A stretch of DNA of 64,000 bases from Candidatus Latescibacterota bacterium (lineage in GTDB: Bacteria > Latescibacterota > UBA2968 > GCA-2709665), in NCBI GenBank assembly GCA_965116875.1, contig OZ220733.1, positions 4,480,001 through 4,544,000 of the forward strand. Direction: 5' to 3'. The notes beneath the pieces are model-generated. The model searched no databases, was not told the origin of the DNA, and saw only the letters and a list, made by a program, of their open reading frames with translations. Each line of letters starts with the position of its first letter. Within the stretch, counting starts at the first letter, position 1. The position numbers and the translations under genes are program-made. Shown here piece after piece: positions 1 to 64,000 of this stretch.

Positions 1-863
1 TCGTCCACAAGCTGTATCCGCGGGCGAAAATCTGGCTGAGCGATCCAACCTGGGCGAACCATCCCAACATCTACGGACACGCCGGAGTGGCCGTGGAAAC
101 GTATCCCTATTTCGAGAAGGAGACGAACGATCTCGATTTCACCGCCATGCGCGATGCCCTGAAGGCCGTCCCCGAAGGGGATGTCGTACTCTTGCACGGC
201 TGTTGCCACAACCCCACCGGGATCGATCCCACGCCCGAACAGTGGGAGGAGATTGCGGATGTGGCGGGCGCGCACGGCTGGATCCCCCTGGTGGATTTTG
301 CCTATCATGGGCTGGGGGACGGACTCGAACAGGACAGACGTGGACTGACGGCGTTTTGCCGATCGGGCGCCGAGTTGATGGTGTCCAGTTCGTTTTCGAA
401 GAATTTCGGCCTGTATAACGAGCGTGTCGGCGCGCTTACCGTTGTGGCATCCACTCCCGAGGCGGCCGGTGCGCTGATGAGTCAGGTGATGATCTGTATC
501 CGGGCCAACTACTCGAATCCGCCGGCCCACGGTGCGGCCATCGTGACGGAGGTGCTGAACGACTCCGGTCTTCGCCTGCAATGGGAGGACGAAGTGGCGC
601 AGATGAGGAACCGGATCAATCGCATGAGGGCGCTGTTCGTGGATACCCTGGAGAGGAAAGGCGTTCAACGCAATTTTTCCTTTATCGCCCGGCAGCGCGG
701 GATGTTCTCTTTTTCGGGGTTGACCAGCCGGCAAGTGGACGCCCTGCGGGAGGAATACGCGATCTATATGGTGGGTTCAGGGCGGATAAACGTCGCTGGA
801 ATCACCGAGGCGAACATCGACTATCTCTGTGAATCGATCGCAGCCGTGCTTCGGCAGTCGTAA
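1..863 (+). CDS. aspC: Aspartate/aromatic amino acid aminotransferase (class I PLP), 5' end outside window
   Basis: Frame is open from the window edge (IWLSDPTWANHPNI). Motifs LLHGCCHNPTGID, DFAYHG, PLP lysine in SSFSKNFGLYNERVG, and SGRINVAG. Confidence 0.93.
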   Translation, partial: VHKLYPRAKIWLSDPTWANHPNIYGHAGVAVETYPYFEKETNDLDFTAMRDALKAVPEGDVVLLHGCCHNPTGIDPTPEQWEEIADVAGAHGWIPLVDFAYHGLGDGLEQDRRGLTAFCRSGAELMVSSSFSKNFGLYNERVGALTVVASTPEAAGALMSQVMICIRANYSNPPAHGAAIVTEVLNDSGLRLQWEDEVAQMRNRINRMRALFVDTLERKGVQRNFSFIARQRGMFSFSGLTSRQVDALREEYAIYMVGSGRINVAGITEANIDYLCESIAAVLRQS

Positions 864-952
864 TGCACGAAAGCAGGCCTGAACGGGGTGTCGGCTTCCC
901 GGTCGGATTCGACCGCGGCGAGAACGGCATACAAACCACGGGTGACCGAAGG

Positions 953-2455
953 ATGGAAAATTCGCTGTATTGGGGCGACCTCCACGCGCACTGTGCGATC
1001 AGTTATGGTTACGGCAGTCTCGAAAGGGCGTTCGGGCTGGCGAACGAGCATCTGGATTTCTGTTCGGTTGTGGGGCACGCGACGTGGCACGACATGCCGG
1101 TCGATCGGGAACGCCACGGTTTCATTATCGATTACCACCGGGAGGGATTCGAACGACTGAGGCGAAACTGGCCGCACGTGCAGGAAACGGTACGGAAACA
1201 CAACCGGCCGGGGCGGTTTGTTTCCTTTCTGGGTTACGAGTGGCACTCCTGTGCTTTCGGCGACCACAACGTGTACTATCTGGATGATGGCGGCGAAATA
1301 GTCGAGCGCAACAGCCTGGAGGAACTGGATGAGGCATTTGAGGGGCAGGATGTCATGATCCACCCGCACCATATCGGCTACGGCGGGGGCTTCAGGGGAA
1401 TAAACTGGTCGCATTTCAACTCCCGGCGGTCGCCGGCCGTCGAGGTTTTTTCCGGACACGGCGGGTCCGAACGGGACGGCGGCCCCTATCCGATGTACCA
1501 TACCATGGGCCCCAGACAATACCGGGGTACCGTGGCGTACGGACTTGCGCTGGGTCACCGCTTCGGGTTCCTGGGAGGCACGGATCATCATGGCGGATAT
1601 CCAGGGCACTACGGCGAGGGAAGAACCGGCGTGTACGCGCCGGAACTCACCCGGCAGGCGATCTGGGACGCGATTCGCGCAAGGCGATGTTACGCGGTCA
1701 CCGGGGATCGCATCGGGTTGCGGTTTTCGGTCAACGGCGCGGAGATGGGCGAGGAAACCCGGAGTACCGGCGCCCGCGAAATCCGGGTGTCCGTCAGCGG
1801 AGCGGACGCGCTGGACCGTATAGAAGTCATCAGGAACAATCGCCCCCTGAAACGGGTGTTCGGCCCCGCGCCCGAGGCGGAAACGCCAGATCCGGTCCGG
1901 GCGAAGGTGCGGCTGGAATGGGGATGGGGCGACAAGGAGGAGTGGATTCGGTGGGATGCGAGTGTGCGCCTTTCGGATGGCCGGCTTCTTTCCGTGGAAC
2001 CCTGTTTCACCGGCGACCCCGTTCTGGCGCCGACTGTGGACGGAGGCATCGCGGCCGCCGGCGAGGAGCCGGTTCACGGGATCGTGGCGCAGGATGACCG
2101 GCACGTGGCGTGGTTTTCCCATACCCGGGGCAATGCGCATCCGTACCTGCGGGGTACGAACGCGCTGGTCCTGGGACTGCACGCCCCACGCTCCGCAGCT
2201 CTGGATTTCAGGTTCAACGGCGCGGCCTGCCGCTACCTGCTGGGGGATCTGCTGGCGGGTTCCAGGAGCGAGTTCGTGCGCGGCTGGCGTTCCGAGGCCA
2301 TGCTTGTGCACCGTGCCGTACCCGATTCCCGGTTACGGGCGACGCTGGCGTTTGAAGACGTCGAACCGGAGTGTGAGACCGACTTCTATTACGTCAGGGT
2401 GGCGCAGGAGAACAACCAGTGGGCATGGGCAAGCCCGATCTGGGTTGCGGGTTGA
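953..2455 (+). CDS. DUF3604/PHP-like metallohydrolase
   Basis: YWGDLHAH, FLGYEW, HPHH, GGTDHH and RRCYAVTG motifs, with C-terminal YYVRVxQ...WASPIW. ATG at 953 follows GAAGG; the ORF is open from 863. Confidence 0.75.
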   Translation: MENSLYWGDLHAHCAISYGYGSLERAFGLANEHLDFCSVVGHATWHDMPVDRERHGFIIDYHREGFERLRRNWPHVQETVRKHNRPGRFVSFLGYEWHSCAFGDHNVYYLDDGGEIVERNSLEELDEAFEGQDVMIHPHHIGYGGGFRGINWSHFNSRRSPAVEVFSGHGGSERDGGPYPMYHTMGPRQYRGTVAYGLALGHRFGFLGGTDHHGGYPGHYGEGRTGVYAPELTRQAIWDAIRARRCYAVTGDRIGLRFSVNGAEMGEETRSTGAREIRVSVSGADALDRIEVIRNNRPLKRVFGPAPEAETPDPVRAKVRLEWGWGDKEEWIRWDASVRLSDGRLLSVEPCFTGDPVLAPTVDGGIAAAGEEPVHGIVAQDDRHVAWFSHTRGNAHPYLRGTNALVLGLHAPRSAALDFRFNGAACRYLLGDLLAGSRSEFVRGWRSEAMLVHRAVPDSRLRATLAFEDVEPECETDFYYVRVAQENNQWAWASPIWVAG

Positions 2456-2574
2456 TTTCCGCACGATCGGGAGTCAAAACCGGGGTTCCGGTGAGAAGGG
2501 GCCCTGCTGCGGCAGAATGGCGAGAAACTCCGGGGACGGAATATCGGGCGTACCGATAGAATTGGAGGGTCTGG

Positions 2575-3348
2575 ATGGTGCTGAAAGACCGGGTGGCCAT
2601 TGTAACCGGCGGGAGTTCCGGGATTGGCCGCGGGGTTGCGCTGGAGTTCGCCAGAGAGGGTGCGGCGGTTGTGGTAGCCGACGTCCGGGAGGCGCCGAAA
2701 CAGGGCAAATACCACGAGCAGGAGGTCCGGACACCCACGCTGGAGGAGGTACGGAGACTGGGTGGTGAGGGGATGTTCGTTCAAACCGACATGGGCGATG
2801 CCGCCGCCGTCGGGGCACTGGTGCAGCGGACGACAGACGCGTACGGCGGCCTGGACATTCTGGTGAACAACGCGGGCATACACATTCCAGGCGACAGCCA
2901 GACGCTCTCGCTCGAGTCGTGGGACCGGGTGACGGGCGTAAACATCCGGGGCGTATTCGTCGCGTCGAAAGCCGCGATTCCCCATTTGAAACGATCTGTG
3001 GCCGGGAGGATTATCAACATCGCGTCGGTGCATTCCTTTGGCGGTGGCGGCGGGCCGGCCTATGCGCCCGCGAAAGCCGGCGTGGTCAACCTCACGCGCG
3101 ACCTGGCGATGGAAGTGGCGCCCGCGGGGGTGACCGTGAATGCCGTCTGCCCGGGGTACATCGAAACCGCGATACAGGATTATCTGACCGAGGAACAGAT
3201 CCGGGACGCGCTGGAACGGACGCCGCTTCCCCGGTTCGGCTTGCCCCGGGACATCGGCAGGGCATGCGTGTTCCTCGCCTCCTCCGATGCGGAGTGGATC
3301 ACAGGGGTGGCGTTGCCGGTGGACGGAGGCTGGCTCGCGCCCGTGTAA
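2575..3348 (+). CDS. Short-chain dehydrogenase/reductase (FabG-like)
   Basis: TGGSSGIG, NNAG, YxxxK (YAPAK) and VDGG motifs; GGAGG RBS. Confidence 0.92.
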   Translation: MVLKDRVAIVTGGSSGIGRGVALEFAREGAAVVVADVREAPKQGKYHEQEVRTPTLEEVRRLGGEGMFVQTDMGDAAAVGALVQRTTDAYGGLDILVNNAGIHIPGDSQTLSLESWDRVTGVNIRGVFVASKAAIPHLKRSVAGRIINIASVHSFGGGGGPAYAPAKAGVVNLTRDLAMEVAPAGVTVNAVCPGYIETAIQDYLTEEQIRDALERTPLPRFGLPRDIGRACVFLASSDAEWITGVALPVDGGWLAPV

Positions 3349-3399
3349 GAGATCGAAAGATGCATTTCGCTCCGGTCGCATCGCTTCCGAGCCCGAGAG

Positions 3400-4467
3400 A
3401 TGATGGAGATACGAGCCGTCCGAGAGGACGAGATCGAGGAGACGCTGGAGCTTCAGCGGCTGGTGTTCCGGCCCGATGAGGGCGAAGGAGCGCTCGAACG
3501 GTACCGGACGTACGTGCGAGACGATCCGGGTTATCGGATGGAACAGTCTCGGGTTCTCGTGGAAGACGCGCGAATCGCCGCGCATCTTCGAGTTTGGGAC
3601 CGGGAAATCCGCGTGCGTGGCTCCGTGCTTCGGGCCGGGGGCATCGGCAGCGTGCTGACCCATCCCGATTGCAGGGGCAGGGGATATGCGCGCGCGCTGA
3701 TGCGGAATGCCGAGGCCTATATGCTGGACGCGGGGTACGACGTCGGGCTCCTCTTCACGATTATCGGCACGCCGTTCTACCAGGCGCTGGGCTGGACGCC
3801 CATCCCGCTGCCGACGTTTGTGATCGATCTGGAGTCAGAGGCCAGTGACCCACTTCCCACACGCGTGCGGGCTCTCGAGATCGATCGGGACCTGGATGCC
3901 GTGATGGCGATTTACGAGCGTTGTTCCGGCTCCCTGACCGGCCCTGAAGTGAGACCCCCGGACTACTGGCGCGCCGGTCCCTCGCGAATACGGGGCGTCT
4001 TCCCCGAGTGGGGCGTTTCGGTGGACTCTGAGCTTTGCGGTTATGCGACGTTCGACGCCTCCGCGGATGGGATTTGGGTGAAGGAAGGATGCGTCAAGTC
4101 ATCTGGTGACGACGTATTCCGCGATCTGGCGCTGTTGATTCGCGGGTGCGCCCGCCGGCACGGACTGAAACGGATCGAGGGCAGCCTCCCCGCCGGACAC
4201 GGTCTGGTAAGCGCGCTTGAAGCGGTCTGCGGTTCCCTTGCAACGTGGGGCAGTCACGATGAAATGATGTTGAAGGGGATCAACTGGGGTACGATCAGGG
4301 AGAAGCTGATTGGCGAACCGCGGGGCGGCCCACCCGGAGAGGAGGGGGCGTTCTGGCGCGCGTTGTACGGTCAGGCGGAGGCCGTACCGGAATCGTCGTT
4401 ATCGGAATGGATGGCACCGCTGCCGGAGTGCGAAGGACCTTTCTACTGGTGGAGCGATATCTTCTAG
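3400..4467 (+). CDS. GNAT family N-acetyltransferase (Eis-like N-terminus)
   Basis: GIGSVLTHPDCRGRGYA acetyl-CoA motif A; FYQALGW. Confidence 0.82.
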   Translation: MMEIRAVREDEIEETLELQRLVFRPDEGEGALERYRTYVRDDPGYRMEQSRVLVEDARIAAHLRVWDREIRVRGSVLRAGGIGSVLTHPDCRGRGYARALMRNAEAYMLDAGYDVGLLFTIIGTPFYQALGWTPIPLPTFVIDLESEASDPLPTRVRALEIDRDLDAVMAIYERCSGSLTGPEVRPPDYWRAGPSRIRGVFPEWGVSVDSELCGYATFDASADGIWVKEGCVKSSGDDVFRDLALLIRGCARRHGLKRIEGSLPAGHGLVSALEAVCGSLATWGSHDEMMLKGINWGTIREKLIGEPRGGPPGEEGAFWRALYGQAEAVPESSLSEWMAPLPECEGPFYWWSDIF

Positions 4468-4488
4468 CGTTGACGGGACGGATGCGTT

Positions 4489-6330
4489 TCAGGAGATTCC
4501 CGTACCGAGGCGTGACTCGGCCTCGTCCACCACACCCGAGAGTATTCGCGCCGCCAGCCGGTCGATTGCGATTTTCGTGTCCTGCAGACCGGCTCCGCAA
4601 AGGTGGGGATGGTCCACCGACGCGGCGGAGACGTAGTATTTGATCTTGGGTTCGGTTCCCGACGGTCGGGCGGTGACACGGGTATGGCCGGCGGGGGTGA
4701 ACGTGAAGGCAATGACGTCGCCCTTCTGACCCTCGATCGATCGGACGGACCCGGTGAGCGGATTCAGCGCCTTCCCGGTTCTCCTGTCGATGATTTCCAC
4801 AATGTTGCAGCCGCCGATCTGCCGAGGCGGCCGGGACCGCAGGGATTCCATAATGTGAACGATATCACGGCTGCCCTGCGCTCCGGTCCTGATTACCGAT
4901 TGCTGAATTTCACGGAAGTAACCGTATTCCGCATAAATCTCGTCCAGGAAATCTCTTAGTGTGCGACCGCGGGCCTTGAGGGTTGCCGCGCATTCGCACA
5001 GGAGCACGGCCGCGACCGCAGCGTCCTTGTCTCTTGTGAACGTACCCGTCAGATAGCCGTGGCTTTCTTCGGCGCCGAACAGGAATTCGGCGCCCGCCGG
5101 AAGATCGTCGATGAGCCTGCCGATGTATTTGAAGCCGACCAGCAGGTCGTCGACTACCTTGGCCCCGAAAGCGCGCGCGATGACGGAGGTCAGGTCGGAC
5201 GTGACAATCGTCTTTGCGACAACACCGCCGTCGCGCAGTTCCAGGCGGTTCTTTTTTGTTTCCAGGATGTAGCGGCACAGAATGGCGCCGATCTGATTGC
5301 CGTTGAGCGCAAGCGCATCGAGAGGTGCGTTCCAGCCGGTTCTGGAATCGGGGACGGCGCAGCCGAGCCGGTCCGCGTCCGGGTCGCTGGCGATGACCAT
5401 ATCGGCGTTGATCTCGGCGGCCTCCCGGACTGCCACGGCCAGCGCGCGCGGATCCTCGGGGTTGGCGACGCCATCGGGAACCATGGGAAAGTCGCCGTCC
5501 GGTTTCGCCTGCGACGGGACAACGTGCAAATCCTTATAGCCCAGGATGTCCAGCGCCGGCAATACCGACGTTAGACCCACGCCGTGCAGTGGGGTGTAGA
5601 CCACCCGAATCCGGCGCTCGCGCCTCAGGGTGAGTCCGGCCAGCTCAGAGTGATAACGACGATCGACGGTGCGATCCAGTTTTCGGATGAGGCCCTCTTC
5701 GACCGCCTGATCGAAGTCGAGTTTCGTGACCTCGGATACCGCGTTGACCTCGGCGATGATGTTTCTGTCATGAGGGGGTACGACCTGGCCTCCGTCGGAC
5801 CAGTACACCTTGATTCCGTTGTCGCCCGGGGGGTTGTGGCTGGCGCTGATAACCACGCCGGCCACCGCTCTGGTCCACCTGACCGCAAAGGAAAGTTCAG
5901 GTGAGGACCGGCAGCCTTCGAAGATTCTGGCGCGGATACCGTTGCCGGCAAGAACCGCCGCTGTCTCGTTGGCATACGCTTGCGAGTTGTTCCGTGTGTC
6001 GTGCGCAATGACCACGCCGCGGCGCGGCGCATCGTCCCCGGACTTCAGGACGTACCGGGCAATGCCCTGTGCGGCTTCCCCGACGGTACGCAGATTGATA
6101 CGGTTGGGTCCCGGTCCCATCGCGCCGCGGATGCCGCCGGTGCCGAATTCCATCCTTGCGCGAAAGGCGTCTTCGAGTTCGTCCAGGTCTTCGGCAATGA
6201 TCAGGCTCCTGACGTCCTCCATCGATTCGGCGTAACGGGCGTCGGTCAGCCATAGCGAGGCGTTCTCGCCCGCGGCTTCGGACAGTTCTCCCGCAGCGAC
6301 CCGGATCTTGATTTTTCTTAACAGGTCCAT
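4489..6330 (-). CDS. Phosphoglucomutase/phosphomannomutase (alpha-D-phosphohexomutase)
   Basis: FGTGGIRG, catalytic ISASHNP, metal loop DPDADR, sugar loop EESHG and RPSGTEPKIKYY. Start taken at ATG 6330. Confidence 0.93.
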   Translation of the reverse strand: MDLLRKIKIRVAAGELSEAAGENASLWLTDARYAESMEDVRSLIIAEDLDELEDAFRARMEFGTGGIRGAMGPGPNRINLRTVGEAAQGIARYVLKSGDDAPRRGVVIAHDTRNNSQAYANETAAVLAGNGIRARIFEGCRSSPELSFAVRWTRAVAGVVISASHNPPGDNGIKVYWSDGGQVVPPHDRNIIAEVNAVSEVTKLDFDQAVEEGLIRKLDRTVDRRYHSELAGLTLRRERRIRVVYTPLHGVGLTSVLPALDILGYKDLHVVPSQAKPDGDFPMVPDGVANPEDPRALAVAVREAAEINADMVIASDPDADRLGCAVPDSRTGWNAPLDALALNGNQIGAILCRYILETKKNRLELRDGGVVAKTIVTSDLTSVIARAFGAKVVDDLLVGFKYIGRLIDDLPAGAEFLFGAEESHGYLTGTFTRDKDAAVAAVLLCECAATLKARGRTLRDFLDEIYAEYGYFREIQQSVIRTGAQGSRDIVHIMESLRSRPPRQIGGCNIVEIIDRRTGKALNPLTGSVRSIEGQKGDVIAFTFTPAGHTRVTARPSGTEPKIKYYVSAASVDHPHLCGAGLQDTKIAIDRLAARILSGVVDEAESRLGTGIS

Positions 6331-6512
6331 CGGTGTCCTCTGCACAGGCGCGCTCCTGTTGAATGGACGCCAGTTCGTTCTTCGCCGGAAACTCGTATGC
6401 CTCGTGCCCACCAGTCGGTACCGCGCTTTTTAATATATCGGATGAGACGCTCCGATCAACATAAAATGGTTTGATTTTCGGAAGCCAATGTGCATATTTT
6501 CGACATGACGTG

Positions 6513-6817
6513 GGCGTATCGGTAGATGCAATCGTGGTCAAGCCGGCGCAGATGGAGGGTTTCAAGGATAGTCACGCACCGGTGATTAACCTCAATCCGA
6601 GAAAACCTCAACGCGGCGACGCGATAAAATCCTCGGAATAGAGGGCGTTATCGAGGTAAAGAAGGACGTTTTTTCCCTTCACGTCCAGTGACCTGGTGTA
6701 TCCTGGTAATCCGCCGTCTAATCGCCTTTATTTACAAGCACATACTCGAATTAATGTCCCCGAAGACTTACGAATCAAGGTTAAACCCGCGCTGCCGGAG
6801 GGAAGGGTCATCTATGA
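6513..6817 (+). pseudogene. Relic 3' end of an MNT nucleotidyltransferase gene, split by a MITE
   Basis: 6513-6589 matches 7442-7518 at about 68/77 nt and 6783-6817 matches 7517-7551 at 31/35 nt (manual counts). Removing the insert restores VIKPALPEGRVIYE. Confidence 0.85.
6590..6780. mobile_element. 191-bp non-autonomous element (MITE) with TTAA target-site duplication
   Basis: TTAA at 6586-6589 and 6781-6784; imperfect terminal inverted repeats CCTCAATCCG / CGAATCAAGG. It interrupts the MNT relic at a position colinear with the intact paralogue. Confidence 0.78.
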
Positions 6818-7014
6818 GAAAAGAAACCGAACGGGAAGAAGATGGCAGATGGATTGCAGAGGTGCCTGATTTACCAGGCGTGATTGTGTACGGAGACAAT
6901 AAGGAAGATGCCATACTGAGAGTAAAGGCATTGGCATTGCGGGTTCTTGCCGATCGCATAGAACACGGTGAAGAAATACCGGAAATCCGTGATGTCTTTG
7001 CAGGGTCGGTATGA
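6814..7014 (+). CDS. hicB: HicB-family antitoxin (short type)
   Basis: EREEDGRWIAEVPDLPGVIVYG...ALRVLADRIEHGE is typical of short HicB proteins. Confidence 0.82.
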   Translation: MRKETEREEDGRWIAEVPDLPGVIVYGDNKEDAILRVKALALRVLADRIEHGEEIPEIRDVFAGSV

Positions 7015-7103
7015 ATCGATGGCCATCAATTCCATTTGCACCTGTCCAAAAAAAGAGTCTTTTCCAAATTAACCTGGAAAGCAGTGCGCCCCGTTTGTTT
7101 TGA
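7011..7103 (+). pseudogene. Truncated HicA toxin remnant
   Basis: ATGA overlap with the hicB stop. Begins MNRWPS like HicA partners of this HicB type, then loses similarity, lacks the GSH motif and stops after 30 codons. Confidence 0.5.
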
Positions 7104-7135
7104 CTCCCGACCTGGGCGATTTAGAATGCCAGATG

Positions 7136-7163
7136 TTGACAGAGGTCTGACAAGAGCTATATT
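7136..7163 (+). promoter_or_regulatory. Putative sigma70 promoter for MNT-HEPN
   Basis: TTGACA-N16-TATATT about 80 nt upstream of the MNT start. Confidence 0.45.
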
Positions 7164-7243
7164 CCCTTGTGCAATCTCTGATTGCCGTTCACAGAACACC
7201 CTCCTGGCGTCTCTCATAACGTGAACATGAAACAAAAGGCTGA

Positions 7244-7561
7244 ATGATGCTTGACCAATCCACCCTGGACGACATCATCCGGCGGATTGTAGAGGTCGCG
7301 CATCCGGAGAAGATCATTCTCTTTGGGTCCGCCGCAAGGGGCGACCTGAACCGCCACAGCGACGTTGACCTGCTCGTCATAAAGGACGACAGCGATCCGT
7401 GGACTGTTATGGGAGATATCTACGGAAACCTGCGCGGCATTGGCGTAGCGATAGATGCAATCGTGGTCACGCCGGCGCAGATGGAACGTTACAAGGATAG
7501 TCATGCACTGGTGATCAAACCCGCACTGCGGGAGGGAAGGGTAATATATGAAGCCGGCTGA
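7244..7561 (+). CDS. Minimal nucleotidyltransferase (MNT) antitoxin
   Basis: IILFGSAARGD...SDVDLLV (GS-x10-DxD); 105 aa; overlaps the HEPN gene. Confidence 0.9.
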   Translation: MMLDQSTLDDIIRRIVEVAHPEKIILFGSAARGDLNRHSDVDLLVIKDDSDPWTVMGDIYGNLRGIGVAIDAIVVTPAQMERYKDSHALVIKPALREGRVIYEAG

Positions 7562-7955
7562 CCGCTTCCCGCCCGACGACCCACGGGAATGGCTGAACCG
7601 TGCCAGAAGCAATCTGGTTCGGGCAAAAAACCGGGTTTCTGGCGCTTATCTCGAAGACTTGTGTTTCGATGCCCAACAGGCGGCGGAGAAAGCCATCAAA
7701 GGCGTAATGATCGCATGCGATATTGCGTTTCCCTTTGTGCATGATCTCGATCAACTATTGACGGTATTGGAATCAACAGGCCAACATGTGCCCGACGAGA
7801 TTCTCCAGGCAGGGAAACTGACTCCGTATGCGACGGCGGCACGCTATCCCGGTATGGAGCAGCCAATCTCCGAACAGCACTACCTGGACGCGTTGGAAAT
7901 CGCCGTATCTGTCGTCCGATGGGCTGAGGATCGGGTTTCAACACAGAGAATGTAA
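7548..7955 (+). CDS. HEPN-domain protein (MNT-HEPN toxin-antitoxin pair)
   Basis: WLNRARSNL, CFDAQQAAEKAIK, HDL and ARYP motifs; coupled to MNT. Confidence 0.9.
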   Translation: MKPADRFPPDDPREWLNRARSNLVRAKNRVSGAYLEDLCFDAQQAAEKAIKGVMIACDIAFPFVHDLDQLLTVLESTGQHVPDEILQAGKLTPYATAARYPGMEQPISEQHYLDALEIAVSVVRWAEDRVSTQRM

Positions 7956-8187
7956 ACGACTGTGTTTTCTGCACAGACCCCCAGAGAAAACCCTTGGAAA
8001 GCAGACTGAAAAACACTAATTAGTTATCCAATTGAAAACTCTAAATTCGTGTGAATAGCGTCGTTACAGTGATCGTTACCTGGACTGACCGGAGCGATCG
8101 TTGACAACGCGCCGCGCGGTGAAGGGCGTTCTCAGCGAACCGCCGGGTTGAGCGTTCGGTAAGGCAGCGACGTAAGGGGTTTTTGAT

Positions 8188-8886
8188 TTGACCATGCTCT
8201 TTTTCATGTTGCTGGCAATCGTCCTTATTGTCCTTGCTCCCTTTCGTCTCCGGGTGCGCGGCGAGAACAGTTCCGGGCGGGGGCCAACCCTGGACATCCG
8301 CTTGAGGCCGTGGATCGGCCTGGCGGGCATCCGGCTGTTCTTCGCCGGCGGCGGTTGGCGTGTCGGCGCGCTTCTGGGCGGGTGGACGGTTTGGGCCGCG
8401 CCATTGAGAAGCGGAGAAGGCCGGAAGAAAAAACGGGTCGCCCGTGCGAAGGACAGGGCGGAAGCGGACGTATCGGACGGGTTTTCTGCAAGGGTTGAAC
8501 GGCTGGTACGGGCGGGTCGGCGCTTACGGAACCTGTCGCTGCCCGTGCGTCGGTCGGCTTTGCGTCTTCTGAATGGCTTCCGTCTTCGCCGCATTGAATG
8601 CAATGTAACGTTCGGCGCATCCGATCCGGCCACGACCGGACAGATTTACGGATATTTCATGGCCGCCTCGTCGCTGGCCGGAACAACGGGAAGCGTCAGC
8701 GCAACGCCCGATTTCGAGTCACAGCGTCTGGACGGGGAAGCCCAGGTGGAAATCCGGATGTACCCTCACAGGCTGTTTCTGGCATCCGCATATGTCGGGT
8801 GGCGCCTTGCGCTTGCATGGTTTTCGGAACGACGCAATCGGAAACAACCCGAGGAGGACGAAATCGGCGCTGGCGCGACGGGTTGA
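8188..8886 (+). CDS. DUF2953-domain membrane protein (YtfI-like)
   Basis: N-terminal transmembrane segment; FGASDPATTGQIYG...PDF motif; lies before a YtfJ-family gene. Confidence 0.7.
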   Translation: MTMLFFMLLAIVLIVLAPFRLRVRGENSSGRGPTLDIRLRPWIGLAGIRLFFAGGGWRVGALLGGWTVWAAPLRSGEGRKKKRVARAKDRAEADVSDGFSARVERLVRAGRRLRNLSLPVRRSALRLLNGFRLRRIECNVTFGASDPATTGQIYGYFMAASSLAGTTGSVSATPDFESQRLDGEAQVEIRMYPHRLFLASAYVGWRLALAWFSERRNRKQPEEDEIGAGATG

Positions 8887-8910
8887 GTGAACAGGCTTCA
8901 AGGAGGGATT

Positions 8911-9312
8911 ATGTCAGTTGAGGATCTCATCAGGACGGTGATGACGGAATTTCGGCAAATCGTCAAGGCGGAGACGGTCGTAGGGGAGCCGATCGAGTTC
9001 GGAGGCACGGTCGTGGTGCCGGTCTCGAGGATTTCGTTCGGATTCGGCGCGGGTGGCGGCGGGGACAAGTCGGAAGGCAGCGGGAGCGGCACCGGCGGAG
9101 GCGCATCCGTGGAACCTCTGGCATTTGTCGTGATTCGAGACGGAAAGGCCCAGATTCTTCCCCTCCAGGAAAAGGAAGGCTCCATCAAGGGGTTATTGGA
9201 TCTGGCGCCCGACCTCCTGTCGAAAGTGAAAGCTCTCAAGGAGAAACGGGACCGGAAGAAGGTCGATGCCGAGGCCGACACAGATTCCGGCGATGACGAC
9301 GTGAGCGCGTAG
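8911..9312 (+). CDS. GerW/YtfJ family protein
   Basis: ETVVGEPI...VVPVSRISFGFGAGG...GTGGGASVEPLAFVVI; AGGAGG RBS. Confidence 0.85.
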   Translation: MSVEDLIRTVMTEFRQIVKAETVVGEPIEFGGTVVVPVSRISFGFGAGGGGDKSEGSGSGTGGGASVEPLAFVVIRDGKAQILPLQEKEGSIKGLLDLAPDLLSKVKALKEKRDRKKVDAEADTDSGDDDVSA

Positions 9313-9359
9313 CAGTCCGGATGGGCCTTGATCGACGGGCTTCCTGGACAGGGGCCGCC

Positions 9360-10580
9360 ATGGACCGGCTTCTGCTGCTTATTCCAACATCAAGCTACCG
9401 TACTCACGATTTCATGGCCGCGGCGGCTTCACTGGACGTCGCCGTTGTCGTGGGTTCAGACCGCCGCCAGGCGCTTGCGAACCAGACGCCCGGAAGAACG
9501 CTCGCTCTGGACTTCGGCAGGCCGGCAGCCTCGGTCCGCAAGATCGTCTCCTATTCGAAGGAATATCCGGTCCGGGCGGTGGTGGGCGTAGACGACGAGA
9601 CCGTGGTACTCGCCGCGATGGCCTGTGAGGCGCTCGGACTTCCACACAATCCGGTGTCGTCCGTCCGGGCGTCGCGGTACAAACACGTGATGCGCCGGAT
9701 GCTTGCCGGGAAAGGCCTGCCCTCGCCGGGGTTCAGGCTTTTTTCAATTCGGGACGAACCCGAGGAAGCCGCCGCGACGGTCAATTATCCGTGCGTATTG
9801 AAGCCTGTTTCTCTCTCCGGGAGCCGCGGTGTGATTCGGGCGGATCACAAAGCGGATTTCGTGATTGCTTTCGATCGGATTCTGGGATTGATATCGGAGT
9901 CCGAAGATGACTCGCCGGCAGCTGTTCTTGTGGAGGACTACATTCCCGGCCGGGAGGTCGCGCTGGAGGGACTGCTTGTCGACGGTGAACTCCATACCCT
10001 CGCTTTGTTCGATAAACCGGACCCGCTTTGCGGCCCGTATTTCGCCGAGACGCTGTACATTACGCCATCCCGGCTTTCAGAACGCGTCCAGGCGCGGATT
10101 CAAGACACGGCGCAACGGGCCGCACGGGCCATCGGATTGACCGTGGGGCCTGTACACGCGGAACTTCGGCTGAACGGGCGAGGCATCCACGTGGTGGAAA
10201 TCGCGGCGCGGTCCATCGGCGGGCTGTGTTCGCGGGTATTGAGATTTGGCGCGGGGGTGTCGCTGGAAGAACTGATTCTGCGCCAGGCAACGGGTCGCGC
10301 TCCGGGCGATTTACGCCGGGAAGATACCGCGGCAGGGGTAATGATGCTGCCGGTGCCGAAGCCGGGAAGGCTACGGATCGTGCGCGGGACGGAGGGTGCG
10401 CGGAGGGTGCCGGGAATTCTGGACGTTGCGATAACCGTTCCAGAAGGGCAGCCCGTTCAGCCGCTGCCCGAGGGTGACCGGTATCTGGGGTTCATCTTCG
10501 CGCGCGGGAGAACGCCCGAGGAGGTGGAAACGGCGCTAAGAGATGCCAATGGCCTGCTGGACGTCGAGATCGACCGCTGA
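9360..10580 (+). CDS. ATP-grasp ligase (L-amino-acid-ligase-like)
   Basis: PCVLKPVSLSGSRGV, LVEDYIPGREV, HAELRL, VEIAARSIGG, plus a C-terminal YLGFIFARG domain. Confidence 0.85.
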   Translation: MDRLLLLIPTSSYRTHDFMAAAASLDVAVVVGSDRRQALANQTPGRTLALDFGRPAASVRKIVSYSKEYPVRAVVGVDDETVVLAAMACEALGLPHNPVSSVRASRYKHVMRRMLAGKGLPSPGFRLFSIRDEPEEAAATVNYPCVLKPVSLSGSRGVIRADHKADFVIAFDRILGLISESEDDSPAAVLVEDYIPGREVALEGLLVDGELHTLALFDKPDPLCGPYFAETLYITPSRLSERVQARIQDTAQRAARAIGLTVGPVHAELRLNGRGIHVVEIAARSIGGLCSRVLRFGAGVSLEELILRQATGRAPGDLRREDTAAGVMMLPVPKPGRLRIVRGTEGARRVPGILDVAITVPEGQPVQPLPEGDRYLGFIFARGRTPEEVETALRDANGLLDVEIDR

Positions 10581-10648
10581 ATGGCCGTGAACAAGCCGGT
10601 TGGACGGGGATCAATAACACCGGGTCTTTCTCTATCGGGTACTTCAGG

Positions 10649-12076
10649 TCAGACAAGAGCGAACTGCTCTTCGGTCGGCTCCGCTCAGCAGTACCAGGGT
10701 TCTGTGAGGCGGGGAAGCGACCGGCGGGTCGGGTCCGCATCGAATTCCGCCGCCGGGGCCGGGTGGCCCACGGCCCCATGCACATGCGACCGGATCCTGT
10801 GGAAGATCTCTTGCCGGATGGCGTCCCCGTTCTGAAGCCGTGTGACCAGTATGGTCAGTTCACTCTGGAGCCGGTCCAGACGAATATCGGGATGCGCCCA
10901 TGGGTGCGACAGTGCTTCCGGTTCGAACGGACCCACCAGGTTGCGGACCCCGGCAAGATCCAGCAACTTCGATCCCCCGGGGATAAGCAGCCGGATGGTG
11001 AGCTGAACGGGAGAGACATGCTCGATCAGGTCGAGGTCGGCGAGCGTATCCAGAAAGCGGGCGTACCCCTCCAGGGTGATCCAGGGCGTGAACGGGATAA
11101 ACGTCGGATTCATCACAAGCCCGTGTTCCTTGAAGAGGTCCACGACGTCGAAAAAGTCCTCGACCGTATGACCCTTGTCCAGCAGTGCGAGAACAGGGTT
11201 GTCAAGGGATTCGACGGCGGTCGTGACGAGTGCACACCCGGTTTCTCTGAGACGGGGCAGATAGCGGCGGTATTTCAGGAGATGTTCGATCTTTATGGTG
11301 ACGTCGTAGGTGAGGTCGGGAAATCTCCCATGAAGCGATTCGACGAGCGGCAGGGCGTGGCCGATGCCATTGAAGAAGTCCGGATCGCCAAACGTGATAT
11401 GGCCCGCTCCCGCGGCTACCTGTTGGGCGACGTCGTCCAGTACGACTTCGGGTTGCACGACCCGGAACCTGCCGCCGTACACAGGCACCACGGGACAGTG
11501 GCGGCACAGATGTTTGCAGCCGCGGCTTGCCTCTGTATAGCCGACGGTTTTCAGATGCCCGTCACCGGTTGAAAGTTTCGCGTAGCGCGACAGGTCAGGA
11601 AGGCCGGCACGGTCGGGTGGAAGAAAACGCTGTCTCGCGAGGGAAACGACGGTTTCTTCCTGGTCTCCGTTGGCTACTGAAGTCCCCCGCAGGCGATTGC
11701 ACAGTTGAAGCAGGCCGCTTTCGAATTCACCACCGAGAATGGTCTGTGCGCCCAGGCTCCTCAGGAACGATTCGTTAACCGAAGCGTAGAGACCATAAAA
11801 GCAGAGGTGCGCGTTGGCATTCAGCTTCCGCGCCCGCGAGGCAAGTGGTACGGCAAGGCGCGTCGCGGTATGCATCGGCACGTAGAATGCCACCAGATCG
11901 GCGTCTCGGACTTCATTGCCGGGAAAGTCTTCTATCGAAACGTCGGCCTGGACCACGTGGATGCCCGCCCTCCGCAACCACGCAGCCGGTGAGGCGAGGC
12001 CGAATGGCTGTCGGCCCAGTTCGTAGGCGGACACGAGTACGGCTTTGAAGGGGCGCGATGGGTTCATGATCGTCAA
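10649..12076 (-). CDS. CUAEP-tail radical SAM selenoprotein (N-terminal B12-binding-like domain); Sec encoded by TGA at 10685-10687
   Basis: CxxxCxxC (CKHLCRHC). Reading through the TGA gives PWYC-U-AEPTEEQFALV*, matching the CUAEP/CCAEP tail, and a SECIS-like hairpin follows. Start is 12076 or 12067. Confidence 0.88.
10652..10676 (-). promoter_or_regulatory. Putative bacterial SECIS element
   Basis: GAC-CG-AAGAGC[AGTTC]GCTCTT-GTC; the apical loop starts 19 nt after UGA with G at loop position 2. Confidence 0.7.
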
Positions 12077-12088
12077 TGGTCGTTCGAC

Positions 12089-12133
12089 AAAAAAACGGCA
12101 GACAACGGGGAGGCCCCGTGAAGTCTGCCGTTT
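12089..12133 (-). terminator. Intrinsic terminator-like hairpin between nfuA and the radical SAM gene
   Basis: Minus strand AAACGGCAGAC...GTCTGCCGTTT with inner stem ACGGGG/CCCCGT and a T7 run. Confidence 0.65.
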
Positions 12134-12147
12134 GTCGCAGGCGTTCG

Positions 12148-12732
12148 CTATTTTGAGGTCTGGTAGTAGGGGTTCGTACCGTCCGCGTGTTCGGTCACGT
12201 CGAGGATTTCTTCAATTTCCGGCACAGCCTCCTTGATGAGCACTTCAACCCCCTGCTTGAGCGTGACATCCACCATTCCACAACCCTGACATCCACCGCC
12301 GAACTGGACGTATGCCTTGTTGTCCTTTACGTCGACCAGTGAGATTTGGCCGCCGTGCATGGCCACGCTGGGGTTGATCTTTTCGTCGATGATGTTCTGG
12401 ATCTTTTCGGCGGCCGTGCCCTTCAGATGCGACGGCACCTTGTTGGGATTCTCGATTTTGAAACCTCTGCCCATCAGGCTGTCCACGAAGTCCAGCGTAA
12501 TGTCCTCGGCGTAGGGAGCGCTTTCCGGATCTACGTAGATATTGAACCCGTCGAACGGCGTGACGACGTCATCGTCCTCCTCCTGTCCGCGGGCAACGAA
12601 TGCCAGACGGTAATTGGCCTGCAGCGGCGATACCGCCTCGGCCTTGACTCGAACGCCAACAATGTCAGACTCCTGGCTACCGATCAGGTTGACGACTTCC
12701 CTCTGCGCGGCTTCGGTAACGGTGATATTCAT
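12148..12732 (-). CDS. nfuA: NfuA Fe-S carrier (degenerate A-type domain plus NifU C-terminal domain)
   Basis: ITVTEAA N-terminus, GFKIENPN, INPSVAMHGG, GGGCQGCG (CxxC), DVTEHADGTNPYY. Confidence 0.9.
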   Translation of the reverse strand: MNITVTEAAQREVVNLIGSQESDIVGVRVKAEAVSPLQANYRLAFVARGQEEDDDVVTPFDGFNIYVDPESAPYAEDITLDFVDSLMGRGFKIENPNKVPSHLKGTAAEKIQNIIDEKINPSVAMHGGQISLVDVKDNKAYVQFGGGCQGCGMVDVTLKQGVEVLIKEAVPEIEEILDVTEHADGTNPYYQTSK

Positions 12733-12772
12733 ATCGACCTTCCCCCTGGAAAATTTGGCGGTACCCGTACGG

Positions 12773-13267
12773 TCAGGATTCAAGCGCCACGGCTGATCTT
12801 GCGGGTTGTTCCCGGTCTATCTTTTCCTGGATCTTCATCAGCGCGGACAACAGATCTTCGGGTCGGGGCGGACAGCCGGGCACGTAGACGTCGACCGGCA
12901 GGAACTGGTCCACACCCTGTACCAGCGTATAGGTATTGAAGACGCCTCCCGAGGACGCGCACGCGCCCATGGAAATCACCCACTTCGGATCCGGCATCTG
13001 GTCGTAGATCTTTTTCAACACCGGCATCATTTTGATGGATATCCTGCCGGATACGATGAGCAGGTCGGACTGACGGGGCGAGAACCGCACGGCTTCGGCG
13101 CCGAACCGGGCCATGTCGAAGCGTCCGGAGAGCGTGGCCATCATTTCGATGGCGCAGCAGGCCGTGCCGAACGGCATTGGCCAGAGAGAAGACTTGCGCG
13201 CCCAGTTGATCATCCTGGAAAGATTGGTCGTAATCACGTTGTCGCCAAGGCCCGTCTCAAGTCCCAT
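12773..13267 (-). CDS. nuoB: Orphan NADH-quinone oxidoreductase subunit B paralogue within the SUF cluster
   Basis: [33 protein letters not shown] and GCPPRPE; all four N2-cluster cysteines are present. Confidence 0.9.
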
Positions 13268-13353
13268 TGAATACCTCTGAAGGAATGTTTGGTGTCGTCA
13301 CATGGATTGCGACGGCGGGGGTGGCCCTGCGGCGCATCCTGTTGGGCGGGCAG

Positions 13354-13833
13354 CTAACCGGATACCTGAATCAACTCTTCGGTTACGTTCTGCAGACATA
13401 CGTCCATGGCCTGTTCTTCACCCAGCAGATCCTCGAGTGTGACGCGGCTGAGGAGCTGATCGATCACAGACTGCACCGAGCTCCACAGCGACCGGATGGA
13501 ACAGTCGACGGAGTGCGTGCACAGCCCATCTCGGCCGGCATGGTCGTCGCAGAATTCAGGATTGAACATCCGCCCGCCCAGGGCGGCCAGCACGTCTCCC
13601 ACGACGATCATATCGGCCGATTGCGCAAGCCGGTATCCTCCGGACTGACCACGCGAACTAGCGACAAAACCTCTCAGCCGAAGAAGACGCATCAGCTTTG
13701 CGACATTCGGGACCGAAAGGCCTTCAAGCTGACTGATTTCAGAGATGGAAAGGCCGCCGCCGGTTTCTCTTTGCCGTCTGCCGATCTGGATCAGGCATCT
13801 AAGCCCGTATTCTTCACCTGCGCTCAATTTCAT
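13354..13833 (-). CDS. Rrf2-family (IscR-like) transcriptional regulator
   Basis: EYGLRCL, winged HTH with SRGQSGGYRLA, three cysteines (C-x9-C-x5-C). Confidence 0.9.
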   Translation of the reverse strand: MKLSAGEEYGLRCLIQIGRRQRETGGGLSISEISQLEGLSVPNVAKLMRLLRLRGFVASSRGQSGGYRLAQSADMIVVGDVLAALGGRMFNPEFCDDHAGRDGLCTHSVDCSIRSLWSSVQSVIDQLLSRVTLEDLLGEEQAMDVCLQNVTEELIQVSG

Positions 13834-13922
13834 GAGAACGGTCGCATTTCTTGTCGGGATGGAGCCTGACTCGTGCCGTCAGTCGGGCTCACGCCGTGCG
13901 AATGGACCCTTGCAACGGACGG

Positions 13923-14426
13923 CTAGAGCAGCCCGAGTTCGAGCCTGGCGGCTTCGGACATCATTTCCGGTTTCCACGGCGGGTCGAAGGTCAGGTCCAG
14001 GACGACGTCGCGTACACCGGCAACCGACCGGGTGGCGCTCTCTACCTGGCCGGGGAGGATTCCCGCGGCCGGACAGGCGGGGGAGGTGAGGGTCATCCGG
14101 ACGTGGGTCATCCCCGTGGGTTCTACTTTGATATCGTATATGAGGCCGATATCGTAAATATTGACAGGAATCTCCGGGTCGAAGACCGTACGGTGGGCCG
14201 CGATGATGTTTTCCTTGACGGCTTCGGTGTCTATTGGGCCGCTGGATTCAACCGCGTCGGCCGCCGCATGCCGTTCTTCCGCCCGTTCCGCGGCGTGCGC
14301 TTCCAATGCGCTTGTATCCACCGGATTCGCATCTTCCTTCTCGCCGGCATTCGGTACGCCTTCCTGAGCCACGATCTCGTCTTCTTTGTCGGTCCTGTAC
14401 AGACGGTTCAGCAATCGGTCGAGCAA
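13923..14426 (-). CDS. sufT: SufT/DUF59 Fe-S assembly protein
   Basis: VFDPEIPVNIYDIGLIY, MTLTSPACP, FDPPW...MSEAARLELG. Confidence 0.88.
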   Translation of the reverse strand: MLDRLLNRLYRTDKEDEIVAQEGVPNAGEKEDANPVDTSALEAHAAERAEERHAAADAVESSGPIDTEAVKENIIAAHRTVFDPEIPVNIYDIGLIYDIKVEPTGMTHVRMTLTSPACPAAGILPGQVESATRSVAGVRDVVLDLTFDPPWKPEMMSEAARLELGLL

Positions 14427-14449
14427 AGCGGATTCCTCCTGGTCTTCAA

Positions 14450-14902
14450 TTACTCGGTGGTCACCGGCTGACTGCTGTTTTCAAGTGCAGCCACAAGGGT
14501 GTGCCACGGGAGCGTTGCGCATTTGATGCGCACGGGAAATTCGCGCACGCCGGTAAAGACCGCCAGTTTACCCATCCCGTCCGCATTGGGCGGAGATGAA
14601 ACGTCGCTCGTCACCAGGTCACGGAACTTTCCGAAGAGCGACTCTGCTTCCGCCAATGTCCGGCCCTTGACTGCATCGGTCATCAGGGAAGCAGACGCTT
14701 TCGAAATGGCGCATCCCGAGCCGTGAAAGGCGATGTCCTCGATCCGGTCGCCACTCAGTTTGATATAGAGATTCAGGTGATCGCCGCACAGCGGATTGTG
14801 ACCTTCGGACGTGCGGTCCGGATCGACTATGGCCCGGAAGTTCCGCGGACTCTTGTTGTGGTCCAGGATGACCTGCTGGTATAGTTCCCTGAGATCGGAC
14901 AT
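14450..14902 (-). CDS. sufU: SufU (NifU-like) sulfur-transfer protein
   Basis: LYQQVILDH, NPLCGD, GCAISKASAS, RIKCATLPW. Confidence 0.95.
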   Translation of the reverse strand: MSDLRELYQQVILDHNKSPRNFRAIVDPDRTSEGHNPLCGDHLNLYIKLSGDRIEDIAFHGSGCAISKASASLMTDAVKGRTLAEAESLFGKFRDLVTSDVSSPPNADGMGKLAVFTGVREFPVRIKCATLPWHTLVAALENSSQPVTTE

Positions 14903-16182
14903 CAGTTGAAGACCTCATGGGCCGTCTGCAGCGCATGAACGAACGTATCGATGTCTTCCCGCGTATTGTAGAACGCGGTGGCGGCACGCGTTGTTGCGGG
15001 AATATTGAAGTGGCGCATGACGGGTTGGGCACAGTGGTGTCCGGCTCGGACCGCCACGCCCTGCTGATCGACAATAGTGCCCACGTCGTGCGGGTGCACG
15101 CCATCCATCACAAAGGAAATGACGCTGACCTTTTTTCTCGCGGTACCAATGATTCTCAAACCCGAAACCTCGGAAAGGGCGTCCGTTGCGTAGGAAAACA
15201 GCTCATTCTCGTACGCGGCGGCGGCTTCCAGGTCGATCCGGTTCAAATAGTCGATGGCGGCGCCCAGACCGATACAGCCGGCAATATGGGGCGTGCCCGC
15301 TTCGAAACGGGCCGGTGGATCGGCATATGTCGATTTTTCGAGCGAGACGTGTCGAATCATGCCGCCTCCTCCCCTGTATGGCGGCATCGAATCCAGCAGT
15401 TCGCTTCTTCCGTAGAGTACTCCTATGCCGGTGGGACCGTATAGCTTGTGCCCCGAAAAAGCGTAGAAGTCGCACCCTAACGACTGAACGTCCACCTTGA
15501 AATGGGGGACTGCCTGTGCGCCGTCCAGCAGTACGGGGATACCGCGTTCGCGCGCCGCTTCCGTGATTGAAGCAACCGGATTGAGGGTGCCCAGGACATT
15601 CGACACGTGTACGACGGATACAAGTCTGGTACGTTCGGTAAGCAATGGCTCGAGCCTGTCGATCTGAAGCTCGCCGCTGTCGTTTATGGGGATAACACGG
15701 AGTTTCGCACCTTTTTCCTCACAGAGCATCTGCCAGGGAACGATATTCGAATGGTGCTCCATTGCGGTAACGAGGATTTCGTCGCCGGCGCCGACGGTCT
15801 TTCTTCCGAACGTCTGGGCGACGAGATTGATGCTGTCCGTGGTTCCGCTGGTAAAGATGATTTCCCGGTCGTGTGCCGCGTTCAGGAAGTGGCGGACCTT
15901 GTCTCTCGCACTCTCGTAGGAATCCGTTGCGATCTGGCTGAGATGATGGACGCCGCGGTGCACGTTCGCATTCGCCGCTTCGTAGAAGACTTCGAGGACG
16001 TCAAGTACATCTCTGGGCTTCTGGGTTGTGGCGGCGTTGTCCAGGTAGACCAGCGGCTTGCCCCGGACGAATTGGTCCAGAACCGGAAAATCACGCCGGA
16101 TACGGTAGGGATCGAAGGGCCCCGCGCGTTCGATGAGCGGGCAGGAGAGCCGTTCGGCCAGGGCATGGGCGGTAGAGCTCAT
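14902..16182 (-). CDS. sufS: SufS cysteine desulfurase/selenocysteine lyase
   Basis: YLDNAATTQKP, HHSNIVPW, SGHK, RAGHHCAQP. Confidence 0.96.
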   Translation of the reverse strand: MSSTAHALAERLSCPLIERAGPFDPYRIRRDFPVLDQFVRGKPLVYLDNAATTQKPRDVLDVLEVFYEAANANVHRGVHHLSQIATDSYESARDKVRHFLNAAHDREIIFTSGTTDSINLVAQTFGRKTVGAGDEILVTAMEHHSNIVPWQMLCEEKGAKLRVIPINDSGELQIDRLEPLLTERTRLVSVVHVSNVLGTLNPVASITEAARERGIPVLLDGAQAVPHFKVDVQSLGCDFYAFSGHKLYGPTGIGVLYGRSELLDSMPPYRGGGGMIRHVSLEKSTYADPPARFEAGTPHIAGCIGLGAAIDYLNRIDLEAAAAYENELFSYATDALSEVSGLRIIGTARKKVSVISFVMDGVHPHDVGTIVDQQGVAVRAGHHCAQPVMRHFNIPATTRAATAFYNTREDIDTFVHALQTAHEVFN

Positions 16183-17504
16183 GGCGCGTTTCCTGCCTCC
16201 CGCGCCTGTTCGAATTTTTCCATGACAACTCGTTCCAGGTAGTTTCTGACGGATTCGGGCTTGATTCTGTTCAGGATGTCGACCGCGAACGCGTGTACCA
16301 GAATACGCTGGGCGGTCACGTGACGCAAACCTCTGGAGCGCAGGTAGAAGACCGCGGCCTCATCGAGCTGACCGATCGTGGCGCCATGGGAGCACTTGAC
16401 CTGATCGGCATAGATTTCGAGTTGCGGCTTGGTATTGATGTCGGCGCCTTCCGAGATGAGCAGGCTCTGGTTGCTCTGGTACGCGTCGGTCTCCTGAGCT
16501 TTCTGGTGTACGTGTATCTTGCCCCGAAACACGCCGCTGGATCGGCCACCGAGTATCCCCTTGTAAAGTTCGTGGCTATTGCAATTCGGCTCGGCATGTT
16601 CGATCAGGGTATGGTTGTCGATATGCTGCTCGCAGTCGGTCAGATAGAAGCCGTTGACCGTGGCTTCGCCGGCTTCACCGGCCAGCAGCGCGTTGACTTC
16701 GTTGCGCACCAGTTTGCCGCCGATAGAGATGGCGTGGGTGGACAGATCGCTGCGGGCGCCCTGGCGGCTCTGCATCGTGGCGATGTGAAACGCCTCCGGA
16801 CTCTCGAGCTCCAGCTTGTAGTGATCCACCATCGCGCTGTCGTCGGCGATCACTTCGGTCACCGCGTTTGTGAAATAGGCCCCGTCTCCTGTGTAGGACT
16901 CGACAAGGGTAACCTGGCTGTTTTCTTCGGCCAATACAAGGGTACGGGGGTGTGAAATGGAAGGGACGTCTGAAGCGGTTGAGACGAAGACCACGTGAAT
17001 GGGCGTTTCGACAGCGGTGCCCCGAGGAACGTAAATAAAGGCGCCATCCTGCAGAAACGCCGTGTTGAGCGCGACGAATGCGTGCTCATCGAAAGCGGCG
17101 TGCCGTGCGATACTGCCTTCCACCCGGTCGGCCTCGGAGGCCTTCACTTCGGCAAGACTGCACGCCCGCACACCGTCCGGGAGGCCCTCCGTGCGGGAAT
17201 CTTCAGCGCTGTAGAAGCCATTCACGAAAACCAGGCGCGTTCCCGTCAATTCCTGAAACGCGGGTTCCGACTTCCAGGCCCGACGCGCATCCTCCGGCGT
17301 TGTCGGGCGAAACGGCGCACTGGCAAGCTGCGCGACACTGGTGTGAAACCATGCTTCGTCCCTTGAGCCCGGAAACCCGAGTTCCTCGAATCGGCCGATC
17401 GCAGCCCTGCGAAGCGCGTGCAGGGACGTAGCGGACCTTCCGTTCAGGCCCTCCTCAAACCTCGCAAATGCCGACAGATAAGCGTGCGTGCCTTCGTTCC
17501 CCAT
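16179..17504 (-). CDS. sufD: SufD
   Basis: FVALNTAF, KPQLEIYADQVKCSHGATIG, FYLRSRG. Confidence 0.95.
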   Translation of the reverse strand: MGNEGTHAYLSAFARFEEGLNGRSATSLHALRRAAIGRFEELGFPGSRDEAWFHTSVAQLASAPFRPTTPEDARRAWKSEPAFQELTGTRLVFVNGFYSAEDSRTEGLPDGVRACSLAEVKASEADRVEGSIARHAAFDEHAFVALNTAFLQDGAFIYVPRGTAVETPIHVVFVSTASDVPSISHPRTLVLAEENSQVTLVESYTGDGAYFTNAVTEVIADDSAMVDHYKLELESPEAFHIATMQSRQGARSDLSTHAISIGGKLVRNEVNALLAGEAGEATVNGFYLTDCEQHIDNHTLIEHAEPNCNSHELYKGILGGRSSGVFRGKIHVHQKAQETDAYQSNQSLLISEGADINTKPQLEIYADQVKCSHGATIGQLDEAAVFYLRSRGLRHVTAQRILVHAFAVDILNRIKPESVRNYLERVVMEKFEQAREAGNAP

Positions 17505-17534
17505 TTTGCGGCAACCTCCTTTATCTACGAACTG

Positions 17535-18308
17535 TCAGGCACGGGCGAATCGGGCCGTGGATGCCTCTCGAATCCAATCGTAGCCTTCAGCTTCCAGCTT
17601 TCGGGCGAGTTCCTTGCCGCCTGATTTGACAATCCGGCCCTCCAGAAGAACGTGTACGAAGTCCGGCACGATGTAGTTCAGCAGCCGCTGATAGTGAGTG
17701 ACCACGAGGACCGCGCTCCCGGGGTTCTTCCGGTGAAGCGCATTTACGCCGTCGGCCACGATTTTCAGGGCGTCGATATCCAACCCGGAGTCGGTTTCAT
17801 CCATGATGGCCAGCCTGGGTTCGAGCATGGCCATCTGGAAAATCTCGTTTCGCTTTTTCTCGCCGCCGGAGAAGCCCTCGTTGACCGCCCGGTTGAGAAA
17901 GGACTCGTCCATTTCCACGAGTTTGAGCTTTTCCCGGGAAACGGCGAGGAAATCCATTGCGTCGAGTTCATCCTGGCCGCGTGCCCGGCGTAACTCGTTG
18001 AGTGCCGTACGGAGAAAATAGGCGCTGTTGACCCCGGGAATCTCCACCGGATATTGAAAGGCCATGAATACGCCGGCCTGGGCGCGCTCTTCCGGATCCA
18101 GATCCAGAAGGTCTTCCCCTTCGTAGGCAACCTCGCCCCGGGTGACTTCATATTCTTCCCGCCCGGCCAACACCTGGGCAAGGGTACTCTTGCCTGACCC
18201 GTTGGGCCCCATAATGGCGTGGATTTCGCCGGCATTGATTTTCAGGTCGATTCCGGTAAGAATTCCTGTGCCGTCGACGCTTGCGTGGAGGTCTTTGATT
18301 TCAAGCAT
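17535..18308 (-). CDS. sufC: SufC ATPase
   Basis: GPNGSGKST, FQYPVEIPGV, FSGGEKKRNE, DETDSGLDID. Confidence 0.97.
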   Translation of the reverse strand: MLEIKDLHASVDGTGILTGIDLKINAGEIHAIMGPNGSGKSTLAQVLAGREEYEVTRGEVAYEGEDLLDLDPEERAQAGVFMAFQYPVEIPGVNSAYFLRTALNELRRARGQDELDAMDFLAVSREKLKLVEMDESFLNRAVNEGFSGGEKKRNEIFQMAMLEPRLAIMDETDSGLDIDALKIVADGVNALHRKNPGSAVLVVTHYQRLLNYIVPDFVHVLLEGRIVKSGGKELARKLEAEGYDWIREASTARFARA

Positions 18309-18434
18309 TCGCGTTCCTTTTGGAAAACTGTCCCAAGAAGCTGTGTTTGAATTCCAAGGTAACAGGGCACCTGTTCAGGCTGCCCGGAAAGCCCCGGATG
18401 TTTTGGAAGTTTCGCTGCCTGTCGCCTCTTGGCA

Positions 18435-19901
18435 TTACCCGACACTGCCCTCCAGACTGATGCCAAGCAGCTTCTGGGCTTCGACGGCAAATTCCATGGG
18501 GAGTTCGGCCAGCACCTCCTTGCAGAAACCGTTGACGATCATGGACACCGCGTCTTCGGTGGAGATGCCGCGCTGGTTGCAGTAGAAGATCTGGTCTTCA
18601 CCGATCTTTGAGGTGGATGCCTCGTGCTCGACCTGGGAGGTTGTGTTCCTGACATCGATGTATGGGAACGTGTGGGCGCCGCAGCGGTCGCCGATGAGCA
18701 TGGAGTCGCATTGGGTAAAGTTTCGGGCGTTCGACGCGCCCTTCATCACTTGCACCCGTCCTCGATAGGTGTTCTGACCGTTCCTGGCGGAGATGCCTTT
18801 CGACACGATGGTACTGCGCGTGTTTTTGCCGAGATGGATCATTTTTGTGCCCGTATCGGCCTGCTGACGCCCGCTGGTAACGGCCACCGAGTAGAATTCT
18901 CCGATGGAGTTGTCACCCTGGAGAATGCAGCTGGGGTATTTCCAGGTGATTGCCGATCCCGTCTCGACCTGGGTCCAGGAGATCTTGGCGTTGACGCCGC
19001 GGCAGGCGCCGCGTTTGGTGACGAAGTTGTAGATTCCGCCCACGCCGTTTTCATCGCCGGGATACCAGTTCTGAACGGTCGAGTATTTGATCTGCGCATC
19101 GTCGAGGGCGACGAGTTCCACAACCGCGGCGTGGAGCTGGTTTTCGTCTCTCTGGGGGGCCGTGCAGCCTTCGAGGTACGATACGTAGGCCCCTTCTTCG
19201 GCGATGATGAGCGTTCGTTCGAACTGGCCCGTGTTGGCCGCGTTGATGCGGAAGTACGTGGACAACTCCATTGGACACCGCACGCCTCGTGGAATGTAGC
19301 AGAATGAGCCGTCGGTAAAGACGGCGGAGTTGAGCGCGGCGAAGAAATTGTCGTTGTACGGCACGACCGAACCCAGGTATTTCCTCACCAGTTCAGGATG
19401 GTCCTGAACGGCTTCGGAAAACGAGCAGAAAATGATCCCCAGATCCGAAAGCTTGTCCTTGAAGGTGGTGGCCACGGAAACGCTGTCGAAAACGGCGTCG
19501 ACCGCCACGCCCGCCAGTATTTTCTGCTCCTCGAGAGGAATGCCGAGTTTTTCGTACGTCCGGAGGATTTCGGGGTCGACCTCGTCGAGGCTCTGGAGCG
19601 TCTCCGCCTCCTTTGGCGCGGAGTAATAGATAATCTTCTGATAGTCGATATCGGGATAGTCGACCATAGCCCACTGCCTGCTCCGTCCGCGACGGGTGGG
19701 ATCATCCATGCCGAGCCAGTTCCGATAGGCCTTGAGACGCCACTCCAACAGCCAGTCGGGCTCGCGTTTCTTCCGGGAGATGAAGGCGATTATGTCCTCA
19801 TTCAATCCCGGAGGCGCGGCATCCTGTTCAATATCCGTGACGAATCCGTACTTGTACTCTCTCGTTGCCAGTTCTTCGAGTTCCTGGACTTCCTCGCTCA
19901 T
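18435..19901 (-). CDS. sufB: SufB
   Basis: [43 protein letters not shown]. Confidence 0.97.
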
Positions 19902-19986
19902 CCCGCGCTCCTTCCACTATTTGAAAGGGCATTAGTTTTGTTGTAGTTTATGCGACGCCACGATAACGTTTCCTGAATTCAGGCTT

Positions 19987-20015
19987 AACATACCCAATCC
20001 GTATCCATGTGTCAA
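19987..20015 (-). promoter_or_regulatory. Putative sigma70 promoter of the suf operon
   Basis: Minus strand TTGACA-N17-TATGTT. Confidence 0.6.
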
Positions 20016-20017
20016 GA

Positions 20018-20046
20018 TTAAAAATGTACGAAAAAGTCAAGTTTAA
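20018..20046. promoter_or_regulatory. Putative Rrf2/IscR-type operator
   Basis: Imperfect palindrome TTAAAnnTG-N11-CAnnTTTAA with one intact TTGAC half, next to the suf -35. Confidence 0.5.
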
Positions 20047-20111
20047 TCCGTTCCATGTCACGTCAGGGTGCCGCGCGGGCGGTGGATCGATGTTCGAGGG
20101 GTGCTTTTCTC

Positions 20112-20141
20112 TTGACAGAAGCGACCGGATTTAGCTAACTT
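20112..20141 (+). promoter_or_regulatory. Putative sigma70 promoter of the nuo operon
   Basis: TTGACA-N18-TAACTT. Confidence 0.4.
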
Positions 20142-20239
20142 ATCGCCATTGCTTTCGAATGCGCAAAACGTACGGATTCAGGCTGGCGCGCATTCCTGCA
20201 CGCGCCTGGCGGCGCCGTTCCCCCGGAGGTCCGGTACCA

Positions 20240-20659
20240 ATGCTGGATCAATATGCCAACGTACTCATATTTCTTGGAATCGGCGGCCTCTTCGTCGTTG
20301 TCAATCTGTTTATCGGCAGCCTCATCCGGCCCCGGAATCCCAGCGCGGAGAAACTGAGTACATACGAGTGTGGGGAAGAGCCCGTGGGGGGATCGTGGAT
20401 TCAGTTCAATATTCGTTTCTACGTGATCGCACTGGATTTCATCATCTTCGACGTGGAAGTTGTCCTGCTGTATCCCTGGGCTGTTGTGGCGAACGATTTC
20501 GGCTGGTACGGCTTCGGCGCGATGTCGATTTTCGTGGTCGTACTCTTGCTCGGCCTCGCGTACGCCTGGCGGAAAGGGGCACTCGAGTGGGTACGGCCCA
20601 AGGTGTCGCAGCGACAGGCGCCGGCGCCGGCGTCTGCGGCCGGAAGCCGCGTCGCCTGA
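20240..20659 (+). CDS. nuoA: Complex I subunit A
   Basis: KLSTYECGEEP, FIIFDVEVVLLYPWA, WRKGALEW; GGAGG RBS. Confidence 0.95.
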   Translation: MLDQYANVLIFLGIGGLFVVVNLFIGSLIRPRNPSAEKLSTYECGEEPVGGSWIQFNIRFYVIALDFIIFDVEVVLLYPWAVVANDFGWYGFGAMSIFVVVLLLGLAYAWRKGALEWVRPKVSQRQAPAPASAAGSRVA

Positions 20660-20799
20660 CCGGTTGATCCGGTTCCGGTTTGTTGCAGGCGCCTCGTTCG
20701 AGCCTTTCCGTCTGCAGCGCTTCACAGGATTTCTTAAAAGCAGTCCACGGTATTCCATCTGCGCAGTCTTGCTGACCGCTTCAGGAGGCAGGCCCGTTT

Positions 20800-21285
20800 A
20801 TGGGAAAACTCACCGGTCGTTTCCAGGATAACGTCATTGTGACGTCGGTCGACTACTTCGTCAATTGGGCGCGGTTGTCCTCGCTCTGGCCGATGACGTT
20901 CGGATTGGCGTGCTGTGCCATTGAAATGATGGCCACCGGGGCGTCGCGGTACGATTGGTCGCGTCTGGGAATGGTCCCGCGCGCCACCCCGCGGCAGTCC
21001 GATCTGATGATTGTGGCCGGCACGGTTACCTTGAAAATGGCCACTCGCGTGAAGAAACTGTACGACCAGATGGCCGAGCCCCGGTACGTGATGTCGATGG
21101 GCTGCTGCGCAACGTCCGGAGGCCCGTACTGGCAGCACGGATACCACGTCTTAAAAGGTGTCGACAGGGTCGTGCCGGTTGATATCTACGTCCCGGGTTG
21201 TCCTCCGAGGCCGGAGGCCCTGCTCGAGGGCGTACTGAAACTTCAGGACAAGATTCGCATCGATTCCATCGCGAAAGTGAGCTGA
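20800..21285 (+). CDS. nuoB: Complex I subunit B
   Basis: [26 protein letters not shown]. Confidence 0.96.
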
Positions 21286-21423
21286 ACCGGTTCGGTGAAC
21301 CGGTGTTCTGTCGCGGGAATGGATTGCCTGGATTCGGAAGCCGGGACGGGATGGATCGGCGGCCGAACGGTTAGATATTTTCAGGTCAGGACACCCGCAC
21401 CGGAACGCCTGTGGAGGCGAACA

Positions 21424-21894
21424 ATGACGCCGCAGGAGATCTTCGAACGGCTGAAAGAGAGATTCGGCGACCGGGTTCTGGACCTTACCGAAAATGTGGA
21501 TCCGTTTATTCGTGTGAACGCCGAGGCAATCGCGGAAATCGGTCGTTTTCTGCGAGACGATGAGTCGATGCGGTTCGAGTCGCTGATGTGTCTGAGCGGG
21601 GTGGATTATCCGGAACACCTCTCGCTGGTGTATCATCTGTTCTCCACAACGCACAGGCACAGGATTACCCTGAAAGCGGAGATGGGACGAGAGGAACCCC
21701 GATTGCCAACCGTGGAGGGTATCTGGCGGGTGGCGAACTGGCACGAACGCGAGACGTTCGACATGTTCGGGGTCGTCTTCGAAGGCCACAGCGACCTGCG
21801 GCGCATCCTGTGCCCCGACGACTGGGAAGGGTGGCCGTTGCGCAAGGATTACCAGGTTCAGGAATACTATCGCGGCATCCGGGTTGAGGTATAG
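21424..21894 (+). CDS. nuoC: Complex I subunit C
   Basis: ANWHERETFDMFG, GHSDLRRIL, GWPLRKDY; GGAGG RBS. Confidence 0.94.
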   Translation: MTPQEIFERLKERFGDRVLDLTENVDPFIRVNAEAIAEIGRFLRDDESMRFESLMCLSGVDYPEHLSLVYHLFSTTHRHRITLKAEMGREEPRLPTVEGIWRVANWHERETFDMFGVVFEGHSDLRRILCPDDWEGWPLRKDYQVQEYYRGIRVEV

Positions 21895-21897
21895 ACT

Positions 21898-23097
21898 ATG
21901 GCAGAGATTTCACGGGCGGCGACAGAGGTGGCGGTGGAGCGGCCGGGGTTGCCGCCGGTAGCGGGAATGGAGGACGACAACCTTAACAGCGAGTTGATGA
22001 CGATCAACATGGGGCCGCAGCATCCCAGCACGCACGGGGTACTGCGTCTGGAGATCAAGACAGACGGAGAGATTGTAGAGGAAGCAAAACCCCATATCGG
22101 CTATCTCCATCGTTGCTTCGAGAAACACGCCGAGAACCTGCCGTATCCACAGGTGATCCCGTTCACGGACCGGATGGATTATCTGGCGGCGATGAACAAC
22201 AATATGGGGTATGTTCTGGCGGTAGAGAAACTCCTGGGGATCGAGATTCCGGAACGAGTGGAATACATCCGGGTGATCATGTGTGAGTTGAACCGGATTG
22301 CCAGCCACCTGGTTTCTTTCGGGACCTATGGAATGGATATCGGGGCGTTTACGCCCTTTTTGTTTGCCTTCAGGGAACGTGAGGATATTTTCGACCTGTT
22401 CGAAATGACGTGCGGAGCCCGGATGTTGTACAATTATATCTGGGTGGGCGGGGTCTCTCACGATCTGCCGCCGGGTTTCGTGGAGCGCTGCCGGCATTTT
22501 CTTGCTGCATTCGATGGAAAACTGAAGGAGTACAACGACCTGCTGACGTACAACAAGATCTTCATAGAGCGCACGGCAAACGTCGGCGTTCTGTCGTTGG
22601 AGTCGGCGTACAGCCACAACATTACCGGCCCGAATCTTCGGGGATGCGGGGTGGAATGGGACCTCCGACGGGACGAACCGTATTCAATATACGATCGGTT
22701 CGAGTTCGACGTGCCCCGCGGCGCGGGAGAGATGGGGAGCCTGGGGGATTGCTGGGACCGGTATATGGTGCGCATTCGCGAGATGGAGCAAAGCGCGAGG
22801 ATCGTGTCTCAGGCGCTCGATCAAATCCCTGAGGGCGGTGACGTACAGGCGGCGGTCCCCAGAAACGTGCGGCCCCCCAAAGACGCGGAGTGTTACGTTC
22901 GCAGCGAAAACCCCAGGGGCGAACTGGGTGTATACGTGATCAGCGACGGTTCCAACGTACCGTACCGGGTGCGCGTGAAATCGCCCTGCTTTACGGTGAT
23001 GAGCGTATTCGACGAACTCGCCAGAGGCCACTATCTGGCCGACATTATCGCCATCATCGGAAGCATCGATATCGTGCTTGGCGAAATCGACCGCTAG
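21898..23097 (+). CDS. nuoD: Complex I subunit D
   Basis: NMGPQHPSTHGVLRL, GYLHR, DRMDY, GEIDR; no NiFe CxxC motifs. Confidence 0.96.
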   Translation: MAEISRAATEVAVERPGLPPVAGMEDDNLNSELMTINMGPQHPSTHGVLRLEIKTDGEIVEEAKPHIGYLHRCFEKHAENLPYPQVIPFTDRMDYLAAMNNNMGYVLAVEKLLGIEIPERVEYIRVIMCELNRIASHLVSFGTYGMDIGAFTPFLFAFREREDIFDLFEMTCGARMLYNYIWVGGVSHDLPPGFVERCRHFLAAFDGKLKEYNDLLTYNKIFIERTANVGVLSLESAYSHNITGPNLRGCGVEWDLRRDEPYSIYDRFEFDVPRGAGEMGSLGDCWDRYMVRIREMEQSARIVSQALDQIPEGGDVQAAVPRNVRPPKDAECYVRSENPRGELGVYVISDGSNVPYRVRVKSPCFTVMSVFDELARGHYLADIIAIIGSIDIVLGEIDR

Positions 23098-23117
23098 AGG
23101 TTTGCGAGGAGTATGCA

Positions 23118-24293
23118 ATGCTCGAGTTGGCGGAGGTTCTTGTAAATCAGGTGGGCTTCCTGGGCGCCGTGCCGATCGGCCTGGTGTCCCTTGCGTTGGG
23201 CCTGCTCGCCGGGATCGTGGTGGTAACGCTTGTCGCGGTACTCGGGCTCATCATGGTATACATGGAAATGAAAATTTCCGCCCACATCCAGGACCGCCTG
23301 GGACCGATGCGAACGGGGGGCTGGCACGGCTGGGCCCAGCCCATCGCCGACGGCGTCAAGCTGCTCCTCAAGGAAGATATCATTCCCGCCGCGGCGGACA
23401 AGGGCCTGTTCATTCTGGCGCCGCTGCTGGTCTTTGCCGGAACCCTGGCCATATTCGTGTGCATCCCCTTCGGCGGCAACCTGATCGTAAGCGACCTGGA
23501 CATCGGGATATTCTATATTCTCGCCATTTCGTCGCTGGGCGTACTGGGCATTCTCATGGCCGGCTGGGCGTCCAACAACAAGTGGTCCCTGCTCGGCGCG
23601 ATGCGCTCGGCGGCGCAGGTCGTGAGCTACGAGATTCCGGTGGCCATGGCCTTCTTGAGCGTGATCCCTCTCGTGGGTACCCTCAGTACGCAGGAACTGG
23701 TCGCGGCGCAGTCCGGATCGTTGTATCACTGGTTCGTGTTTCGCAATCCGTTCACGTTTCTCGCATTCATCCTTTACTTTATCGCCTCGCTTGCGGAGGT
23801 CAATCGCACGCCGTTCGATATACCCGAGGCCGAGTCCGAACTGGTTGCGGGTTATCACACCGAATACAGCGGGATGAGGTTCTCCTTCTTTTTCGTGGCG
23901 GAATACGCGGCAATGGTTGCCGTGAGTATGGTTGGCGCAGTCGTATTTCTGGGTGGCTGGCAGGCCCCGTGGGGAGGTTCGTTCCCGGCCGGTCCTGTCT
24001 GGATGATCGGTAAGGGACTCCTGCTGGTGGCCGTGCAGATGTGGATCCGCTGGACGCTTCCCCGGCTGCGCGTGGATCAGCTGATGTTCGTGGGCTGGAA
24101 GGTACTCACGCCGGCCGCTTTTCTGTGCATGCTCGGATCGTATGTTTGGCACCTCGCTGTTCCGGCCTGGGCGCAGGAAATCTCCAAGGTCGGCTTGATG
24201 GGCGCGATGGCCGTCGTTCTCGCCTTCCTGCTGCGTTCGGCCGCCCAGGGATTGATGCAGGGACGGACTCAGCGTGCCCAGACCGCATCGTAG
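23118..24293 (+). CDS. nuoH: Complex I subunit H
   Basis: QDRLGP, QPIADGVKLLLKED, NRTPFDIPEAESELVAGYHTEYSG, LPRLRVDQ. Confidence 0.96.
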   Translation: MLELAEVLVNQVGFLGAVPIGLVSLALGLLAGIVVVTLVAVLGLIMVYMEMKISAHIQDRLGPMRTGGWHGWAQPIADGVKLLLKEDIIPAAADKGLFILAPLLVFAGTLAIFVCIPFGGNLIVSDLDIGIFYILAISSLGVLGILMAGWASNNKWSLLGAMRSAAQVVSYEIPVAMAFLSVIPLVGTLSTQELVAAQSGSLYHWFVFRNPFTFLAFILYFIASLAEVNRTPFDIPEAESELVAGYHTEYSGMRFSFFFVAEYAAMVAVSMVGAVVFLGGWQAPWGGSFPAGPVWMIGKGLLLVAVQMWIRWTLPRLRVDQLMFVGWKVLTPAAFLCMLGSYVWHLAVPAWAQEISKVGLMGAMAVVLAFLLRSAAQGLMQGRTQRAQTAS

Positions 24294-24338
24294 CATGCGG
24301 GTGATTCTCCAGGGACCTTTTCCTTCACAGGTGATGCA

Positions 24339-24827
24339 ATGGGATCGTATTTCAGGAATCTCTATCAGTCCGCTGCTTCCATCTGGGTGGGCCTGAATAT
24401 TACGTTGAAGCACTTGTTCACGCCATCGATTACCCTGGAATATCCGGACGAACGGTGGCAGATGCCGGAACGGGCGCGCAACCAGTTGTTCAACGATATA
24501 GATGACTGTATCGGCTGCGATCAGTGCGCAAGAGCCTGTCCCGTGGACTGTATATATATAGAATGTGAAAAAGCCGGTCCAGACGAGGATCTGGGCCTGA
24601 CTTCCAAGGGGACGAAAAAGCGGCTCAAGGTCCTGCGTTTCGATATCGACATGGGGCTTTGCTGTTATTGTGGTCTTTGTGTGTATCCCTGCCCCACCGA
24701 GTGTCTGGTGATGACCCCGAATTACGAGTCGTCGGTCTACGATCGGACCGATCTGGTCTACCGTTACGCCCGTCCGTGGGACTACGAAAAGAAACCCGCC
24801 GACGCGGAGTCCGCCGAGCGTCAGTAG
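24339..24827 (+). CDS. nuoI: Complex I subunit I
   Basis: Two CxxCxxCxxxCP ferredoxin motifs; TLEYPDE. Confidence 0.94.
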   Translation: MGSYFRNLYQSAASIWVGLNITLKHLFTPSITLEYPDERWQMPERARNQLFNDIDDCIGCDQCARACPVDCIYIECEKAGPDEDLGLTSKGTKKRLKVLRFDIDMGLCCYCGLCVYPCPTECLVMTPNYESSVYDRTDLVYRYARPWDYEKKPADAESAERQ

Positions 24828-24847
24828 ACTCCGGGATTGGTTGTCAT

Positions 24848-25369
24848 ATGGAACTCTCGACGATTGTGTTTTACCTTTTTGCCACCGTCACCGTGGGGTC
24901 GGCGGCCGCGGTCGTGTTCGCAAGCCGGCTGATATACGCTGTATTTGCCCTGCTATTTACGTTTTTCGGCGTCGCGGGTCTGTACGTATTTCTCGATGCC
25001 GATTTCCTGGCCGGGGCGCAGGTATTGATCTACGTTGGCGGAATCCTGATTCTGTTGCTCTTCGGCGTAATGTTGACGAACCGTATATACGACTTGAATC
25101 TGCTGGCTGAACGGGTGCAGTTCCTGCCCAGCGTGGTTGTCGTCGGCGCCGGGTTCGCGCTGCTGGTGATGGTGATCCTGAAGACGTCGTGGCCGCTGTC
25201 CGGGGGACAGGCGCCTGCTTCCAGTACATCGGAGATCGGCAAGTCGCTCATGACAACCTACGTCCTGCCGTTCGAGGTGGCCGGGATGCTCTTGCTGGCC
25301 GCCCTGCTCGGCGCTTCCATGCTGGCGGGAAAAGGGCAGGGGGAGGAGGACGACGAGGGAGAGTTATGA
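24848..25369 (+). CDS. nuoJ: Complex I subunit J
   Basis: AQVLIYVGGILILLLFGVML, YVLPFEV. Confidence 0.93.
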   Translation: MELSTIVFYLFATVTVGSAAAVVFASRLIYAVFALLFTFFGVAGLYVFLDADFLAGAQVLIYVGGILILLLFGVMLTNRIYDLNLLAERVQFLPSVVVVGAGFALLVMVILKTSWPLSGGQAPASSTSEIGKSLMTTYVLPFEVAGMLLLAALLGASMLAGKGQGEEDDEGEL

Positions 25370-25671
25370 TTGCCCTGGAGCACTATCTGGTCGTGGGGGC
25401 CATTCTCTTCTGTCTGGGAATCCTGGCCGTCGCCACCCGCCGCAACGCAATCAGCATTCTGATGGGGGTGGAGCTCATATTGAATGCCGCCAACCTGAAC
25501 CTTGTCGCGTTCGCGCGGTTTTCCGATACCGGGCTGGAGGGACAGGTGTTCGCCGTTTTCGTGATTGTGCTCGCCGCCGCAGAGGCAGCGGTCGCACTGG
25601 CGATCGTTCTGAATATCTACCGCAATTACCAGATGGTCAACATCGACAGACTGGATTCATTGAGCGGTTGA
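25366..25671 (+). CDS. nuoK: Complex I subunit K
   Basis: RRNAISILMGVELILNA, AAAEAAVALA. Confidence 0.95.
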   Translation: MIALEHYLVVGAILFCLGILAVATRRNAISILMGVELILNAANLNLVAFARFSDTGLEGQVFAVFVIVLAAAEAAVALAIVLNIYRNYQMVNIDRLDSLSG

Positions 25672-25688
25672 CGGTTTCGGGGGAGTGA

Positions 25689-27767
25689 ATGCCCTTAGAT
25701 CTGTTTTTCATCCCTGTGCTGCCGCTGGCGGCATTCGCCGTACAGGCTTTCTGGGGACGGCGCCTGCCGCGCGGGGGCGACTGGGTACCCCTCGCTGCAA
25801 TCTCCATTTCATTTCTCCTCTCACTCCGATATTTCGCCCTGGCGCTTTCTGCCTACGATCCGGGCTGGCGGCTCGACCTCGATTCATGGGTCTGGCTGGA
25901 TTTGGGCGCCGCGAAGATCAGCGTTGGCCTGCTGGTCGACAATATAACCGCCGTCATGTTGATGGTTGTCACGGTCGTCAGCGGTCTCGTGCACCTCTAT
26001 TCAATCGGCTATATGCACGGAGACCCCCGATATTCCCGATTCTTCGGTTTCCTGGCGATCTTTTCGTTTTCGATGCTGGGACTGGTTCTGGTTGACAATT
26101 TCCTTCTGCTTTATGTTTTCTGGGAACTTGTAGGGCTGTCTTCCTATTTGCTGATCGGATTCTGGTATGAGAAACCCTCGGCGGCTGCGGCGTGCAAGAA
26201 AGCGTTCCTGGTAAATCGCGTTGGCGACCTGGGCTTTTTTGTAGGCATTATGATCGTATTCTGGAAGGTTGGCGCATTCGACTTCGCGAGTGTCTACGAC
26301 GGGGTTGCCGCCGGACATCTCAGCGGAGGCCTTCTTACGGTTGCGGGCCTGTGTCTGTTCTGCGGCGCAGTTGGCAAGTCGGCGCAGTTTCCATTGCATG
26401 TCTGGCTGCCGGATGCCATGGAGGGTCCGACTCCCGTCAGCGCGTTGATCCACGCCGCAACGATGGTTGCCGCCGGCGTATATATGGTAACGCGGATGTT
26501 CCCGATCCTTACGCCTGACGCTCTGTTGGCAATCGCTTATATTGGCGCGATCACGGCAATTCTGGGAGCAACCATCGCCGTGGCCCAGTACGACATCAAA
26601 CGCGTCCTGGCTTACTCGACAATCAGCCAGCTCGGATATATGATCATGGGCCTGGGAGTGGGCGCGTACGTGGCGGGCTTTTTCCACCTGATGACACACG
26701 CGGCGTTCAAGGCGTGTCTCTTCCTCGGATCGGGAAGCGTTATTCATGCCGTGGAACATGCGTTCCACAGGACGCACAACGATAGCGATCCGCAGGATAT
26801 GCGAAATATGGGGGGGCTTCGGGAGAAGATGCCGCTGACGTTCCGGACCTTTCTGATCGCGACCGTAGCCCTGGCGGGGGTGCCGCTGACCTCCGGATTC
26901 CTGAGCAAGGACGCAATACTGGCCGGAGCGCTGGGCTTCGGCGGTTTCTCCCGGCCGGTACATTTCCTGCTGCCGCTGCTGGGATTCGCGGCCGCGGGTT
27001 TGACGGCGTTCTACATGTTCCGGCTGATCTTTCTCACGTTTTACGGGAAACCCAGAGAGAAATCCCTTGTCGAATACGCACATGAGTCTCCTCGAGTGAT
27101 GACGGTCCCGCTGATCGTGCTGGCGGTGCTGAGTATCTGGGTCTTCTATGCCTGGAACCCGCTGGGCGGAGAAGGCTGGTTTCAACATCTCGTGAAGCGG
27201 CCTGAAGCGGGTCTGCTGGCGGGCAGAGGCGAGCCGTTGCCGATCGAACCCGGAGCAGAGGTCCTTGCCGCGGGTTCAACCGGCGACGCGGCACACGCCG
27301 CTCACTACCCGGCGATGATCCTTTCTTTGCTGGTGGCCGGCGCCGGAATCTACACGGCTTACCGGAAGTACTACAACCGGCGGGAGGAGATGATCGCCCG
27401 GGAGGAGACACTGCTGCATTCGGGCGGGATCTTCCGGTTGTTGAACCGAAAGTGGTATTTCGACGAACTCTACGAAGCCAGCTTTGTCCGTGCGGTCATG
27501 GTCGGACGGACGGTATTGAACTGGTTCGACGCCCACATTGTAGACGGGCTCGTGAATCTGTCGGCCACGTTGACCCGGGGCATCTCGTTTATCGACCGGC
27601 TGTTCGACGAATGGGTGGTCGACGGGCTCGTGAACGCCGTCGCGGGCGTGATCAGGTGGGCCGGCAGCGGGCTGAGACGCATTCAGACAGGACGACTGCA
27701 GACCTACGTCGTTCTGGTTATGGGCGGTATTCTGGTGCTGATGGTGATCCGATTGATGGGTACGTGA
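25689..27767 (+). CDS. nuoL: Complex I subunit L
   Basis: WELVGLSSYLLIGFW, GKSAQFPLHVWLPDAMEGPTPVSALIHAATMV, IQTG. Confidence 0.96.
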   Translation: MPLDLFFIPVLPLAAFAVQAFWGRRLPRGGDWVPLAAISISFLLSLRYFALALSAYDPGWRLDLDSWVWLDLGAAKISVGLLVDNITAVMLMVVTVVSGLVHLYSIGYMHGDPRYSRFFGFLAIFSFSMLGLVLVDNFLLLYVFWELVGLSSYLLIGFWYEKPSAAAACKKAFLVNRVGDLGFFVGIMIVFWKVGAFDFASVYDGVAAGHLSGGLLTVAGLCLFCGAVGKSAQFPLHVWLPDAMEGPTPVSALIHAATMVAAGVYMVTRMFPILTPDALLAIAYIGAITAILGATIAVAQYDIKRVLAYSTISQLGYMIMGLGVGAYVAGFFHLMTHAAFKACLFLGSGSVIHAVEHAFHRTHNDSDPQDMRNMGGLREKMPLTFRTFLIATVALAGVPLTSGFLSKDAILAGALGFGGFSRPVHFLLPLLGFAAAGLTAFYMFRLIFLTFYGKPREKSLVEYAHESPRVMTVPLIVLAVLSIWVFYAWNPLGGEGWFQHLVKRPEAGLLAGRGEPLPIEPGAEVLAAGSTGDAAHAAHYPAMILSLLVAGAGIYTAYRKYYNRREEMIAREETLLHSGGIFRLLNRKWYFDELYEASFVRAVMVGRTVLNWFDAHIVDGLVNLSATLTRGISFIDRLFDEWVVDGLVNAVAGVIRWAGSGLRRIQTGRLQTYVVLVMGGILVLMVIRLMGT

Positions 27768-27937
27768 CCAGGCATCATGTGAATCAACTGCTGCGACCGG
27801 ACATGGGTACTTCGAATAGCGCGCTGAAGTTCGTTGCTCCGTATACAGAGTAACGGAAGGATTCCGGAAACAGGCGCCCTGGGCGATTCATCCGTCCGGG
27901 TTGCGCCGTGCGATCTGATGAGGGAGGTAGCAGACAG

Positions 27938-29515
27938 ATGGATCAGTGGATTCTTACGCTCTTGACCTTTGTTCCCGTACTTGGCGCCGCGGTAATTCTG
28001 CTGATGCCCGGCAGGGCGGTCGACGCGATTCGCAGGGTAGCGCTCGCTGCGACCGGACTCTGCCTTCTCCTGGCCATCTGGCTGTTTCACGATTTCGATC
28101 GGTCCGTACCCGGCATGCAGTATGAAGTGCGGCTTCCCTGGATCGAATCGTTCAATATCCAGTATTATATGGGCATAGACGGCCTCAGCGTTTCGATGGT
28201 GCTGCTGACGGCCTTGCTGGGTTTCCTCTGTGTTCCCGCATCCTGGTCCATCAACCGCGGGGTTAAGGGATATTTCGCACTCTTTCTGCTGCTCGAGGCC
28301 GGCATGCAGGGTGTGTTCGTTTCGCTGGACTTCTTCCTGTTCTACGTATTCTGGGAAGTGATGTTGTTGCCGATGTACTTCCTGATCGGGATCTGGGGAG
28401 GGCCCCGAAAGGAATATGCCGCCATCAAGTTCTTTCTGTATACGCTTGCCGGGAGCGTCCTGTTGTTGCTGGTCATGCTCGCATTTTACTTCAACGTCAC
28501 CGATCCCGGAACGGGAAAACATACATTCAATATGCTGGTCATGATGGACCAGGCCAACCACTCCGAATGGCTTCGGGCCGGCATGATTTTCGGGTACTCG
28601 GCTCCCGTAGTCATCTGGATTGCCATGTTTATCGGTTTTGCGATTAAGGTACCCCTTTTTCCGTTTCACACCTGGCTTCCCGACGCCCATGTAGAAGCGC
28701 CAACGGCCATCAGCGTCATTCTGGCGGGGGTGCTCCTGAAGATGGGCACGTATGGAATTCTGCGGTTCAATTACCCGATGCTGCCCGATGTCACACGCGA
28801 TTTCAGCTATTTCCTGGCCGTGATCGGGGTCATCAATATTATCTATGGCGCGCTTGTTGCAATGGCGCAGACGGATCTGAAGAAGCTGGTGGCGTATTCC
28901 AGTATCAGCCACATGGGTTTTGTGATGCTCGGCATGTCGTCCTTCACACCCCACGGAATCAACGGGGCGGTATTTCAGATGTTCAACCACGGCACCATCA
29001 CGGCGATGTTGTTTCTGCTCGTTGGTGTCATTTACGACCGGGCGCACCACCGGTATATTGTATATCCCAACGACTATGAAGATCCGGATTTGCGCGGAAA
29101 GCTGGGGTTCGGGGGGTTGTGGTCGCACATGCCGGTGTACGGCAGTCTTACGATGGTGGCATACTTCGCCGCGCTGGGTCTGCCCGGCCTTTCCGGGTTT
29201 ATCAGCGAAGCCCTCTGTTTCCTGGGCGCATTCCAGGTCCACCGCACCATGACAATCCTGGGTACTCTGGGCGTCCTCCTCGGAGCGGCGTACATGCTGT
29301 GGGCATTTCAACGTCTGTTCATGGGGCCGTTTAACGAACGTTGGAAAGATCTGCCCGAAATTAACGGGCGGGAGATCTTCAGTCTGGCTCCGCTGGCGGT
29401 TATCGTAATCGTCCTGGGCATTTATCCTTCACCGGTGCTGGATCTGCTTGCACAGTCGCTCGGGGAGCTTGTAAAGGACCTGAACGGGCCGGTTATATCC
29501 GCATTGCAGCGGTAG
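27938..29515 (+). CDS. nuoM: Complex I subunit M
   Basis: FYVFWEVMLLPMY, KVPLFPFHTWLPDAHVEAPT, AYSSISHMG. Confidence 0.96.
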   Translation: MDQWILTLLTFVPVLGAAVILLMPGRAVDAIRRVALAATGLCLLLAIWLFHDFDRSVPGMQYEVRLPWIESFNIQYYMGIDGLSVSMVLLTALLGFLCVPASWSINRGVKGYFALFLLLEAGMQGVFVSLDFFLFYVFWEVMLLPMYFLIGIWGGPRKEYAAIKFFLYTLAGSVLLLLVMLAFYFNVTDPGTGKHTFNMLVMMDQANHSEWLRAGMIFGYSAPVVIWIAMFIGFAIKVPLFPFHTWLPDAHVEAPTAISVILAGVLLKMGTYGILRFNYPMLPDVTRDFSYFLAVIGVINIIYGALVAMAQTDLKKLVAYSSISHMGFVMLGMSSFTPHGINGAVFQMFNHGTITAMLFLLVGVIYDRAHHRYIVYPNDYEDPDLRGKLGFGGLWSHMPVYGSLTMVAYFAALGLPGLSGFISEALCFLGAFQVHRTMTILGTLGVLLGAAYMLWAFQRLFMGPFNERWKDLPEINGREIFSLAPLAVIVIVLGIYPSPVLDLLAQSLGELVKDLNGPVISALQR

Positions 29516-29588
29516 GTCCGTGCAGGACAGTTTGACGTTCCGGGACCTCGCTGCGTCTTGAACCCGACTCGATGGGAGGTACGTTCTC

Positions 29589-31118
29589 TTGGCCGAGGCC
29601 ATCAAATACGCGATCGCGGTGAATCTGGACGGCCTTCAATACATCTGGCCGGAGATCATCATTACGGTCGCAATTATAGGCATCGTGACCGTCGATCTGA
29701 TCCTGACAGCAAAGAAGAAGGCGTTGTTGACCGGCCTGACGCTTCTTGTTCTTGTGGCCTGTCTGTTTTCGATCGCGGACTTGTACGACGAGCCGCCCCG
29801 GTCGCTTTTCATGGGCATGATCGCCCTGGATGGTTTTGCCCTGTTCTTCAAGCTTGTCATCGTGGTCACGACCATTGTGGTCACGCTGTTCGGCCTGCAA
29901 TCGCGGGACATCGATTCCGACCGCATGGGCGAATTCTACGCGCTCTTCCTTTCCGTCGGGCTGGGTGGCTTTCTGATGGCCGGTGCGACCAATCTGCTGA
30001 TGATGTATCTTGCGCTTGAACTCGTCAGCCTGCCTTCCTACGTACTGGCGGGTTATCAGAAACGGGTCCAGCGATCCAACGAGGCGGCGTTGAAATACGT
30101 CGTTTACGGCGGGGTGTCTTCCGGCATCATGCTCTATGGGTTCTCCCTGATCTACGGCCTGACGGGCACACTGGACATCTATGGGATTGCCGAGCGTCTT
30201 GGCACAACGGCGCCTTACGAACTGACGTTGTTTCTCGGCGCGACGCTCGCGATGGCCGGGTTCGGATACAAGGTGGCCTCGGTTCCGTTTCACTTCTGGT
30301 GTCCCGACGTCTACGAGGGCGCGCCAACTCCCGTGACTGCGTTTTTCTCGGTCGCACCGAAGGCGGTCGGTTTCGCCATGCTGGCGCGGTTCTTCTACGT
30401 GGGTCTGTCCGCATTCGACGGTGCATCGGGGACAGGTGCCGCGCTGGGTGTGGCGTGGCCGCAGCTGCTCGCCCTTATTTCAGCGTTTACGATGACGCTG
30501 GGCAATCTGACGGCCATCTGGCAGCGCAATCTGAAGAGGCTGCTCGCGTACTCCAGCATCGCCCACGCGGGCTATATGATGATGGGTGTTGTGATGTTGT
30601 CGTCCGCGGGCCTGAAGGCGGTGATGTTTTATGCGGGCGCCTATCTGTTCATGAACCTGGGTGCGTTTCTGGTTGTCCTGCTGTTGGCCGAAAAGATCGG
30701 AAGCGAGGATATCGGAGATTACAGCGGCCTGGGTTGGCGTTCGCCCTGGATTGCACTTGCGATGTCTGCATTTCTGTTCTCTCTTACGGGACTGCCCCCG
30801 ACCGCAGGGTTTGTCGGAAAGGTGTATCTGTTTGCCGCAGTTGTAGATGGTGGACTCTACTGGTTGGCCGTCGTGGGCGCGCTGAACAGTGCCGTTTCCC
30901 TGTATTACTACGCGAGGGTCGTCCGCGCCATGTACCTTGAAAAGCCCCGCTCGGATTCACCCGTTGTCATATCCCCGTTCGCCACGGCAACTCTGGCGGT
31001 CTTGTTCGTGGGTACGCTGCTGTTTGGCGTCTACTGGGCGCCACTGGCCGATCTGGCCGAAACGTCAACCGCGATCTTCCTGAACGGTGGTGATGCCGTT
31101 CAGGCCATGGTGCGGTAA
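29589..31118 (+). CDS. nuoN: Complex I subunit N
   Basis: EAALKY, PFHFWCPDVYEGAPTP, KRLLAYSSIAHAGY; TTG start after GGAGG. Confidence 0.95.
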   Translation: MAEAIKYAIAVNLDGLQYIWPEIIITVAIIGIVTVDLILTAKKKALLTGLTLLVLVACLFSIADLYDEPPRSLFMGMIALDGFALFFKLVIVVTTIVVTLFGLQSRDIDSDRMGEFYALFLSVGLGGFLMAGATNLLMMYLALELVSLPSYVLAGYQKRVQRSNEAALKYVVYGGVSSGIMLYGFSLIYGLTGTLDIYGIAERLGTTAPYELTLFLGATLAMAGFGYKVASVPFHFWCPDVYEGAPTPVTAFFSVAPKAVGFAMLARFFYVGLSAFDGASGTGAALGVAWPQLLALISAFTMTLGNLTAIWQRNLKRLLAYSSIAHAGYMMMGVVMLSSAGLKAVMFYAGAYLFMNLGAFLVVLLLAEKIGSEDIGDYSGLGWRSPWIALAMSAFLFSLTGLPPTAGFVGKVYLFAAVVDGGLYWLAVVGALNSAVSLYYYARVVRAMYLEKPRSDSPVVISPFATATLAVLFVGTLLFGVYWAPLADLAETSTAIFLNGGDAVQAMVR

Positions 31119-31198
31119 TCCGGTGTGCCGGGCTGAGGGGCGGATCCGCAATGGACCGCATCACCTGAGTCCGGTCTTTTATGAAAACAGACACAGGA

Positions 31199-31235
31199 AC
31201 AGCCCCGCGGTCCAGCATCGCGGGGCTGTCTTTTT
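31199..31235 (+). terminator. Intrinsic terminator after nuoN
   Basis: ACAGCCCCGCG / CGCGGGGCTGT stem followed by CTTTTT. Confidence 0.8.
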
Positions 31236-31253
31236 GAGGTCGGGATCTGTACG

Positions 31254-31679
31254 CTATCCCCAGGCTTTTCCGCTGGCGCTTCTTTTCTTCCTTCTCAGAT
31301 CGTCTTTCTCGACCAAAAACCCGAGTAGATTCTTGCGTCCCAGGGTTCTGAGGTAGCTCAACAGAGAGATCTCGGCTTCCTTCGCATTGAGCTTGTGGGT
31401 GTCGCACAATTGCTTGATCATTGCGGCCACGGACGTGCGGCCGTCACACATATTCCAGACCTGAGATCCGATCTCATCAAGGACCAGCGTTCGTTTTTCG
31501 GGCACCCAGAATATCTTGGAAAGGATCTTCACTTTCGTGGTATCCGCGCGCCTCAATGTAATGGTCACTTCGTCGTCGTTGTTCGTCTTCCATTCCAGCT
31601 GGCTGTTCCGGGCAGGTTTGGAGTTGAACATCGCCTCACGACTGATCTTGGGCTGTCTCTTCGAGGAGAACAAGGACAT
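31254..31679 (-). CDS. PqqD-family (RiPP recognition element-like) protein
   Basis: LVLDEIGSQVWNMCDGRTSVAAMIKQL...EAEISLLSYLRTLGRKNLL winged-helix pattern. Confidence 0.75.
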   Translation of the reverse strand: MSLFSSKRQPKISREAMFNSKPARNSQLEWKTNNDDEVTITLRRADTTKVKILSKIFWVPEKRTLVLDEIGSQVWNMCDGRTSVAAMIKQLCDTHKLNAKEAEISLLSYLRTLGRKNLLGFLVEKDDLRRKKRSASGKAWG

Positions 31680-31718
31680 ACGGCTTCCTGTGGTTCAGGG
31701 ACAGAGAAGGGCCGCCGG

Positions 31719-32687
31719 TCAGGATTTCGGAAGTTCCGGAACGGAATCCGGGTGGCAGATCACGGAGTTGCGGGCATTCTCGATGTCCGCGGCATCCTTC
31801 TGTTTCTTGTAGTAGGTGTGTACAACGTAAATCTTGTTTCCATGACTGCACGTCCAGACACGGGCTTCCATATTCAGACGCGGTCTGACGTTCCAGAACG
31901 GTAGCGGCATCAGCAAACCCCGCCAGCGGCTCTTGGGTTTACCGCGAATTTGCAGACCGGGGTGGTTGCCAACGCCGGTCTCGAGGACATCCAGATTGAC
32001 CTGCCGGAGGCTCTTGCGGAAAAACTCCTGATACCACTCCAGAAGCGTGCGCCTTTTCAGGAGTACCCGGGCAAGGCTGAGCCGGTCGACCTGAAGCATA
32101 TTCTGGCCGTGCTGAAAACAGAGTCGAAGGTGTCCGGACTTGAGCTCGTAGGTTTCCAGGGCAAACAGGGGAGGCGATGAACACACGAGATCATATAGCG
32201 CCCAGGTCCGGTGGCCCTCGGGAGAGGTATCCCGAATTGAATTCAGAATCCTGCTGATACTGTCTCGTGCATCCTCGTCCGGTCTTGTCCGTATTCTGAC
32301 GAACAGGAGCCGGTCGGACGGCGGACTGTAAAACACCAGCGCGTGGACGAGGTGCTCGGCCTGCCAGGAGAAAAAGACTGGAGAACGCGCATCGGGCAGA
32401 TCAATCCACCCGGCCTCGGGACTGCGGTCGATGTCGATCCGTTTTTTTTCCTTGCGGGCGCTCTGGGCAAGTCCATCGACAAAGCGGTCCACAATCGGGG
32501 CGACTCGCTCGTCGCCCCGGGCATCCTTCCACTCGATTTCCAGTCTGGCCAGCGTGGGGTCATCCAGACGAACGCTGCCTGCATTGGAGTCGCCCGTTAT
32601 CTTGCCGGGGTTCCACTCCAACGGCACCTCGAGTTTCAGCCCGTGCCATGCGAAAAGGGTCCAGTCTGAGTAACGCAAACGCTTCAA
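31719..32687 (-). CDS. Hypothetical protein with two related internal modules, upstream of PqqD
   Basis: Long ORF (open to 32828, start uncertain). FAWHGLKLEVP..W...GSVRL is echoed by WALYDLVCSSP..F...GHLRL. Co-oriented with pqqD-like gene. Confidence 0.6.
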   Translation of the reverse strand: MKRLRYSDWTLFAWHGLKLEVPLEWNPGKITGDSNAGSVRLDDPTLARLEIEWKDARGDERVAPIVDRFVDGLAQSARKEKKRIDIDRSPEAGWIDLPDARSPVFFSWQAEHLVHALVFYSPPSDRLLFVRIRTRPDEDARDSISRILNSIRDTSPEGHRTWALYDLVCSSPPLFALETYELKSGHLRLCFQHGQNMLQVDRLSLARVLLKRRTLLEWYQEFFRKSLRQVNLDVLETGVGNHPGLQIRGKPKSRWRGLLMPLPFWNVRPRLNMEARVWTCSHGNKIYVVHTYYKKQKDAADIENARNSVICHPDSVPELPKS

Positions 32688-32705
32688 GTGACGCCACCCT
32701 TTTTC

Positions 32706-32734
32706 TGGCAGCCCGCTGAAAAAGCCCATCAGGG
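32706..32734 (+). repeat. 29-nt dispersed repeat, possible IS/MITE end remnant (copy 1)
   Basis: TGGCAGCCCGCTGAAAAAGCCCATCAGGG matches the reverse complement of 36409-36437 at 24/29. Confidence 0.45.
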
Positions 32735-32993
32735 ACGGGACGCCAACCCTTGCCATGAGAGCGACTTCAGGTACGGACTGCTGGAGAATCAATGCGCCGG
32801 ATGGATAAATATACGTAACCCGGAACACCTGTCAAGCACTTTATGTTTTATCTAAGTATAGGTTTTGCAGTGAGTTGCAAGTGAACATCCGGGTGGCAAC
32901 ATGCGGATTTCCGGTTTGACGAAAGCCATGGTTCGACAACAGACCGGCTTCTCTTGCGGCAATGGCAAGTTGCCGCGCACCTCAAAACTGATA

Positions 32994-33022
32994 TTGACGA
33001 ATGAACTAATGTTCACTATATT
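32994..33022 (+). promoter_or_regulatory. lexA promoter with SOS-box candidate TGAAC-TAAT-GTTCA (33002-33015) in the spacer
   Basis: TTGACG-N17-TATATT with a perfect 5+5 palindrome between -35 and -10. Confidence 0.75.
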
Positions 33023-33117
33023 CAAATGAGCAGTGCCCGGGTTAACGGACCGGATCGAGAAAAACAGGATGGTTTTTCGAATTCTGAAAAAGCGTTTGGC
33101 TCTTGAGGAGATGCGCG

Positions 33118-33747
33118 ATGCGTCAGAAGCTGACGGACAGGCAAAATGAAATCTACGAGTTTATCGCCAGGAAGATACGAGATGGCGGCGCCCCTCCAAC
33201 CATTCGGGAGACGATGGACGCATTTGGCATCGCTTCCACAAATGGCGTGAGAACCACACTGGCCGCGCTCGAGAAAAAGGGTTACATCCGACGGCGCCCG
33301 ATGGTGTCCCGTGGTATCGAGCTTACGGACTTCGTGGAACGCGACGTTCCAGGTAGAGCCGAAACCCGGGAGGTGCCGGTTATTGGACGTGTGGCTGCCG
33401 GAGAGCCCATTCTGGCATCTGAAAACGTCGAGGGCACCGTGGCTGTCGATCGTTCTTTTCTTCCGTCAGAAGACGTCTTCGTTCTTCGTGTCAGGGGCGA
33501 GAGTATGCGCGACGCAGGCATCCTGGATGGAGACTATGTGTTGGCACGCCATCAGGAAACGGCGAGTCCCGGCGAGATCGTGGTGGCGGTGATTGGGGAG
33601 GAGGCAACCGTGAAGCGATATTTCCCCGAAGCGGGCCGGATACGGCTCACCCCGGAAAACGAAGCGTTCGAAGCCATACTGGTACATCCAGACCGCGACG
33701 AGTTCCGCATTGCGGGCAAAATTGTGGGGCTGATGCGTCGATTCTGA
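33118..33747 (+). CDS. lexA: LexA repressor
   Basis: LTDRQ...PPTIRE HTH, cleavage site VAAG, catalytic GESM and ATVKR. Confidence 0.96.
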   Translation: MRQKLTDRQNEIYEFIARKIRDGGAPPTIRETMDAFGIASTNGVRTTLAALEKKGYIRRRPMVSRGIELTDFVERDVPGRAETREVPVIGRVAAGEPILASENVEGTVAVDRSFLPSEDVFVLRVRGESMRDAGILDGDYVLARHQETASPGEIVVAVIGEEATVKRYFPEAGRIRLTPENEAFEAILVHPDRDEFRIAGKIVGLMRRF

Positions 33748-33779
33748 AACTGCCTGTACGCACCGGTCCTGAATGTCCG

Positions 33780-33809
33780 CCTCTCTCGACTTCGAGAGGG
33801 GTATTTTTT
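33780..33809 (+). terminator. Intrinsic terminator after lexA
   Basis: CCTCTCTCG-ACTT-CGAGAGGGG then TATTTTTT. Confidence 0.7.
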
Positions 33810-33929
33810 CGTGTCAATCGTTTCAGTGCGACTGAACAATTCACTCCGGTGTAGCGCCGTCGATTCCCCGGCGTCCGGACGGCGAGAACCGACCACCGGA
33901 CTTCGGAAATCCCGTCAGGGCCCTGGAAG

Positions 33930-35051
33930 TTATCCGGTTCGAACCGGCTTCCGGAGAAAGCGTTTTCCGGGTCGTTGTTCGGCGACGCCCGCCAGTTCCA
34001 ACGACAGCAGCAAGGAAAGCACGCTGGCGGCCGGCATCTCCGTGAGGTCGGCAATCGTATCGATGTGGGCCGGCAGGTCGGACGAAAGGCACTCATAGAC
34101 CTGGCGCTCCCCTTGGGAGAGTTCCAGGGGTTCCGGAGCCGGCTTCGGACGGACGTTTCGGGTGGGAATCTGTGCCAGTTGCGAACGGATTTCATCCAGA
34201 ATGTCCTCTACCGACTGAACCAGAACCGCGCCCTGCCTGATCAGCCGGTTTGTGCCGCGGCTTCGACCGGAATGAACCGGACCTGGAACGGCGAAGACCT
34301 CCCGGTTCTGCTCAAGCGCCAGCCGGGCGGTGATTAACGCGCCACTGCGTTCACCCGCCTCGATGACCAGGACCCCAAGACTCAGCCCACTGATGATTCT
34401 GTTACGACGAGGAAAGTTGTGGGCCTCCGCGGATGCGCCCATTGGGAATTCTGAAAGCGTTGCGCCGGTTTCGTTGATCACATCGAACAGATCCCTGTTC
34501 TGTGGCGGATACGGCCTGTCCAGTCCGCTACCCAATACCGCCACGGTATATCCTTGTTCGGCAAGCGCGCCCCGGTGGGCGTACGTATCGATGCCGGTGG
34601 CCAGCCCGCTGACTACGGTAATTCCTCGACGAACGAGTTCTCCCGACATCTGATAGGCGATATCCCGACCGTAGGAGGTGAATGAGCGGGAACCCACAAT
34701 CGCAACGGTGGGATGCGCACAGACATCTATTTTCCCCAGTACGTAGAGGATTGGCGGCGGCGCGTAGGTTTCTCTGAGATAGCCCGGATAGCCGGGACAC
34801 TGCAGCGTCAGCAGATGCACACGCGCATCTTCAGCGCGACGAAGCTGCTCTTCAGCCCAGGACGGGTCGCGATCTTTATGGATCGCGTTGGCAAGTTCGG
34901 GACCTATTCCTGGTACAGTACACAGGCGTTCACGGGGCGCCCGCAGTACCTCGTTCGGTCTGCAAAACTGACGCAGCAATGCGGAAAACGCGACGGGGCC
35001 GAGCCCGGCTACCGAATGAAGGGTCAACCAATCCAGAATGTCTTTGGACAT
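33930..35051 (-). CDS. dprA: DNA-processing protein DprA
   Basis: VAIVGSR, VSGLATGID, FPRRNRIISGLS, EAGERSGALITA, C-terminal winged helix. Confidence 0.96.
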   Translation of the reverse strand: MSKDILDWLTLHSVAGLGPVAFSALLRQFCRPNEVLRAPRERLCTVPGIGPELANAIHKDRDPSWAEEQLRRAEDARVHLLTLQCPGYPGYLRETYAPPPILYVLGKIDVCAHPTVAIVGSRSFTSYGRDIAYQMSGELVRRGITVVSGLATGIDTYAHRGALAEQGYTVAVLGSGLDRPYPPQNRDLFDVINETGATLSEFPMGASAEAHNFPRRNRIISGLSLGVLVIEAGERSGALITARLALEQNREVFAVPGPVHSGRSRGTNRLIRQGAVLVQSVEDILDEIRSQLAQIPTRNVRPKPAPEPLELSQGERQVYECLSSDLPAHIDTIADLTEMPAASVLSLLLSLELAGVAEQRPGKRFLRKPVRTG

Positions 35052-35130
35052 CTTTTAAAGGAACGGGCCTCCGCGCATCAGCCGTAGACGGTGGCCGGGT
35101 GTGGTGTCCGGTGGGTTCAGTCCAGCTATA

Positions 35131-35146
35131 TGCAAAAGGAGTGCCA
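35131..35146 (-). promoter_or_regulatory. Sigma54 (-24/-12) promoter upstream of dprA
   Basis: Minus strand TGGCAC-TCCTT-TTGCA, an exact match to TGGCAC-N5-TTGC, 80 nt before the ATG. Confidence 0.7.
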
Positions 35147-35287
35147 GAAAAAACGGGGGCGTTGCGGCGCAGGAGGCCCGGGGCGGTGAACGGGATTTTC
35201 AGAAGCGGTATCGGGATCGAAAGGAACTTACAGGGGACTGAGGAGGGGTATTGTTCGCCTGGCGGGGTGGGTGACGTCCATGAGGGA

Positions 35288-36283
<996 letters not shown>

Positions 36284-36408
36284 CTATAGGCTGGCGCACA
36301 CGACCGTCTGTATGAAAACCGGGACCTCATTCAGCCGACCGTGGTATTGCCGAAAAGGAGACGAATTCAACCGGAGCATAGAGTAAGCATATGGGTTCAT
36401 GTCTGCAG

Positions 36409-36437
36409 CCCGGATGGACTTTTCCAACGGGCTGCTA
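36409..36437 (-). repeat. 29-nt dispersed repeat (copy 2), part of a hairpin after coaD
   Basis: TAGCAGCCCGTTGGAAAAGTCCATCCGGG on the minus strand; 24/29 to 32706-32734. Confidence 0.45.
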
Positions 36438-36446
36438 ACAGACGCT

Positions 36447-36923
36447 TCAGACGAATTTTGCTTTAAGTCGTTTCTCAACCGCTGGCGGTACGAAAGCGGT
36501 CACATCGCCGCCAAAACGCGCGATTTCCCGAACAAGGGTGGAGTTGAGATACGCATATTCCAGACTGGGCATCAGAAAGACGACCTCCAGGCGGGGTTCC
36601 ATCTGACGGTTGGCAACCGCCATTGCAATTTCCAGTTCGTATTCGGTGGTTGTGCGCAGACTGCGCACAACGGTGAAGACACCGCTCTCCCTGGCAAAGT
36701 CAACGAGCAATCCACTGTACTTCGTGACTTCCACGTTCGGACACTTCGACGAGACTTCCTGAATCATGTGCACACGTTCATCCGACGAGAACAGAGGGCG
36801 CTTTTCAGGATTCAGGCCCACGGCGACGATCAGCCGGCTGCAGATCTTCGCCGTTCGTTCGATCAGGTCCAGATGACCGAATGTCACCGGATCGAAGGTG
36901 CCAGGATAGATCGCCGCAGTCAT
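36447..36923 (-). CDS. coaD: Phosphopantetheine adenylyltransferase
   Basis: AIYPGTFDPVTFGHLDLIER, NSTLVREIA; AAGGAG RBS. Confidence 0.95.
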   Translation of the reverse strand: MTAAIYPGTFDPVTFGHLDLIERTAKICSRLIVAVGLNPEKRPLFSSDERVHMIQEVSSKCPNVEVTKYSGLLVDFARESGVFTVVRSLRTTTEYELEIAMAVANRQMEPRLEVVFLMPSLEYAYLNSTLVREIARFGGDVTAFVPPAVEKRLKAKFV

Positions 36924-37873
36924 GGTTGCTCCTTTGCGAGGTTCATATAAGCCAGACCTGCCGCAATACTGAATCTGGACTGGTTCACCAGGAAACGCCG
37001 CTGTGATTCCCGGAGAGTCTCTGTGGTACAGTTCGAAAAGGGCAGGAGGGATTCGAATCCTGGCCCCCCGGCTTCCTCCAGGCATTGGCTGAGGGTCTCA
37101 ATCTGGTTTTCTTCGCCACATAACAGTACCCGGTCAAATCCGGACTTGCTCCGTCCGGACGGATGCCGCCGGTTGAGCCAGCGGCGCAACACAACACCGG
37201 TTTCCTCCAGTCTCGAGCGTTCGTGCGAGGTTTGAGATGGCAACCCGTCAGACCGCACCGTGTCTTGCAGGCAGACAGCCTCTGCCGAAACCAGATTTCC
37301 CGATTCCGTCGCGACGAAATAGAACCACGGATGTCCGCCCATGACAATGGCTCCGGATCCGGCCCGACCCTTCGCCAGCAGACAGGCGTAATACAGCCCG
37401 ATCGGCTCGGCTTCCAGTCGATACTTCCGTACAGGAAGCGATGAAAGCAGTTCCGAACAGAACTCGAATACCTCCTTGCGGATTGCAATCCAGAAGGCAG
37501 TTCGCCCCACGGCAAGGTAGTTAACGTCATACCTGTCGATGGGGTCGACCAGCGTCTGCGCGGCCTCCCAGGTAATGTGTTCCCGTCGATCATCGGGCGA
37601 AGCGAGTTCCAGCGGAGTTTTTTGCAGGTGAAAGAAGCCGCCGCCCAGTGAGAGTACCACTGTCCCGGGCACTTCCTGCACCTGCGCGAATGCTTGCTGC
37701 AGACCTTCCGAGATGCATTGCCTGACTCGCGGTCGAAAAGGCCAATGCGGCAGAACAGGGTTGACCAGGCGAGACTCGAAGAGCGCACAGATCCGGCAGC
37801 CCGCCGGCGTGCGTTCCAGACAGACCAATCGAAGCAGATCGCCAGCGATCTGAATCCCCGTCGCCCTGGTCAT
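36920..37873 (-). CDS. PilM-like (actin-fold) protein
   Basis: N-terminal TGIQIAGDLLRLV, 'ITWEAAQTL', 'VLLCGE' and C-terminal IAAGLA resemble the PilM/GspL cytoplasmic domain; overlaps both neighbours by 4 nt. Confidence 0.5.
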   Translation of the reverse strand: MTRATGIQIAGDLLRLVCLERTPAGCRICALFESRLVNPVLPHWPFRPRVRQCISEGLQQAFAQVQEVPGTVVLSLGGGFFHLQKTPLELASPDDRREHITWEAAQTLVDPIDRYDVNYLAVGRTAFWIAIRKEVFEFCSELLSSLPVRKYRLEAEPIGLYYACLLAKGRAGSGAIVMGGHPWFYFVATESGNLVSAEAVCLQDTVRSDGLPSQTSHERSRLEETGVVLRRWLNRRHPSGRSKSGFDRVLLCGEENQIETLSQCLEEAGGPGFESLLPFSNCTTETLRESQRRFLVNQSRFSIAAGLAYMNLAKEQP

Positions 37874-38256
37874 GGACTGTCTACCGTAATCTTCGAACCC
37901 ATTCTTTCCAGTGTTTTTTTCCCAATACCCTTTACCCGGGAAAGATCATCCACGGACTTGAACGGGCCGCGTTGATTGCGGTCGTCCACAATGCGACGCG
38001 CGAGTTTAGGGCCGATGCCCGGCAGGCGCGTCAGTTGACCCGCTGAAGCCCGGTTCAGATTGATCGGGCCGGTGTGCTGCGCCACAGATTCAGTTTCTTC
38101 AGGACCGTCGGGCACCCGTACCGCGCCTTTCTGGACGTGGAAGTCCGGGAGGTCGCGGTCGCTGAACCGTTCGACCAGATTGACCGCCCCACCGATCAGC
38201 AATGCGGCGGTCAGACCCAGCAATACGAACCGTTCTTTGCGGTTGAAGGAAAACAT
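37870..38256 (-). CDS. comEA: ComEA-like helix-hairpin-helix DNA-binding protein
   Basis: N-terminal transmembrane segment; INLNRAS...LPGIGPKLA...GPFKSVDDLSRVKGIG. Confidence 0.88.
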   Translation of the reverse strand: MFSFNRKERFVLLGLTAALLIGGAVNLVERFSDRDLPDFHVQKGAVRVPDGPEETESVAQHTGPINLNRASAGQLTRLPGIGPKLARRIVDDRNQRGPFKSVDDLSRVKGIGKKTLERMGSKITVDSP

Positions 38257-38313
38257 GCGTACTCCGACAAAGATGGCGGGAACAGGTGGAGGTTGAACGG
38301 CGGATGGGAAAGT

Positions 38314-41300
38314 TCAATTGAAGCGGATTTCTCCCCATACCTTGAATTCCCAGACCCTGTTGTTCAGGTCCCGGAGCTTGTCCTTCCGGTTTTCATGTCG
38401 AAGGCGGGTCCCTCCCGTAAACTTGCTGCTGAACTGATACTGACCTGCAAGGCTGGAGTGCCAGCGATCTTCGCTCTGGCGCACCACAGCCTGTTCAGTT
38501 TCGGTGGCGTCCGCGCTTCGGGGAATCTCCCGTTTGAGGCTTGTGTTGGTGCCGTACTCCAGGGTGAGGTCCAGGTTGCTTTGCAGTTTCCGGACGAACT
38601 TCGAGCTGAGTGAATATCTGAGGGATGCCGTGAACTGGGACGTTTCTGTAATGGTGGTTCCAATCTGGCGCTCCTCCAGCGTCGGCTGCGCCAGGGTCGT
38701 GTCGGCCGCCACGTTACGCTGGTACCTGATGTCGCTCTGACGACTGCGGTTTCTGCGGAGATTCGTACTCATTCTGTTCTTCCACCGGGCCTGCCACGCG
38801 ACGAGAGGCCTGAACTCCGTTCTCCGGGTATCGTTGGTCAGGACGTGGTCATCCAGCCCCCCGTCGCCCCTGAAGGTGCGGTTTGTCTTGTAGTTGAAGC
38901 TGAGATTGGAACTGGTGAACAACCATCTCAGAACCGGAAGTTCACCAAGGCCGCGCCAGTTTATGCCAAATTCCGGGAATTCCAGTTTCTGTTCCTCCGT
39001 ATTGGCGTTACCAAAACTCCTCGTATGATTGAACGTCAGATTGGTACTGCCCCGAAAGCCGGCCGGAAGGCGAACGCCGCCCTTGACAATCGCATTATCG
39101 GTGATGTTTCTGGTGTTCACACGTGTGACGCCCCCCGAACCGTAACGGGGCGACGTCGTGGTGTCGGTGATCCCGAGCTGGAACTTCAATGCGGGTCGAC
39201 GTCTCAGGCCGAAGAGATTGAACGTACGGTTGCGAAAGACGTTGACCTGAACGAGTTCCAATGATCCGCCCAGTCTCCCAATTAGCCGGACCACGGAAAA
39301 CCCGGTCCGGTCCTTCGACGGACGTGCGAGAGGACGAAATAGTCCGGGCACGTTCAGGCTGAACCTGCCGCCGACGCGGCTGGTGTTACCCACGGACAGA
39401 CCTCGGCGTTCGTTGCCTATGGGAGTACGCTGGCCTCCGGTTTCAAGTCGCTCACGATAGCGGGCGGAGTAGTCGGAATTGATGTTGAGCCACTTGGAGA
39501 CCCGGGGCGTGAAGTTGAAGCGCACCTCCTGATTTCGCGTGGTCTCGCGGCCAAACTGCAGTCTGGCGAAATCGAACGAATTCCTGAGGTCGCGGTTTAC
39601 CCCGAGGGAATAGTTGGCGTTCAGGCTCCGAAAGGGAGTCAGTTTTATAGCGAAACTCTCATTGACGTTGAAAGTCTCATTCAAGACCGCGATGACATCG
39701 GACGTATCGCCTTCGACGGCGGAGAAGGAGCGTCTGTTGATGTTCTTCCGGTCAAAACGCAGGTTATAACGAATTGTTGACGGGAGGTAGAAGAACCGGA
39801 CTTCCTCGAAAGTGGAACCCAGCCCCGGGATCCAGGTAAGGATTGTAACGCCTCTTTGTCTGGGCCAGCTGACGTCATAGCTGAAACTCCCGTTGAAATT
39901 ATGCTGTTTGTTGGACCGGCGACGCGTGATTGCGCCGCTGACCGCGTTGTTGGAAAGGAGGTTCAGTGACGCATTGATCCGGTCGAAGAAAAGCCTGGCG
40001 ATCCAGCGACGGTCTGTAGCCGCCGCACGTTTGCGCAGAGAGACATTGAACCGTGAGGAAGCGCGGACCGCGCTCTCCCGACTCTTCTGCTGTTCGGTCA
40101 GTACGATGTCTGAACCCTGTCGGATTCGGGGCACCGAGCCGTTCCGGAGGTAATTGAACCGGACCGGAATGACGGTGTTCCATCTGTCGGGCAGGAACTT
40201 GTTCAGATTGAACGAACCGTTCATGCTGACCTGGGTTGTCGTATTGCCCGTGGAACGTCCCTGAAGATCCTGGAAGTCGCCGCTCCTTCGTTCCAGATTC
40301 AGGCTCACGTTTCCCAGATCCGCCAGTGTGGTCTGAACGTTCAATAACATGGAGACGGCGTTTTTCTTGCGGATTCGATCGACGCGGAGTTCATCCAGCC
40401 AGATTTCGTTCTCTCCCTCCAGGGGGAATTCTCCCGTGTTTCTGACGCCGACCACGAAAGACTTGATTTTCGAAAGCGCCGGGTTGCCGCGCACGGTATA
40501 CGTTCCGCCGTGCAGTCGTGCGCGTATCTGACTGGCTTCACTGTCGTAGTCGGCCAGGATCTCTCCAGTAGGGAGGGAAATCCTCAGGGTGTCGGACGCC
40601 TGCCCGATGGCCTTGAAGTCCGTGAGCTTCGCCTTGATCTGCGACAGGACATCAAGCTCGATCTTGAACGTGTTGTTTTCCGGAGACCAGCCCCGGTAGA
40701 TGGGCTTCCTGAACTCATAGAAGTTGAGCGTGTCTTCGCCGATAGGTGAAAACCTTACAAAGAGTTCGATCGGGCTGAAGCTGCCGGCGACCGAATCGGG
40801 TCCGGCGGGAAAATTCGCCTCGTACGCGGGTGACGTGGGATTCCCGCCGTGTACGAACATGGTCATCAGACCGTATCGGGTATAATTCTGACCCTCGGTA
40901 AAGGTCCTCGACGCCGACATGCTCTCACCGGGAAACAGGTCTTCAAACCGGAGAACGAGAGACCGTTCGAGGAGTTGCCTTCCCGTCTGTGGATCGATCT
41001 CACGTTCGAGTCCGGGCGGAAGTTCATAGACCTGATTGTCGGTGCCGATGGTGGCAACCTTGAAGTCACCCGACTGTTGTCCCTCAGGGGATTCATCTTC
41101 GAGCCAGTCGCTTCCTACCGCGGCGATCGTGTAGATGTCGAGGGAGGTTGTATCGTCGTGTTCGATCCAGATTCGCGCGAAATCAAACACGCCGGCGAAG
41201 GTGGTATCCGGATTGCCTTCGACCGTGCGGGGCGCGTTGCCGCCGCGCAGGGGAATGCGCAACAGCCTCCAGGGCCTGTCGGAGGGATCGGACTGGCTGC

Positions 41301-44300
41301 CCACGACGAGCACGGAAGGGCCGTCGTACTCGCCGGTCAGCGGGTTCCAGCCCCGATCCGACGCCAGATCGACGCCGTAGTGCAGGTAGTGGTTTCGCGT
41401 GTCCAGGATGCCGTTTCGGTTGAGGTCTTCGGAGTCGGGTCTTTGTTCACGCTCGGGATTGTTGTTCTGGGTACCATTAATCCCCGCCGGGTACCGGAAA
41501 CGAAGATCCTCCTGCGCGTCGTCCACGTCCTTGAAGTTGTCGTCCGACGGATCGTCGGGTACTGTCACGCCGGGGTAGATCAGGCGAAAGACCGAATCTT
41601 CCTGGGCATCGGTCAGACCGTCAAGGCCGATGTCCTCTTCCGGAACGGCCACGTCATCGCCAGTGGGAAAACCGGGAAGGGGACGGTCTTCGGTGCGAAA
41701 CTGCCCGGCAGGCGGCGGGTTGAACGTCGCGTGGTCGAGCAGCAGACCCGCCCGCTCGGAGATCTCACCCAGATCGATATGCAGCCGGCCGGAATTCCCC
41801 CTGACCCAGAGCTCGATAAACTTGGACCGTGAGAAGTCCATGCCGAACAGGTAACTCGTAATGCCCGCCCAGGAGGTTTCCGGGAGGCCCCCGGCCGGGT
41901 TCCGCGAGGTCTCGGGAAAGCCGTTGGTGCGGTGCGGCTCGAATCGGACGCTGAGAACGTCGTCGATGATACTGCTTTCCACGGGAATGTCGTCGCGGCT
42001 CGGCTGAATCTCGTAGATGGTTATGCGGTCCCGGTCCACCAGATTGTACCAGGTGAGGCGTCCCTTCGGCAGTGAGAGGGGGAGTCCGTTCCGGGTTGGG
42101 AAGCTTCCCGCGGACCAGTCGAATTTAAACGTCGAAAACGACTTCCTGCTTTCGGCGCCCTCGAAATCATCGATGTACGCTACGTTCTTCGTATTCGGGT
42201 TGGGAAGGCTCTGGGCAATTTCCATGTCGACGTTAAGTGCCGATGGCGCCTCGGTGGAGACGAACGGCAGCCTGTTGGCGAAGTCGGTGAGGATCTGCGG
42301 CTTGAAGCGGAATCTGCCGTTCATATCCCAGATCAGGGTTCGCGCGGGCTCGTCGCCCACGCGGATCCGTTGCGTTCTGGCACTTTCGCTGCCGTAGAGA
42401 AGGCTGACCCCCACCATCGAGACGTTGTCTTTGAATGGGTGCTCCGCCCGGATGCCAAGAAGACTCTTCTGCCCGCCGCCCAGACCGAACTGGCTCTTGG
42501 AACGGTAGTTGATTGTCAGGTTGGCGGATGGGTCGGCCGCGAGATCCGCGGCCTCGCCGATCAGATTAATGTCACCGCTTACATATTGGATGTCGTAGTC
42601 CCGGCCGCGGGTCAGCCGCTGGGTGTTCAACAGCACCTCCTCGCTGTTTTCGATCACACCAAATCCCAGATTGAATTTGGTGGCCCTGCTCTGCGATCGG
42701 ATCCGCAGGAAATATTGTCCCTTCTGGGCGCGGGTGGTGTTGTTGGTCGTGTTGTAGATCTCGGGCACGCGGGCGTCGTCCGCCAGCGTCTCCGCGCCGA
42801 CACCGCGTTCACCGAACGGCTCGAGGTCCGGAAATACGAGGTGGCCGGTCAGCAGATTGAGTCCGGGCAGATTCGTGCCACCGTCGATGTCGATGAGATT
42901 GTCGGGAGGAGAGGATTCCGAAGCGCCGTTTGTATGTCTGTCCAGTCCGAAGATCTGAAGGTAGGGGGTGCCGCCCTGGTTGTCCACCGCCTCCTGGCCG
43001 GGGACGTCTCTGAGGATCTCCAGTTCGAAACCCTCAGGTTCGATGTTCCGGTCTCCGAGGAAATACACGTTTCGCCACGCCAGGTCCCACGTTGGAAATT
43101 CCGGCCTTTGCTGGCGGGCGTGTATGAGTTTCAGTCTGATCTTCGTTTCCGGATCTGAGGGATTCTGGATGAAATTGAGGTCCCCGAAGACCCGGCCGTC
43201 GGCCGTGCGGTACGCAACGGCAAGGGTGTGACTTCGCTGGACTCTCCTGACGGTCATGATCAGATACCCTCTGGCGTCAACCAGAAATTCGGAGCGGTCC
43301 AGTTCGTGAAAAAACCCCTCTTCGATGCCTCCGCTTTGCGCGCCATCCGCACCGGCATCCGGCTCCGGAGCCGCTCCGCCCGTCCAGTATGCGTAAGCGG
43401 ATCCACGGCCTGCGCGCTGTTCAATATCATTGCGATCGTTGAAGTCATTAAGAAAGACCCGGACGGAGTTGATGTCCACGAGGTCCGGTCGAGCGGGTTC
43501 GTCGGGGAAACTCCTTCGATATACCTGGTCGAGAAAGAAGTACCGGTTTTCTTCGTAATCGTAGTCGCTGATTCTGTGTGCGATCTCCTCAGCCTGACCC
43601 TGGAAGGATTTCCGGTTGCTGGCGCCACGGTCGTGGCTCGTGACCACCGTTACGTCCAATCCGCCCAGTCGCCCACGGCCTTTGATGCCGAACAAACCGC
43701 TTGGGTTGGACGAACTGAAGCCGACCAGTCGGGTACCCGGCAGGCTGAGGGAGGTACGGCCCGCCTCAATCTCCTGGATGATATCGTCTTCGTCTCCATC
43801 GTAGCGAAATTGAAGGGACTCGCTGATATCCGTCTGACCGCGACTGTCCTGCTGCAGATTCAGTGAAATGCGGTCGCCGATCGTACCCTGCACGTTTAAC
43901 TGGGATTCCTGCTCGAAGTTTACGGTAAAGCCCTCGGCTGCGCGCGCGCGGACGGTCTGTGCCTGCCCGCCCACGGTGGTATTCCTCCCTGACAGATCGA
44001 TACGCCGCGATCCGGTGATTTTGATATTGGTGTCGCCTTCACCGGTAATGACACTCAATGCCTTGGGCACATTGACCGGTATCTTGATATCCACGAGCGC
44101 TCCGCCCATATCCCGGCGGGTCCGCACGGGAAGACTGAGTTTTTCCGCAACCACGCGACGGAAGTCAGCGTCGAATTTGTATGCGGACAGACCCTTTATG
44201 GTGATGACCGCGGGAATGCCATGGACGACTTCGCCTGCAGCGCGATACACCATGAGTGTACCCGTATCCGTGTTGAGCAGTCGGGTGACCGTCTGGGTGA

Positions 44301-44577
44301 ACTGCCGCCGCTGTCGAAAGAGTGGCTGAAAGGCGGTGGAACGGGAATACGTCAGCTTGACCGGAGAACGATGAAAGACGTGCGCGGGGGTTTTTCCGAA
44401 AGAGAGTTGGATGCCCGGTTCGGCGTGGAGCCTGGCCGAATCGGACAAAAGACTCGTGCTGAGCGCAAAAGCGAGGATCGCGGGAAGCGGAAGCGTCGTT
44501 CCCCGTTGTGATTCTCTGGAGATGTATGGGATCTGCATGCGTGAATTGGCGTGGCTTGTTCGAGGACGGCCCTGCAC
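38314..44577 (-). CDS. sprA: SprA/Sov-like giant outer-membrane beta-barrel (T9SS translocon family)
   Basis: About 2080 aa. YDGDEDDIIQEIEAG..SLSLP, GLFGIK, AYIDDFEG, LHIDLGEISE, EDIGLDG, PDSEDLNRNG, IWLDELR; beta-strand-rich C-terminus ending IRFN. Start uncertain (44577 or 44538). Confidence 0.88.
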   Translation of the reverse strand: MQGRPRTSHANSRMQIPYISRESQRGTTLPLPAILAFALSTSLLSDSARLHAEPGIQLSFGKTPAHVFHRSPVKLTYSRSTAFQPLFRQRRQFTQTVTRLLNTDTGTLMVYRAAGEVVHGIPAVITIKGLSAYKFDADFRRVVAEKLSLPVRTRRDMGGALVDIKIPVNVPKALSVITGEGDTNIKITGSRRIDLSGRNTTVGGQAQTVRARAAEGFTVNFEQESQLNVQGTIGDRISLNLQQDSRGQTDISESLQFRYDGDEDDIIQEIEAGRTSLSLPGTRLVGFSSSNPSGLFGIKGRGRLGGLDVTVVTSHDRGASNRKSFQGQAEEIAHRISDYDYEENRYFFLDQVYRRSFPDEPARPDLVDINSVRVFLNDFNDRNDIEQRAGRGSAYAYWTGGAAPEPDAGADGAQSGGIEEGFFHELDRSEFLVDARGYLIMTVRRVQRSHTLAVAYRTADGRVFGDLNFIQNPSDPETKIRLKLIHARQQRPEFPTWDLAWRNVYFLGDRNIEPEGFELEILRDVPGQEAVDNQGGTPYLQIFGLDRHTNGASESSPPDNLIDIDGGTNLPGLNLLTGHLVFPDLEPFGERGVGAETLADDARVPEIYNTTNNTTRAQKGQYFLRIRSQSRATKFNLGFGVIENSEEVLLNTQRLTRGRDYDIQYVSGDINLIGEAADLAADPSANLTINYRSKSQFGLGGGQKSLLGIRAEHPFKDNVSMVGVSLLYGSESARTQRIRVGDEPARTLIWDMNGRFRFKPQILTDFANRLPFVSTEAPSALNVDMEIAQSLPNPNTKNVAYIDDFEGAESRKSFSTFKFDWSAGSFPTRNGLPLSLPKGRLTWYNLVDRDRITIYEIQPSRDDIPVESSIIDDVLSVRFEPHRTNGFPETSRNPAGGLPETSWAGITSYLFGMDFSRSKFIELWVRGNSGRLHIDLGEISERAGLLLDHATFNPPPAGQFRTEDRPLPGFPTGDDVAVPEEDIGLDGLTDAQEDSVFRLIYPGVTVPDDPSDDNFKDVDDAQEDLRFRYPAGINGTQNNNPEREQRPDSEDLNRNGILDTRNHYLHYGVDLASDRGWNPLTGEYDGPSVLVVGSQSDPSDRPWRLLRIPLRGGNAPRTVEGNPDTTFAGVFDFARIWIEHDDTTSLDIYTIAAVGSDWLEDESPEGQQSGDFKVATIGTDNQVYELPPGLEREIDPQTGRQLLERSLVLRFEDLFPGESMSASRTFTEGQNYTRYGLMTMFVHGGNPTSPAYEANFPAGPDSVAGSFSPIELFVRFSPIGEDTLNFYEFRKPIYRGWSPENNTFKIELDVLSQIKAKLTDFKAIGQASDTLRISLPTGEILADYDSEASQIRARLHGGTYTVRGNPALSKIKSFVVGVRNTGEFPLEGENEIWLDELRVDRIRKKNAVSMLLNVQTTLADLGNVSLNLERRSGDFQDLQGRSTGNTTTQVSMNGSFNLNKFLPDRWNTVIPVRFNYLRNGSVPRIRQGSDIVLTEQQKSRESAVRASSRFNVSLRKRAAATDRRWIARLFFDRINASLNLLSNNAVSGAITRRRSNKQHNFNGSFSYDVSWPRQRGVTILTWIPGLGSTFEEVRFFYLPSTIRYNLRFDRKNINRRSFSAVEGDTSDVIAVLNETFNVNESFAIKLTPFRSLNANYSLGVNRDLRNSFDFARLQFGRETTRNQEVRFNFTPRVSKWLNINSDYSARYRERLETGGQRTPIGNERRGLSVGNTSRVGGRFSLNVPGLFRPLARPSKDRTGFSVVRLIGRLGGSLELVQVNVFRNRTFNLFGLRRRPALKFQLGITDTTTSPRYGSGGVTRVNTRNITDNAIVKGGVRLPAGFRGSTNLTFNHTRSFGNANTEEQKLEFPEFGINWRGLGELPVLRWLFTSSNLSFNYKTNRTFRGDGGLDDHVLTNDTRRTEFRPLVAWQARWKNRMSTNLRRNRSRQSDIRYQRNVAADTTLAQPTLEERQIGTTITETSQFTASLRYSLSSKFVRKLQSNLDLTLEYGTNTSLKREIPRSADATETEQAVVRQSEDRWHSSLAGQYQFSSKFTGGTRLRHENRKDKLRDLNNRVWEFKVWGEIRFN

Positions 44578-44828
44578 GTCGTGGTCAGGAGTAAGGCGTC
44601 AAACTAATAATACCGAACACGGTGTTAAAGATCAAGGGAAAATCCGAACAGGATGATTCATACATAACAAAATTAAAAACAATTAGTTAAAAAGAAAAAT
44701 CTACATGCCGCACAGGCGACGGGTCCAGAAAGAGCTTCCGAAGAAGAAAAATTCCGGTATATTCTTGCGTCTTTCCGTGTCAGGATCTTTAACTCTTTAG
44801 AAAACACACGGTTCCATGGAGATGGGGC

Positions 44829-46127
44829 ATGGTGCTGTCCAGGTACGTGTTGAAGGAGCATGTCGTGCCGTTTGCGTTCGGTTTCTCCGTGATCATGTTT
44901 CTCCTGGTCATTGACCTCATCCTCCAGAAGATGGACCTCATACTCGGCAAGGGCATCGCACCGGGTGTGGTCCTGGAACTGTTTCTGTTGAATACCGCGT
45001 GGATGATCGCCCTGGCAGTCCCTATGGCGGTACTGGTCGCCACGCTGATGGCTTTCGGCCGGCTGAGCGCCGACGGTGAGATTTCGGCCATGCAGGCGCT
45101 TGGAATCGGTGTCTACCGTGTAATACTTCCGGTATTCCTGACCGGTGCAACGCTGGCGATCGGACTGGTTGTCTTCAATGACAGGATACTGCCTGAATTC
45201 AACTACCGTGCCCGATTGCTGATGGGAGACATTCAGCGAAAGCGCCCCACGGTGGCGCTGGAGGATCGGAGCGGTATCTTCATTCAGGATTTCGCCAATT
45301 ACAGGATTCTGATCGGTGATATCGACAGACGGACTTCAAACCTGAAGGATGTTCTGATATACAAGTACGAAGCCGGAGGGTATCCGGTATCCATTGCGGC
45401 CGAATCCGGCCAGGTTCGAATTGACAGCGAGAGTGACGAGGCGCTGGTAACGCTGGAGAACGGTGAATGGCATCGGGTGGACAGGGCGGACACCGACGTC
45501 TATATCAGAGCGCGTTTCCGAAAAAAAAACCTGCGCCTCGGAGAAGCCGGTCGACAACTGATACGCACGATGTCCCATTACCGGACGGACAGGGAGATGG
45601 GCTTGAACGCGATGATGGAAAAGGTGGATGCGTACCATCGGGAGGCGTCTGCATTGCAGGCCGAAGCCGCTGACAGCGCAGGTGCCGCGCTGGGGCGGAT
45701 GCTTTTCGGGCCCGGCGCCGAACGCCGTCCCTTTGGAATCGTCTCGGACCTGGCCATGAAATTACGAACTGACGCCGCGATTGGGCATCACAAACTCCGG
45801 CAGGCGGACCGGTACCGGGTTGAGATCCACAAAAAACTCTCGATTCCTGTTGCATGTATTGTCTTCGTTGTCATAGGCGCCCCGCTCGGAATACGGGTAC
45901 GAGGGAGCAGTCCCGCTGTCGGGGCAGGAATCAGTATCGGTTTCTTTCTTCTGTGGTGGCTTTGCCTGATCAGCGGGGAAACGCTGGCTGATCGCGGATA
46001 TGTCCCGCCGTGGGTTGCCATGTGGAGCCCCAACTTCATTGTACTCGCCTGCGGTTCATGGCTCGTATTCGGAACGGTGCTCGGGTTGCGTTTCGGTGAG
46101 TGGAGGAGGCGTTTTTGCGCATCTTGA
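44829..46127 (+). CDS. lptF: LPS export permease LptF
   Basis: LSRYVLKE, GRLSADGEISAMQALGI, EIHKKLSIP, WSPN. Confidence 0.85.
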   Translation: MVLSRYVLKEHVVPFAFGFSVIMFLLVIDLILQKMDLILGKGIAPGVVLELFLLNTAWMIALAVPMAVLVATLMAFGRLSADGEISAMQALGIGVYRVILPVFLTGATLAIGLVVFNDRILPEFNYRARLLMGDIQRKRPTVALEDRSGIFIQDFANYRILIGDIDRRTSNLKDVLIYKYEAGGYPVSIAAESGQVRIDSESDEALVTLENGEWHRVDRADTDVYIRARFRKKNLRLGEAGRQLIRTMSHYRTDREMGLNAMMEKVDAYHREASALQAEAADSAGAALGRMLFGPGAERRPFGIVSDLAMKLRTDAAIGHHKLRQADRYRVEIHKKLSIPVACIVFVVIGAPLGIRVRGSSPAVGAGISIGFFLLWWLCLISGETLADRGYVPPWVAMWSPNFIVLACGSWLVFGTVLGLRFGEWRRRFCAS

Positions 46128-47185
46128 GCCGATATGTACAGAAACAGTTTTTCGTATTCCTGGTTTTGTGTTTTTCAGGATTCCTGGCCGTTTTCATCGT
46201 TGTGGACCTCGCCGGCAGGCTCAGCGGCTTCATAGACAGCGGCGTGAGCGGCGGCACGATATTCGTTTACTATGCGCTCTCCACACCTTATATGGGTATC
46301 CTTATCTTGCCGATGGCGATGTTGCTGGCCAGCCTTTTCTGTTTTGGCAATCTCGCGCGCTTCGGCGAGCTTGCCGCGATGAAATCGGCGGGCATCTCGC
46401 TCTACAGCATCGCCGCGCCCGTTCTGGGGGCCGCTCTTTTCGTGTGTACCGCATCGTTCTTTCTGACCGACCGGGTCATGCCGGGAGCAAACCGGAAACG
46501 CGCGGCAATTGTCGAGGGCAAACGCCGGACCGTCTTTGCGCCGATTGTGTCCCAGGTTGTCCTTCAGGACGTCGACGGACAGATTCTATCCGTTGCCACC
46601 TACTTCCGCAATGAAGCGCGCGGGGAGCAGGTGACGCTGGACAGGTATGACGGGATGCGCCTGGTCGAAAAGTTGCGTGCCGAGGAAATGCGTTGGCAGC
46701 GCGGGCGATGGACGTTTCTGCGTGGCGAAGTGAGAAGGTTTTCAGAAGGTGGCGGAGAACAGGTTACCCGGTTCGGATTCATGCCGGCGCGCGACGTCAC
46801 CCTCACGCCTGAAGACCTCAGCCGGGACGTTCGTTCGGCGGATGAGCTGAGTTTTTCCGAACTCACCGCGCTTATTGAGCGAAAGCGGCGAATGGGCGAT
46901 GACGTCGTCCGGGTTCAGGTCGCACGTTACATGCGCGTTTCATTTCCATTCACAGGGTTTGTTATGGCTTTATTTGGTATTTCACTCTCGTCCCGTACGC
47001 AGCGCGCGGGCAAGCCCCTTCTCGTAGGAATCTGTCTATTGATCTCGTTTGTCTATTATGGGTGCATCCAGGCAGGTCGGGTCATGGGCTGGAACGGAAT
47101 CCTGCCGCCGTTCTCGAGCGCGTGGGCCGCCAATTTTCTGTTTATGGGTCTGGGCGCGGTTCTTCTGATCCGGACCCGAAGGTAG
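46115..47185 (+). CDS. lptG: LPS export permease LptG
   Basis: MRILSRY (TTG after GGAGGAGG), GELAAMKSAGISL, WAAN. Confidence 0.85.
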   Translation: MRILSRYVQKQFFVFLVLCFSGFLAVFIVVDLAGRLSGFIDSGVSGGTIFVYYALSTPYMGILILPMAMLLASLFCFGNLARFGELAAMKSAGISLYSIAAPVLGAALFVCTASFFLTDRVMPGANRKRAAIVEGKRRTVFAPIVSQVVLQDVDGQILSVATYFRNEARGEQVTLDRYDGMRLVEKLRAEEMRWQRGRWTFLRGEVRRFSEGGGEQVTRFGFMPARDVTLTPEDLSRDVRSADELSFSELTALIERKRRMGDDVVRVQVARYMRVSFPFTGFVMALFGISLSSRTQRAGKPLLVGICLLISFVYYGCIQAGRVMGWNGILPPFSSAWAANFLFMGLGAVLLIRTRR

Positions 47186-47206
47186 ATGCCCGGACGCCGG
47201 GTACAC

Positions 47207-47240
47207 AAAAAGAGGACACATTGACAATGCGTCCTCTTTT
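47207..47240. terminator. Bidirectional terminator between lptG and the M23 gene
   Basis: AAAAGAGGAC...GTCCTCTTTT inverted repeat between convergent genes. Confidence 0.75.
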
Positions 47241-47270
47241 GGAATCATATTGGCAGTAAATCCTGGTATC

Positions 47271-48245
47271 CTAGTATCGCGAGAGACGATGCCTCCGGTT
47301 TTTCTGATTGTGGATGAACTTTCGAGGATTCATCGGGTGTTCCTTGTTCCCGTCCCTCTTCGTCACGGCATAATGCAGATGCGGCGCCGTCGCACGTCCG
47401 GATCTTCCCATTCTGCCAACCACCTGCCCGCGTTTCACGACCTGACCCACGCCAAGCGACGGTTTCTTCACGAGATGGGCGTACAGCGTGCGATAATCCG
47501 TGCCGTGGTCGATGGATATGTACCAGCCGAGATACCTGTCTTTGCCGACGGACTCCACCCGTCCGTTGGCCGTGGCCAGAATCTTCGTACCGGATCGACC
47601 GGCAATGTCGATGCCTTTATGAAACTGTCTGGCGCCGGTAAAGGGATTGGTCCGATAGCCGAAGCCCGAGGAAATCCAGCATCCGGACTCCGGGGGTACC
47701 GGAAGTATGGAAGGTGTATGCAGGCGGGCGATCTCGTTTTGATTGAGGATTGAGTAGATATGCTCGAAACTGGCTTCGAGAAAGCGGGCTTCCCGCAAAA
47801 GCTGGTCCACGTCGGTATTCGCCCTCGTCAACCTCTTGCCGATGTCGCCAGTCACCTGGCCATCCCACTCCGGCGCACCCGTGTCATATCCACCCACGCC
47901 CATTTTCCGCACCTCGTCGCCCGGTTCGGCCAGATTGACCCAGGTGCGGAACATGCGGTCCATTTCCGTAAGGTCGTTTACATCATCCCGCAGCCCTTCC
48001 ATTTTTTGCTGCAATCGGCTGACCTGTTTTCTGAGCACGGAATTCTCGGACGTCAGCGCGAGAAGCTCTGTTTCCTGATGCCGGTTTACGAAATAACCCA
48101 GTGCATAAAAAATGACGGCGAGGGCAAGACACCCGAACAGAAACGCGGCCCCAAGCCCCCAAACGGTGGGGCGAGAGGCCCGGACCTGGCGCATCTGATC
48201 TCTATTATGGGGTATGACCATCAGCGTCAGGTTTCTCTTCCACAT
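47271..48245 (-). CDS. M23 family metallopeptidase with transmembrane segment and coiled coil
   Basis: ISSGFGYR, HKGIDIA (HxxxD), YAHL, PHLHY (HxH). Confidence 0.92.
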   Translation of the reverse strand: MWKRNLTLMVIPHNRDQMRQVRASRPTVWGLGAAFLFGCLALAVIFYALGYFVNRHQETELLALTSENSVLRKQVSRLQQKMEGLRDDVNDLTEMDRMFRTWVNLAEPGDEVRKMGVGGYDTGAPEWDGQVTGDIGKRLTRANTDVDQLLREARFLEASFEHIYSILNQNEIARLHTPSILPVPPESGCWISSGFGYRTNPFTGARQFHKGIDIAGRSGTKILATANGRVESVGKDRYLGWYISIDHGTDYRTLYAHLVKKPSLGVGQVVKRGQVVGRMGRSGRATAPHLHYAVTKRDGNKEHPMNPRKFIHNQKNRRHRLSRY

Positions 48246-48504
48246 AGACGAAACCTTTCGTTGGTGGATTTTACAGCCAAAAACAGCCTGTATCCTGAGT
48301 ATTGTCTGACAGTGCAGAATTAACGACTTTTCCGGAATTAAGTCAAGGCAAAACGAAACCGATCAGAGTCGTGCCGCGTACCCTCCTCCCGGCGCATATC
48401 GTTCTGACGGAACGATCCGAGCGCCGGCGTTCCGTAGGGCGACGACCTGTCCGGGCGGTACCATTCGACCATTTGAAGGAGATCGATTCGGACAGCGATG
48501 TTGA

Positions 48505-49854
48505 CTAAGCGGACATCATGTGGTCGATTACCTCGGCCTTCAGCGTGTCTCTCAGCGTCGGCTGGTCGACGCAGAAGATACGTACGACCTTGGCCTGCGT
48601 TTCAAAGTTGCCGATCAGGTACTCCTTGAGCAGGGAGACTTCCGGGTCGTCGAACCGGAGGGGGTCGGCCCTGTCAAGTGGGATGTGGGATCCAAAGTAG
48701 ACGTTCAGGTTGACCTCGGGGCTCTTCCCAAGCCGTGGGATATCGATCAGAATCTCGTCGCCGTTCAGCTCGAGCCCGGTCTTCGCGCCGAATTCCTTGC
48801 ACAATTCGATTTCGAGTTTCCGCCGGTCGGCGGGCTGATAATACAACCTCTCGAGTTTGGCCGTCAGGCCCTCTTCTTTTTCTCCGGGGAAGAAGACCCG
48901 TGCAACCTTGTAGAGTTTACGACGTTTCAGACGCCCGATCATGCTGCTTCGCCGATCGATACCCAACCGATCCATCTCCAGTTCAAGGCGGTGAATCAGG
49001 TCGGCTTCCGTCGCCCTGTTGAAGTCAGCTTCGCCAAGGCTGGAAGCAGGGTGATGCAGCAGATCCTGGATACCGCGTTTGAACATCGCATTGGCAGACC
49101 GCACGGCGTGGTGCCAGTATACGTTCCGGTACATCAGATAGCTCGTGAATACGAGTGCTTCCACGGCGGAAACACCCTTGTAGGTGATCGCGGGCCGCTG
49201 TCCCGCCGGATCGAACGTGATTGAACCCAGCAGACGGTCCCGGTTGACGGACTCGCCGAATGGCACCCCGCAATAACGCGCATCTCTAAGGAGGTAGTCG
49301 ATCTTGTCAGGGTCCAGTGTGCCGCTTAGAATATGCGCCAGGCGCAGGTCGGCATCGGGGACCGCCACGCTGCTGTTGCGGTAGTCGATCACGTTGGCTA
49401 CCCGGAGCGGGTCCGTCTCCGCCTTCAGAAGGGCGGCGTTGACTTCCGTGGAAGGATCCAGGATGATCTGCCGGCCGCGTTCCTCGTGGTCGACGAAAAA
49501 CATCTGCATTTCTTCGAGTACGTGGCAGAACGGATAGTGGCCGATGTCGTGCAGCAGGCTGGCCGCCAGCAGAACGCGAGCATCTTCGATATTTATATCC
49601 GGTGGCGGTTTCGCATGGGCAAGCCGCCGAAGAAACTGACCGGCAATGTGGAAGACGCCCAGCGAGTGTTCGAACCTGGAATGGCGGGCCCCGGGATAGA
49701 CCAGAAGTACGTGGCCAAGCTGGGAGATGTCACGCAGGCGCTGGAATTCTTCGGCGTCAACCAGCGGGACCATATCGTCGGGAATATGGATGTGTCCCCA
49801 GATGGGATCCCGGATGGCCTTGCCCGAATCCAGAAACCGGAGGTCGATCTGCAT
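48505..49854 (-). CDS. HD-domain phosphohydrolase (SAMHD1/YwfO-like dNTPase family)
   Basis: IRDPIWG, FQRLRDISQLG, HSRFEHSLG, LLHDIGH, DKIDYLLRD, VYWHH. Confidence 0.88.
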   Translation of the reverse strand: MQIDLRFLDSGKAIRDPIWGHIHIPDDMVPLVDAEEFQRLRDISQLGHVLLVYPGARHSRFEHSLGVFHIAGQFLRRLAHAKPPPDINIEDARVLLAASLLHDIGHYPFCHVLEEMQMFFVDHEERGRQIILDPSTEVNAALLKAETDPLRVANVIDYRNSSVAVPDADLRLAHILSGTLDPDKIDYLLRDARYCGVPFGESVNRDRLLGSITFDPAGQRPAITYKGVSAVEALVFTSYLMYRNVYWHHAVRSANAMFKRGIQDLLHHPASSLGEADFNRATEADLIHRLELEMDRLGIDRRSSMIGRLKRRKLYKVARVFFPGEKEEGLTAKLERLYYQPADRRKLEIELCKEFGAKTGLELNGDEILIDIPRLGKSPEVNLNVYFGSHIPLDRADPLRFDDPEVSLLKEYLIGNFETQAKVVRIFCVDQPTLRDTLKAEVIDHMMSA

Positions 49855-50157
49855 TGAATAACGCTCGTCGTGTAAGGGCCCGGTGGCACGCCATCGGGCA
49901 CAGGGTTTCCGGACAGGTGTACGCCGTACAGGCTCTGTTCTTTCCCGGATCGTTCAAAATATCGGTATCGACATTGCGTAAGTCAAGCCTCGCGCCGGGA
50001 ACGGAACCCGGCGTTGTGCGGGAATTCGAACCCATGAAATACACGGCACAATCCGTATGCCGGATGGAGGAAGGATGAAGACGCCTGCAGTCAGGAGTGC
50101 AATCCGCTCTTGTCACCGGGTCAGGACTTCCGGGATGTTCCCGCCGTTTCGGAGAAG

Positions 50158-50886
50158 ATGCCGATGTGTACCCTGAACACGTGGTGGGAGAGCCCGCTGC
50201 CTGAGACACGCGTCGCCCTGATCGCTGAAATGGCCGGTGTACTCGACGGTTTGTTCGGTGGAGCGGCATGGGACCTTGAGCGCGTGCGACCGGATGGTCT
50301 CGATGCCCTGATGAGGACGATCCTTTCCCAGAATACGAACGACGAAAACAGGGACAGGGCGTTTGAGACGATGCGTGCCCGGTTTCCGGAGTGGGGCGAC
50401 GTGATGGTCGCGGACGAAGCACGTCTGAAGGACGCGATACGCGTGGCGGGACTTGCGAACTCAAAGGCGCCGAATATGCAGGCGTTCCTGCGCTGGCTGA
50501 AGCAAAAACGAGGGGATTTGAACCTTGATTTCCTGCAGGATCTGCCGAATCAGGCCGCGGTGTCCCTGTTGACCGAACATCGAGGCATCGGGGTCAAGAC
50601 GGCGTACATCGTACTTGCTTTTGCGTTTGATCGCGACCTGTGCGCAGTGGATACGCACGTGTACCGCGTTCTTCGCCGGGTGGGAGTTGTCTCGGCGCGA
50701 TGCAGCCGTGAAAAGGCGCACCTGGAACTCGCGCCCCTGATCCCGGACGGCCAGTCCCGGTCTTTCCATATCAATATGGTTGAATTCGGAAAGACAGTTT
50801 GCACCGCCAGGAATCCGTCCTGTGACGCCTGTTCCGTATCCCGCCTGTGCCGGTATTATCACGAATGTCAGGGAGGAAGGATATAG
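50158..50886 (+). CDS. nth: Endonuclease III-family DNA glycosylase
   Basis: ILSQNT, HhH motif GIGVKTA, VDTHV, and C-x6-C-x2-C-x5-C Fe-S motif. Confidence 0.85.
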   Translation: MPMCTLNTWWESPLPETRVALIAEMAGVLDGLFGGAAWDLERVRPDGLDALMRTILSQNTNDENRDRAFETMRARFPEWGDVMVADEARLKDAIRVAGLANSKAPNMQAFLRWLKQKRGDLNLDFLQDLPNQAAVSLLTEHRGIGVKTAYIVLAFAFDRDLCAVDTHVYRVLRRVGVVSARCSREKAHLELAPLIPDGQSRSFHINMVEFGKTVCTARNPSCDACSVSRLCRYYHECQGGRI

Positions 50887-50950
50887 GCCGGAATCGTTAT
50901 GAATGCACCCGACGCAAACGGGTCGCCCCCATGCGGACGACTGACGCCTT

Positions 50951-52027
50951 TCAATCTATTCTGATACGCTGCAGATCGTAGGAATCGATATTGTAGGGTT
51001 CAAAGGTATCGTCATCTCCGGGCGTGTAGACCGCCAGGTACAAATACTCATCGTTGTTGTCGATGGCGATGCCTCGTTCCCTGAGGTTTCCGGCCGCAAG
51101 AAAGTAGCGCTTCTCCAGTTTGGTCTGCGTATCGAACTCAACGATAAAAACGCCCGCTTCATCAGCGTCTGTAGGCGCGACAAATAACCGGCGGCCGTCG
51201 CGGCTCAGCGCGAGCCCCAGTGCGGGCGACTTGATTTCATATTTCCCGGACAGGGTCAGGTCGTCGGTACTGAATGCCCAGAGGTCCTTAACGTGGCCGC
51301 GGTCTTCCGGATCCGCCAGACCCAGATAGAGATGCTCGTTGAGGGGGCCAATGACGAAATCGTTGATCTTGGCTGAGAAACTGAACCGGGTTGAGGTGGT
51401 CTCCGTGGTGGGGAATCGTCCTGAAGCGTCGTATTTCAGCACATTGTTTCTGGCGGCGACAAACAGCTTTTGGTCCCCGTGGCTCATCTGAAGCGCGCCG
51501 GAACGCACGTTCCCGCTTGACTCGAGGTTGTCCACAATCGAAACTGCGATCAGCAACGGTTCATCCAGAGAGGAAACATAGACCGTCGAGTCGGTTCCGC
51601 AGACGATGTGGGAAATGTCATTCAGCGTAAAGGGAACCGTCTTCACAATGGCGAATGAACTCAGGTCGATTACCTTGAGGTTCGATTCGCCGTTCAAACC
51701 CACCACCAGACGGCGTTGATCCGGCGTGATGTCAATGTCGACGGGGTGGGAACCAACCTGAATGCTCCCGTCGACGGACATCCGGCTGCCGAGGTGGATA
51801 CGGAGTATCCGGTTGTTTCCGTAATCGGCCAGATACAGATATGGCTGATTCGGATCCATGACCATATCGGAGATGTTCACGCCGAGTTCGAGTATTTCGA
51901 AATCTTCGATCTCGTAGAACTGCTCAGGCTCCTCGTCGTCAAGATAGAGCGAGCAGCCCGCCACAAAAAGGGTTACGCACAGGGCAAGAAAAACGAACCG
52001 GCCGCTTTTCTTTCCAATTCGGTGCAT
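50951..52027 (-). CDS. YncE-like beta-propeller lipoprotein
   Basis: Lipobox LFVAG-C after a basic N-terminus and hydrophobic stretch; repeated blades (VGSHPVDIDITPD, GLALSRDGR, GIAIDNND). Confidence 0.75.
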   Translation of the reverse strand: MHRIGKKSGRFVFLALCVTLFVAGCSLYLDDEEPEQFYEIEDFEILELGVNISDMVMDPNQPYLYLADYGNNRILRIHLGSRMSVDGSIQVGSHPVDIDITPDQRRLVVGLNGESNLKVIDLSSFAIVKTVPFTLNDISHIVCGTDSTVYVSSLDEPLLIAVSIVDNLESSGNVRSGALQMSHGDQKLFVAARNNVLKYDASGRFPTTETTSTRFSFSAKINDFVIGPLNEHLYLGLADPEDRGHVKDLWAFSTDDLTLSGKYEIKSPALGLALSRDGRRLFVAPTDADEAGVFIVEFDTQTKLEKRYFLAAGNLRERGIAIDNNDEYLYLAVYTPGDDDTFEPYNIDSYDLQRIRID

Positions 52028-52041
52028 GCCGGATCGCCTGA

Positions 52042-52155
52042 GAAGTTGTGTTAAAATTACCGGTGAGTTCCCGAGCGCGAGCGAAAAAGCGCCTGCCTGC
52101 CTTGCCTGCGGCAGCAGGCAGATGCGAAGACTGCTGGGAATTTTAAGACAGTTTC
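52042..52155. mobile_element. MITE, GAAGTTGT-family copy B (114 bp)
   Basis: Terminal inverted repeats GAAGTTGTGTTAAAATTACC / GGGAATTTTAAGACAGTTTC; first 46 nt match 59428-59473 at 39/46; right end also aligns. Confidence 0.75.
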
Positions 52156-53120
52156 TAAAGCGAGATAGCATATGACGTGCTCAGCTCGACCAGATAGTCC
52201 GATGTGAGCTGGCTCTCGTTCACGTTTTGAAAGACGACAAAGGGCATGTGAAATTCAACGCTTAAATTGTCCAGTACGTTGAACCCCAATTCGGGCGAAA
52301 GATACATCCACTTTCCTCCGCGTTCTCTGGTTATCTGTCCGTACTGATATCGGTCCCTCGAGGTGATCAGGTTTTTGAGGCTCACCCCGCCGTACAGCCA
52401 GCCTCCACCCTCGTATTCCAGAGAGAGGCTTGCGTGCAGTTCGTTTCCGTATTTGTAGCCATAGATGTTCTGCCTTGAGGTGATGCGTGTGAACACACCT
52501 GCTGAAACCGTGAGATTTTCGAAACGATGGAAACCATGGATCGCCAGAATCGGATCCACACTTCCCGACCCGATCTGCAGGTTGTCGGAGAAACGCTCGC
52601 CGTACCGGTCCTTGGCATCCACGGAACCGTTTGCCAGCTTCAAACCGATGCCGAAATTCATCCCGGGAAAGCCCGCCGCGAGGGGAGCGGCGTAATTAAG
52701 CATAGCCACGATATCGCCGAGGCCGGAAGCATTCCGGACGTACTTGCCACCCTCATATTGATTGGGATTCTGACCCCGCAACAGCACCTTTTCGTTGGTT
52801 ACGGAACGAAAGGGTACGGCGAGGGCAAGACCGATGTGCCCGGAAACGCCCAGCGAGGCAAACAGGGTGGTTGTGGCATTGTCCGTTCGCTCGCGATTGA
52901 CGTTCGGAATGGCGCGCGACCCGTAGTGGGGGTCTGACAGGAATTCGTAGTCGTAATGCACGCTGAGCTTCAACTGATCCTGCACGGCGAGACTGTTCTT
53001 CATGAGGCTCCCGCCCGGGAGCACGGGGCGTCGTCAGCTGACGCCGCCCTGAGCGTGGGCGGCCGGCGCAGCGACAAATCGCGCCAGAAGAAACAGGAAG
53101 AGTACTGCGGACGTTCGCAT
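52155..53120 (-). CDS. Outer-membrane beta-barrel ('transporter'/Phenol_MetA_deg-like), candidate selenoprotein with Sec at codon 29 (TGA 53034-53036)
   Basis: ATG 53120 after AAGGA gives signal peptide MRTSAVLFLFLLARFVAAPAAHA, then QGGVS-TGA-RRPVLPGG in frame with the 289-aa ORF. Barrel motifs GLGDI, GLKLANG, QIGSGSVD, YKYGNE, LSPELGF. SECIS-like hairpin follows the TGA. Confidence 0.75.
53007..53022 (-). promoter_or_regulatory. Putative bacterial SECIS element
   Basis: GCTCCC[GGGC]GGGAGC; the stem starts 11 nt and the loop 17 nt after UGA, and the loop begins with G. Confidence 0.65.
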
Positions 53121-53288
53121 TCCGGGTTTCCTTGATTCGTTCGTTGTGGACTTGCCGGGAGCGTCCCGGATCCCGGGTTGAAATATACCTTACCTGCCTC
53201 CGGATAGCAAGGCGGATTTTCTTTTCCGAGTCTGCATAGAGCTCAAATTTACAGATCTTTACATAGCTATTCGTCGCGCCGTTTTTGC

Positions 53289-53317
53289 TTGACACCAAAG
53301 GGAGATTGGGCTATCTT
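53289..53317 (+). promoter_or_regulatory. Sigma70 promoter for the tRNA pair
   Basis: TTGACA-N17-TATCTT. Confidence 0.65.
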
Positions 53318-53361
53318 TATCCACCGATTTCCAGCAGACGGCTTCGTACGCGGGGCTTGTG

Positions 53362-53435
<74 letters not shown>

Positions 53436-53452
53436 TTTTTGCATCAACCTGT

Positions 53453-53530
53453 GGTGGGTGTAGCTCAGATGGTTAGAGCGCCTGGTTGTGGCCCAGGAGG
53501 TCGGGGGTTCAAGTCCCCTCACTCACCCCA
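53453..53530 (+). tRNA. tRNA-His(GTG)
   Basis: G-1, acceptor GTGGGTG/CACTCAC, C73, encoded CCA; anticodon arm CCTGG-TTGTGGC-CCAGG. Confidence 0.97.
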
Positions 53531-53608
53531 TTTTTCGCTTCGCTGTCTCTCGCCTTTGGTTCCCTGCGGGTCTTGGAGCCAAAGGTTTTTTAGCGTCCGT
53601 AATTTCCA

Positions 53609-54970
53609 ATGCTTCCGCTCAACCACCTCCGACATGAGCCGTCACGGGCTGTGATTATCGGGCTGGATGGTACTCCCTGCAGCCTGATGAACCGGTTTGT
53701 CGCCGAAGGCAGGATGCCGAATTTCGCGGCGTTGCTGCAAACCGGAAGCCTGGCGGAAATGGATTCGGTCCTGCCAACGGTATCGTCCGTCGCGTGGGCA
53801 TCGATGGTAACCGGGTGCAATCCAGGCAGGCACAATATCTATGGCTTTATAGATCGTGTGCCGGAAACCCATGAAATGTACATTCCCACGTCCAGAACGA
53901 TGCGTGCCAGAACCTGGACCGAGATTTTCAGCCGGATGGGCAGGCGTGTCTTTTCAATGGGCGTACCCACGACGTACCCTCCAAAGGCGGTGAACGGAAT
54001 TCAGATTTCCGGGTTTCTGGCGCCAGACCTGAACACGGCTACCTATCCCGCCTCCGTGGCAAGCGAACTGGCTGCGATGGGATATCGGATAGACATCGAC
54101 GCCTGGCTTGCCCGCTTGGACCGGGAGCGGTTTCTGGACGATGTCTTCCAGGCCATGGAACGGCGGTTCGACGCGATGTTCCGCTTCCTGGACCGGGAGC
54201 CGTGGGGGCTGTTTGTGGCCCACGTCCTGGAAACGGACAGGTTGCACCATTTCCTGTGGGGACTGGTGGAAGACGGCAGCGAGTCGTATCTGCCCTGGTT
54301 CCACAGGTTTTATGCCCGGGTTGACCGTGCCATCGGTGAAGTCGCGTCCCGTCTGGACGATAACGCGCTGCTGATGATTGTTTCCGACCATGGTTTCTGT
54401 ACGTTGAAGTATGAAGTGCATCTGAACCACTGGCTGCACCAGGCCGGTTTCCTGCGTTTCCACGGGCAAAAAGCCAGGGGGCTTCGCGACCTGGCGCCCG
54501 GCACGCAATGTTATTCGCTGCTGCCCGGGCGCATTTATCTTTCTCTGCGAGGCCGTGAGCGCGGGGGTCGCGTGGAGCCGGGCGCGGAATACGAAGCGCT
54601 GAGACGGGACATCGCGGATGGTCTGATGCAGATCCGGAATCCGGCAACAGGTGAACGGGTGATCCGGAGGATCTTCAGGCGCGAGGAACTCTACGCCGGG
54701 GATGCCTTCGACCTGGCGCCGGATCTGATCGCCATGCCGGCGGCGGGGTACGATTTGAAAGGTGACTTCGATAGCGAGGTATTGATGGATCGCGGGCCGA
54801 TGAATGGCACCCATACGTTTTCGGACGCGATGTTTTTCATCAATCGCAAGGCGGACCTGCCGCGGCGGATTCGGTTGATCGACGTGTTTCCGACGCTTTT
54901 TGATGCCATGGGTCTGGACGTCCCCGGTGACGTGGACGGGCGGTCCGTCGTTGCAGGCCGTTTGAACTGA
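53609..54970 (+). CDS. Alkaline-phosphatase-superfamily nucleotide pyrophosphatase/phosphodiesterase
   Basis: IIGLDG, PTVSSVAWASMVTGCNPGRHNIYGF, DRLHH, VSDHGF, GTH, DVFPT. Confidence 0.88.
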   Translation: MLPLNHLRHEPSRAVIIGLDGTPCSLMNRFVAEGRMPNFAALLQTGSLAEMDSVLPTVSSVAWASMVTGCNPGRHNIYGFIDRVPETHEMYIPTSRTMRARTWTEIFSRMGRRVFSMGVPTTYPPKAVNGIQISGFLAPDLNTATYPASVASELAAMGYRIDIDAWLARLDRERFLDDVFQAMERRFDAMFRFLDREPWGLFVAHVLETDRLHHFLWGLVEDGSESYLPWFHRFYARVDRAIGEVASRLDDNALLMIVSDHGFCTLKYEVHLNHWLHQAGFLRFHGQKARGLRDLAPGTQCYSLLPGRIYLSLRGRERGGRVEPGAEYEALRRDIADGLMQIRNPATGERVIRRIFRREELYAGDAFDLAPDLIAMPAAGYDLKGDFDSEVLMDRGPMNGTHTFSDAMFFINRKADLPRRIRLIDVFPTLFDAMGLDVPGDVDGRSVVAGRLN

Positions 54971-55341
54971 GTCACGACAAGCTCGCGACGACCGCCTGGA
55001 ATTCGAATACGGCTTCCAGGGCGAATCGTTCACGAAGCCCGGTGGTTGTGTTGTTTAACCGGTTGTATTTCGATAGATTCAGCGATGTCTGGTACGACTG
55101 CATATAGAGAGATATGGAATCTGAACGGTCAGTGTGAAGCCGTGCGGTCTACATACGTAAGGATTCATCGCTTCGGCGCCGAAAAGTGAGCATTTGGCCT
55201 GCTCGTGGCTCTTGTCCTGCATTGGGTTTTGATCCTGCATATTTATATTGATCCTGGTCGGCTTTCATCCTCCTCCTGGTTTCCAATCCTGACCATCCAT
55301 GTACGTTTGCATTTTCAAATTCACGAGCCCAGGGGGTCGTT

Positions 55342-55941
55342 TTGATAAAACTGTTGCTGGCTTTTTTCGGAATGGGTGTCGTGGCGGTGGGCGCGCACGC
55401 CGACCGGGAACACGTGATGGACACGAGCGAAGAGAATATGAAACGGATTGCCGCGTCACTCGGGGTACGGTGTGCTCATTGTCACACTGCACGCACACCG
55501 GATGGAAAGCCTGACTTTATGGCGCCTTCGTTGTTCAAGCAGACAGCCGTCCACATGAAAGTTCATTTTGTGGACGGCCTGAAAACACAGGACGGGAAGG
55601 CGCTGGACTGCATGTCTTGCCACCGGGGAAGGGCCCGATTTATACCGCGGGATCTCGCCGGCGCCAAACCCTCCAATCTGTCTGAGCGGATGCCGCGGCG
55701 GGAGATTTATCGGAAGATGAAGGCTATTGAGTCAGCATTGGGGGTAAACTGTGAATTTTGTCACGTCAGGCGTGAGGATGGACGCCTCGCGCCGGAGCAG
55801 CCCACCCGACACAAGCTGATGGCGAAATATATGATGGACCACTACGAGGGATCGCTCGTCACATCGGACGGGTCGCCGGTCACGTGCGGAACCTGCCACG
55901 CCGGCGCGGCAGAATTTCTGCCGCGTTCCGCGGGTGAATAA
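55342..55941 (+). CDS. Secreted tetraheme c-type cytochrome (two tandem diheme repeats; PufC-like MxxIxxxLGVxCxxCH units)
   Basis: Signal peptide ending AHA; CAHCH, CMSCH, CEFCH, CGTCH; clear internal duplication. Confidence 0.85.
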   Translation: MIKLLLAFFGMGVVAVGAHADREHVMDTSEENMKRIAASLGVRCAHCHTARTPDGKPDFMAPSLFKQTAVHMKVHFVDGLKTQDGKALDCMSCHRGRARFIPRDLAGAKPSNLSERMPRREIYRKMKAIESALGVNCEFCHVRREDGRLAPEQPTRHKLMAKYMMDHYEGSLVTSDGSPVTCGTCHAGAAEFLPRSAGE

Positions 55942-55966
55942 ACGCTTCGAATCGGTACTGAAAACA

Positions 55967-56000
55967 AGAAGGGCCGGACGAACTGTCGTCCGGCCCTTCT
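55967..56000. terminator. Bidirectional terminator between the cytochrome gene and nrdJ
   Basis: Perfect 15-bp inverted repeat AGAAGGGCCGGACGA-ACTG-TCGTCCGGCCCTTCT. Confidence 0.8.
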
Positions 56001-56021
56001 GCACGTTGTCACAGATCCCTG

Positions 56022-59000
56022 CTATGAACAGCCAACCGAATTTCCGCAATTCAGGCAGCGATAGCACGAACCGTTACGTACTGTAATATGACCACACGTG
56101 TCGCAAAATGGAGCATCCCCCATCATCTGCGAGAGCTGACCGTCCAGAACCACCGTATGAGGATGCGCGTGCGCTTCCGTTTGAGATGACGAGCCGTTCG
56201 ATGCGGTTTCCTGTGATTCCGCACTCGCCGTGCCGTTGGATGCCGGATTGGCTTTTGGCGCGGGGTCTGCCGGCGGTGAAGCGCCTGGCGAATCGGCACG
56301 AGTGCCCGGGACTTCGGAACTTTGTGCAGAGAGCGAAATCATCTCGTTTTCCAGATCGTGATGATCGTTGATATCGGATGCGATATCTTCGGGCTTAACC
56401 TGCAGAAAGTCGGTCCGGCCGAGATATTCGTAGCCCAGGACGCGGAAGATGTAATCGACAACGGAGGTCGCGAATTTGATATTGGGATGATCGACGGTTC
56501 CCCAGGGATCGAATCGGGTAAAGGTGAAGCGGTCCACGAACTCTTCGAGCGGTACGCCGTGTTGAAGGCCCTTGGAGACGGCAATAGCGAAACAGTCCAG
56601 CATGGCGCGGAAAGGCGCCCCTTCCTTGCTCATGTCAATGAAGATTTCCCCAAGCGTGCCGTCCTCGTATTCACCGGTGCGAAGGAAGACCTTCTGATTG
56701 GCGACACGCGCTTCCTGCGTGAATCCGCTTCGTTTTTTCGGGAGCCGGCGTCTTGTCGGTCGGCTCGCCAGCGTGACCGGCGCAGGCGCTGACGTAACGT
56801 GGCCGACTTCCGCCGATTGCTCGGGCGATTCTTCTGCTTCGGCGGTCTCCGCTTCGGCGTCGGATTTTGTAGCCGTACTCAGGGGCTGAGAGAGTTTAGA
56901 GCCATCTCGATAGATGGCCACGGCCTTCAACCCCAGTTCCCAGCCCTTGATATAAAGGCCTTCAATTTCCCCGGCTGTGGTTTCATTGGGGACGTTTACG
57001 GTTTTGGAAATGGCGCCGCAGATAAACTTCTGCGCGGCGGACATCATACCCAGGTGAGCCATGGGCGCAATAAAGCGCCTGCCATGTTTCCCGCACTTGT
57101 TCGCACAGTCGAATATGGGCAGATGTTCATCTTTGAGATGAGGCGCTCCCTCGACGGTCATACGGCCGCAAATGTATTCGTTGGCTTCGTCGATTTGAGA
57201 TCCGGTAAAGCCGAGTTCGGAAAGCAGGTTGAATCCGGGCGCTCCGTATTGTTCGGCAGAGAAGCCCAGGCGTCCCATCAGACCGTCTCCCAGAATCCAG
57301 GGCGTAAAGGCGAATTCCAGCTCGAGGACGCCGGGAAGCGCGCCCTCCGCCTTTGCCAGATCCGCGGGACTGAAACCCTTGGCCTTCAACGACTCGACGT
57401 TGATATGCGGTGCGCCTTTCAGGGAGAGCCGTCCGCTGAGGTAGGTGAGGATATCGGTAATCTCGTCGGAAGAATAGCCAAGCCTTTCGAGGGCTTTCGG
57501 CACGGCGTGGTTGACGATTTTGAAATAGCCGCCGCCGGCGAGTTTTTTGAACTTGACCAGGGCGAAGTCCGGTTCAATGCCGGTTGTGTCGCAGTCCATC
57601 AGCAAGCCGATGGTGCCCGTGGGCGCGATTACTGTGGCCTGCGCATTACGATAGCCGTACTTTTCGCCCAGTTCGACCGCCTGGTCCCAGTCTTCCTGCG
57701 CGGCGCGAAGCAGGTCGCGCGGGCAGGCGCGGGCATCGATACTGTGAGCAGCGTCTCTGTGCATGTTCATAACGTTGAGCATGGGGCCGCGGTTCTTGTC
57801 GAAGCCGGGAAATGGACCCTTGTCGGCTGCCATTCGGGCGGAGGTCGCGTATGCCTGACCACACATGACTGCGGTGATGGCGGCGCAGATCGCCCGTGCT
57901 CCCTCGCTGTCGTAGGGCAGCCCCTGAACCATCAGGAGTGTACCCAGGTTGGCGTAACCGAGGCCGAGGGGGCGATAATCGTGGCTGTTCCGCGCGATCT
58001 TCCGCGTGGGATAGGATGCGAAATCGACCAGAATTTCCTGGGCAATGAAAAAGATCTTGCACGCATAACGGAAACCGTCGACGTCGAAGGCGCCATCTTC
58101 ATTGAGGAACTTCATGAGGTTGATAGAGGCCAGGTTGCACGCCGTGTCGTCGAGGAACATGAACTCCGAACACGGGTTGGACCCGTAGATACGGTCGGTG
58201 CCGGCGCACGTGTGCCAGTGGTTGATGGTGGTGTCGTATTGCATTCCGGGATCGGCACAGGCCCAGGCGGCCTCCGCGATTTGCCGCATAAGATCGCGGG
58301 CCTTGTGCGTTTCGTGGACTTCCCCGGTTGTGCGCAATCGGGTGTGCCACTCGCCGTCCTCTTTACAGGCCTGCATAAATGCGTCCGTGACACGAACGGA
58401 GTTGTTGGAGTTCTGGCCGGAAACGGTCTGGTACGCCTCGCCGTTGAAGTCCGAACTGTAGCCGGCGGCCATGAGTGCGGCGACCTTCTTCTCTTCCTTT
58501 ACTTTCCAATTGATGAAGTCGAGTATTTCCGGGTGATCCATGTCCAGGCAGACCATTTTGGCGGCGCGTCTTGTCGTCCCGCCGGATTTGATGGCGCCGG
58601 CGCCCCGGTCGAGGACTTCCAGAAAGGACATCAGGCCGGATGAGACGCCGCCTCCGGAGAGCTTCTCCATTCTTCCACGAATCCTGGAGAAGTTGGTACC
58701 GGTGCCCGACCCGTATTTGAAGAGTCGGACTTCACTCTTCAGCAATTCGAAAATGTCCATGGTGTCGTCCTGGACGGACTGAATATAGCATGCGGAGCAC
58801 TGCGGATGCGAATAGGAGTCTTCGGTTTCCGATACGCATTCCCTGTCCCAGTGCCAGTTGCCGCCGCTTCCGCGAATGCCGTATTCGTGGTACAGCCCGC
58901 AGTTGAACCAGACCGGCGAGTTGAAAGCGCCCATTTGATGTACGAGGTGGAAGGCAAGTTCCGCCTCGAAGGTGTCCGCGTCTTCAGGCGAGTCGAAATA

Positions 59001-59282
59001 TCCGCCCTGGTCCTCCCCGGCCATGCGGATGGTGCGGGCAACCCGCTGCATCACCTGTCGCACGGAAGTTTCGTGTCCGGTATCGGGCACACCCCGTTTT
59101 CGGAAGTATTTCGATACAACGATATCCGTTGCCAGTTGGGACCACTCGGCCGGGACTTCGGCGTGGTCCATGCGAAAGACTTCTGATCCGTCGGGGTTGG
59201 TGATTACGGAAGTTTTCTCTACGTATTCGACCTGATCCAACGGATTCCGGCCGGGAGTCGTCTGCCTGCGTTCAAGCTTCAT
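56022..59282 (-). CDS. nrdJ: Class II (adenosylcobalamin-dependent) ribonucleotide reductase
   Basis: FNSPVWFN, QCSAC, GGTTRRAAKM, NPCSE, APTGTI, YRDGSK; C-terminal TSCPD-like domain and CxxC...CxxC. ATG 59282 after GGAGG. Confidence 0.96.
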   Translation of the reverse strand: MKLERRQTTPGRNPLDQVEYVEKTSVITNPDGSEVFRMDHAEVPAEWSQLATDIVVSKYFRKRGVPDTGHETSVRQVMQRVARTIRMAGEDQGGYFDSPEDADTFEAELAFHLVHQMGAFNSPVWFNCGLYHEYGIRGSGGNWHWDRECVSETEDSYSHPQCSACYIQSVQDDTMDIFELLKSEVRLFKYGSGTGTNFSRIRGRMEKLSGGGVSSGLMSFLEVLDRGAGAIKSGGTTRRAAKMVCLDMDHPEILDFINWKVKEEKKVAALMAAGYSSDFNGEAYQTVSGQNSNNSVRVTDAFMQACKEDGEWHTRLRTTGEVHETHKARDLMRQIAEAAWACADPGMQYDTTINHWHTCAGTDRIYGSNPCSEFMFLDDTACNLASINLMKFLNEDGAFDVDGFRYACKIFFIAQEILVDFASYPTRKIARNSHDYRPLGLGYANLGTLLMVQGLPYDSEGARAICAAITAVMCGQAYATSARMAADKGPFPGFDKNRGPMLNVMNMHRDAAHSIDARACPRDLLRAAQEDWDQAVELGEKYGYRNAQATVIAPTGTIGLLMDCDTTGIEPDFALVKFKKLAGGGYFKIVNHAVPKALERLGYSSDEITDILTYLSGRLSLKGAPHINVESLKAKGFSPADLAKAEGALPGVLELEFAFTPWILGDGLMGRLGFSAEQYGAPGFNLLSELGFTGSQIDEANEYICGRMTVEGAPHLKDEHLPIFDCANKCGKHGRRFIAPMAHLGMMSAAQKFICGAISKTVNVPNETTAGEIEGLYIKGWELGLKAVAIYRDGSKLSQPLSTATKSDAEAETAEAEESPEQSAEVGHVTSAPAPVTLASRPTRRRLPKKRSGFTQEARVANQKVFLRTGEYEDGTLGEIFIDMSKEGAPFRAMLDCFAIAVSKGLQHGVPLEEFVDRFTFTRFDPWGTVDHPNIKFATSVVDYIFRVLGYEYLGRTDFLQVKPEDIASDINDHHDLENEMISLSAQSSEVPGTRADSPGASPPADPAPKANPASNGTASAESQETASNGSSSQTEAHAHPHTVVLDGQLSQMMGDAPFCDTCGHITVRNGSCYRCLNCGNSVGCS

Positions 59283-59427
59283 ATGAGGGCTTCCTCCGGA
59301 AATCTGGAATCGATTTGAAATTGAAACGGCAAGGCAAAGAGGAACAGCCTGGTAAACTTGATTCGTGCCGCAAAAATCCTGCGCCGCCTGTTCGGGCGGG
59401 ACCAAAGTCAGTCCAATTGCAGATCTT

Positions 59428-59590
59428 GAAGTTGTTTCAGAATTCCCGGTGAGCTCCCCGGCGCGAGCGAAAAGGTGGCGGTCATGGCGGGAGAATCCGC
59501 CTCTATCAATTGATCAGGGCGGGTTTGACCAGGGCCGACCGGCGATTTTATAGCCGCGCGAAGACCCACAGGGGATTTTAAAACAGCTTC
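59428..59590. mobile_element. MITE, GAAGTTGT-family copy A (163 bp)
   Basis: 24-bp terminal inverted repeats GAAGTTGTTTCAGAATTCCCGGTG / CACAGGGGATTTTAAAACAGCTTC (19/24); homologous to 52042-52155. Confidence 0.78.
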
Positions 59591-59654
59591 CTGAGACGCA
59601 ACTGAAGGGGAAAGGCGCGTCCGGTGACTACAGCGAGAAGGGAGTGAATCCGGT

Positions 59655-60119
59655 TCAGCCGCCTGCTTGAGGGGAAGCGAGTTGCCGAAGTTCCTTTTCA
59701 AAGTCACTCAGGTCTTTGAACTGCCTGTAGACCGATGCGAAACGGACATAGGCGACCTGGTCGAGGTCTTTCAGTTCATTAATTACCAGTTCGCCGATAT
59801 CGTTGGCCTCAACTTCACGTTCGCCGGTGCCGCTCAGCCTGGCTTCGATACGGTCCGCGATTTCTTCGAGCCGGTCCATTGAAATGGGTCGTTTGTTACA
59901 CGCGAGATGAAGCTTTGAAAAGAGCTTGTTTTTGTCGAACGGTTCGCGTCGACCATCGGACTTGACGACCATCAGCGGCGTGTCTTCGATGGATTCGTAG
60001 GTCGTAAACCTCCGACCGCAATTCAGACATTCCCGGCGTCTGCGAATGGCCGTTGACTCTTTGCTGGACCTGGAGTCTACGACCTTGTCCTCCACTGTTC
60101 CACAGTAGGGACATCTCAT
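59655..60119 (-). CDS. nrdR: NrdR repressor
   Basis: MRCPYC...VVDSR...IRRRRECLNCGRRFTTYE, ATP cone, VAYVRFASVY. Confidence 0.97.
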   Translation of the reverse strand: MRCPYCGTVEDKVVDSRSSKESTAIRRRRECLNCGRRFTTYESIEDTPLMVVKSDGRREPFDKNKLFSKLHLACNKRPISMDRLEEIADRIEARLSGTGEREVEANDIGELVINELKDLDQVAYVRFASVYRQFKDLSDFEKELRQLASPQAGG

Positions 60120-60183
60120 GTGAGTTCTCCCGTAACCTCACGGAGAGCGGGGATAAGGACAGATATAGGGTCCTCAGGTTAAA

Positions 60184-60230
60184 GGACCCTATATTGTGGG
60201 GTATTGCTATTATAATACCAAATATAGAGT
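60184..60230. promoter_or_regulatory. Tandem NrdR boxes (60184-60199 and 60215-60230)
   Basis: GGACCCTATATTGTGG and ATACCAAATATAGAGT resemble acaCwAtATaTwGtg and are 31 bp apart. Confidence 0.72.
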
Positions 60231-60238
60231 TTTGTCAA
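60209..60238 (-). promoter_or_regulatory. Sigma70 promoter of nrdR-nrdJ
   Basis: Minus strand TTGACA-N18-TATAAT. Confidence 0.8.
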
Positions 60239-60538
60239 GTGAAAATTTCAAATTTCCAATCGATCAAATTCACGGTGAATCCTGTACATGAAACGGGATG
60301 TCGCAGTAAGGATATTCAGATGAAGTTCATGAACGCCGGCACCCTGATTCGAACGTCACGGGGTTGACAGAACGGTCGCCGACAGCCGGATTCATGCAAG
60401 GCGAAATCTACCTTAACACACATAAAAACAACTCTGTTTCCGTCGTCCTTTGCCGGTGTCGAATCACATCAGTATCGCAAAGCGAGGCGTCCACGACGAG
60501 CGCGAACCGTCCCGTTTATACACCGTTGCATGTCTACT

Positions 60539-62941
60539 TCAGGGCGAAGTCACGTCCAGGTTCCGATCCCGGAAAGTCAGCCGTGTGCCGGACACGGTCG
60601 AGTGCGAGAGGTAGGTGCCGTCGGAGTCGGTCCTGATTACAGCGCAGATTGCATCGGTGGCAAGTCCGCCTGCCCCGAACGTCCTGTGTGTTCCGTCCGT
60701 AATGACGATGTGATCCACGCCGCCGGCGCGTTCCACGATCAGGTACGCGGTGCCGCCCGGTCCGTGGTTTTCGCCGCGACGAACCCGCACACCGGGAAGC
60801 GGCATGCTCCGGAAGGGGTAGAGCAGCACGGCGAGGTCGTCCACGAGGCCGTCGCCGGAAGTCGTCACGTCAAGGGAAGCCCACCGGATGAGTTGTCGTG
60901 CGGGCCTCCGGCCCGGGATGCCCCCGAGATGCGCCATTCCCGTGCCCAGGCGAACGGACGGCGCATCGGGCGTGGCCACGAGCAAACCCGGCGCTTCCGT
61001 GGAAAACACCGCCGTTCCGCCTCGCTGAAGCGGCGTGGGAGAATGAAGGTAGAACGAAGCTCTTCTTCCGCCTTCGGCCGAGGAGAAGGCATCGAATACC
61101 AGAAAGTAGGGATCGGTCCCGGTTGCCGGCTCAGCGGGCTTCAGGAAGAGAACGTGGCGACGATGGATGACGCCCCGTGATCGATAGCCTTCGTGCTCCG
61201 CTGAAAAGTAGTCCATTCCGGCCTGACTGCTCCAGACGGGTTGCTCGCCCACTGCGATCCGACGATCCAGGTTCCGGTCGTCTATCACGAGCATGTTGTG
61301 CGCTTTGGAGCTTGTGTACCAGGACCGGTGTAGCGGATCGTCGTAGCTGACGCCGAGCCCGGCGTCGACGGCCAGTGCCGCGCCGTAAGCAAACAGTTCA
61401 AAACTGAGAATGTCGTAGTGGTAATGCCCGCCGGCCCAGTCGCCGTAATTGATAACCAGATATGGGCTTTCCCGCGTCCAGTTCAGTCGCATCACGGCGA
61501 AACCGGACGGACGGAAATCGATTGACGTGCCGGAAGGCGGTTCGGCATCGTCGTCAATGTCGGCCCCCAGCAGGTTTCTGGCCACCCACAACAGGTCCGG
61601 CCGATCGAAGATGCGCCCGCCATCGACAAAGACGTCCCTGTCGAACCGCGCCCGGCCGCCGTCGTTGACCGCGGGCTGGGTGCCCAGGGGGCTGATCAGG
61701 TACATCCAGTGATTCAGGGTCCGTTCGAGGGGTGGGCGCAGGGCCGCCGCCCGGTCTTCATGACCGCCGAACTTCCCCAGAAGGTGGGCGAGATTCCTCG
61801 GATCGCGATAAACGACATTGGAGTAGCTCGACGGGCAACGCTCGGAATGGCAGCCGTCTTCGTAGAAGTCCTTTGCCAGATGTTCTTCAATCCTGTTGAC
61901 GCCAAGTGAGACCCAGCGCCCGGCTTCCCTGAACTCGGCGAAGTTGAGGCCCAGTTCGGCCAGGGCGTAGGAGCCCATCACCTGCCAGTTGCCCGAACGG
62001 TACCCCTGCTTCTGCAATTCGAACAACCAGCGTGCCGATCCCAGGAAGTTCTTCAGGATCCGTTCGTGGGTCGTTACGGCGAGCCTTCCGCGGTTCAGAC
62101 GATAAAACTCCAGAAAAACGCGGTTCCGGCGGGCGCCGAGTCCAAGTTCATACCAGATCGGGTGTTTGTCCGGGTCGGCGCCCACGACGTCGTCACGCTG
62201 TACGTACCACTGGTTGAAGAGTTCGTCGAAGGCGTCCAGATACTTCGTGTCCCTCGTGCCCAGGTATGCCCAGAGCAGGGGCTGGGACCATTCCCAATAG
62301 TGGAATCCGTATTTTCCGCCGCGACCGTAATCCGCATTGAAGTCCACGACCGGCCCGTGCTGGATGTTGACGCCACCCCATCCGGTAATATTGTGGGCGG
62401 CCACGCGGTCAGCCACCGCGGTATACGATTTCGTACTGAAGTACCGAAAGGCAGCTTCCACGGTGTAATAGGGGACGCCGGCGTTAATATAGGCGTATCC
62501 CGGTCGTGTGTCCCAGTACCTGCCCCACGCCCTGTAAGCCTCGGTGTAATCTCTCCGGTCAACGGCGCGCTTCACGTCCTCCAGCCCGGCACGGTTCAGA
62601 TCCATCGCCGCAAAGAGATCCGGATCGCTGATGTGCTTGATCTGCCTGTCGAGGTAGACGGGATCTTCACGGAGGTCGGTATTCGACTCGCCGAACGCCG
62701 TCGCAAACAGAACGAAGTCACTGAAACCGACCCGCCCGTCGGCATCCAGATCGAAAAGGTCGTCGAAGGCGTCATCGGACCGGGACGTACCGAAGTTCCG
62801 GACGAAGGCGACGAAATCTTCGAAGCCCACGTGGCCGTCGCCGGTGAAGTCCGCGGACACATTCGAATTGGCGCCGGCATGCATCAGCAGGGCCGCCGCG
62901 AGCGGGCTCAGCCACATCCAATGCGCGATTTTTCCGGTCAT
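60539..62941 (-). CDS. Secreted heparinase II/III-family polysaccharide lyase with N-terminal EF-hand/dockerin-like pair
   Basis: Signal peptide; DFTGDGHVGFEDF and DLDADGRVGFSDF; GNWQ, DGCHSE...Y, SGFAVMR, GGHYHYD.LSFEL, AHNMLVID. Confidence 0.85.
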   Translation of the reverse strand: MTGKIAHWMWLSPLAAALLMHAGANSNVSADFTGDGHVGFEDFVAFVRNFGTSRSDDAFDDLFDLDADGRVGFSDFVLFATAFGESNTDLREDPVYLDRQIKHISDPDLFAAMDLNRAGLEDVKRAVDRRDYTEAYRAWGRYWDTRPGYAYINAGVPYYTVEAAFRYFSTKSYTAVADRVAAHNITGWGGVNIQHGPVVDFNADYGRGGKYGFHYWEWSQPLLWAYLGTRDTKYLDAFDELFNQWYVQRDDVVGADPDKHPIWYELGLGARRNRVFLEFYRLNRGRLAVTTHERILKNFLGSARWLFELQKQGYRSGNWQVMGSYALAELGLNFAEFREAGRWVSLGVNRIEEHLAKDFYEDGCHSERCPSSYSNVVYRDPRNLAHLLGKFGGHEDRAAALRPPLERTLNHWMYLISPLGTQPAVNDGGRARFDRDVFVDGGRIFDRPDLLWVARNLLGADIDDDAEPPSGTSIDFRPSGFAVMRLNWTRESPYLVINYGDWAGGHYHYDILSFELFAYGAALAVDAGLGVSYDDPLHRSWYTSSKAHNMLVIDDRNLDRRIAVGEQPVWSSQAGMDYFSAEHEGYRSRGVIHRRHVLFLKPAEPATGTDPYFLVFDAFSSAEGGRRASFYLHSPTPLQRGGTAVFSTEAPGLLVATPDAPSVRLGTGMAHLGGIPGRRPARQLIRWASLDVTTSGDGLVDDLAVLLYPFRSMPLPGVRVRRGENHGPGGTAYLIVERAGGVDHIVITDGTHRTFGAGGLATDAICAVIRTDSDGTYLSHSTVSGTRLTFRDRNLDVTSP
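60540..61234. repeat. About 695-bp near-identical direct repeat (second copy 63094-63788, offset 2554)
   Basis: About 15 mismatches by manual count; identity falls sharply beyond 61234/63788. Confidence 0.9.
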
Positions 62942-63092
62942 CGGAATTTCCGAAAGTCGTTGCGATGGAGAATCCGGGCCGTCTGAGCGGATCGTTGGAA
63001 GTTTCGGCTCTACGTCGATCGAATGGCAACCGCTCGAGGCAATGCCCGTCGTCGTCACGTTTTCCCGGTATCGGAAACGGTCAGGGTTCGCC

Positions 63093-64000
63093 TCAAGGCG
63101 ACGTCACGTCCAGGTTTTGATCCCGGAAAGTCAGCCGTGTGCCGGACACGGTCGAGTGCGTGAGGTAGGCGCCGTCGGAGTCGGTCCTGATTACAGCGCA
63201 GATTGCATCGGTGGTAAGTCCGCCTGCCCCGAACGTCCTGTGTGTTCCGTCCGTAATGACGATGTGATCCACGCCGCCGGCGTGTTCCACGATCAGGTAC
63301 GCGGTGCCGCCCGGTCCGTGGTTTTCACCGCGACGAACCCGCACACCGGGAAGCGGCATGCTCCGGAAGGGGTAGAGCAGCACGGCGAGGTCATCCACGA
63401 GGCCGTCGCCGGAAGTCGTCACGTCAAGGGAAGCCCACCGGATGAGTTGTCGTGCGGGCCTCCGGCCCGGGATGCCCCCGAGATGCGCCATTCCCGTGCC
63501 CAGGCGAACGGACGGCGCATCGGGCGTGGCCACGAGCAAACCCGGCGCTTCCGTGGAAAACACCGCCGTTCCGCCTCGCTGAAGCGGCGTGGGAGAATGA
63601 AGGTAAAACGAAGCTCTTCTTCCGCCTTCCGCCGAGGAGAAGGCATCGAATACCAGAAAGTAGGGATCGGTCCCGGTTGCCGGCTCAGCGGGCTTCAGGA
63701 AGAGAACGTGGCGACGATGGATGACGCCGCGTGATCGATAACCTTCGTGCTCCGCTGAAAAGTAGTCCATTCCGGCCTGGCTGCTCCATATCGGATTCAG
63801 GCCAACGGCAATCCTGCGGTCCAGGTTCGCATCGTCAATCACCAGCATATTGTGCGCCCTGGACGTCTTGTACCACGGTCCGTGGAGCGGGTCGTCGTAA
63901 CTGACGCCGATGCCGGCGTCCACGGCCAGCGCATCGCCATAGGCGAAAAGCTCGAAACTGAGGACGTCGGGGTGCGAATGCCCTCCGCCGTACTCGCCGT
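63093..64000 (-). CDS. Heparinase II/III-family paralogue, 5' part outside window
   Basis: Frame open to the window edge (GGHSHPDVLSFELFAYG...AHNMLVID); C-terminus nearly identical to that of 60539-62941. Confidence 0.85.
   Translation of the reverse strand, partial: GEYGGGHSHPDVLSFELFAYGDALAVDAGIGVSYDDPLHGPWYKTSRAHNMLVIDDANLDRRIAVGLNPIWSSQAGMDYFSAEHEGYRSRGVIHRRHVLFLKPAEPATGTDPYFLVFDAFSSAEGGRRASFYLHSPTPLQRGGTAVFSTEAPGLLVATPDAPSVRLGTGMAHLGGIPGRRPARQLIRWASLDVTTSGDGLVDDLAVLLYPFRSMPLPGVRVRRGENHGPGGTAYLIVEHAGGVDHIVITDGTHRTFGAGGLTTDAICAVIRTDSDGAYLTHSTVSGTRLTFRDQNLDVTSP

Follow-up and report, generated by a model that had tools for sequence, protein, structure and literature searches.

The closest described relatives of the protein considered here are outer-membrane channels of the COG4313 type and the amyloid secretion channel FapF (PDB 5O65). 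The former are represented by Pput2725 (PDB 4RL8), a 12-stranded barrel with a segment before strand 1, whose N-terminal residues, about 14 in number, fill the lumen according to its structural report (PMC4493636). With respect to selenocysteine (Sec), the outer-membrane barrels included in a 2026 table of 119 selenoprotein families (Table 1, PMC13188914) are the GSU2204-family MtrB/PioB (NF041027) and a TonB-dependent receptor with an FCYXU motif (NF049945), both predicted, like our barrel, by comparative genomics. These are a porin-cytochrome conduit and a 22-stranded receptor, much larger and unrelated, whereas the present barrel is small and carries Sec at its mature N-terminus, and neither model matches it. 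The initial annotation of this DNA had claimed that no outer-membrane barrel selenoprotein of this family was known. This stands with respect to the family, which is missing from that table, while the location is precedented by the two entries mentioned. Neither the barrel nor the Cys-Cys relatives described below are covered by an NCBIfam family. In the literature searched, no Sec-containing COG4313/PF13557 barrel was found, though supplementary selenoproteome tables might list it as a hypothetical family.

In this study, we analyzed a window (the whole stretch of 64,000 nucleotides) from a Candidatus Latescibacterota bacterium, in which the barrel is encoded on the minus strand, from 53120 to 52155. 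Read directly, the frame opens with ATG at 53120 and ends with TAA at 52157-52155 after 321 codons, and its sole internal stop is the TGA at 53036-53034 (codon 29), read as Sec in the full coding sequence. A Shine-Dalgarno-like AAGGA (53133-53129) is located 8 nt 5' of the ATG. The read-through translation begins with MRTSAVLFLFLLARFVAAPAAHA/QGGVS-U-RRPVLPGG, in which M1-A23 (53120-53052) has the sequence of a signal peptide of the Sec-pathway type (...AHA/Q), and the TGA corresponds to mature residue 6, presuming the cleavage after AHA that was assigned by rule. The upstream ATG with its ribosome-binding site and signal peptide, and the single TGA parting this leader from the barrel, had been proposed in the initial annotation and were recovered as described. 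With a probability of about 93%, we consider that 53120-52155 is one selenoprotein gene, in which the UGA is decoded as Sec by SelB with the help of a hairpin 11 nt downstream, and whose product, exported via its signal peptide, folds in the outer membrane as a 12-stranded barrel of the COG4313/FapF type.

Gene callers give a different form, namely the table-11 ORF with a GTG start at 53024 (53024-52155, minus strand), 289 aa long and devoid of a signal peptide, as had been noted. This annotation amounts to taking the UGA as a true stop between a 28-codon leader ORF and a barrel that lacks a signal peptide, or else the locus as a pseudogene or a sequencing error. Such a barrel would be unable to reach the outer membrane, and the conservation of frame, leader and flanking residues extends over four phyla, the in-frame hydrophobic leader 5' of the TGA being present in 48/48 loci and likewise in all 62 distinct genes indicated below. 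In addition, the Marinimicrobia homologues lack a start codon near the UGA; their next in-frame start is about 100 codons 3' of it, and a start there would remove the first strands. As for a sequencing error, the contigs of the source run showed 0 differences to the barrel-locus sequence and, among the differences listed, no indel was present at the locus in any run. A true stop in any of these forms is the least probable of the explanations weighed here, and an extremely improbable one.

The TGA was present at the same codon in 33/33 loci in relatives and in 15/15, 43/44, and 4/4 loci in three collection scans, the single exception being a locus without its N-terminal half. The 95 loci with a readable N-terminus overlap between scans and represent 62 distinct genes; TGG, TGY or CGA replaced TGA in none of the 95. 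The TGA-bearing loci are from Latescibacterota (own genus), KSB1, Calditrichaceae, and Fidelibacterota/Marinimicrobia, with identities of 37-95%. Homologue comparison indicated protein-level selection in the codons on both sides of the UGA: Arg+1 and Arg+2 each draw on the full set of six Arg codons, and Pro+3 on four codons. Homologues keep the TGA with both flanks conserved, as was to be checked according to the initial annotation. Most database homologues comprise 282-289 aa and begin just after the TGA, while eight span the Sec site, six of them with W and two with Ser (P0016 and P0018). The six W are TGA translated by the gene caller, so that the feared replacement by Trp, Arg or Gly was not found to derive from a sense codon in any homologue. 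The expectation that relatives may have Cys at the Sec site was not borne out in close relatives, as none of the 72 database matches has Cys at this position; the distant relatives have a CC pair 2-3 residues upstream. Cys homologues are common among bacterial selenoprotein genes but are not required of them. The Ser variants imply that some function persists without Se or S, and a metagenome scan with P0018 as query yielded four loci, all four with TGA. We are almost certain that this in-frame TGA genuinely encodes selenocysteine in a small channel of the outer membrane. The barrel family occurs in several phyla of uncultured bacteria, and its members are routinely mis-annotated as truncated genes.

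The SECIS of E. coli fdhF is spaced 11 nt from its UGA. At the same distance from the UGA of the barrel gene, the perfect GC hairpin noticed in the initial annotation, GCUCCC-GGGC-GGGAGC, was seen at 53022-53007 (minus strand), with a 6-bp stem and encoding (V)LPGGS. It shares with the fdhF-type bacterial SECIS the short hairpin at this spacing and the G in the apical loop, but it has a stem of only 5-6 bp and a 4-nt NGGN loop, and lacks the bulged U. Its layout (11-nt spacer, 6-bp stem, 4-nt loop) is identical to that of the SECIS in the selD of this same genome. The core 5 bp were paired in 41/41 distinct sequences, in which one pair occurred as C:G (29), U:A (11), or U:G (1), that is, with compensatory changes. 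Moreover, Leu+5 is encoded only by CUC/CUU and Gly+8 only by GGG/GGA, and these two codons co-vary. The covariation score was 0.221 vs. 0.117 in shuffles, 0/500 of which reached 0.221, and 94% of the hairpin cells were paired compared with 24-69% when the partner was slid. The folding energy was unexceptional (z of −0.81; 39/200 shuffles folded as well), and the Rfam search yielded no SECIS family and, apart from the tRNA, only matches at chance level. At the sequence level, the case for a hairpin beyond chance would thus be one of conservation and covariation, folding energy alone being insufficient, and part of this conservation could be protein-level since the hairpin encodes the conserved peptide LPGG.

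In the genome of the host, selA (549 bits), selB (373 bits), and selD (366 bits) each exceed the respective cut-off, and a tRNA-Sec adjoins selB; all four of selA/selB/selC/selD, whose confirmation had been called for, are therefore present. Besides, selD itself contains one TGA, and the second UGA gene reported for this window, a radical SAM gene with a CUAEP motif, was located at 10690-10677 on the minus strand, its TGA being followed by a hairpin at a distance of 14 nt. In 4/5 outgroup genomes carrying the barrel gene, selA and selB were also over cut-off. An alternative code in which TGA is a sense codon was rejected, as TGA ends more open frames of at least 500 codons in the host than either of the other stops (727, vs. 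333 for TAG and 246 for TAA). UGA is the leakiest stop in bacteria, and read-through without Sec, by near-cognate insertion of Trp, Cys or Arg or as a low-level leak, was also considered. It is very improbable: a leak is unable to explain either the compensatory hairpin changes at a fixed 11-nt distance in a selD-SECIS design, the lack of TGG, TGY or CGA at the readable loci, or the co-occurrence with selA and selB.

The reading of the product as an outer-membrane beta-barrel agrees with its AlphaFold2 model, which is 12-stranded and of the COG4313/FapF type (pLDDT 90.9, pTM 0.85). Its best structural match was the COG4313 channel 4rl8 (Z 25.9, rmsd 2.3 Å, 253 residues), and FapF was also matched in fold (Foldseek E 9e-12, Z 23.7). 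PF13557 (Phenol_MetA_deg) scored 21.5 bits on the window barrel, just below the cut-off of 22, while some relatives do pass it, as precomputed for several database matches. With respect to Pput2725, the sequence identity is 10%, the N-terminal segment is around 11 residues longer, and the family has Sec and an invariant URRPxLPGG motif. Compared with COG4313 channels, it has conserved propeller-lipoprotein and TlpA-like neighbors and is not associated with genes of aromatic or lipid catabolism. It differs from FapF in the Sec and in lacking a coiled-coil N-domain; the FapF NCBIfam model did not match the window barrel, and there is no Fap operon around it, the neighbors being unrelated. In the model, residues 21-30 had a mean pLDDT of 55, and residues 24-34, which include Sec29, were of low pLDDT. 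The alignment to 4rl8 begins at model residue 35, with residues 35-48 matched to the N-terminus that is inserted in that structure, so that the model does not place Sec29 with confidence. By analogy with the solved COG4313 channel, the first 25 or so mature residues (QGGVSURRPVLPGG...), which would precede strand 1, may be placed in the lumen or at its periplasmic mouth, and such a position would put a lone selenolate on the plug.

The co-oriented YncE-like lipoprotein indicated in the initial annotation proved to be a conserved neighbor, as the propeller gene is directly downstream of the barrel in 30/30 loci of this gene type. In the window it encodes a 7-bladed YVTN/YncE-type beta-propeller lipoprotein of 358 aa (52027-50951, minus strand), assigned by Pfam, AF2, and Foldseek, its start being the ATG at 52027 and not that of the longer ORF from 52171. 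The lipobox identified from the sequence is ...LFVAG-C25, followed by SLYLDDEEPEQFYE, with the Cys25 codon at 51955-51953, and a lipobox-type Cys followed by S-L-Y-x-D-acidic was found in 30/30 propeller homologues. Pfam Lactonase matched with 28 bits (cut-off of 21.7), the Pfam YNCE model gave no match, and the AF2 model (pLDDT 87.4) retrieved 1l0q (E 8e-14) and YncE 3vgz (TMq 0.76) in Foldseek. An ESM Atlas look-up returned generic Lactonase/YncE clusters only. Beyond the lipidated one, the mature propeller has no conserved Cys. The lipoprotein would be an obligatory partner of the barrel, either for substrate binding or as a surface or periplasmic adaptor. The spacer between both genes (52041-52156) consists of two short dispersed repeats (~52041-52091 and ~52095-52156) with approximately 97 and 65 copies in the genome by blastn. 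Separately, contig depth over the spacer was around 100-fold higher in four runs.

A third gene must be considered in this regard. Immediately 5' of the barrel, a TlpA-like gene is encoded in 15/15 paralogue loci of the own genus, in 2/3 sister-genus loci, and in 8/15 outgroup loci. The second barrel copy of the host genome has a TlpA-like reductase gene beside it, and none adjoins the copy in the window. The encoded protein has WATWCxxC and a signal peptide, in common with the reductive thioredoxins TlpA/ResA/CcmG, and its best NCBIfam matches were ResA, DsbE, and TlpA, all below family cut-offs. Enzymes of this group keep specific extracytoplasmic Cys sites reduced; we know of no precedent for a selenolate on an outer-membrane barrel as a client of the TlpA type. 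The mature window barrel contains no Cys, and the propeller has no conserved one other than that which is lipidated; therefore, any redox partner must be external. Neither a known catalytic fold nor a resolving residue is present in the barrel.

The barrel could be a metal- or redox-gated channel, as suggested in the initial annotation. Among the mechanisms weighed, the most likely, at somewhat less than even odds, is that the selenolate of Sec29 is a redox-active center recharged by the periplasmic TlpA/ResA-like thioredoxin. The selenolate on the plug would react with oxidizing or thiophilic molecules entering the channel, and the dedicated thioredoxin (WATWCxxC) would return it to the reduced state. 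Sec resists irreversible over-oxidation better than Cys, and it may be preferred here because a lone exposed chalcogen in an oxidizing compartment must withstand such damage. Alternatively, Sec could be a gate latch or the precursor of a modification (e.g., dehydroalanine or a cross-link) by which the N-terminal plug would be held in place or set free, without turnover. The N-terminal segment of FapF occludes its lumen, as does that of COG4313 channels in the structural descriptions available, Ser, which replaces Sec in two homologues, is dehydratable too, and the radical-SAM selenoprotein gene is within the same window. We regard this latch or modification as improbable, given that no modifying enzyme is conserved adjoining the barrel gene, that barrel and propeller lack a partner Cys, and that the TlpA-like neighbor favors reversible redox chemistry.

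A stronger competitor of the redox center arises from uncharacterized barrels of Ignavibacteria, Bacteroidota, KSB1, and Krumholzibacteriia (P0087-P0220; L070-L088), which are full-length homologues of the Sec barrel with 20-27% identity (hhalign probability 100%, E 3e-46). After the signal peptide they have the same N-terminal scaffold (Q1, G2, S/T5, P9, L11) with an invariant Q-x-C-C motif. In place of the lone Sec they have two Cys (CC, CxC or CxxxC), which lie 2-3 residues nearer the N-terminus. Their partner is a small Big_9/PKD protein (14/19 loci) in contrast to the propeller of the Sec family; thioredoxin-fold neighbors occur in several loci, and some of these barrels are in mer operons. 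The loci were searched with an alignment of seven closer sequences as query. Among the 19 CC loci, MerA-like genes were found in five, MerT-HMA in four, CopZ-like genes in three, and a CsoR repressor in one, and a bona fide MerA (TIGR02053; 534 and 516 bits vs. a cut-off of 454) follows the CC barrel in L087 and L070. CC pairs in MerT/MerC bind Hg, and TlpA keeps the cysteines of Cu sites reduced. Accordingly, the selenolate of a true selenoprotein could be a soft-metal ligand, which would bind Hg(II), Cu(I) or related ions, or organomercurials, at the channel and pass them on to carriers in the periplasm, with the sole task of the TlpA-like protein being to keep the ligand reduced. According to a 2026 review, most Sec-containing transporter proteins have been implicated in heavy-metal resistance.

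We nevertheless hold a metal ligand to be unlikely for the Sec family, though much less so than the latch. The merA/merT adjacency concerns only the distant CC relatives, and the Pfam scan of seven Sec-family loci (the window, L067, L068, L062, L057, L052, and L066) revealed no metal genes. In the host genome, there is no MerA over cut-off and no HgcA. A single Sec provides a single ligand, whereas Hg(II) prefers two, and the propeller homologues have no conserved Cys/His/Met cluster. Finally, two of the three alignments did not place Sec in the columns of the CC pair: both share a column only with U coded as C, and not with X coding or in hhalign.

More broadly, and only tentatively, we propose an outer-membrane selenium redox relay, in which a COG4313-type channel with a lone Sec on its plug would be recharged by the TlpA-like reductase and work with the propeller lipoprotein. 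Such a relay may be ancestral to several phyla of the FCB group, including the globally abundant marine Marinimicrobia, and could act on peroxides, reactive sulfur/selenium species or soft metals passing through the channel, while the Cys-Cys cousins might be an unrecognized outer-membrane step of mercury resistance operons.

If true, these results would bring to light a widespread selenoprotein family overlooked by current annotation, in which most database entries are N-terminally truncated and some have TGA given as Trp. They would also place selenium at the outer membrane of abundant uncultured bacteria of marine water and sediment, as judged from record titles, in a module that is a defined unit of three parts: Sec barrel, thiol reductase, and propeller lipoprotein. 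That no Cys form was found bears on the choice of Sec over Cys, and the CC barrels beside MerA and MerT suggest that, in some phyla, mercury may cross the outer membrane by way of a protein.

The gene of the Sec barrel, a COG4313/FapF-type outer-membrane channel, comprised 321 codons with a single internal stop and ran from an ATG at window position 53120 to a TAA at 52157-52155 on the minus strand. A Shine-Dalgarno-like AAGGA (53133-53129, minus) was located 8 nt upstream of the ATG. The predicted N-terminus, MRTSAVLFLFLLARFVAAPAAHA/QGGVS-U-RRPVLPGGSLMK, carried a signal peptide of the Sec-pathway type and then, at mature residue 6, the UGA (in-frame TGA at 53036-53034, minus), while standard table 11 yielded just a 289-aa ORF with a GTG start and without a signal peptide. 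A candidate SECIS hairpin, GCUCCC-GGGC-GGGAGC (53022-53007, minus), was found 11 nt 3' of the UGA. The initial annotation had described this arrangement, from leader to hairpin, correctly in every detail except the start of the adjacent lipoprotein gene, which is the ATG at 52027. A second predicted hairpin, GGCGUC...GACGCC (53045-53027, minus), has the UGA within its loop; Latescibacterota retain it in part (G:C or G:U), Marinimicrobia do not. In the surroundings, tRNA-Arg(TCT) and tRNA-His(GTG) genes lie on the other strand just upstream of the barrel promoter region and a 199-aa multihaem cytochrome c gene is found 2 kb from the barrel, these features being at window positions 53362-53530 and 55342-55941.

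The genome holding the window, a single contig, encodes the Sec machinery whose presence had been only presumed: selA, selB and selD exceeded their cut-offs (549, 373 and 366 bits, respectively) and the tRNA-Sec gene adjoins selB. TGA terminated 727 of its 1306 open frames of at least 500 codons and is therefore a normal stop in this organism. The selD gene itself contains one TGA and is thus a selenoprotein gene; its UGA is followed, after 11 nt, by CAGUCC-GGUC-GGACUG (L012, the selD locus, 1520-1570), whose spacer, 6-bp stem and 4-nt loop (GGUC) follow the design of the barrel-gene hairpin. In addition, the second UGA-plus-hairpin gene previously cited in the window was present, with a C-U-A-E-P motif (TGC TGA GCG GAG CC; 10677-10690, minus) near its end and a hairpin, AGAGC-aguuc-GCUCU, 14 nt 3' of its UGA. 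Both selA and selB were above cut-off in four of five outgroup genomes carrying the barrel gene, the fifth being a 2.1-Mb MAG.

A six-frame search of 61 genomes (this one and 60 relatives) gave barrel matches in 20. Exactly one TGA was present in all 33 matches covering codon 29, always within the motif AQ[GP]GVS-TGA-RRPVLPGG, with conservation on both sides of the codon. Each of 15 genus genomes contributed two of these matches, one orthologous (80-95% identity) and one paralogous (~52%); the remaining three were sister-genus loci. The equivalent TGA was also found in 15/15 and 43/44 loci in two scans of one genome per species, the 44th locus lacking the N-terminal half, and in 4/4 metagenome loci; some loci are shared between scans, and the distinct genes number 62. 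Carriers, as labelled in the records, were Candidatus Latescibacterota (the window's genus, partly labelled Gemmatimonadota), KSB1, Calditrichaceae, Fidelibacterota/Marinimicrobia and 'FCB group'. A true stop at this codon and read-through without Sec are minor alternatives. An in-frame signal peptide lay upstream of the TGA in all 48 loci compared, and in Marinimicrobia the largest table-11 ORF begins ~100 codons downstream of the UGA, which would remove the first strands.

In the same 48 loci, all six Arg codons were used at both Arg+1 and Arg+2, four codons at Pro+3, and AGC, AGT and TCA at Ser-1. Inside the hairpin, codon choice is limited to those preserving pairing: Leu+5 was CUC (35) or CUU (13) and Gly+8 was GGG (36) or GGA (12), with no others, while upstream Gly codons were mostly GGC and GGU. 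Five core base pairs were intact in 41/41 distinct sequences; one of them was C:G in 29, U:A in 11 and U:G in one, and the closing pair was G:C in 16, A:U in seven, G:U in two, U:A in two and unpaired in 14. The covariation score of 0.221 (0.117 in shuffles) was reached by none of 500 shuffles, and 94% of cells were paired in the true register versus 24-69% in slid controls, in a sequence that also encodes the conserved peptide LPGG. Folding energy was unexceptional against shuffles, and no Rfam model matched the hairpin region. Taken as a whole, we estimate at roughly 93% the probability that the barrel gene is a true selenoprotein gene.

Searching 5.8 billion proteins returned 72 homologues, most of them 282-289 aa long and covering at most 90% of the query. 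Of 16 inspected, eight start immediately 3' of the UGA, and the eight spanning the site show 'W' in six cases and Ser in two (P0016 and P0018), with Cys in none of these eight. The genomes concerned have TGA where these proteins show 'W', which is therefore a product of gene calling with a TGA-sense code, as in the Marinimicrobia contigs so called (Trp-for-TGA records P0032, P0036, P0037, P0039, P0040, P0061, P0079 and P0143). Mis-annotation of the family is systematic, with Trp for TGA in some records and truncation after the TGA in most others. NCBIfam holds no model for the family, and the barrel scored 21.5 bits against Pfam PF13557, below the cut-off of 22. The claim of novelty stands in part: no COG4313/PF13557-type barrel appears among the 119 prokaryotic selenoprotein families of a 2026 review (PMC13188914, whole Table 1), but two outer-membrane selenoproteins of other kinds are already listed there. 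Nothing on the Sec barrel family was found in the published literature, supplementary tables lying outside the search. The Sec recoding is of the standard type and the barrel fold was known before; what appears new is their combination, together with the conserved module.

The proposed outer-membrane fold was borne out by an AlphaFold2 model from a 127-sequence alignment (pLDDT 90.9, pTM 0.85). Its best solved match was the COG4313 channel Pput2725 (4rl8; Z 25.9, rmsd 2.3 Å over 253 residues, model 35-319 on chain 1-268), and FapF also matched (Z 23.7). In Pput2725 the lumen is filled from the periplasmic side by ~14 residues of the N-terminus (PMC4493636). By structural alignment, Sec would precede the segment matching this plug by ~6 residues, its own position being of low confidence (block pLDDT 55).

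As anticipated, a YVTN/YncE-type propeller lipoprotein (358 aa, lipobox Cys25; 52027-50951, minus) directly follows the barrel, in 15/15 orthologue and 15/15 outgroup loci, and all 30 carry S-L-Y-x-D-acidic-P after the lipidated Cys. The 127-nt spacer, of variable length between orthologous loci, is built from two short dispersed repeats (52041-52091 and 52095-52156; ~97 and ~65 copies in the genome), where contigs from four sequencing runs accumulate and end. The paralogue of the same genome (~52% identical, UGA at 3,963,974; C1:3,962,0xx-3,964,840, L067:6078-8859) has genes for an NHL-repeat propeller lipoprotein and then a TlpA/ResA-like thioredoxin (with WATWCKTC and a signal peptide) ahead of it, and a SAM methyltransferase gene after it. 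This layout of lipoprotein, TlpA-like protein and barrel occurred in 15/15 paralogue loci of the genus and also in the sister genus. In 8/15 outgroup loci, from KSB1, Calditrichaceae and some of the Fidelibacterota, the genes for TlpA-like protein, barrel and YVTN lipoprotein stand together in this order; therefore, the ancestral module was likely reductase, Sec barrel and propeller lipoprotein, which in the window's genus is divided over two barrel copies. An FG-GAP/ASPIC (UnbV) protein was encoded nearby in 14/15 outgroup loci (L052-L066 except L064), with a T9SS sorting tail in both scanned (L062, L057); in KSB1 its gene and the co-directional TlpA-like gene share 4 nt.

With regard to function, the single selenolate could tentatively serve, on the plug of the channel, as a centre that cycles between redox states. 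The lack of a partner Cys in both barrel and propeller, the genetic linkage to a reductive thioredoxin of the periplasm and the absence of any exchange of Sec for Cys all fit such a centre. A latch or modification role of Sec is a minor alternative. A role as soft-metal ligand is a less probable candidate, supported by the mer and cop context of distant relatives, the CC family. These ~70 proteins (20-27% identity) are homologous to the barrel over its full length (hhalign 100%, E 3e-46) and carry Q-x-C-C-[ST]-x-G-x-P, or in some CxC or CxxxC variants, directly after the signal peptide. With MAFFT, Sec shared the column of the first Cys only if it was entered as C; when it was entered as X, and with hhalign, the N-termini aligned gap-free (Q1, G2, S5, P9, L11), the CC pair occupying positions 3-4 and Sec position 6. 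Therefore, the earlier suggestion that relatives may have Cys does not strictly hold at the Sec position, even though both have a chalcogen site within this short segment.

In 19 CC-family loci, a small Big_9/PKD protein was encoded upstream of the barrel in 14, and neighbours included MerT-HMA (4), CopZ-like (3), DUF3179 (5; L072, L076, L077, L078, L083) and thioredoxin-fold proteins (~7). DUF3179 is a family with selenoproteins (PMC13188914). MerA-like genes occurred in five, the two scanned (L087, L070) exceeding the MerA equivalog cut-off; in the genome holding the window, neither HgcA nor MerA was over cut-off. In MAGs of KSB1, Krumholzibacteriia and Ignavibacteria-like bacteria, the CC barrels directly beside MerA and MerT-HMA genes (L070, L071, L084, L085, L087) may be a mer-operon component of the outer membrane that has gone unrecognised.
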